Positions 1 through 31,704 of a stretch of 31,704 nt of DNA are shown piece by piece. The notes under the pieces were generated by a model. The model saw only the letters and a program-made list of their open reading frames with translations. It ran no database searches and was not told where the DNA came from. This DNA is from Thermoplasmata archaeon (GTDB taxonomy: Archaea > Thermoplasmatota > Thermoplasmata > Lutacidiplasmatales > UBA184). Location: assembly GCA_028864975.1 (NCBI GenBank), contig JAGWLG010000039.1:1-31704 (forward strand). The letters run 5' to 3'. A program made the position numbers and the translations under genes. The first letter of the stretch is position 1, and each line of letters opens with the position of its first letter.

Positions 1-127
1 GCGCCACCGTCTGTCCCGGCGGCGCGCTCTCCGCCGCCGGCGACAACGTCACCATCTCCATCGTCGACACCGCCAAGAACACCCTCCTCTTCCACGTCAC
101 CCTCCCGGGAACCACACCCAACATCCC
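1..127 (+). repeat. Exact 127-bp direct repeat, copy 1 (identical to 5311..5437)
   Basis: Base-by-base comparison: 1-127 equals 5311-5437 and the first mismatch is 128 (g) vs 5438 (t). Partial identity continues to about 152/5462, then the sequences diverge. Confidence 0.97.
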
Positions 128-3100
128 GCCCCTCTTTACGAACTACGGCGTCGTCCAGCCGGGGAGCGGCGGGACGAACCAGAACTACACCATCTACACC
201 AGCATTCGGAGCAGCGATCTCGACGACAATTCGGTCTACGTGAACCTCGCCTCGATCCCCGGCGCACCGGCCACCCCGGTCCAAATGCACCTGTGCCAGG
301 GAAGCTACGCCTGCACGCGCGGACAAGGTGTATGGACCTTCACCGAGCTTGGGGGTGCGACCACCCCCGTCTGCTGTCAGCCCTACCTCTTCGAGATCAG
401 CGCTAGGGACAACGGCACGGGGGTCCCCAGCCCCCAGCACAACAGTGTGGCCTTCAGCTACACCTTCCCGTCCGCGGCCAACACCGCGGCGCTTCTCATC
501 TCCCTGATGCTCTCGGTGGGGAACCCCACCGTGGGGCAGAACGTCGTCCTCACGGCAGATGTGGGCGACAACGGGGGGGCGCCGGCGACCGGCGTGACGG
601 TCTCGTTCTCCTCCAGCGTCACCGGCCCGATCCCGGGCACCACGACCTTCTCGAGTGTCGCCCCAGGCACCCCTGTGCCCAACCCAACGTACGATGCTTC
701 AACGAACTGGAAGGCCGGGCCCCACGCCGGGGCGGTGACCATCAAGGCCACCGCGGTCGCCACCAGTGGACAGACCGTTTCCACCACCCTCGCGGTGACG
801 GTCTTCCCGAGAACGCTGCTGATCGACGAGTCCGGCGTCGCGCCCGGGCTCAACGCCTCGCTGGACACCTTCACCTACCTCGAGACGGACATGAACTCGG
901 CCGACATCCCGTACAACGCCACCACCGTGGTCCCGGGCTCGTCGGTGATCGGTTGGGGGTGCGGCGCGCCCACGTGCCTCAACAACTACGACGTCGTGAT
1001 CTGGCTTCTCTCGAACAACGGAGCGCTCACGCCGAGCGACATGACCGCGATCAATTGCGCGACCAGCACCCCCTGCTTGGGGATGGGGCCAGGACAACGA
1101 TCGGTGTGGATCGTGGGCGGCGATGCGCTCCAGGGCGCGGCGGCCGTCTACCCCACCTTCGGCATAAGTGGGGCCGCCCTGACGCCCTTCTCGAGCACGA
1201 CCTATCCGCAGATCCTCCCGGTGGGAACGGCCTTGCCCACCACCGGGATCCTCGGCTCGAACCTCTACCTCAACGGGTGGCTTGGGGGTTGGTACACCCC
1301 GTCGTTGGCCCAATACTATGCGATCACCACTGCTGGAGGAGGGGTACCGGTCTTCCAGACCCTCGCGGGGAGCAAGACCGTGGCCTGTGCCTTCAACGGC
1401 ACTTGGCGGGCGCTCGCGATGCCCTTCGAGCTCTCCACGGTCTCTATGACCATGCCATGGGGAGGCACCACCTACCAGACCTCCCTTGGCCAGCAGGCCT
1501 CGATCGTCTACGACGCGTTCAATTGGCTCGCGAACTTCACGTCCTTGAACCCCCACCGCAACGGCAACGACTGGGCCGTGAGCGAGGTCGATGTCCAGCC
1601 CTCGACGCTGACGTTCAACACGCCCGCATACGTCAATTTCACCGTCCGCGACAACGGTCCCACCAGCGTCCCGGTCCAGGCGGAGCTCTTGGTGGACAAT
1701 CTTCCGCTTTTCGTGGGAGGGAGCGCGGTCACCACCATGGTGACCCCTTCCCCCGAAGGCGGGACCGCCCGGGCCACCTTCAACTGGACCCCCTCGTTCA
1801 TCGGCTACCTCACTGTGGGGGTCGAGATCCTGCCTCCGAGCTCAGACCTCTCCGCCCAGAACAACCTGATGGAGAACAGCCTGTTCGCGGAGCAGCTCTA
1901 CGTCCATTACAATGTGCTCCTTGTCGATGCGACCTTGAACACGGGGGTCCACCACGACACCACCGGTTACGTGTACAACGCGTTGATCGCGGACGGATAT
2001 CCCTCATCGACCATCACGACCGTCACCCTCACCAACGCCAACGGCTGCGGAAGCCTCCCGGGGGCGATCATGCTCTCCCTCACGAACAGCCCGCCAAGGT
2101 TCAACCTGGTCGTCTGGAACCTGGCCGACACCACCAACGGCACGGGCTGCCCGCTCAATCACGCGAATCTGAACGCCCTGACGACCTTCCTCGACAACGG
2201 TGGGACCAGCTCCTCCCTCCTGTTCATCGGCAACGGGCTCCTGACCGACGTGGCCGACGGGCCCGTCATCAACTTCGCCGGGACCTTCCTCGGGATCAAG
2301 ATCTCCTCTGCCGCGGCGCTCACCCCGACGGGGACCATCTACGGGGCCAGTGGCGACCAGGTCGGGAACGGGGTCGCCGTCCCCTATCCCTCGGGCCTCG
2401 CAGCGGGGAACACGACCTTCACGGCGCTCAACAACACGCCGAACGAGCTCCACGGTTTCAGCTTCTACTTCAATGACGTAGACTACTGGACTTTCCCGAA
2501 CACGCTCCATGGCGCCGGGGCGAGCGCCTACTCCATCGCGGCGGGTTGGCACACCGCCTACTGGGCGTTCAACCTGGCCACGGTGAACGGACAACCCGGT
2601 GGGACTGCGGCGCTCGACCTCTCGCTGCTCCGCTTCTCGACGTTCGCCGGGCGGCTCCTGCCTCAGCCCAACGCCATCGTCGACGCTCCCGACATCACTT
2701 TCGCCACGGCGCAGCAACCTTGGACGAACTTCGACAAGATGCACCCCCAGCTCGACCAGCAGTACCTGATCCGCGCGAACGTGACCAACCTGGGAGGCAC
2801 CACGGCCTTCAGCGTCGGGGCCCAGGTCTTCGACGGCTCCCACATCCTCGGGTCGAGCTCTGTCACCGTCGGGCCCTCCTTCCCCATCACCGGGGGTCTC
2901 AACTTCATCAGTTCCGCGACGATCTCGGTCGCCTGGACCCCGCTCTACGGGTACACCAACCCAATCAAGGTGGTCATCACCTCGGGCTTCACTGCGGGCA
3001 TCCTCCCTGGGGTCGCGCAGCAGGCCCAGTGGAACGTCACGGTCTTCTTCTTCTACGATCCCACCACCGATAACTCGAACCAGTGGACGCACGATGACAT

Positions 3101-4640
3101 GATCCAGTGGGATGAGGATGGCTCCGGATCGCCCCCCGTGGGCCAACAGATCTTCATCTCGGACGACAGCAACCAAGCGGTCGGGTCCCTCACCACGGCC
3201 GGCCCCGGGCCGAACTCGTGGGGGCAGGACACCGCGGACTGCTACATGACCGTCTGGAGCTGCACCTCCTCCGAGATCCAGGATGACCAGTCGAACAGCA
3301 ACGGCGGGAGCGTGAGCTGGCTCTACTCCGCCCCCATCCAGCTCATGGCGGGGGAGACCTCGGCCCAGGTCAACTGGTGGCAGTCCTACGACCTCTCGCC
3401 GTTCCAGAACGGGGGCATCCTCTGCGTCCTCACGAGCATGAACTGTCCCACGGACAACTCCGTGGTCGACCTGAACGCGGCCAACGGAATCGTCTCCCCA
3501 GGGCCGGGCTATAGCGGGACCATCACCTTCGGCCAGTCCGGCGCGTGCGAGGTGGTCTCGGCGTTCACCGGAGCGAATACCGGCTTCGGCAGCGCCGGGC
3601 CTGCGAACTGGCAATTCGAGACGGTCAACCTCACGCGCTACATCCCGGCCTCCGGCACGGCCACGGTCTACGTGGGGTTCGGGTTCGTCGAGGGGACCAC
3701 CTCCTGCGGGGGCTCAGCCTCGCCGCAGGAGCTCGGCTGGTGGATCGACCAACCGACCGTCCTCGAGTCCGGTGGCCCGACCACGACGGTGTCGAACAGT
3801 GCGGGATGCCCGTCTCCGGGCTCCAACATCCCTGTCGATCTCTGGCGCGTCACTCCGAGCGTCGCGCCTTCGTTCGGCGCGGCCGCTCCGCCCACCGGAG
3901 GGGCGTGGCTCTCCGGCGCAGTGTCGGGGACGAACTACGCGCTCAACCCCAACATGTGGGATTCGCTCTACTCCCGCCCGATCGATCTCTCGAGCGCCGC
4001 CAACGCGACGCTGAGCTTCAACTACGTCTGGAGCCGCAACAACGCGAACGGTGACCCTCCTATGGGGCTCATCGTCCAGGCCACGCCGGTGCTCCCGAAC
4101 GGGGAGACGAACTGGGTCCAGATATGGACCGCGAACATCGTCAACGGGGTCACGACCGGGAACGCTGACCACAACTGGCACTTCGCGAAGGTGGACCTGT
4201 CGGGCTACCTCGGGAGTGTGATCAAGCTGAGGTTCGTCCTCGGGACGAACTGCGGGCTCGACGGAGACGACCCTGGCACCTACGCCTACCCGTACGTCGG
4301 GGCGGCGGCCATGGTCTCCGGGGTCTACGTGCAAGGCGCCACTTCGATCACCGCCATACGACCTGGAGCCGCCTTGGCCGCTGCGGAGGGGAGCCCGGCC
4401 GTGTCGTCAGGGCTGAACAATGGGGCTCGCTCCCTCTTCCCCGCGAGCTCGGGAGGCTCGGAGACGCTTCCCGGAACCGCCGTGAGGACCCTCGCGCACG
4501 GGACGGCGCCGTGGATTGAGCCGGTCGGCACCGCGGGAACCTCGTCATCCTCCACGGGACCCTCGGGGCCTATGCCGTCGGACCGCGCCCCCCTGCTCGC
4601 GCCGAGCCCTCGTTCGTCGTGGGTCCGACCTTGGTCCTAG
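3..4640 (+). CDS. Giant secreted adhesin-like glycoprotein, paralog A of a tandem pilin-anchored pair (5'-truncated at window edge)
   Basis: The frame of the listed 240..4640 ORF stays open back to base 3 (ATVCPGGALSAAGDNVTISIVDTAKNTLLFHVTLPGTTPNIPP...), so 240 is not the true start. It is collinear with the 4845..10190 protein along its whole length (shared RTLLIDESG, NNYDV.WLLSN, DWAVS.VDVQPS.LTFNTP, PQPNAIVDAPDITFAT, MWDSL..RP..L). It has many N-x-S/T sequons and paired Cys, and no C-terminal TM helix. Confidence 0.85.
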   Translation, partial: ATVCPGGALSAAGDNVTISIVDTAKNTLLFHVTLPGTTPNIPPLFTNYGVVQPGSGGTNQNYTIYTSIRSSDLDDNSVYVNLASIPGAPATPVQMHLCQGSYACTRGQGVWTFTELGGATTPVCCQPYLFEISARDNGTGVPSPQHNSVAFSYTFPSAANTAALLISLMLSVGNPTVGQNVVLTADVGDNGGAPATGVTVSFSSSVTGPIPGTTTFSSVAPGTPVPNPTYDASTNWKAGPHAGAVTIKATAVATSGQTVSTTLAVTVFPRTLLIDESGVAPGLNASLDTFTYLETDMNSADIPYNATTVVPGSSVIGWGCGAPTCLNNYDVVIWLLSNNGALTPSDMTAINCATSTPCLGMGPGQRSVWIVGGDALQGAAAVYPTFGISGAALTPFSSTTYPQILPVGTALPTTGILGSNLYLNGWLGGWYTPSLAQYYAITTAGGGVPVFQTLAGSKTVACAFNGTWRALAMPFELSTVSMTMPWGGTTYQTSLGQQASIVYDAFNWLANFTSLNPHRNGNDWAVSEVDVQPSTLTFNTPAYVNFTVRDNGPTSVPVQAELLVDNLPLFVGGSAVTTMVTPSPEGGTARATFNWTPSFIGYLTVGVEILPPSSDLSAQNNLMENSLFAEQLYVHYNVLLVDATLNTGVHHDTTGYVYNALIADGYPSSTITTVTLTNANGCGSLPGAIMLSLTNSPPRFNLVVWNLADTTNGTGCPLNHANLNALTTFLDNGGTSSSLLFIGNGLLTDVADGPVINFAGTFLGIKISSAAALTPTGTIYGASGDQVGNGVAVPYPSGLAAGNTTFTALNNTPNELHGFSFYFNDVDYWTFPNTLHGAGASAYSIAAGWHTAYWAFNLATVNGQPGGTAALDLSLLRFSTFAGRLLPQPNAIVDAPDITFATAQQPWTNFDKMHPQLDQQYLIRANVTNLGGTTAFSVGAQVFDGSHILGSSSVTVGPSFPITGGLNFISSATISVAWTPLYGYTNPIKVVITSGFTAGILPGVAQQAQWNVTVFFFYDPTTDNSNQWTHDDMIQWDEDGSGSPPVGQQIFISDDSNQAVGSLTTAGPGPNSWGQDTADCYMTVWSCTSSEIQDDQSNSNGGSVSWLYSAPIQLMAGETSAQVNWWQSYDLSPFQNGGILCVLTSMNCPTDNSVVDLNAANGIVSPGPGYSGTITFGQSGACEVVSAFTGANTGFGSAGPANWQFETVNLTRYIPASGTATVYVGFGFVEGTTSCGGSASPQELGWWIDQPTVLESGGPTTTVSNSAGCPSPGSNIPVDLWRVTPSVAPSFGAAAPPTGGAWLSGAVSGTNYALNPNMWDSLYSRPIDLSSAANATLSFNYVWSRNNANGDPPMGLIVQATPVLPNGETNWVQIWTANIVNGVTTGNADHNWHFAKVDLSGYLGSVIKLRFVLGTNCGLDGDDPGTYAYPYVGAAAMVSGVYVQGATSITAIRPGAALAAAEGSPAVSSGLNNGARSLFPASSGGSETLPGTAVRTLAHGTAPWIEPVGTAGTSSSSTGPSGPMPSDRAPLLAPSPRSSWVRPWS

Positions 4641-4643
4641 AAC

Positions 4644-4675
4644 GGGACGCGTGGAACCTAAGAGCCACGCGTCCC
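4644..4675 (+). terminator. Perfect 11-bp hairpin immediately after the paralog A stop codon
   Basis: GGGACGCGTGG (4644-4654) and CCACGCGTCCC (4665-4675) are exact reverse complements with a 10-nt loop, 3 nt after the TAG at 4640. There is no clear U-tract, so a terminator or processing role is inferred. Confidence 0.6.
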
Positions 4676-4753
4676 CTGCCGGGAGCTGTGTCCATGCGCG
4701 CCCAGGGTGGGTAGCCCTAGTGGGAACGGACCTCGGCAGGGAGGCACCGCGAC

Positions 4754-4778
4754 GTTGAAATATCCGGCCGGTAAATAC
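4754..4778 (+). promoter_or_regulatory. Candidate promoter (AT-rich TATA-like boxes) for paralog B, with SD-like GAGGA at 4834-4838
   Basis: TTGAAATAT and GTAAATAC form the clearest AT-rich patch in this GC-rich spacer. GAGGA lies 6 nt before ATG 4845. Confidence 0.45.
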
Positions 4779-4844
4779 GTCATACAGCGAGAGCCACGTA
4801 GAGCCCGTTTTGGTGTGCTCTCGATGACCCCCAGAGGACATGCT

Positions 4845-5025
4845 ATGCAGTTGACGGAGCCCAAGACGAGCGCCCGAACCCCCGAACGCTCCCACCCCCG
4901 GGCCTTCTCCTCCCCACGTCGGCTCTCTCGCGGCGGCCGCCGCGCCGTCTCCGAGGTCATCGGCACCATCCTCATCCTCGCCTTGACCGTCGTCCTCTTC
5001 TCCGCCATCTTCTACTTCGTCTCCA
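4845..5025 (+). other. Class III (prepilin) signal peptide and N-terminal hydrophobic pilin helix
   Basis: A 34-aa basic leader with predicted cleavage after Ala at 4944-4946. The mature N-terminus is VSEVIGTILILALTVVLFSAIFYFVS. Confidence 0.85.
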
Positions 5026-8000
5026 CCCTCCCACCTCCCCCCTCCAGCTCCACCTCCCAGTTCTCCGCCGTCCTCGGCATCGGCGGCGGCACCTCCCCCG
5101 GGGAGTCCGACATCAACATCACCTACCAGGCCGGCCCCACCCTCGTCAGCGCCACCACCGCCATCTATCTCTCCTCCACCGTCAACGCTGCCAACTACAA
5201 CTGCGCCCGCAGTGGCAGCTACGGCAACCCCTACACCGTCTCCCAGGGACTCGCGGGTGCCCCCAATATCTGGACCGCAGGCCAGATCTGGACCCTCCAC
5301 CTCCAGGTCGGCGCCACCGTCTGTCCCGGCGGCGCGCTCTCCGCCGCCGGCGACAACGTCACCATCTCCATCGTCGACACCGCCAAGAACACCCTCCTCT
5401 TCCACGTCACCCTCCCGGGAACCACACCCAACATCCCTCCCCTCTTCCTCAACTACGGCGTCTTCGCCAAGGGGGGCGGGCCGCTCTCGGCCGGGACCCC
5501 CTACTACGTCAACACCACCGTTCGCAGCTCCGACATCAACTGCAACTCCGTCTACGTCAGCTCCTCCCTCCTCGGCATCTTCTCCACCGCTCGACAGATG
5601 ACCCCCTTCGACCGTTGTACCTACTTCAGCTTCGGACCGGTCACCAGCGGGAGCGGCGGACAGACCAACCCCACTGCGAACGTCCAGTATTCCTTCGTCA
5701 TCACCGCCAGCGACAACGGTACCGGGGCGCCCGCCCCGCAGCACAACTCCGTGATCTTCTACGCCACCTGGGTCTCCGCCTCCCAGGGGCTCGCGTCGTT
5801 CAGCGTCACCTTGACCGCCACCCCCGGGAACCCCCAGGTGGACCAAGGGACCGCCGTCACCGCGACCTTCACCAACCAAGGAGGCGCCCCCGCCTACGGC
5901 GTCAACGTGACCTTCCGGAACACCGGGACGGGATGGATCAAGGGTCCGATCTCGGACGGGCAGCTCAATGTCTCGATCACCAACTACACCACCGCCTTCT
6001 GGCACGCCGGGCCCCGCGCTGGGAACTACCAGATTTGGGTCTGGGTGAACGCCTCTGGCGGGGTGTCGAATGCGGCCCAGATCGCCCTCACGGTCTTCCC
6101 GCGGACGCTTCTCATCGATGAGTCGGGGGTGACACCTGGGACCAACGCCTCGACGGACACCTTCACCTACCTCGAGACCGACTTCAACTCCGCCGCCATC
6201 CCCTACAACACCACCATCGTGCCTCCGGGCTCCTCCGTCGTGAGCTGGGGCTGTGCTGCCCCGACCTGTCTCAACAACTACGACGTCATCGTCTGGTTGC
6301 TCTCGAACGCCGGGACGCTCTCGGCCTCCGACCAGAATGTCCTCCTGAACGCCTTCTCCCCCGGGCAACGCTCCGTCTGGCTCGTTGGCGCCGGCGCCGG
6401 TGTCGGCCTGTCGGGCGCGCTCCTCTCCGACCTCGGAGTGGCGAACCCGACCCAGGTCACGCTGTCGTCGTCCGCCCCGACGCAGCTCACGCCGACGGGC
6501 ACAAACGTGCCGCTGAACGCCCTACCCATCCAGAACTACTGGCTGGACGGATGGCTCCCCGCCCAAGGAGAGGTGGGCGCCGTGTTCGCCCAACCATACT
6601 ACACCACGAGCAACCTTGCGGGCTCGGGACAGGCCTTCCTCACCACCACGGGGAACACCTGCTCGGCGACGCAGAAGTTCTGCGACGCGGTCGACGTGAA
6701 CAGGACGTACAAGAGCATGTTCATGCCCATGGAGCTCTCCGCCGAGGCCCGCTCGATGCCTTGGGGCAGCGCGACCTCCTACGTGACCGCCCTGGGGAGC
6801 CAGGCCTCGACGGTCTACGACGTGTTCAACTGGCTCGGGAACTTCTCGGTACTGAACCCCCACCGGAGCGGCGCCGACTGGGCGGTGAGCTCGGTCGATG
6901 TTCAGCCCTCCGTGCTGACGTTCAACACCCCGTCCTACGTCAACTACACCATTCGGAACAACGGCCCGGCGAGCGGGGCCTTCACGGTCGAGCTGCTCGT
7001 CAACGGGCTTCCATATTACGTCGCGGGAACCCCGGTGACCGCCACGGTGAACCCGAGCCCGCTCGGTGGCATCGTGCGGGGCAGCTTCAACTGGACCCCC
7101 AACGAGATCGGCTTCCTCACGGTCGGGGTGCAAATCATCCCTCCCGCGGGAGACCTCGATCCAGCGAACAACATGATGTCGAACAGCCTGTTCGCTCAGC
7201 AGCTCTACGTTCACTACAGCGTCCTGCTCGTTGATAGCACGGGAAGTCTCTCCATCCCCGGCTGGACCGGCACCGCGACCTGCTTCACGGCCACGTGCCA
7301 CGACACGACCTACTTCGTCAGGAACCTCCTGCTCGCGGACGGGTTCCCGGGAAACACCATCTCGATCGCCTACGTGACCAGTCCGACCAACTCCTTGGGG
7401 GCGACGGTCCTTTCGGCCCTGCAGGCCGCCCCCCCGCGCTTCAACCTCGTGGTCTGGAACCTGGGCGACGAGATCGGGACTTCATCTGTTTGCCCGGTCA
7501 GCAGCACGGACATCACCGCGCTCCAGACCTTCCTGAACAACGGAGGTAGGACCTCCTCGCTCCTGTTCGTGGGCGGCGGGCTCGTCGCCACCAACAGTGC
7601 GTGTACCGGCTATGCGTCGACGAGCGCGTTCCTCTCTGGCTATCTCGGTGTCTTGGCTCCATCCCCTGCAAGCTCCGTGGTCGCCGGGGCTGTCCTGTAT
7701 GGTCAGATCGGGAACCCCGTCGGGAACGGCGTTGCCCTAGCGTATGCGGGAACCGGAGTCGGAATCGGGAACTACACCTGGCACCAGTTCGGCGCGACTC
7801 CCCCTGGCGACTGGAAGCAGTTCTCGCTCTATTACAACGCCCCGGATCCTTGGAGCATACCCGCCAACCCAAACGTTGCGGCCTCTAACCTCTACTCGGG
7901 CACAGGTGGATGGCATGCGGGGTACTGGGCGTTCAACATCGAAGGGGTCGCCGCGGGGGGAGGCGTGGGAGGGCTCGAGACGTATCTGTTGCAGTTCGCG

Positions 8001-10190
8001 ACCTTCAGCGGACGGCTCCTTCCGCAACCCAACGCCATCGTCGATGCTCCGGACATCACCTTCGCGACGGCGCTGCAGCCCTACATGAACTTCGACCAGA
8101 TGCATCCCCAGCTGAACCAGCAGTACCTGATCAATGCGAACGTCACGAACCTCGGTGGGAGCGCCGCCTTCTCCGTGGGCCTCCTGCTCTACGACGGGTC
8201 GCACATCCTTGGATCAGGTTCCGTTACGGCAGCGCCCGCGAGTTCCAGCGCGGGGGGGAATGTCAGCGCAGGGTCCGGGACTCTTTCGTTCGCATGGTCG
8301 CCGATGTTCGGTGCAACGAACGCCATCTCGGTAAGGATCACGACCGCCACCACCGACGGCATCATCCCAAATGTCTACCAGTATGCGGTCTGGAACCTCA
8401 CGGTCTACTTCTTCTATGATGACGGGGGAGCCGGCGAGAACGTTTGGACCCACCAGCAGCTCTCCTTGTGGCAGGACGCTCAATCCCCGGCGTGCGGGAC
8501 CCCGCTCACCGGGCAGAGCATCTACTACTCAGGCGGGAAGACCAACGTTCCGGTCATGTGGCCCCAGGGGCCCTCATCCTCTACCTTCCAAGGGTATGAG
8601 CCACCCGGGAACCCTTACCCCAGCTATGGAGTGGGAAGCTCCTACGGCTACTACTCGACAGGAAACGCCGTCTCCTGTACGGACAACTTCTACGACACGA
8701 ATACTGGCATCACGACATTCATCAACGGATACATCCCTGGCTACCCCAACTTGGAAGTCACCGGATGCACCAGTAACCCATCAACGAACTACTACTTCCA
8801 GATGAAGGACAATATCGGCAACTACGAGGGGTACTGCCCGGGCCACTGGGCCATGGATGGAATGGGCCCAGCTGACACGGGAGCCACAGGGGACGCTTGC
8901 TACGCGGTCATAGGGTCCACCTTCTGCGCATCGCTGGGCATCCTGGACGACTTCGAGAACCCCGACTTCGTCACCTCGTGGGCCTATAGCTCTCCCATCA
9001 CCATCCCCGGGGATGCAGGTACGTCGGCGTACGCCCAATGGTTCCAGCGATACGATCTCTCCGCCTCCTTCACCGGGGTCGTCGCCTGCGTTTCGTATTC
9101 GACCAACGGTGGATCCACCTGGCAGGGGACAGGATCGAACGCGGCCTGCAATGCAGGTCCCCGGGGGATCATCCCCACACCGGGACCAGGGTACACCGGT
9201 ACCGTTCCGCTCGGAGGGTCATGCACCCCCGTCAGCACGTTCACGGGCTCAAGCGCGAGCGGGACGTTTGGATGGGAGCTGGAAAGGATGGACCTCTCTC
9301 AGTACGCCGGCGACATGGTGCGCATCGGCTGGGACTACCTTGAGGGCAATCTGGGAGGCTGCGGAGGTGCCAACCCCACATCTCCCCAGGCCGGGTACTG
9401 GGCGAACAGCCTGGACATCTACACCACCAACGGCGGAACGATCACCTCCTCCGACCAGGTGACACCGCCCGCGATCCCCCCCGACCTCTGGCACGCAGCC
9501 ACGCGGCCCTACCTTGCGGGGCTGAGCGGGTACGGCGCTCCCCCGGCCACGGCCCAGGGCGGATGGCTCGCCGCCGCTCCGAGCGGCACGGGGACCCTGA
9601 CGCTCGACCCGAGCATGTGGGACTCCCTCGTGACCCGACCGGTGTCGCTGACGAATGCCGCGGGAGCGACCCTCTCCTTCGACTACCTCATCAATCGCAA
9701 CACGGGTGCCGCTGCCCCCGCCCAAGGCATGGCGGTCTTCATCAGTCCGGTTCTGTCGAACGGGGCCACTTCCTGGATCCAGATATGGAACGGGGGAACG
9801 GACGGGGTTTCGGGCACAAGCTGGAACCATGCGGGCCCGATCTCCCTCACGGGTTACCTGGGCGGGGTAGTCGAGCTCGCCTTCGTGGCGGGGACAAATA
9901 ACCTGGCCAGCGTGGGATATCCGAATCCCGGAGCCATGATGGTGACGGACGTTACGGTCTCGGGTCCCACCATCGTCTCCGCGATCGCCACGAACCCGGG
10001 GAGCTACCCGACCTCCCCGGCCCTCCAACAACCGACCCTGACGGTCTTCCCGGCTCCCGGTCAAATTGTCGGTGAGCTACATTTCATGTCACCCCAGGGC
10101 GGGACGGCGGCCCCTGTCGGATGGACCCCCCTAGCCGGGTCAGCTCCCAGGAGCCCGTGGCCCTCGGGCAAGTGGAAGGCCGGCGCCTGA
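4845..10190 (+). CDS. Giant (about 1,781 aa) type IV pilin-like / class III signal peptide adhesin, paralog B
   Basis: ATG 4845 follows an SD-like GAGGA (alternative start 4824). The leader ends ...GGRRA|VSEVIGTILILALTVVLFSAIFYFV, matching the archaeal Pilin_N/PibD cleavage pattern (compare KG|VSPVIGVILMVAITV). Next come Ig/CARDB-like segments, two alpha/beta modules and two MAM/cleaved-adhesin-like jelly-roll segments (SWAYSSPITI...WFQRYDLS...WELERMDLSQY...GYWANS). It has many sequons and Cys pairs. Confidence 0.88.
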   Translation: MQLTEPKTSARTPERSHPRAFSSPRRLSRGGRRAVSEVIGTILILALTVVLFSAIFYFVSTLPPPPSSSTSQFSAVLGIGGGTSPGESDINITYQAGPTLVSATTAIYLSSTVNAANYNCARSGSYGNPYTVSQGLAGAPNIWTAGQIWTLHLQVGATVCPGGALSAAGDNVTISIVDTAKNTLLFHVTLPGTTPNIPPLFLNYGVFAKGGGPLSAGTPYYVNTTVRSSDINCNSVYVSSSLLGIFSTARQMTPFDRCTYFSFGPVTSGSGGQTNPTANVQYSFVITASDNGTGAPAPQHNSVIFYATWVSASQGLASFSVTLTATPGNPQVDQGTAVTATFTNQGGAPAYGVNVTFRNTGTGWIKGPISDGQLNVSITNYTTAFWHAGPRAGNYQIWVWVNASGGVSNAAQIALTVFPRTLLIDESGVTPGTNASTDTFTYLETDFNSAAIPYNTTIVPPGSSVVSWGCAAPTCLNNYDVIVWLLSNAGTLSASDQNVLLNAFSPGQRSVWLVGAGAGVGLSGALLSDLGVANPTQVTLSSSAPTQLTPTGTNVPLNALPIQNYWLDGWLPAQGEVGAVFAQPYYTTSNLAGSGQAFLTTTGNTCSATQKFCDAVDVNRTYKSMFMPMELSAEARSMPWGSATSYVTALGSQASTVYDVFNWLGNFSVLNPHRSGADWAVSSVDVQPSVLTFNTPSYVNYTIRNNGPASGAFTVELLVNGLPYYVAGTPVTATVNPSPLGGIVRGSFNWTPNEIGFLTVGVQIIPPAGDLDPANNMMSNSLFAQQLYVHYSVLLVDSTGSLSIPGWTGTATCFTATCHDTTYFVRNLLLADGFPGNTISIAYVTSPTNSLGATVLSALQAAPPRFNLVVWNLGDEIGTSSVCPVSSTDITALQTFLNNGGRTSSLLFVGGGLVATNSACTGYASTSAFLSGYLGVLAPSPASSVVAGAVLYGQIGNPVGNGVALAYAGTGVGIGNYTWHQFGATPPGDWKQFSLYYNAPDPWSIPANPNVAASNLYSGTGGWHAGYWAFNIEGVAAGGGVGGLETYLLQFATFSGRLLPQPNAIVDAPDITFATALQPYMNFDQMHPQLNQQYLINANVTNLGGSAAFSVGLLLYDGSHILGSGSVTAAPASSSAGGNVSAGSGTLSFAWSPMFGATNAISVRITTATTDGIIPNVYQYAVWNLTVYFFYDDGGAGENVWTHQQLSLWQDAQSPACGTPLTGQSIYYSGGKTNVPVMWPQGPSSSTFQGYEPPGNPYPSYGVGSSYGYYSTGNAVSCTDNFYDTNTGITTFINGYIPGYPNLEVTGCTSNPSTNYYFQMKDNIGNYEGYCPGHWAMDGMGPADTGATGDACYAVIGSTFCASLGILDDFENPDFVTSWAYSSPITIPGDAGTSAYAQWFQRYDLSASFTGVVACVSYSTNGGSTWQGTGSNAACNAGPRGIIPTPGPGYTGTVPLGGSCTPVSTFTGSSASGTFGWELERMDLSQYAGDMVRIGWDYLEGNLGGCGGANPTSPQAGYWANSLDIYTTNGGTITSSDQVTPPAIPPDLWHAATRPYLAGLSGYGAPPATAQGGWLAAAPSGTGTLTLDPSMWDSLVTRPVSLTNAAGATLSFDYLINRNTGAAAPAQGMAVFISPVLSNGATSWIQIWNGGTDGVSGTSWNHAGPISLTGYLGGVVELAFVAGTNNLASVGYPNPGAMMVTDVTVSGPTIVSAIATNPGSYPTSPALQQPTLTVFPAPGQIVGELHFMSPQGGTAAPVGWTPLAGSAPRSPWPSGKWKAGA
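5311..5437 (+). repeat. Exact 127-bp direct repeat, copy 2 (identical to 1..127)
   Basis: Direct comparison. It encodes ATVCPGGALSAAGDNVTISIVDTAKNTLLFHVTLPGTTPNI. Confidence 0.97.
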
Positions 10191-10204
10191 ACGGGGTGGC
10201 GCGC

Positions 10205-10226
10205 ACCGGAGCCGTGACGTTCCGGT
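10205..10226. terminator. Short hairpin between convergent genes
   Basis: ACCGGA / TCCGGT 6-bp stem with a 10-nt loop, followed by CCCTTTC, in the 55-bp gap between convergent stop codons. Confidence 0.35.
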
Positions 10227-10245
10227 CCCTTTCGAGCCCGTGCGA

Positions 10246-11427
10246 CTAGGGAGATTCCCGGTCCGCAGGGCCGGCTCCGTCAGCCGCGGACTGGGTGGTC
10301 GAGTCCCCTGTCGGGAGGGGAGCGGCCTTGCCCGAGGGGAGAGGCTGCACTCCAGGGCCGCCCTCTGACTGCTCTGCCCCACCCTCGTACCTAATCGACA
10401 CCGTCTTCTCCGGCACCTCGGAGAGGCTCTTCTTGCACTTCCAGCAGGTGGACTCCCCCTTGTCGACGACCGCACCACAGTGCGGGCAGCGCAGCTCCTC
10501 CGCGGGGGGTCCGCCCTCGCCACTCTCCCCCGCCGCGGCGGCCTTCGCCTTGGCGAGGCGCATCCGCTCACGGCCCTTGAGGTAGGAGTAGATCAGGATG
10601 ATCGCCGTGAGGACGGCGACCAAGAGGAGCATCGAGAGGTAGAAGTCGGGGAGGAGCAACGCGTAGACCCCGCCGAAGTCGGTGGTGATGGGGCCTTGGG
10701 TGTAAGAGCAGCCTCCATACCCTGACCCCGCGCCCCCAGGCACGGTGCAGCTCCAACCGCCCCAGTGGGCGTTGAAGCCGAAGATGTTGACGCTCTCCGC
10801 GCCGACGCTCGCGACCTCGGTCAGGAACATGAAGTAGTAGATCTCTCCGGGGGCCAGGTCAGAGACGTTGAAGGTCAGCTCGAAGGGCCAGGTCGCGTTC
10901 TGTTGCGTAGGGGAGAGCCAGTAGGTGATATTGTGGAACTTCTCATGCGGGGTAAGGTAGCAAGCTCCCTGCGAAGAGTTGGTGTCGTAGGCGCAGTTGG
11001 AGATCCACAGGTCGACCGCTTTGAGAGTGATGTTCTTGACGAGGAAGTGGTTCGAGACGTCCACCTGGAACTTGTAGACCTGTCCGTGATGGTTGCTCTC
11101 CCAAGGTGAGACGGTCGCGTTCTGGAGGACGTTGTCCGCGCTCCCCGCGAGCGGGGAGGGAACGACGGCGACCTGGGTCACGACCAGACCCGTGACCAAG
11201 GGAGCGAAGAGAAGGCAGGCGAGCGCGGCCGCGAGCATCTTGCGAAGCGAGGTCTTCCAGCCAACGTAGATGGGAAGTCCGAAGGCGACGAGGAGCATCA
11301 GGAGGGCTCCGACGGGGATCCCGAGCTCCCCTACGAAGAACCCGGAGAGCAGGACGATGATGGCGAGGTAGACCCCGAAGCCGATCGGGGTCTTCCCAAA
11401 CGCGCGTACCCGCTCCTTGAACGCCAC
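10246..11427 (-). CDS. Membrane protein with an extracellular Cys-containing domain and a cytoplasmic zinc ribbon
   Basis: Three N-terminal hydrophobic helices, a sequon-rich beta domain (NAT, NIT), a further TM (FYLSMLLLVAVLTAIILIYSYL), then CPHCGAVVDKGESTCWKC. Confidence 0.75.
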   Translation of the reverse strand: MAFKERVRAFGKTPIGFGVYLAIIVLLSGFFVGELGIPVGALLMLLVAFGLPIYVGWKTSLRKMLAAALACLLFAPLVTGLVVTQVAVVPSPLAGSADNVLQNATVSPWESNHHGQVYKFQVDVSNHFLVKNITLKAVDLWISNCAYDTNSSQGACYLTPHEKFHNITYWLSPTQQNATWPFELTFNVSDLAPGEIYYFMFLTEVASVGAESVNIFGFNAHWGGWSCTVPGGAGSGYGGCSYTQGPITTDFGGVYALLLPDFYLSMLLLVAVLTAIILIYSYLKGRERMRLAKAKAAAAGESGEGGPPAEELRCPHCGAVVDKGESTCWKCKKSLSEVPEKTVSIRYEGGAEQSEGGPGVQPLPSGKAAPLPTGDSTTQSAADGAGPADRESP

Positions 11428-11453
11428 GACGGAGGGGCCGAGGAACGGTACTG

Positions 11454-11459
11454 CTTAAG
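11454..11459. promoter_or_regulatory. Palindromic CTTAAG TATA-like box between divergent genes
   Basis: It is the only AT-rich element in the 55-bp spacer, about 24-27 nt from both GTG starts (11427 minus, 11483 plus). That fits archaeal leaderless promoter spacing. Confidence 0.55.
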
Positions 11460-11482
11460 AGGATGGGGGACCCCTCTCGGGC

Positions 11483-12892
11483 GTGCTTCCCGAGGGGCCC
11501 GCCCGTCACGCGGCGACCTCCGATCGCCAGGGCGCCATCCCTTGTGCACTCATCGTGCTAGACGGGCTCGGAGATCGCCCCAACCCGGCCCTCGGAGGGA
11601 AGAGCCCGTTGGAGGCGGCCGCCACGCCCAACCTCGACCGCCTCTCCGCACGGGGGGCCGTGGGGACCGTCGTCACCGTCGGGGTCGGGATCGCCCCGGA
11701 GTCGGACGCTGGGGTGCTGGGCCTCCTGGGCTATGACCCGAGGACCGATTCCCCCGGTCGTGGGGTCCTAGAAGCTGAGGGGGTCGGACTTCACATCGAG
11801 GACGGACAGGTCGCTTTCCGGTTCAACTTCGCGACGGTCGGGAGCAAGAACGTCGTCAAGGATGCCCGGGTGGGGCGTTCCCTCAGCACCGACGAGGCCC
11901 GAGAGCTGGCCACCGCCCTCACGGACGCAGACCTGCTGGGACGCGAGGGGGTCGAGTCGAGGGTCGTGGCGACGGTCGGACACCGAGGCGTCGTTCGGTT
12001 CTCCTCGAAGAAGGGGGAACGGCTCTCCCCGGAGGTCTCCAACTCGGACCCGTTCTACGAGAAAGTGGGAGGGCTCGGCCACGCCGTCAAACCCGAGCGG
12101 CCCCAAGTTCGGAAGGTCCGTCCGTTGGACGGGACCCCGGCGGCCGCGCGGACGGCAGATCTTGTGAACCTCTTCGTCGATCGGGTGCCCGCGATCCTTC
12201 ACGACCAACAGGTCAACGTCCGTCGAAGGGCTTCGGGGAAGCTCGAAGCGAACCACCTCCTGATGAGGGACGCCGGGACCTCGCCCAAGGGTCTGAGGAC
12301 CTTTCGAGAACGGTGGGGGGTCGAAGGTGCCGCGCTGACGGAGATGCCCGTGGAGAGAGGACTCGCCCGCCTTCTCGAACTCGAGGACGTCTTCGTCGGC
12401 CCCGTCGACCCCGAGAAGCGAGCGGAGGGGTATGAAGAGAGGGCGACACGCTGCCGCGAGCTGCTCCGCCGCCAGCCGTTCCTCTACGTTCACTTGAAGG
12501 GCCCGGACGAACCAGGACACGACGGCGACGCCCCAAAGAAACGCGAGATCATCGAGGCCTTGGACGCGCACTTCTTCGGCCCCTTCCTCAAGGGGCTGGA
12601 CCTCTCCGGTTGCCGTCTCCTCGTCACCGCCGACCACGCCACCCCGTGCATCCTCAAGGGACACTCGGACGACCCCGTGCCCGTCCTGTTGGCGGGCTCA
12701 GGGGTTCCCCAGGGTTCTCACCCGAAGGGCCCTCCACCAAAGTTCTCCGAGGAGCGATGCTCCCACGGTCCCCTGAACGGGCTGATGGGCCGGGAGCTCC
12801 TCGACCATCTCTTCCACCCGAAGATGGCCCCGCTGGAGCCGAGAGGGCGCGGAGCTGGTGTGGCCTCTCCCGCAGCGACCTCGACAGGCTGA
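11483..12892 (+). CDS. apgM: 2,3-bisphosphoglycerate-independent phosphoglycerate mutase, archaeal type
   Basis: Alkaline-phosphatase-superfamily metal motifs: IVLDGLGDRP, PESDAG (phospho-Ser), HLKGPDEPGHDGD and TADHATP. Confidence 0.9.
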   Translation: MLPEGPARHAATSDRQGAIPCALIVLDGLGDRPNPALGGKSPLEAAATPNLDRLSARGAVGTVVTVGVGIAPESDAGVLGLLGYDPRTDSPGRGVLEAEGVGLHIEDGQVAFRFNFATVGSKNVVKDARVGRSLSTDEARELATALTDADLLGREGVESRVVATVGHRGVVRFSSKKGERLSPEVSNSDPFYEKVGGLGHAVKPERPQVRKVRPLDGTPAAARTADLVNLFVDRVPAILHDQQVNVRRRASGKLEANHLLMRDAGTSPKGLRTFRERWGVEGAALTEMPVERGLARLLELEDVFVGPVDPEKRAEGYEERATRCRELLRRQPFLYVHLKGPDEPGHDGDAPKKREIIEALDAHFFGPFLKGLDLSGCRLLVTADHATPCILKGHSDDPVPVLLAGSGVPQGSHPKGPPPKFSEERCSHGPLNGLMGRELLDHLFHPKMAPLEPRGRGAGVASPAATSTG

Positions 12893-12898
12893 CCCCCC

Positions 12899-13918
12899 AT
12901 GCGGGCTCAGGCGCTCACCGTGGAGCGCGCGAAGGGGGAGCAAGTACGTCGGGCGCTTGTAGCCGGTGGCTGGCTCCGAGGGGACCTTAGACCGAAACGA
13001 AGTGCGATCGAGGTCGTCTATCCGATCGTCGGGCTCCCCGCCGACCTTCCGCCGGGCGTTGAGGGCATCCTCTCCGAAGAGGACTTCGAGCCGTCGGGGG
13101 AGAAGGGACCTCGCGACTATCACTCGCTGGTCGATCTTCCCGAGCCGCTGCGCCAAGAACTTCCGAGCTCGTTCGACGTGGTGGGCGACATCGTTCTGAT
13201 CCGACTCCCCGACGTGCTTCTGCCCCATCGGCGATCCATCGGAGCGGCCCTCCTATCCTTCGTCCCCGGATGCAGGAAGGTCGGGTTGGACCGAGGGGTG
13301 GAAGGGGTGGCCAGGTTGCGCTCGCTCGAGGAGATCGCGGGGGAGGGAAGCTGGGCGACCGTACATCGCGAGAATGGGATCTCTCTCGCCGTGGACCTGG
13401 AACACGCCTACTTCTCCCCGCGCCTCGCCAGCGAGCATGCGCGGGTCGCCTCGCTGGTGACCCCGGGCGAACGACTGCTCGACCTCTTCTGCGGGGTCGG
13501 GCCTTTCTGCCTGACCGCGCTTCGGGCCCAGAAGAGCGCCACGGCCCTCGCCGTGGACCTGAACCCATCGGCCGTCGCCCTTCTGCGCGAGAACGCGAGG
13601 CGGCTTCGCGTGCAGTACCGCCTGGAAGTCCTCGAGGCCGATGCCGAGGACTTTCTTCGGCGTGACGAGCGCTTCTCGCGCGTGGTGATGAACCTCCCCC
13701 GCGAAGGATATATGTACGTCGCCAAGGTCGCTCGCCATGTCATGCCAGCGGGGACGCTCCACCACTACGAGGTCGTGCCGCGCGCGCGTGCAGCGGAGCG
13801 CCTGAGGGAGCTCTCCACCCTCGTAGGTCCAGAGTGGTCGGTCGACACCCCCCGTGTCGTCCATGCCTACAATCCCACCTCGGACCTTCTGGCCTGGACC
13901 CTCCATCGGGGAGCGTGA
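12899..13918 (+). CDS. trm5: Trm5/Met-10+-family class I SAM-dependent tRNA methyltransferase
   Basis: SFDVVGDIVLI, HRENG, YFSPRLASEHAR, LDLFCGVGPF (SAM-binding) and RVVMNLP. Exact specificity (m1G37 vs wyosine pathway) cannot be resolved by eye. Confidence 0.8.
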   Translation: MRAQALTVERAKGEQVRRALVAGGWLRGDLRPKRSAIEVVYPIVGLPADLPPGVEGILSEEDFEPSGEKGPRDYHSLVDLPEPLRQELPSSFDVVGDIVLIRLPDVLLPHRRSIGAALLSFVPGCRKVGLDRGVEGVARLRSLEEIAGEGSWATVHRENGISLAVDLEHAYFSPRLASEHARVASLVTPGERLLDLFCGVGPFCLTALRAQKSATALAVDLNPSAVALLRENARRLRVQYRLEVLEADAEDFLRRDERFSRVVMNLPREGYMYVAKVARHVMPAGTLHHYEVVPRARAAERLRELSTLVGPEWSVDTPRVVHAYNPTSDLLAWTLHRGA

Positions 13919-13920
13919 AG

Positions 13921-16317
13921 ATGGCCGTCCCGCTCGTCGCTGCGACCGCCCTGGTCGTGGACCTCTCCGAGGTCTCGGACCGCGACCACCTCCGTGTCGG
14001 GGGGAAGGCCTGCAAACTGGGCGAACTCGTTCGAACGGGGCTGCCGATCCCTCCGGGGTTCGTCGTCACGACGGCCTCCTACGACGCCTACCTTCGAGAG
14101 ACGACCGTCGGCGCGGTCGTACAAAAGGAGCTGGAAGGCCTCGACCCGGACCGGGCCGACTCGGTCGAGGAGGCAAGCTCCCGCATCCGCAAGGCCTTCC
14201 AGGACACCCCTTTCCCCCCCGAGCTGGAGAAGATCGTCCGCGACACCTACGTGGCCTTCGCCAAGAGGCACAAGGTCGCCTATTGTGCGGTCCGATCCTC
14301 GGCGACCGCAGAGGACCTCGCCGACGCGAGCTTCGCGGGGCTCCAGGAGACCTACCTCAACGTCTCGACCCCCGACGAGGTGCTCGCCAACGTCCGGCGA
14401 TGCTGGGGGTCGCTCTTCACCCCGAGGGTCATGGTCTACCGCCGGCGGAAGAACATCTCGCACTTCGACGTGAAGCTCGCCGTCCTCGTCCAGAAGATGG
14501 TCGATTCCGCGGTCTCCGGGATCATGTTCACGGCCGACCCGAACACCGGCGAGAGGCACACCATCGTGGAAGCGGGTTGGGGCCTCGGGGAGCTCATCGT
14601 CGGTGGGGAGGTCACCCCCGACCACTACGTGGTGGACCCGGCCGGGCCCCGGATCGTGCTCAAGAAGATCTCGAAGCAGTCGGTCAAGCTCGTTCGGGAG
14701 GACGGCGGGGGGAACCGCCGCATCGAGGTGGCGGGCCCGAACCAAGAGGCCCCCAAGCTCTCCGACGCTCAGATCCTGCGGCTCACCTCGCTCGGGAAGG
14801 TGATCGAGGCCCATTATCGGCGCCCGATGGACATCGAGTGGTGCCTGGAGGACGGAGAGCTCTACGTGGTCCAAGCGCGGCCGATCACCACGGGTGGGGC
14901 CGCGCCTGCGAAGGTCTCTAAGGGGGGAGCCGCTGAGCCCCGGGTGATGGAAGCTCTCGCCCCCTCGAAGGAACCTCACGGCACCGGTGCCCTGTCGAAG
15001 ATCCTGCTCCGTGGGCTCGGAGCGAGCCCCGGGAACGCTGAGGCCCGGGTCCGACGCATTAGCGGCGTCACCGACATGGACCAGCTTCGCCCCGGTGAGG
15101 TCCTGGTAACCTCGATGACCATGCCGGACATGGTCCCCGCGATGTCGAGAGCAGCGGCCATCGTCACGGACGAGGGGGGGATGACCTGCCACGCCGCGAT
15201 CGTTTCCCGCGAGCTCGGAGTTCCCTGCGTCGTGGGCACCCGGGAGGCGACCAAGGTGCTCCGCGACGGGCAGGAGGTCACGGTCGATGGGAAGGCCGGG
15301 ATCGTCTACGAGGGGTTCCAGAGCGGCGGAGGCCCGCATGCCGCGGCCCCGGCCAAGGCTTCGGTGCCCTCCGGAGGGTTCATCGGCCACCACGTGCCCG
15401 CGACGGCCACGAAGATCTACGTCAATGTCTCGATCCCCGACAAGGCGAAGGAGTACAGCGAGCTCCCCGTCCAGGGCGTGGGGCTCTTCCGCATCGAGTT
15501 CCTATTCACGAGCTACGTGCGGAACCACCCGATGGCCCTCATCAAAGAGGGGAAGGGCAAGGAACTGGTCGAGCGTCTCGCTGCGGGGATCGAGAAGGTC
15601 TGCGAGGCGTTCAACCCTCGCCCGGTGATCATCCGGACGAGCGACTTCAAGACCAACGAGTACCGCGGCATGCCCGGCGGGGCACCCTACGAACCCGAGG
15701 AGAACAACCCGATGATCGGGTGGCGGGGTTGCTCCCGGTACGTCTCTCCCCAGTACCGTGACGCCTTCCTGCTCGAGCTCGAGGCCATCCAGCACGTGCG
15801 GTCGGTCCGTGGCTTCCGCAACGCCCACGTGATGCTCCCGTTCGTGCGCAACACCCAGGAGCTCGAGCTCATCGAACGGATGATGGAGCAGAAGGGGCTG
15901 ATCCGCGGCCCCGACTTCAAGCTCTACCTCATGGCCGAGGTCCCCTCCACCGTGTTCCGGGCACGAGAGTTCTCCGAGTACTGCGACGGGTTCTCGATCG
16001 GGTCGAACGACCTGACCCAGCTGGTCATGGGCGCGGACCGCGACTCGGACATCTTGGGAAAGATGGGCTACTTCGACGAACGGGACCCCGCGGTGCTCAA
16101 GGCCGTCGAGATGCTCATCCAGGGCGCTCACGAGAAGGGTCGGACCGTCGGGATCTGCGGGCAGGCGCCCAGTGTCTATCCCGAGTTCACGGAGTTCCTG
16201 GTCCGCCACGGGATCGACACGATCTCGCTCAACGCGGACACCGTGGTCTCTACGACCAGGATCGTGGCCAGCGCAGAGCAGAAGATCCTGATGGAACGCG
16301 CCCGTCGTCCGACCTGA
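13921..16317 (+). CDS. ppsA: Phosphoenolpyruvate synthase (pyruvate, water dikinase)
   Basis: VGGKACKLGEL, AVRSSATAEDLADASFAGLQETYLNV, GGMTCHAAIVSRE (phospho-His), SDFKTNEY, NPMIGWRG, FSIGSNDLTQ and GICGQAPS. ATG 13921 is 2 nt after the trm5 stop. Confidence 0.95.
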   Translation: MAVPLVAATALVVDLSEVSDRDHLRVGGKACKLGELVRTGLPIPPGFVVTTASYDAYLRETTVGAVVQKELEGLDPDRADSVEEASSRIRKAFQDTPFPPELEKIVRDTYVAFAKRHKVAYCAVRSSATAEDLADASFAGLQETYLNVSTPDEVLANVRRCWGSLFTPRVMVYRRRKNISHFDVKLAVLVQKMVDSAVSGIMFTADPNTGERHTIVEAGWGLGELIVGGEVTPDHYVVDPAGPRIVLKKISKQSVKLVREDGGGNRRIEVAGPNQEAPKLSDAQILRLTSLGKVIEAHYRRPMDIEWCLEDGELYVVQARPITTGGAAPAKVSKGGAAEPRVMEALAPSKEPHGTGALSKILLRGLGASPGNAEARVRRISGVTDMDQLRPGEVLVTSMTMPDMVPAMSRAAAIVTDEGGMTCHAAIVSRELGVPCVVGTREATKVLRDGQEVTVDGKAGIVYEGFQSGGGPHAAAPAKASVPSGGFIGHHVPATATKIYVNVSIPDKAKEYSELPVQGVGLFRIEFLFTSYVRNHPMALIKEGKGKELVERLAAGIEKVCEAFNPRPVIIRTSDFKTNEYRGMPGGAPYEPEENNPMIGWRGCSRYVSPQYRDAFLLELEAIQHVRSVRGFRNAHVMLPFVRNTQELELIERMMEQKGLIRGPDFKLYLMAEVPSTVFRAREFSEYCDGFSIGSNDLTQLVMGADRDSDILGKMGYFDERDPAVLKAVEMLIQGAHEKGRTVGICGQAPSVYPEFTEFLVRHGIDTISLNADTVVSTTRIVASAEQKILMERARRPT

Positions 16318-16368
16318 GGAACCCCCGCCGGGGAACGATCGGCGACGACCCCGCCGACCCCTCCACGG

Positions 16369-19080
16369 TCACGATTCGGTATCGTTCAGTTTTGCTTGGG
16401 GAGGGACGCCGGTCGAAGCGTCCGCGGGGGCCCTCGACCCAGGAGGAGTCTTCCCAGGGTCTTCGGCACTCGCACCAACCGCAGGAACCGCCGGCCCGGA
16501 GGTGGAGGTCGTCCCCGCCAGGTCGTTCCGCGGTCGGGCCCGTCGCCGGCGAAGGATGAAGCTCCCAACGACGGCCGCCGCTAGCACGACAGGTAGGACG
16601 AGCCAAACCCCGGCCGGCACCCCGGCCAGGAAGGAGGACACACTCCTCCCGCCGGTGCCTGGAGGTGCGGAGGTCGAGGGGAGGGGCGCGAGGACAGCGC
16701 TCCACCCCGTGGTCCTGCCTGGCCATAGCGTAACGTTGGCCCAGGTTGTGCGGTAGCCCGACGCCCCGACGGAGACCTCGTACGGACCGGCCGAGAGCGA
16801 CAGGTTGTACCCACCTGACGAGGAGACCGCCACACTCAGCCCATCGACCCGAACGGTTGCCCCGACCCCCATGGGGGCCACCGTTCCCGCCAGCCAAGAG
16901 GGGCCGGGAACCAAGCTCAGGTTCAACCAGAGGGTCTCGCCTGGTGCAAGGTCGATGGCCCGCTGGATGGGCGCGTACCCCGGGTGCGTCGAGAAGAGCG
17001 CATGGGTACCAGCCGAGCCGTTCCACAGGAACGTCCCCCCCAGCCCCATCGTCAGGGCGTACCCGTCGAGCTCCACGGAGGAGTTCGTCGGCGAGACCGA
17101 CCCACGGAGTTCAGATGGGGCATGGAGGAGGGTGATGGTGAGAGGGGTTACGGACCCCGGTGGAACGGCGACGCTCACGATCTGGGAAGTGTACCCGGGT
17201 GCGGTCGCCTGAACTTCCACCGTGCCCGAGGGGACGGCGAGGGAGAAGTTTCCCCCCAGGACGGGAACCGATCGACCGTTGACCTCGACCTGTGCCGAGG
17301 TCGGAGTGACGTTCCCGACCAGCCATCCTTGGGAGGACCCGGAGGGGGTCACGTTGAGCCAGCCGATGCCCTTCCCCGAGAAGGTGACATTCAGCAGGGA
17401 GTCCACGAAGCGCGTGCCGCCTGGGAAGATCCACGAGGAGTTCGAAGCAGCGAAAGAGCTCATGGTTCCGCTGACCTGGTAGCCCTCCGGGTACCAGAAG
17501 GACGGTAGGTTCACCTCGACCCAGGCCCCCGGGCGCGTCGCGTTGACCTCGAGGGAGTAGACCGCGGGCCGGAACCCGAAGGAGGAGGACACCTCCCGTA
17601 GACCGTCCCCCCCGACGGCGTGCGGGGAGGCCAGGACCTGGGCCCGGTCCGTGCGAGTGCGGAGGCTCCCGTTCGGCATGAGGAGCCCCCATCCGCCTCC
17701 CGGCTCGGTGATGGAAGAGCCGGAAGTGTTCGACTTCCACTCCCAGAAGGAGCTCCCGACATCGAACCTTCCGGCCGAGAAGTTGAGGTTCGCTTCGATC
17801 CAGCTGTCGTGGTAGAAGTCCGGGTTCACCCCGTACTCCCCGACGAACCAGGCGGTCCCGAACTCCTGGGCGTTATACTGCTCGTTCGCGAAGGCGCTCT
17901 GGATCGCGCTGGTGTTGCCCGACCAGTTCGCCCCCGTGGTGAAGACGTCAGAATAGATGTGCGGCTCGTAGACCAGGTCGCTGTCTCCGAGCGACACCGG
18001 GTTCCACGCCGCCCAGTTGAGATTGTCGGTGTAGGCGGGAGGCTCGAACCAGATCGCGTGTCGGGTATCCGCGGACCGTATGTAGGGGATCATCGCCCGG
18101 TAGAAGGGCAGGAGATAGCAGTCGCCGAACACGTAGGTCACGGGGCTCCCGTTGGGGCAGAACCCCAGGAAGGGGGAATTGCTCCCGGGGTAGGGCTCGT
18201 TCATGATGTCGTACCCCACGACCGCGGGGTCATTGGCGAAGGTCGAGGCCAACGTGTGGAGGGCCTCCCCGTAGGCCTCCCAGAGTCCCACGTACCCGGG
18301 AACCGTGGTGTTGTTCCAGAACGCGTTGAAGGCGGCGACGACCGCAGGGCCGACGGGGCAGTACGGGCTTCCTCCGACGACAGGGCAAGTGTGGGCGGCG
18401 TTCCCCGAGAGCGTCGCCCACGGGGGTGCCCCATCCTGCTCGATCCCCGGTGGCGTGGTGTTCCAGCCGTATTCGTCCTGGTGCATGTCGATCAGGGAAT
18501 AGACGCCGTTCTCCGCTCCCCAGCCGACCGCCTGCTGCACAGCCTGGAGATAGCTCGCATTGAAGACCCCCGGGGAAGGCTCGAGGAGGCTCCAGGAGAG
18601 GCTCATCCGAACGAAGTCGATCCCCAGCGCCCGCATCTCGACGAAGTCGCTGGGAGAGAGGGGGACGCTCTCGTTCCAGTCCGGTCCGTACTGGATGAAG
18701 CCCGTAGGGTTCACCCCCCGCAGCGGAAGGTAGGTGCCGTCGCTGCTCACGAGATCGGAGGGCCATCCCGTTTCCGCGTGGAGCCACGGGAGCACCGGGG
18801 CCTGGGACTCGCGCGAGATGGACGGACCGGGGACAAGAGCAACTCTCGCGGCGGAGGGGGCGGGCGAAGAGCGCACGGACAGTCCCGTGGGTGTCGGAGC
18901 GGCGGCATGGACCTGGGGGACCGACGTGGAGCCCCAGGGCCCGGGAACGAGCAAGAGAACCAAGAAGACCGCAAGCCCTCCCGAACCGAGCCTCGCTCCT
19001 TGCTGGAGCCCCAGGACCACCTGTCGCTGCAGAGGGGGCATGGCAGGGTGGGTCCCAGGAGCGCCCTCCCCTTCAAGCAT
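16369..19080 (-). CDS. Membrane-anchored GH5 glycoside hydrolase (endoglycoceramidase-like) with three PEGA-like domains
   Basis: LRGVN, LIDMHQD, GYDIMNEP (acid/base Glu), WFEP, YEPHIY and VGEYG (nucleophile Glu). It has an N-terminal signal helix, three repeats of V.P....V.VDG...G.Y.L....G...V....GY, and a C-terminal TM followed by RRRRAR. The start is uncertain (19110, 19080 or 19041). Confidence 0.85.
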   Translation of the reverse strand: MLEGEGAPGTHPAMPPLQRQVVLGLQQGARLGSGGLAVFLVLLLVPGPWGSTSVPQVHAAAPTPTGLSVRSSPAPSAARVALVPGPSISRESQAPVLPWLHAETGWPSDLVSSDGTYLPLRGVNPTGFIQYGPDWNESVPLSPSDFVEMRALGIDFVRMSLSWSLLEPSPGVFNASYLQAVQQAVGWGAENGVYSLIDMHQDEYGWNTTPPGIEQDGAPPWATLSGNAAHTCPVVGGSPYCPVGPAVVAAFNAFWNNTTVPGYVGLWEAYGEALHTLASTFANDPAVVGYDIMNEPYPGSNSPFLGFCPNGSPVTYVFGDCYLLPFYRAMIPYIRSADTRHAIWFEPPAYTDNLNWAAWNPVSLGDSDLVYEPHIYSDVFTTGANWSGNTSAIQSAFANEQYNAQEFGTAWFVGEYGVNPDFYHDSWIEANLNFSAGRFDVGSSFWEWKSNTSGSSITEPGGGWGLLMPNGSLRTRTDRAQVLASPHAVGGDGLREVSSSFGFRPAVYSLEVNATRPGAWVEVNLPSFWYPEGYQVSGTMSSFAASNSSWIFPGGTRFVDSLLNVTFSGKGIGWLNVTPSGSSQGWLVGNVTPTSAQVEVNGRSVPVLGGNFSLAVPSGTVEVQATAPGYTSQIVSVAVPPGSVTPLTITLLHAPSELRGSVSPTNSSVELDGYALTMGLGGTFLWNGSAGTHALFSTHPGYAPIQRAIDLAPGETLWLNLSLVPGPSWLAGTVAPMGVGATVRVDGLSVAVSSSGGYNLSLSAGPYEVSVGASGYRTTWANVTLWPGRTTGWSAVLAPLPSTSAPPGTGGRSVSSFLAGVPAGVWLVLPVVLAAAVVGSFILRRRRARPRNDLAGTTSTSGPAVPAVGASAEDPGKTPPGSRAPADASTGVPPQAKLNDTES

Positions 19081-19159
19081 GCGCCCCTGCTTGGCCAGGG
19101 TTTCTGGCAAGCCCCCATCGACGCGTGCTCGAGCCAGAGACGCCGCCTCCCGCGCTCAG

Positions 19160-19166
19160 CTTATCT
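19160..19166. promoter_or_regulatory. TATA-like element (CTTATCT / AGATAAG) in the divergent GH5 / HAD-ECH spacer
   Basis: The only AT-rich patch in the spacer, about 22-28 nt upstream of GTG 19188. Confidence 0.4.
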
Positions 19167-19187
19167 GACCCTCCCCTTCCCGACCTT

Positions 19188-21149
19188 GTGTCCGCGGCCT
19201 CTACTCCCTCGCACGGCTCGGGAACCGCCGAACGCTCCGCCCCGCTGAGCCCCCTCCGACCCGGGGACGTGGTCGTGATCCTTGGCGCCGGTAACATGGG
19301 TTCCGGCATCGGCCAGGCGGCAGCTCAGGCGGGTTTCAAGGTCCGGATCCGGGACCTCGCCGAGAAGGACCTCGAGCGAGGTCGGACGGCGATCATCAAG
19401 ACGCTCGACGGGGCGATCCAACGGGGCAAGAGCACGCCCGCCAAGAAGGCGGACATCCTCTCGCGGATCGCCTTCACCACGGACCTTATCGAGGCGCTCT
19501 CGGGCGCCCGTCTGGTCGTCGAGGCGGTCTTCGAAGAGGCGAAGGTCAAGCGGCCCCTCTTCGAGGAGGTCGTTCGGCACGTGGCCCCGGACTGCATCGT
19601 CGCGACCAACACCTCGAGCCTCTCCGTCGCCGAACTCTTCGAGGGCCTTCCGAGCCCCGGTCGCTACGCCGGCCTGCACTTCTTCTACCCGGCCGCGATC
19701 AACAAGCTGGTCGAGGTCATCGCGGGCCCGAGCACTTCTTCCGAGGTCCTCGAGACCCTCTCCCGCTTCTCCTACGCCCTCCGCAAGATCCCGATCCGCG
19801 TCGAGGACCGGGCGGGCTTCTGCGTCAATCGCTTCTTCGTCCCGTTCCTCAACGAGTCGGTGCGCCTCCTCGAAGAGGGAGTCGCGAACCTTTCCACCAT
19901 CGAGGCCACGGCGAACGAGCTGCTGGGGACGAACCTCGGCCCCTTCCAGCTGATGAACGTGACCGGGGTGACCATCGCCTTCCACGCGATGGGTTCGCTG
20001 CACCAGGCCTTCGGGGAGTTCTATGCCCCCGCGAAGCTGCTCGAGAGCCAATACCAAAGGAAGGAGAGCTGGGACCTCAAGGCCGGCGGCGAGGTCGATC
20101 CCTCCAAGAACGAGGCCGTGCGCCGGCGTCTGCTGGGCGCCATCCTCGGTATTGCGACGCGCCTGGTCGAAGAGAGTGTCGCTTCCCCGGAGGACACCGA
20201 CCGGGGGGCGACCATCGGGCTTCGATGGGCGAAGGGCCCGTTCGCCCTGCTGAACGGCGTCGGACCCACGGCAGCGCTCGGGATGGTCGAGGCGGTGAGC
20301 GGCCGTTGGAAGGAGGCCTTCCCCGTCTCGAAGGAGCTACATCGGCTCGCGGGAGAGGGGGCGCCGGCGTGGCCACTCTCGCAGATCCGGGTCCGGAAGG
20401 AGGGGGCTCTCGCCTGGGTCCTGCTCGACCGTCCCGAGGTGATGAACGCCCTCAACACCCGGCTCCTGGAGGAGCTCGAACAGAAGGTCCTGCGTGCGGC
20501 CGAGGACCCCGAAGTGAAGGTCCTGCTTCTTGCGGGGAGCTCCAACGTCTTCGCGGCGGGAGCGGACATCGCGGAGATGGCCGGGAAGAGCGTCCAAGAG
20601 GGTCGGGAGTTCACGATGCTGGGTCAGCGCGTGACCCGCGCCATCGAGACCCTTCCCAAGCCCGTCATCGCCGTGGTCGAGGGATATGCCTTCGGCGGCG
20701 GGCTCGAACTCGCCCTCTCCTGCGACTTCATCCTCGCGGCCGAAGGCACCACCATGGGCCTCCCGGAGGTCACCCTGGGGATCCACCCCGGCTTCGGGGG
20801 GACCCAGCGGATGGTCCGATTGGTGGGGCGCGCGCGCACGAAACTGATGGTCGAGAGCGATCTCCGGATCCGAGCTGACGAGGCCGAGCGCTGGGGGCTG
20901 GTCGCCCGCAGCTATCCCCCCGAGCGCCTACATGAAGAGGCCCGGGCGATCGGGAAGAAGATCGCGGCGAACGCTCCGATCGCGGTGCGGCTGGTCCGCG
21001 AGGTGATCGACCTCGGGTCGGACACGGACCTGCCGACGGGTCTCCGACTGGAAGGCGAATCCGCGAGCTACACCTTTTCGACCGAGGACCAGAAGGAAGG
21101 GATGCGGGCCTTCCAAGAGCGGCGCCCCCCGAAGTTCCGAGGACGGTGA
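19188..21149 (+). CDS. Bifunctional 3-hydroxyacyl-CoA dehydrogenase / enoyl-CoA hydratase (HAD N-terminal, crotonase C-terminal)
   Basis: VILGAGNMGSGIG (NAD-binding), VVEAVFE, ATNTSSLS, GLHFFYPA, GFCVNRF, then LDRPEVMNALN, FAAGADI, GYAFGGGLELALSCD and GLPEVTLGIHPGFGGTQR. The start is inferred at the in-frame GTG 19188, giving about 653 aa. Confidence 0.92.
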   Translation: MSAASTPSHGSGTAERSAPLSPLRPGDVVVILGAGNMGSGIGQAAAQAGFKVRIRDLAEKDLERGRTAIIKTLDGAIQRGKSTPAKKADILSRIAFTTDLIEALSGARLVVEAVFEEAKVKRPLFEEVVRHVAPDCIVATNTSSLSVAELFEGLPSPGRYAGLHFFYPAAINKLVEVIAGPSTSSEVLETLSRFSYALRKIPIRVEDRAGFCVNRFFVPFLNESVRLLEEGVANLSTIEATANELLGTNLGPFQLMNVTGVTIAFHAMGSLHQAFGEFYAPAKLLESQYQRKESWDLKAGGEVDPSKNEAVRRRLLGAILGIATRLVEESVASPEDTDRGATIGLRWAKGPFALLNGVGPTAALGMVEAVSGRWKEAFPVSKELHRLAGEGAPAWPLSQIRVRKEGALAWVLLDRPEVMNALNTRLLEELEQKVLRAAEDPEVKVLLLAGSSNVFAAGADIAEMAGKSVQEGREFTMLGQRVTRAIETLPKPVIAVVEGYAFGGGLELALSCDFILAAEGTTMGLPEVTLGIHPGFGGTQRMVRLVGRARTKLMVESDLRIRADEAERWGLVARSYPPERLHEEARAIGKKIAANAPIAVRLVREVIDLGSDTDLPTGLRLEGESASYTFSTEDQKEGMRAFQERRPPKFRGR

Positions 21150-22540
21150 GCGCGGACCGCGCTGCCGGGTCCGCGGGCCCGGCCTCTATCGTGGGAGAGC
21201 CCCTTCGCCACCCCCATCCCTTGGTTCTCGTACTGAGCACGGCCTTCGCCGCCGTGGGGGCGATGACCTTCGCCAACGCGCCCTACACGCTCGCCGGCTA
21301 CGGGCTGGGGATGTTCGCCCTCTTGACCCTCGGCCTCTTGCTTCCCCGTCTTACGGCGTTCGTGTGCTTCACGGTGGGCTACGGGGTCGGGACAGGGGTG
21401 GCGCTTGACCTGCAAACCTCCTTCGCACAGGCCCAGATCGGGGCCGCGGTCATCCTCCCCCTGTTGCTCCTCGTGTTCCTCTTCGTCCGCCCGAAGGCGG
21501 GCTACCTGGGTTCGGCGCTCCTCGTGGTCACTCTGGAGACCTTGGCCGCGGTGGTGGTCGGCCTCAGCACCTTCGGGAGCTCCGGGTCCTACACGGCGAT
21601 GGCCATCATGGACGTCGTCTACGTCCTTCCCGCCGCCGCGGTGGCGCGCATGGCCACGTCGGACCGCCCGCTGGGGGTTCGAATCGGCGGAAGCGTGCTG
21701 GGGGTCGCAGGGACCGTGCTCGCGTTCCTCTCGGGGAGCGTGTTCCTGGCCGTGGGCCCCCTCTTGGTCGGCGTGCTCATGGTCCTGCTCACTTCGGTCC
21801 TCGCCTTCTCCCGCCCTCGCATCCTCTCCTCCTGGGTCTCCCCCGCCCGCCGCGCGCTCGCGCTGACGTTGGTGATGCTTCTGCTCGCCTCGGCCGTGAC
21901 CGCGACTTCCTCCCAGGCGCTTGGATACGACCTCCGAGCCGCCCTGCCCGAGAGCTCTGCTGCCTACTGGACGCACACCGCATGGGTGCAGCCGAGCTCC
22001 GCTTCCCCGGGATGCCGCCCCGGCTGGAATTTCGCTGGGGACGGCACGTTCGCCGGGGGGGTCTGGCACAAGGAGAGGCTCCACCTCATCGACCCCTGTC
22101 GGGTGGTCCAAGGCACCGTGGCCGGCGTTTCGAACGACAGCGGCTACGGCGCCGACGGCGACTTCAGCTTCGACCTTCACCTGCCCTCCTCGGAGCAGAG
22201 CTACCTCACGATCGGCGACGGGGTCCTCAACGGAGGGACCCTCCACGTCGAGGTCGTCCCCCGCGACCAGCCTTCCGTCCTGCGCAACCTGACCCTTTGT
22301 CTGGGGATGCAGGTGCAAGTGACGGGGGCCTTCGTCATCGATACGGACCATGGGATGGGGAGCGAGATCCATCCCGCCTGGTCGGTGGTCGTTCTCGACC
22401 CCACGTGCCACGCGGCCTCCCCGAGCTCGGCGACTCCATCGGACTCGAGCGGCACCCGACCCTGGGGGGTCTCCTCTTCGGTCGGGACGGCGGCCCTCGG
22501 GCTGGGGAGCTTCCTGGCCCTCCTGAGGCGAGTCGCCTGA
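21146..22540 (+). CDS. Polytopic membrane protein fused to an extracellular OB-fold-like domain
   Basis: Overlaps the upstream stop (GTGA). It has about 7 hydrophobic helices, then CRVVQGTV...DGDFSFDL...LHVEVVP...VQVTGAFVIDTDHG..EIHP and a hydrophobic C-terminus. Confidence 0.65.
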   Translation: MSADRAAGSAGPASIVGEPLRHPHPLVLVLSTAFAAVGAMTFANAPYTLAGYGLGMFALLTLGLLLPRLTAFVCFTVGYGVGTGVALDLQTSFAQAQIGAAVILPLLLLVFLFVRPKAGYLGSALLVVTLETLAAVVVGLSTFGSSGSYTAMAIMDVVYVLPAAAVARMATSDRPLGVRIGGSVLGVAGTVLAFLSGSVFLAVGPLLVGVLMVLLTSVLAFSRPRILSSWVSPARRALALTLVMLLLASAVTATSSQALGYDLRAALPESSAAYWTHTAWVQPSSASPGCRPGWNFAGDGTFAGGVWHKERLHLIDPCRVVQGTVAGVSNDSGYGADGDFSFDLHLPSSEQSYLTIGDGVLNGGTLHVEVVPRDQPSVLRNLTLCLGMQVQVTGAFVIDTDHGMGSEIHPAWSVVVLDPTCHAASPSSATPSDSSGTRPWGVSSSVGTAALGLGSFLALLRRVA

Positions 22541-22566
22541 GCGCTCCCCGCGCCCGCGGCTCGAGC

Positions 22567-23487
22567 TTACGACCCGCCCTGGATGAGCTTCAGGTAGGCG
22601 TCCTCGAGGTTGAGCGACGCGCTGCTGAAAGAGGTCACCGGCGCGACCTTCTGGCAGGCCTCCAGGATCCGCGCTCGTGTGCCGTCATCACCATCGAAGT
22701 CGAGGCGGAATCGGGTCGGGGAGACGACCTCGACCTTGCTGACGCCAGGGACGGTGGTCAGCACGGAGGGCTCGAGGGGCTTCGCGAACTCAACATCGAG
22801 GCGGGTGACCCTGAACTTGATCCCGATGTTCTGGACAGAGTCCTGGAGCAGGATCTTCCCCTTGTTGATGAAGATCACCCGGTCGCAGATCTCCGTCACT
22901 TCCTGAAGTAGATGCGAGCTCATCAGGATCAACCGCTGCTCGCCCTTCAGCCGGACCAGGATGTTACGGATGACGACCCGCTCGGCAGGGTCGAGGCCGC
23001 TGGTGGGTTCGTCGAGGAGCAGCACCGTGGGCTCTGCCAGAAGGATGCCGGCCAGGACGATCCGCTGTTTCTGCCCCTTCGAGAGCTTCGCGGTCTTGCG
23101 GTCCAGGTCCGGGAGCTCCAGCTCGGCCGCATAGCGCTCCGTCCGGTCCCTGATCTCCTCCCTGGTCAGGCCGCGGTACTCCCCGATCATTCGGAGAGCT
23201 TCGCGCCCCGTTTGCGACGGATACGGCTCGGGCGTCTCGATGAGGGCCCCGACGTTCCAGAGGGCCCTCTTGGGGTCCGCGGTGACGTCGATCCCATCGA
23301 TGAGCGCGTGACCCGTGGTGGGCCGCAGCAGGTCGGTGAAGAGCTTGAGGGTCGTGGTCTTGCCCGCCCCGTTAGGCCCGAGGTACCCGATCGCCCCCGC
23401 CCCCTCGTAACGGAAGTCGGCGTGGTCGAGCGCCGTGAAGGAGTTGAACCGCTTCGTGAGGTCCTGCGCCTCCAGCAAGGGCGACAT
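22567..23487 (-). CDS. ABC transporter ATP-binding protein (ABC-2/DrrA-like exporter)
   Basis: Walker A GPNGAGKTT, signature LSKGQKQR, Walker B LLLDEPTSGLD and the SSH switch. ATG 23487 overlaps the permease stop (TGATG). Confidence 0.93.
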   Translation of the reverse strand: MSPLLEAQDLTKRFNSFTALDHADFRYEGAGAIGYLGPNGAGKTTTLKLFTDLLRPTTGHALIDGIDVTADPKRALWNVGALIETPEPYPSQTGREALRMIGEYRGLTREEIRDRTERYAAELELPDLDRKTAKLSKGQKQRIVLAGILLAEPTVLLLDEPTSGLDPAERVVIRNILVRLKGEQRLILMSSHLLQEVTEICDRVIFINKGKILLQDSVQNIGIKFRVTRLDVEFAKPLEPSVLTTVPGVSKVEVVSPTRFRLDFDGDDGTRARILEACQKVAPVTSFSSASLNLEDAYLKLIQGGS

Positions 23488-24335
23488 CAGCCCTTGACCT
23501 CCTTGCGGGTGTAGATCACGTAGGCGAGCACCAAGAACACCACGAGATAGGTCACCATGATGGTCAACCCTTCCCAGGCGTACGGGCTCCACTGGTAGAT
23601 GGTGAGCACGGCGCCCCTTCGTCCTTCCGAGATCGACTGGGTGGAGTAGTGAACGAACGGGTTCTGGAACAGGTTGCTGATGACCCCGGAGGCGTAGTCC
23701 AGGGAGTACCAGGGCTCCCCGCCCGTGAACGACCCGATCGAGGTCACGATCGGAAGGGCGATGATCATGATGAGGACGGTGAATACGATGCTGATCGCCG
23801 GGCTCTTGAAGAAAGAACTGAAGAAGAACGCGAGCGCGAGGGCGGATAACCCGTAGAGGAAGGCGAACCCGAACGACTCGGCAAGCGTCCCACCGGGGAG
23901 CGCTCCGACCCCGTAGATGTAGGCCGCGCCTCCGATCGCAAAGGCGTAGTAGGCGATGGCGACCAGCAAGCCTACGAGCGCGGCTGCGGCATATCGCCCC
24001 GCGAGAAGGACCCACCGGCGGACCGGCTGGGTGAGCATCAGGTACCCCGGACCGCCGCCCATGTCCATGGCGATCGCGTCGCCTCCCAGGAACGCCGCGG
24101 CGATGATGATCGCGCTGCCGATGTTGCCAAGGAAGGCGTGGAGATAGTCGGACGATGTGGGGTTCGTCGTTTGGACCGCGATGACGCCGCGATAGAGCTG
24201 AAGCGATAGGACCGCCGCAGAAATCGCCGCGACGAACAGAAGGATGCCCGCGAACCTCCAGGTCCTGAGATAGAAACGGAGCTGATAGAGGAACGTTGTC
24301 AAAAACTGCTGCAGGTCGCTGACGTTCCGTGACAT
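23487..24335 (-). CDS. ABC-2 type transporter permease
   Basis: About six TM helices and the ABC-2 pattern DAIAMDMGGGPGYLMLTQPVRRWVLLAGRY. It is coupled to the ATPase. Start is 24335 (alternative 24353). Confidence 0.85.
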   Translation of the reverse strand: MSRNVSDLQQFLTTFLYQLRFYLRTWRFAGILLFVAAISAAVLSLQLYRGVIAVQTTNPTSSDYLHAFLGNIGSAIIIAAAFLGGDAIAMDMGGGPGYLMLTQPVRRWVLLAGRYAAAALVGLLVAIAYYAFAIGGAAYIYGVGALPGGTLAESFGFAFLYGLSALALAFFFSSFFKSPAISIVFTVLIMIIALPIVTSIGSFTGGEPWYSLDYASGVISNLFQNPFVHYSTQSISEGRRGAVLTIYQWSPYAWEGLTIMVTYLVVFLVLAYVIYTRKEVKG

Positions 24336-24414
24336 GGTCACCGGCCGCACCACGATGGACTATATGGAGATGGGTCCAAACGCCGCCCCCGAAGTCGGTC
24401 GATGGAGGGAACTC

Positions 24415-24421
24415 TTTAATA
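24415..24421. promoter_or_regulatory. TATA box (TTTAATA) in the divergent ABC / marR-MFS spacer
   Basis: Canonical archaeal TATA-like sequence, readable on both strands, about 36 nt before ATG 24457. Confidence 0.55.
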
Positions 24422-24456
24422 CGGTACCAGAATCTTTGCGTTTCCGAAGCATCTCG

Positions 24457-24960
24457 ATGCCCGGCAAATCCTCTCCCCGTCCAAAGCTCTCCCCCGAGAG
24501 CGAGCTCCAGGAGACCCTTAGCCGTCTCATGCGCTCGTGGATGCGCGGTTCCAGGGAGATCGCAAAGGGGCTAGGTCTCTCCCTTCCTCAGCTCTTCCTG
24601 CTGGGGGCGCTCACCCAGATGGGGGAGATCCCCGCCACTCGCTGGGCAGAGATCATTGGGGCCTCCCCTTCGACCGCCACGGGGCTCCTCGATGGCCTCG
24701 AATCTGGAGGGCTCATCCGCCGGACCCACGACGAGAAGGACCGCCGCCAGGTCCTCGTTTCACTGACCCCCGCGGGTCGGCGCGTCGCCGTCAAGATGAA
24801 GGCCGCACGACAGCGTGAGTGGAAGAGGCTGGTCCGTGGTGTCCCTGCCGGGGAGCTTCGGTCAGCCGAGCGGACGCTTTCCAAGATCCTCGCCCGGTTC
24901 GATCAGGAGAGGGGCGGACCCGGCGACCCCGATTGCCCTCCCGCGGGAAAGGCCGCATGA
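24457..24960 (+). CDS. MarR-family transcriptional regulator
   Basis: LSLPQLFLL, SPSTATGLLDGLESGGLIRR and the wing motif DEKDRRQVLVSLT. The start is placed after the TATA box, because the listed ATG 24334 overlaps the divergent permease. Confidence 0.88.
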   Translation: MPGKSSPRPKLSPESELQETLSRLMRSWMRGSREIAKGLGLSLPQLFLLGALTQMGEIPATRWAEIIGASPSTATGLLDGLESGGLIRRTHDEKDRRQVLVSLTPAGRRVAVKMKAARQREWKRLVRGVPAGELRSAERTLSKILARFDQERGGPGDPDCPPAGKAA

Positions 24961-26606
24961 CCCCGACCAAAGATGGGGGCACTCCCACGCCCCGCCCCAA
25001 GACCCAGGGCCCCGGCCACGACCCCCACGCGAAGACCGCGGAGACCTTCGACCGCAGGTACGCCTACGGGATCATCGCCCTCATGGCCGGGATGGTCATG
25101 ACGGTCATGTACATCGAGGGCATGCTCACGCCCTCGCTCCCGCAGATCAAGGACGAGTTCGGGGTCGACTACGGGCAGGTGAGCCTGGTCCTCTCCGCCT
25201 ACCTGGTGACCGGGGTCGCGCTCAGCCCCATCGCCGGCAAGCTCGGAGATGTCTACGGCAAGAAGCGGGTCCTGACGTTCGTCTTGGTGATCTATGCCGC
25301 GGCGGTATCGGTGACCGGCTTTTCCCCAACGTTCCCCTTCATGGTCGGGTCTCGAGCCGTGCAGGGCGTGGGGCTCACGGTCTTCCCGCTGGCCATGAGC
25401 CTCGTCAGGGAAGAGTTCCCGAGGGAGATGATCCCGCGAGCCCAGGGTCTTCTGAGCGGGCTCTTCGGGGCAGGGTTCGCAGTGAGCCTGCCGCTCGGAG
25501 CGTTCGTCTCGAACACGTGGGGGTGGAGGTGGACGTATCACTCGGCGATCCCGCTCGTGATCCTCCTCACGGTGCTGGCCTTCGTCTACCTCCGCGAGTC
25601 CCCGTACCGGAGGCCGAACGCGTTCGTCGACTACCTTGGAGCGGCCTTCCTCGCGGGCTCGCTCTCGTTCATCGTCCTGGGACTTTCCCAAGGACCGGTC
25701 TGGGGCTGGACCCAATGGCACGCCACGTCGGTCCTAGGCCTGCCTTTGGGAGTCCCGGAGCTCTTCGCCGCGGGCATCCTCCTCCTGCTACCCACCGCGT
25801 ATGTGGAGGTCTGGTACCATCGTGCTTCGAAGGAGATCATCCTCGACCCCCGCCTGCTCGGGATGCGCAACGTGCTTGTGGTCAATCTGATCATCACGAT
25901 CGCGGGGTTCGGGATGTTCCTGGGGTTCCAGGCGATCACCTTCCTCCTCTCGGACCCGACGAGCGTGGGGGGTTACGCCCTTGACACGTTCCACATCGGC
26001 CTCTCCTTCATTGCCTTCGCGGTCCCCATGCTGATCTTCGCCCCCCTGGCCTCCATTCTCATCACCAAGACCGGCACCAAGCCCTTGACCATCGTGGGAA
26101 GCCTGGTCGGCGCGATCGGGTTCCTGCTCGCGACCCAGACCCACTCACTGGACGAGCTTCTGGCGGCGATGTTCGTCACCGGAGCCGGGATCGCGGTCCT
26201 GAACGCCTCGGTCATCAACCTCCTGGTCCTGACCGTGGAGCCCCGAGAGATGGGGCTCGCGACCTCCATGAACGGGACGTTCCGTAATCTCGGAAGCTCG
26301 CTAGGCGCGCCCCTCGCAGGGTCGATCATGTCCACCTACATCGTCTACGCGAAGACCCAGGTCCCTGGCGTGCCCGTTCCCGTGCCGGTTCCCTACCCTG
26401 GCTCCACGGCGTTCCTCTACACGTTCATGATCGCGGCGGTGGTCATGGCTTTCGCGGGCGTCCTCGCGGTCTTCGGAAGGGAGATCCTGGGGAAGAGGGC
26501 CGTGCGCGGTGCGCTGGCGAGCGACGAACGGGACCCCCAGGAGACGGATCGAGGACTACCCTCCCAGACCAAGGAACCCGCGGTGGCGGCTTCGCGGTCA
26601 AGCTAG
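24957..26606 (+). CDS. MFS transporter, DHA2/EmrB-like (about 14 TM)
   Basis: ATGA overlap with the marR stop, motif A GKLGDVYGKK, SRAVQGVG, and GAFVSNTWGWRW. Confidence 0.9.
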   Translation: MTPTKDGGTPTPRPKTQGPGHDPHAKTAETFDRRYAYGIIALMAGMVMTVMYIEGMLTPSLPQIKDEFGVDYGQVSLVLSAYLVTGVALSPIAGKLGDVYGKKRVLTFVLVIYAAAVSVTGFSPTFPFMVGSRAVQGVGLTVFPLAMSLVREEFPREMIPRAQGLLSGLFGAGFAVSLPLGAFVSNTWGWRWTYHSAIPLVILLTVLAFVYLRESPYRRPNAFVDYLGAAFLAGSLSFIVLGLSQGPVWGWTQWHATSVLGLPLGVPELFAAGILLLLPTAYVEVWYHRASKEIILDPRLLGMRNVLVVNLIITIAGFGMFLGFQAITFLLSDPTSVGGYALDTFHIGLSFIAFAVPMLIFAPLASILITKTGTKPLTIVGSLVGAIGFLLATQTHSLDELLAAMFVTGAGIAVLNASVINLLVLTVEPREMGLATSMNGTFRNLGSSLGAPLAGSIMSTYIVYAKTQVPGVPVPVPVPYPGSTAFLYTFMIAAVVMAFAGVLAVFGREILGKRAVRGALASDERDPQETDRGLPSQTKEPAVAASRSS

Positions 26607-26655
26607 ACACGCTCTCCCCAGACCGAGACCGGGGGCACCCGTGCCGGTGGCGCCC

Positions 26656-27054
26656 TCAGTGACCACCCTTGGCCGCGTGCACCTTGTAGGCCTCGGCTTC
26701 GAGGAGCGGGGTCTGCCCGGGCCCTGTGATCTTGAGCTTGAAAAGCCACCCCTTGCCGTAGGGGTCCTTGTTCACGAGCTCCGGGTGCGCCTTGAGCTCG
26801 ACGTTGACCTCGGAGATCTGGCCCTCGAAAGGGCAGTAGATGTCCGCGACCGTCTTCACCGACTCGAGCACCATGATCGGTTGTTTCGGCTTCCCCTCCT
26901 TCCCGACCGCGGGAAGGTCGACGAAGACCACATCGGTCAGCTCCGCCTGGGCGTGGTCGGTGATGCCCACGGTGGCCACATCGCCCTCCCGTCGGACCCA
27001 CTCGTGGCTCTCGGTGTAGCGAAGGTCCTGGGGCAGTTTCTCTTGGACGGTCAT
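26656..27054 (-). CDS. gcvH: Glycine cleavage system H protein (lipoyl carrier)
   Basis: LRYTESHEWVR, VGITDHAQAELTDVVFVDLP, lipoyl-Lys in LESVKTVADIY, and LVNKDPYGKGWLFK. ATG 27054 overlaps the ahcY stop by 4 nt. Confidence 0.95.
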   Translation of the reverse strand: MTVQEKLPQDLRYTESHEWVRREGDVATVGITDHAQAELTDVVFVDLPAVGKEGKPKQPIMVLESVKTVADIYCPFEGQISEVNVELKAHPELVNKDPYGKGWLFKLKITGPGQTPLLEAEAYKVHAAKGGH

Positions 27055-28301
27055 GTACCTTCCTGCCAACTCTCCAGGTATTTCTGTTGCGCGGATGTGA
27101 GCTCGTCCACCTCGGCGCCGTAGGGTCGAAGGGCCGCTCGGGCCACGGCGCGGTCGAGAGGCTCGGGGACCGGGTAGACCCCGGGCATCATGCCCTTCCC
27201 CGCTTTCTTGAGGTGCTCCGCTGACAGGGCCTGGAGCGCGAAGCTCATGTCCATGATCTCGACCGGGTGGCCCTGACCGGCGGCCAGGTTCACCAGTCGA
27301 CCTTCCGCGAGGAGGTAGATCCGACGGCCATCGGCCATCCGGAACTCCTCCACGCTCCCTCGGACCTTCCGCTTCTCGACCGCGAGGCCCTCGAGGTCCT
27401 TCTTGTTGATCTCGACGTCGAAGTGCCCAGCGTTGGCGAGGCAGCATCCGCTCTTCATCACCTTGAGATGCTCTGCCCGGACGACGTCGGTGCATCCCGT
27501 CACGGTGACGATGAAGTCCGCCTGTCGGACCGCGTCCAGCATCCGCATCACGCGGAACCCTTCCATGCGCGCTTCGAGCGCACGAGAGGGGTCCACTTCG
27601 GTGACCACCACGTCCGCGCCAAGCCCCCGCAGACGCGAGGCGACCCCCTTTCCGCACCAGCCGTACCCGGCGACGACCGCGGTCTTCCCAGCGACCACGA
27701 GGTTAGTCGAGGAGAAGATGCCGTCCAGCGTCGATTGACCGGTGCCGAACCGGTTGTCGAAGAGGTGCTTCATCGTGGCGTCGTTGACATCGATCGCCGG
27801 CCAGGGGAGCTTCCCCTGCTTCTGCATCGCCCGGAGCCGGACCACGCCCGTGGTCGTCTCCTCGGTGCTGCCCAGGACCTTCCCCCGCTGACCCTTCCCT
27901 CGCTCGATCGCGGCGGCCACAAGGTCCGACCCGTCATCGATGATGATATCCGGGTCCGCATCCAGCATCTCCTGGATGCCTCGCCGGTAGTCCGTCAGCG
28001 ACTCGCCCTTGACCGCGAAGGTCTCCACCCCTTCGTGAAGGACGTGGGCGACCGCATCATCGTCCGTGCTGAGGGGGTTCGAGGCGGCCATGTGGACGTC
28101 CCCCCCACCCGCTTGGAGGGCCAGGGCGAGGGCACAGGTCTTGGATTCCACGTGGAGAACGAGCGAAAGGGTCAGACCCTTGAACGGCTGCTCCTTCTCG
28201 AACCGGGCGCGTATCTCCTCAAGGATCGGCATGTGGGCGCGCGCCCACTCGACCTTTCGAGTTCCTGCTACGAGGTCTCCGACCGGCTTCGGCTTGGGCA
28301 C
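27051..28301 (-). CDS. ahcY: Adenosylhomocysteinase (SAH hydrolase)
   Basis: NPLSTDD, IIDDGSD, EETTTGV, KHLFDNRFGTGQS, GYGWCGKG, NAGHFDVEI and EGRLVNLAAGQGHP. SD-like GGTGAG upstream of the GTG. Confidence 0.96.
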   Translation of the reverse strand: MPKPKPVGDLVAGTRKVEWARAHMPILEEIRARFEKEQPFKGLTLSLVLHVESKTCALALALQAGGGDVHMAASNPLSTDDDAVAHVLHEGVETFAVKGESLTDYRRGIQEMLDADPDIIIDDGSDLVAAAIERGKGQRGKVLGSTEETTTGVVRLRAMQKQGKLPWPAIDVNDATMKHLFDNRFGTGQSTLDGIFSSTNLVVAGKTAVVAGYGWCGKGVASRLRGLGADVVVTEVDPSRALEARMEGFRVMRMLDAVRQADFIVTVTGCTDVVRAEHLKVMKSGCCLANAGHFDVEINKKDLEGLAVEKRKVRGSVEEFRMADGRRIYLLAEGRLVNLAAGQGHPVEIMDMSFALQALSAEHLKKAGKGMMPGVYPVPEPLDRAVARAALRPYGAEVDELTSAQQKYLESWQEGT

Positions 28302-28343
28302 CTGTTCTCACCGCCCCGGCGCGGCACTTGGGGGAGGTTCTTA

Positions 28344-28493
28344 CGCCTTCGGGTGCAGCCTTGGTTCGCTCCGCAGCTGGCGGCCCCGACGTTCCTTGGG
28401 GGATCCCGCATGGAGACCCCCGTGGCCGGCGCGTTGCCAGGGCGAGCGCGTGGGGGGCCTGAGTTCGCTCCGAGGCATCGCCCTTCGCCCTGG
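28344..28493. ncRNA. Candidate structured intergenic RNA or terminator element (family unknown)
   Basis: A 9-bp stem CCAGGGCGA (28437-28445) / TCGCCCTGG (28485-28493) encloses GCCT-GAG-TTCG-CTC-cg-AGGC. A second hairpin is CGCC-TTCG-GGTG (28344-28355). GTTCGCTCCG occurs at both 28364 and 28463. Confidence 0.25.
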
Positions 28494-28500
28494 GTCGGGC

Positions 28501-30840
28501 TCAGGCGGGGGACCGTCGGGAACGATGCTCGACCCGCGGAAGTACGGCCCAGCTCAGTCCTTCCGCTACAAGGACGGTCAGCAGGAAGGGGGAATCGAGG
28601 TACCAGGGCGTGAAGGGCTGGTCCTGGCTGACGAAGAGCGTCGTTCCAAGAGAGCTGAGCGTGGTCGTGGAGCTCCCCGTACGGCCGTACGGCAAGCTCG
28701 AAGGGTTCTCCTGGAGAGCTCGGGGGAACAGTGGCGCGAGCACCGGGTTCGCGGGAAGTTCGAAGTGCAGCGCCGTGGGAGCGGGGAATCCCTCGGATGC
28801 AGAGAAAGGGTAGGGTGCTCGCGGGGAGTTCCCCAGGTCAAAAAGGTCGAGGGGGAGACTCGAGTCGGCGACGAACGCATTCAACGCCGGAAGGCCCCAG
28901 TTGTAGTCGACGAAGGCGAGCCAGGAGGCGTGGTTCATCACCGTGTGGGAGACGTAGTCTTCCTTGGCATAGGGAGAGACCACGATGAGCGGCACGCGCT
29001 CGCCTTGCTGAACCCCGTCCAGGGACGGGGGAGCGACATGGTCGTAGAACCCGCCCCCCTCGTCGTAGGTGATGACCAAGGCGGTGGAGTTCCACTCGGG
29101 ACTCTCCATCAAGAGATTCACCCAGTAGAGCAGCCACATCTCCCCCCAGAGCATGTCGCTCCCGGGGCCCTGACTGATGCCGGCCGGTGCCCCTCCGTCC
29201 ACAGGGCGCAACCAGGATACCGCTGGCAAGGTTCCCGAGGTCACGCTCGACTCGAGGTTTCCCCAGCTGCCGATCTGGGCTGCGTTCGGCGAGAGACCGG
29301 CGATGTCGTGGAGCACGCCAATCCCCTGCTGGGGGTTGTCCACGTAGTATCCCCAGCTCACCCCGAAACTCGACAGCTCTCCAAAGATGGTCTGGTCCAG
29401 GGGCAGGTAGGGGGGCGGACCGTAGTCGTTCGTGACCGGTGAGTACCCGGCATACGAGTAGAGATGGTTGGGGTTCGACTCGGTCATGACGCTCGCGTAG
29501 TAGGCATCCCCGAAGGCGTACTCCTCGGCCAGGTCCCACTCGGGGGCCATCTGGTCCGCCGTGAAGGTGGTGAGAGCGTTCGTCCCGGAGCCTCCGGGGG
29601 AGAGCCAGCCATCCATCCTCCCCTGGTCCCAGTCGATATGGTAGGGGGAGTAGCCCTCGAGCGGGTCTCCCGTGGTCCAGGTCCCGTTCGGCACGACACT
29701 GAGCCCCTGGGGGGAGCATCCGGAGGGAGGGACCTGCGAGCTCGCGCAGTCCCAGTGGTCGGAAGCGTTCTCCAAGCCGTTCGGGACGGTCACCTCTGGG
29801 GCCAAGCCCATGGTCTCTCCGTTCGAGGTGAGGAAGGGGTACATGCCGAAGTAGTTGTCATAGGCGTGGTTCTCGAGCATGATGATGACCAGGTGTTGGA
29901 TGGGGGTCCTCGTCGTGGCCGAGAGCCCCAGATGGGCGGGCGAGCGATAGGAAATGGCGGGCGCCGAGGTCGGTATCGACCCAGGAAGGGTTGCAAGAAG
30001 GATCACGGCGAGGGCCAAGGCGGCAAGTCCCTCGGAAGCTCGGGGGCGCTTCGGTGGTAGGCTCCCTATCGACTTGACCACGCTACGCATCGAGGAGGAC
30101 GGCACCCAGGCCGAAGAGGCCTGGCTCCGGGCTCCCTCCGAGCCCGGATCGCCCACAGCGCGCGCTCCGGGCCGTGCTGGGCCCCCCTCCTCGCTTTCGC
30201 GCCCGGGTCCGGAGAAGTCGCTTCCGCCACGGGAAGACCGAGCCTTCCGTCGAGCCAAAGCGAAGGCCAGCAGCAACAGCCCCGCTGCGAGGGCCTCCGT
30301 CACGAGGACGATGTAGGGAAAGCCCCCGAAACCCAAAGAAGCGTAGATGAGCGAGTCCACCACGGCCATGACGATGGGGCCCACGGCAAGCGCCATGGCC
30401 CACCCGTAGGCCTTCCTCGAGCTTCGCACCCGGCCCCACGCCGGAAGTCCGACCACCGCGACAGGCGTGCCCGCCACCGCCACGAGGATCGACCGCGCGA
30501 AGAGGTCGGTCGGGGTGATCACCGGGTAGGCTGCGTCGAGCTCCGCGAGGACGGCGACGCCCACCACGGCCACGATCGTGCTCCAGAGGAGAGGCCGGGG
30601 CAGGCGTTGGGCCATGACCGCGCCCAGCACAGGAAAGAGCAGGGCCCCCACGATGAGTCCGCCGAGGAGTTCCACCTCCGCCCTCGGATCTCCGAGCAGG
30701 TTGAGAAGTCCGGTGGCATCGACAACGACGACCAGGGAGAGGCCGCACAGGAAGGCGGAGAGACCGAACCTCCCCGCCCCTCGAAGGCGGGGGTGAGCAG
30801 GCGAGGGTTCACGAGCTGGCACAGCGACTTCGGAGTGCAT
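28501..30840 (-). CDS. Phosphoesterase (phospholipase C / acid phosphatase AcpA superfamily) with an N-terminal polytopic membrane domain and C-terminal anchor
   Basis: IQHLVIIMLENHAYDNYFG, TESNPNHLY, YDEGGGFYDHVAPP, GERVPLIVVSPYAK and HTVMNHASWLAF. SD-like GAGGTG lies upstream of ATG 30840. Confidence 0.87.
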   Translation of the reverse strand: MHSEVAVPAREPSPAHPRLRGAGRFGLSAFLCGLSLVVVVDATGLLNLLGDPRAEVELLGGLIVGALLFPVLGAVMAQRLPRPLLWSTIVAVVGVAVLAELDAAYPVITPTDLFARSILVAVAGTPVAVVGLPAWGRVRSSRKAYGWAMALAVGPIVMAVVDSLIYASLGFGGFPYIVLVTEALAAGLLLLAFALARRKARSSRGGSDFSGPGRESEEGGPARPGARAVGDPGSEGARSQASSAWVPSSSMRSVVKSIGSLPPKRPRASEGLAALALAVILLATLPGSIPTSAPAISYRSPAHLGLSATTRTPIQHLVIIMLENHAYDNYFGMYPFLTSNGETMGLAPEVTVPNGLENASDHWDCASSQVPPSGCSPQGLSVVPNGTWTTGDPLEGYSPYHIDWDQGRMDGWLSPGGSGTNALTTFTADQMAPEWDLAEEYAFGDAYYASVMTESNPNHLYSYAGYSPVTNDYGPPPYLPLDQTIFGELSSFGVSWGYYVDNPQQGIGVLHDIAGLSPNAAQIGSWGNLESSVTSGTLPAVSWLRPVDGGAPAGISQGPGSDMLWGEMWLLYWVNLLMESPEWNSTALVITYDEGGGFYDHVAPPSLDGVQQGERVPLIVVSPYAKEDYVSHTVMNHASWLAFVDYNWGLPALNAFVADSSLPLDLFDLGNSPRAPYPFSASEGFPAPTALHFELPANPVLAPLFPRALQENPSSLPYGRTGSSTTTLSSLGTTLFVSQDQPFTPWYLDSPFLLTVLVAEGLSWAVLPRVEHRSRRSPA

Positions 30841-30989
30841 CGGTGGCCCCACCTCGGAGCCCGTCTTCATCCTTACGACTCGCGGCCGGGCCTCGCTCGC
30901 GACCTGAAGATGCCCTGCGGTGGCTCGCCACCAGGACTGCGGCGCGATCCTCCCCTCTGAGCGAGGGACCGGCGGGAGCCCTCCAGACC

Positions 30990-31703
30990 CTACTTCTTCG
31001 GAGTGACGTCCCTCGCCGGGTGATCTTCCTCTTCCTTCCACTCGAGGCGGCCCGTCGGAGCGAGGTGGTCCAAGCGGCCCCCGGTGGGCTGGGAGTTCGA
31101 GTCCTCATCCCAGGATTCGGAGAGGCCCTTCTTGGCCTCGGGAGCCTCCTCCTTCTTCTCTCCCTCCCACGGGGGAAGCGTCGAGGTCGATTCCTTCGCG
31201 GCCGCCTCGGACGGCCCCTTCTTGCGGCGCCGCATGTAGAGCAGCAGCAGCAGTACCGCAACGATGATCGCTGCGAGGATCGGGAGCAGTACGTAGGGGC
31301 TGGCGAGACCCCCGCTGAGCGGACCTGGGGTCTTGGACGGGGCCTTGTTGATGGTGATGGTCGCGGGTGACGAAGACACCGTCTTCCCGTTGAGGATCCC
31401 GGTTACGGTAACGGTGACCGTGCCCGAGGACGATCCTGCCGTGAAGACCACGGTGGTCCCGGAACTCGAGCTCAAGGTCCCCATGTCGGTCGGCGAGACG
31501 GACCACTGATAGGCCACCCAGGACGGGCACGACCCTCCCGAACACTGCGGGGTCACTGAGAAGGCCTGGGTCGCGCCGGTCTGGACCGAGGCGGTGCCTG
31601 GGCTCACCGTGAGACCCGAGAGCTCCACGAGGACCTGAAGCGGAACCTGGGTGGTCCCCGCGGTCCCGAGCAGGCTCGCGTTCAACGTGAGGTTGCCGAA
31701 CCC
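30990..31703 (-). CDS. C-terminal part of a large surface protein (Ig-like domains, TM anchor, acidic cytoplasmic tail); 5'-truncated at window edge
   Basis: The frame is open to the window end (GFGNLTLNASLLG...). It has a Big_2-like segment LTVSPGTASVQTGATQAFSV...YQWSV, the TM YVLLPILAAIIVAVLLLLLYM, then RRRKK. Confidence 0.8.
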   Translation of the reverse strand, partial: GFGNLTLNASLLGTAGTTQVPLQVLVELSGLTVSPGTASVQTGATQAFSVTPQCSGGSCPSWVAYQWSVSPTDMGTLSSSSGTTVVFTAGSSSGTVTVTVTGILNGKTVSSSPATITINKAPSKTPGPLSGGLASPYVLLPILAAIIVAVLLLLLYMRRRKKGPSEAAAKESTSTLPPWEGEKKEEAPEAKKGLSESWDEDSNSQPTGGRLDHLAPTGRLEWKEEEDHPARDVTPKK

Positions 31704-31704
31704 G

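Follow-up and report, generated by a model that had tools for sequence, protein, structure and literature searches.

The pilin-encoding 5′ parts of two giant tandem genes in a Thermoplasmata archaeon, hereafter paralogs A and B, have most probably been made identical by recent non-reciprocal gene conversion between old paralogs. Both genes lie in the window analysed here, that is, the whole 31,704-nt stretch of contig JAGWLG010000039.1. Such an event means concerted evolution restricted to one structural module of giant modular pilin-like proteins in an uncultured archaeal lineage, and it hints that both giant proteins share one processing and assembly route.

Two giant tandem genes with a pilin module

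Paralog A lacks its 5′ end because the contig begins inside the gene, and its open frame in the window (positions 3–4640, forward strand) comprises 1,545 of 1,701 codons. The full-length protein (P0164, 1,701 aa) comes from a better public assembly, where it is encoded on a 566,829-nt contig; the window part is 100% identical to its residues 157–1701 over 1,545 residues. Paralog B (4845–10190, forward strand) is an ORF whose translation, 1,781 aa long, has Pilin_N and CARDB matches. Both genes have orthologs in the sister species G002, that of A being colinear with 81% amino acid identity. A and B are arranged in tandem in direct orientation, and their neighbours are housekeeping genes, not a pilus locus.

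As judged from sequence and structural models, A and B are giant surface proteins of modular build that resemble archaeal type IV pilins: behind a class III signal peptide, each has a complete pilin domain and then ~1,500 residues of beta-rich domains with a MAM-like C-terminal end. The archaeal type IV pilin N-terminal region of B (4941–5177, forward strand) consists of a charged leader, a cleavage motif RRA/VSEVIG, and a hydrophobic helix also present in the model; it is recognized by both Pfam (PF07790, E = 1.2e-8, 36.1 bits with the cut-off at 25.2) and NCBIfam (TIGR02537, 27.5 bits with the cut-off at 20). The module has a pilin fold, modelled by AF2 with a pLDDT of 87 as a helix (residues 11–37) and a beta-sandwich (strands within residues 49–166). 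In Foldseek, the module is closest to the pilus of Hfx. volcanii (8fj5_A, E = 2e-4) and to Natrinema PilA2 (8gi2); further archaeal pili and archaellins rank behind these two, and the TM-scores are modest (0.3–0.5). Further downstream, B carries a CARDB (Ig-like) domain in its body (6885–7130, forward strand; PF07705, E = 1.6e-8) and, near the C-terminus, a MAM-like jelly-roll domain in the variable “tip” region (9474–9971, forward strand). The latter was recognized by structure alignment of the model with VIA-align, giving Z = 12.6 for the InhA2 MAM domain (4yu5_A; pLDDT 64–84 in this part of the model) and Z = 10–11 for the MAM domains of meprin, RPTP-mu, and neuropilin; the NCBIfam choice-of-anchor J family scored under its cut-off on this domain. 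Prepilin cleavage of both proteins is predicted, and they may be built into pili. The genome contains four T2SSE ATPase matches over the cut-off, and Peptidase_A24 has no match in the genome assembly, which is 89.6% complete.

The same module was found at the N-terminus of 340 representative proteins or clusters in a search of 1.84 billion representatives. The best 150 of these 340 proteins are from 95 to 2,520 aa long, and the matches mostly stop at the linker that ends the module; payload domains on the module homologs include PKD, FG-GAP, Laminin_G_3, and CARDB. One module type is thus combined with widely differing payloads in hundreds of protein clusters, which agrees with the view of the earlier note that the pilin module is a plug for large payloads. 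With a complete pilin module joined to unrelated domains, and homologous modules on differing payloads, these proteins match the plan of modular type IV pilins.

Each of the two genes also possesses its own TATA-like box, 5′-UTR hairpin, and Shine-Dalgarno-like site. In B, the TATA-like box (TTGAAATATCC, 4755–4765, forward strand) lies ~90 nt upstream of the ATG and is a putative promoter. Its conserved AAATA core is kept upstream of five genes in the genomes G000, G002, and G003 of genus g1, and a gene from another genus (G019) has GATATA at this position. The hairpin of B (4788–4823, forward strand) has a B-type stem and is situated outside the converted tract. RNAalifold predicted 14 pairs from six homologous leaders, 7 of them with compensatory changes, and the minimum free energy is −18.3 kcal/mol in B and −21.9 kcal/mol (z = −3.1) in the A copy found on another contig, C95. 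The hairpin has no match in Rfam.

Extent and edges of the identical tract

Window positions 1–127, which correspond to codons 157–198 of full-length A and represent the 3′ end of the identical tract in this gene (forward strand), exactly match positions 5311–5437 of B. As the earlier note had observed, the identity then collapses: the first difference is at 128 versus 5438, ~12 mismatches occur in the following 42 nt, and the remaining parts of the two genes are 50–65% identical. The end of identity does fall at the PNIPP inter-domain linker (5424–5438, forward strand; B residues 194–198), whose proline is the same in all 12 sequences of an alignment and which, in the AlphaFold model, separates the pilin beta-sandwich from the domain that follows. 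Outside the tract, the longest exact match is the 24-nt one already pointed out (863–886 = 6155–6178), the next being 18 nt. The block 2661–2720, given as an example of synonymous divergence, is indeed conserved, but its partner is 8022–8081 and not 8021–8080, and the synonymous differences affect ~40% of the conserved codons rather than most of them (85% nucleotide identity, 19/20 aa).

The contig was suspected to start within a longer repeat, and the other end of this repeat is present on C95, whose last 120 nt (C95:120–1, reverse strand) are identical to window positions 4832–4951 and which carries the absent 5′ end of paralog A. Moreover, residues 1–201 of full-length A are 100% identical to residues 1–201 of B, as would be expected if the repeat covered the entire leader and pilin domain. 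The C95 match and the protein identity, together with the 127-nt match, therefore suggest an identical, presumably converted tract of ~606 nt (4832–5437 in B, forward strand) that extends from 13 nt upstream of the ATG to the PNIPP linker and so includes the SD-like AGAGGA, the class III signal peptide, and the complete archaeal pilin domain. In the central 359 nt of the tract, A equals B at the protein level according to full-length A, and the assembly breaks point to the same at the DNA level; the 566-kb contig might itself have been filled here from a collapsed repeat.

The identical module accounts for the breaks of short-read assemblies at these genes. Another set of partial proteins in the databases, P0003 and P0010, starts at the same residue within the module; therefore, a separate short-read assembly broke at the module too. 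Exact matches elsewhere in the assembly were found for 162 of the 248 contig ends, with lengths from 43 to 144 nt, and just one of these lengths is 127 nt, so the agreement of this number with the largest SPAdes k-mer is a coincidence. Additional copies of the module had also been anticipated, but BLASTN and TBLASTN searches of the genome (89.6% complete) returned the two giant genes only, with neither further nor silent partial copies.

Origin of the tract

Synonymous divergence is not uniform along the two genes: according to NG86, the A/B dS is 0.03 in the tract and 0.62–1.31 elsewhere, with a pS of 0.42–0.62 in the body at a GC3 of 85%. In the tree of the bodies, the A orthologs form one group and the B orthologs another, both supported at 100%, and AU tests reject a pairing by genome (p = 1.7e-11 and 3.9e-51), which indicates an old duplication. 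The divergence outside the tract and the grouping of the bodies by orthology therefore argue for recent gene conversion of old tandem paralogs, as had been proposed. The module tree is incongruent with that of the bodies, since the modules of G002 A and G002 B pair with each other (94/90) with G000 as a sister, and in G000 the A and B modules are identical; the alternative topology has an AU p of 0.07. The UTRs hold orthology, with an A-type versus a B-type hairpin, up to position −14, and the flank on C95 shows synteny with the sequence that precedes the A ortholog in G002. Since UTR orthology is kept up to −14, the tract has two breakpoints, at −14/−13 and at codon 198, both of them sharp, which speaks for conversion and not for a single crossover. 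A low-dS tract between two breakpoints and a conflict between the trees of tract and flanks are both expected of gene conversion, and both are seen here.

In such a conversion, ~606 nt would have been copied from one paralog onto the other by recent non-reciprocal homologous recombination, with each gene retaining its own promoter, 5′-UTR hairpin, and payload. The module, which is the best-conserved part of the protein (dN 0.15 versus 0.45 in the body), could supply the homology required for recombination. Its conversion may be harmless or useful if both proteins need the same prepilin peptidase and the same filament, whereas conversion of the body would wipe out a distinct payload; these are probably the reasons why the tract is confined to the module. 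As to the direction of transfer, the 5′ edge of the tract looks A-derived, and the signals inside the leader are mixed (RGGRRA is A-like, PRRL is B-like).

In the sister species G002, the A and B modules share only ~77% nucleotide identity without any identical block, and their dS (0.65) is as saturated as that of orthologs, the whole range, including comparisons between species, being 0.65–0.79. Given this saturation and the AU p of 0.07 for the alternative module topology, the evidence that conversion has been repeated within the genus is only moderate. The phenomenon has a second occurrence in another genus (G020), where two modules are ~95–97% identical at the nucleotide level over 610 nt, 125 nt are repeated exactly in the next tandem gene, and a paralog body is just 39% identical in amino acids. 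In G029, homogenisation of a tandem pair affects the opposite end, namely the C-terminal 3.5 kb, and C-terminal tips are swapped out between close relatives.

The earlier note saw in the tract a candidate archaeal system of programmed cassette exchange or antigenic variation, in which the module serves as a recombination hub that swaps adhesin payloads onto one expressed plug. A constant 5′ module on diverged payloads, the many payloads borne by this module type across the 340 protein clusters, the near-identical modules in a second genus, and the replacement of C-terminal tips among close relatives would all suit such a system. However, the genome has only two copies, both complete, in direct tandem orientation, and each with a promoter-like box, a UTR hairpin, and an SD-like site; besides, the homogenised piece is the constant part and not the variable payload. 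The ORFs of the window and 8 kb of flanking sequence on C95 revealed no recombinase gene, nor were there significant inverted repeats, the best being 16–32 nt, imperfect, and scattered. With no silent cassettes, recombinase, or such repeats found, cassette exchange is therefore unsupported, and we regard it as quite improbable. The lack of an identical block in G002 and the homogenisation of the G029 pair at its C-terminal end also count against it, and opportunistic homologous recombination between tandem paralogs fits better than a dedicated mechanism. Thus, the A/B tract is a real case of a known process, gene conversion, and not of programmed antigenic variation, and an archaeal antigenic-variation system is not established by it. 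It is also unlikely, though conceivable, that the module is no mere by-product but acts in this Thermoplasmata family as a portable homology handle by which giant payload genes are repeatedly re-assorted, deleted, or amplified, making up a primitive archaeal surface-variation system; recombination of the 606-bp direct repeats could then switch the display of A versus B across the population, and C-terminal tips could pass between strains.

A chimeric 5′ end could likewise stem from unequal crossing-over or from partial duplication in very recent times. The former is known to occur in tandem direct repeats, and the copy number of the family varies between genomes, but a B-type UTR up to −14 combined with a B-type body past codon 198 needs two exchange points, and a single unequal crossover would leave one or three genes where there are two, as in G002; such an origin is improbable. 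An artefact, with the first 127 nt borrowed from paralog B or with two strains merged, is suggested by the start of the identity at the very first base of the contig and by the assembly, which is fragmented and metagenome-like, with matches elsewhere for 65% of its contig ends. It is nevertheless very unlikely: the contig continues unbroken past the shared 127 nt into sequence specific to A, C95 independently terminates in the same repeat, two other deposited assemblies agree (one of them with full-length A), and the sole consistent order, i.e., C95, module, A body, B UTR, module, B body, is the same as in G002. Finally, the identity might be held without recombination by purifying selection at the nucleotide level, e.g., on mRNA structure or translation signals, for which the low dN of the module could be adduced; yet the saturated dS of the module in G002 A/B and between species means that close relatives have no such constraint, which renders this explanation extremely improbable. 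Gene conversion accounts for the tract best.

Comparison with known systems

Like Neisseria pilE/pilS, the A/B pair combines gene conversion in pilin genes with a common conserved 5′ region. Neisseria has a single expressed gene besides numerous partial copies that are silent and lack promoters; there, it is the variable 3′ part that moves, and a G4 element is required. In contrast, A and B are two complete loci with promoter-like and SD-like elements each, and the piece copied between them is the constant one, so that variation of the pilE/pilS type was rejected. A constant N-terminal part with alternative C-terminal parts is also a feature of Campylobacter fetus sap, which has a single promoter with inversion, and of the IncI1 R64 PilV shufflon, which depends on the Rci recombinase and sfx inverted repeats. 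Neither a shufflon nor an invertible-promoter system describes A and B, as these are direct tandem genes, each with its own promoter-like region, and no recombinase or notable inverted repeats were found.

Gene conversion in archaeal chaperonin subunit genes is said to have been described by Archibald and Roger in 2002. The A/B tract resembles known cases of gene conversion and concerted evolution between prokaryotic paralogs (surveyed in PMC6053082; for the tandem lpl cluster of Staphylococcus aureus, see PMC2568036), in that a stretch is identical within a genome, the flanks follow orthology, the layout is tandem, and RecA/RadA-type homologous recombination is the presumed mechanism. What sets the tract apart is that its limits are those of a single structural module of giant surface proteins, comprising the entire pilin domain and the signal peptide.

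Among archaeal pilins, the adhesion pilins PilA1–6 of Haloferax volcanii are likewise paralogs with an identical N-terminal segment, a 30-residue H-domain (Esquivel et al. 2013, via PMC7002104). Only this hydrophobic H-domain of small dispersed pilins is common there, whereas in A and B, which are giant and in tandem, the shared part spans the full leader and the globular pilin domain (201 aa, ~606 nt). Large “adhesin-like” proteins with class III signal peptides have been described from archaeal type IV filament loci (PMC4858521, PMC13705601; the term “gene conversion” does not occur in the latter). A and B are similar to them in being large and secreted, with pilin-type signal peptides and Ig-like or adhesin-like domains, but differ in lying among housekeeping genes outside a pilus locus. 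A bacterial modular type IV pilin, PilB of Streptococcus sanguinis (PMC8179133), differs in that the A/B fold is that of archaeal pilins, the A/B payloads are ~ten times larger, and filament incorporation is putative here; the common plan is a pilin module joined to a functional or adhesive module, with related genes bearing differing payloads.

The identical pilin module and its extent

The two tandem giant pilin-like genes, paralog A (3..4640, its 5′ end open) and paralog B (4845..10190, 1,781 aa), share a stretch of exactly 127 nt, window positions 1-127 being the same as 5311-5437. Past this block, about 12 mismatches fall within the next 42 nt, and the remainder of A and B is 50–65% identical. 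The missing 5′ end of A lies on another contig of the same assembly, C95, whose end (minus strand) carries 120 nt identical to window 4832-4951. This overlap comprises 13 nt of the leader and 107 nt from the start of the coding sequence; beyond it, on the upstream side, C95 and the window differ. In the sister species G002, A and B also stand in tandem, and what precedes the A ortholog there is syntenic with the C95 flank. A protein cluster look-up additionally provided full-length A (P0164, 1,701 aa, encoded on a 566,829-nt contig), and the exact B protein is likewise found on a 566,829-nt contig. P0164 equals the A of the window in all 1,545 residues and is identical to B over residues 1-201. 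Thus, the identical tract spans 4832-5437 (606 nt), of which 247 nt are identical at the DNA level, while for the middle 359 nt we infer identity from the proteins and from repeated assembly failure. Partial A and B proteins from another assembly (P0010 and P0003) begin at a common residue within the module, indicating that this assembly also broke there.

The earlier note had taken 127 nt for the SPAdes k-mer length, but the contig-end overlaps rule this explanation out. In the assembly (124 contigs, 89.6% complete), of which the window is contig C27, 162 of the 248 contig ends have exact matches elsewhere, and the overlaps are spread evenly over 43–144 nt and do not peak at 127. Such a spread suggests read-length-limited extension into repeats. 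The number of matching ends places many contig breaks at repeats, which could be bridged with long reads.

Outside the tract, the longest exact match between A and B is indeed the 24-mer pointed out earlier (863-886 = 6155-6178), the next being 18 nt. The protein block proposed as an example of synonymous divergence is conserved, but the partner given for 2661-2720 has to be moved by one base, to 8022-8081; in this alignment, 85% of nucleotides and 19/20 amino acids are identical. A and B do differ at synonymous sites, but “most” of them is an overstatement, because with 66% GC in the window and a GC3 of 85% in gene B such sites saturate near 50% difference.

Gene conversion between old paralogs

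Synonymous divergence is far from uniform along the two genes, as had been expected for gene conversion, with an NG86 dS of 0.03 within the visible tract and of 0.62–1.31 elsewhere. In a tree of the gene bodies, the A orthologs of G000 (the genome of the window) and G002 form one group and the B orthologs another, each with 100% support, and pairing of the bodies within genomes is rejected (AU p = 1.7e-11 and 3.9e-51). Since the bodies group by orthology, the A/B duplication is older than the split of the species. The identity starts at position −13 and has its second edge at codon 198, so two exchange points are needed while the number of genes stayed at two; this argues for conversion and against a single unequal crossover. 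The A/B pair is a case of concerted evolution by gene conversion, and the converted unit is the whole pilin module of these giant modular pilins from an archaeon. The 5′ edge (ACATGCT-ATG-CAG) is A-type-like, but the leader interior is mixed, which leaves the direction of transfer uncertain.

Concerted evolution of this kind is known from prokaryotes (PMC6053082, PMC2568036). The nearest archaeal precedent that we found, as cited in PMC7002104, is the identical 30-residue H-domain of Haloferax volcanii PilA1-6. As to why the module is kept alike, the A and B proteins may both have to be cut by a single peptidase and to fit a single filament interface, and the conserved module might itself supply the homology that recombination needs.

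Recurrence in relatives and the question of programmed variation

The A and B modules of G002 share only about 77% of their nucleotides, with a saturated dS of 0.65. Their proteins pair in the module tree (94/90), and the alternative topology is weakly disfavoured (AU p = 0.07), which suggests that they were homogenised longer ago or are simply under strong constraint. G020, from another genus of the same family, has a complete giant gene on contig C31 that matches the module at the C81 end in 579 of 610 nt, UTR hairpin included, while a paralog body on C36 is just 39% identical in amino acids. The first 125 nt of C31 (5,743 nt, L043) repeat exactly the start of the gene on that contig; the next tandem gene thus has the same beginning. 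The module at the C81 end (L044) is 95–97% identical to that on C31; the differences cluster in the codons directly before the signal-peptide cleavage site (KRRIRGVSD versus KPKPRAVSD).

Homogenisation is not universal, since five other multi-paralog genomes (G012, G015, G024, G026, and G028) gave no nucleotide matches between paralogs of at least 80%. In G029, two tandem family members of 2,139 and 2,134 aa (L024 = G029:C4:17500-37000) show 98.9% identity along 3,483 nt at their 3′ (C-terminal) ends (L024 5176-8658 and 11573-15052, reverse-strand coordinates), whereas the N-terminal (5′) 2.6 kb, pilin module included, is about 66% identical. This mosaic is a mirror image of that of A and B. 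Tandem paralogs of this family thus recombine commonly, yet the exchange is not tied to one end.

A cassette-exchange or antigenic-variation system with further copies of the module had been proposed from the sequence of the window. A and B lie in direct orientation, and each is a complete gene preceded by a TATA-like box, a UTR hairpin, and an SD-like site of its own. Apart from A and B, BLASTN and TBLASTN searches of the assembled genome found just the stub on C95 and a small pilin on C102, thus two giant copies instead of more, and no silent copies. Housekeeping genes (phosphoglycerate mutase, Trm5/Tyw2, PEP-utilising enzyme, GH5 cellulase, and others) surround A and B, and the window and 8 kb of C95 contain neither recombinase nor pilus genes; the inverted-repeat search gave just short imperfect pairs, none of them meaningful. 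Programmed variation in A and B is, therefore, improbable.

Elsewhere, G000 encodes T2SSE-type ATPases as well as three small Pilin_N genes that cluster at C104:139646-145503; Peptidase_A24 gave no match in this incomplete assembly. The pilin on C102 (34231-34779; L023:3211-3798) is a stand-alone protein of about 200 aa, 39% identical to the module. It and the C104 genes are candidates for the major pilin of a filament that A and B might join. On C95, a 459-aa ORF with no Pfam match (191-1570, minus strand, L022) separates the G002-syntenic block from the beginning of paralog A; G002 lacks an equivalent at this place, so the ORF may be an insertion.

Leaders, protein architecture, and the wider family

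The 5′ UTRs keep their orthology: G000 and G002 both retain a conserved hairpin in an A-type and a B-type form. In paralog B, the hairpin (4788-4823) lies between the TATA-like box (about −90) and the SD-like AGAGGA. Its homologs are found in the leaders of giant pilin genes on C95 (L022:108-192, minus strand) and at the loci L016 (13274-13358 and 8028-8112, minus), L021 (1736-1820), and L008 (4094-4178, minus). Across six genes from three genera, 7 of the 14 predicted pairs have compensatory changes, and the loop CGTAG...TTTTG is conserved; no Rfam family matched. The hairpin may be a regulatory element. A G-rich run at about 4705-4745 upstream of B was considered as a candidate G4 element like that of Neisseria pilE and set aside, being unremarkable in a genome of 66% GC.

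Residues 33-111 of protein B match Pfam Pilin_N; B also matches TIGR02537 and CARDB, and a PDB sequence search gave no match at E ≤ 1. Neighbours in the ESM Atlas put the organism in Thermoplasmata. An AlphaFold model of residues 25-252, built from an 80-sequence alignment (pLDDT 87), begins with a long helix at the N-terminus, continues as a beta-sandwich, and passes through a short linker into a second beta domain, of which it covers the start. Among PDB structures, the model comes closest to the type IV pilus of Haloferax volcanii (8fj5_A, E = 2e-4) and to Natrinema PilA2; further archaeal pili and archaellins come next. According to both alignment and model, the PNIPP linker, where identity ends, is a conserved domain boundary.

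With the 176-aa module as query, HMMER found 340 proteins at E ≤ 1e-3 in a full scan of 1.84 billion representatives. Among the best 150 of these (95 to 2,520 aa), the module is almost always N-terminal, and the matches mostly stop at the linker. The payload domains behind it include PKD, FG-GAP, Laminin_G_3, and CARDB, so the notion of one plug with many payloads holds on the evolutionary scale. The same pilin-module-plus-payload concept is described for bacterial modular pilins (PMC8179133), and the notion likewise fits the large adhesin-like class III signal-peptide proteins of archaeal censuses (PMC4858521, PMC13705601). The label of putative adhesin is reasonable.

The model of the C-terminal 452 residues of B is poor (pLDDT 48), with the core alone usable; this core is predicted to be a MAM-like jelly-roll, with Z = 12.6 against the InhA2 MAM domain and Z = 10–11 against those of meprin, RPTP-mu, and neuropilin. 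Two pairs of A homologs (P0006 and P0007, P0012 and P0013) are 93–100% identical in amino acids over their first ~1,150–1,200 residues and drop to 28–77% in the C-terminal ~450, roughly corresponding to window A residues from ~1200 to the end. In genes that are otherwise nearly the same, the MAM-like tip thus seems to have been exchanged or to be hypervariable.
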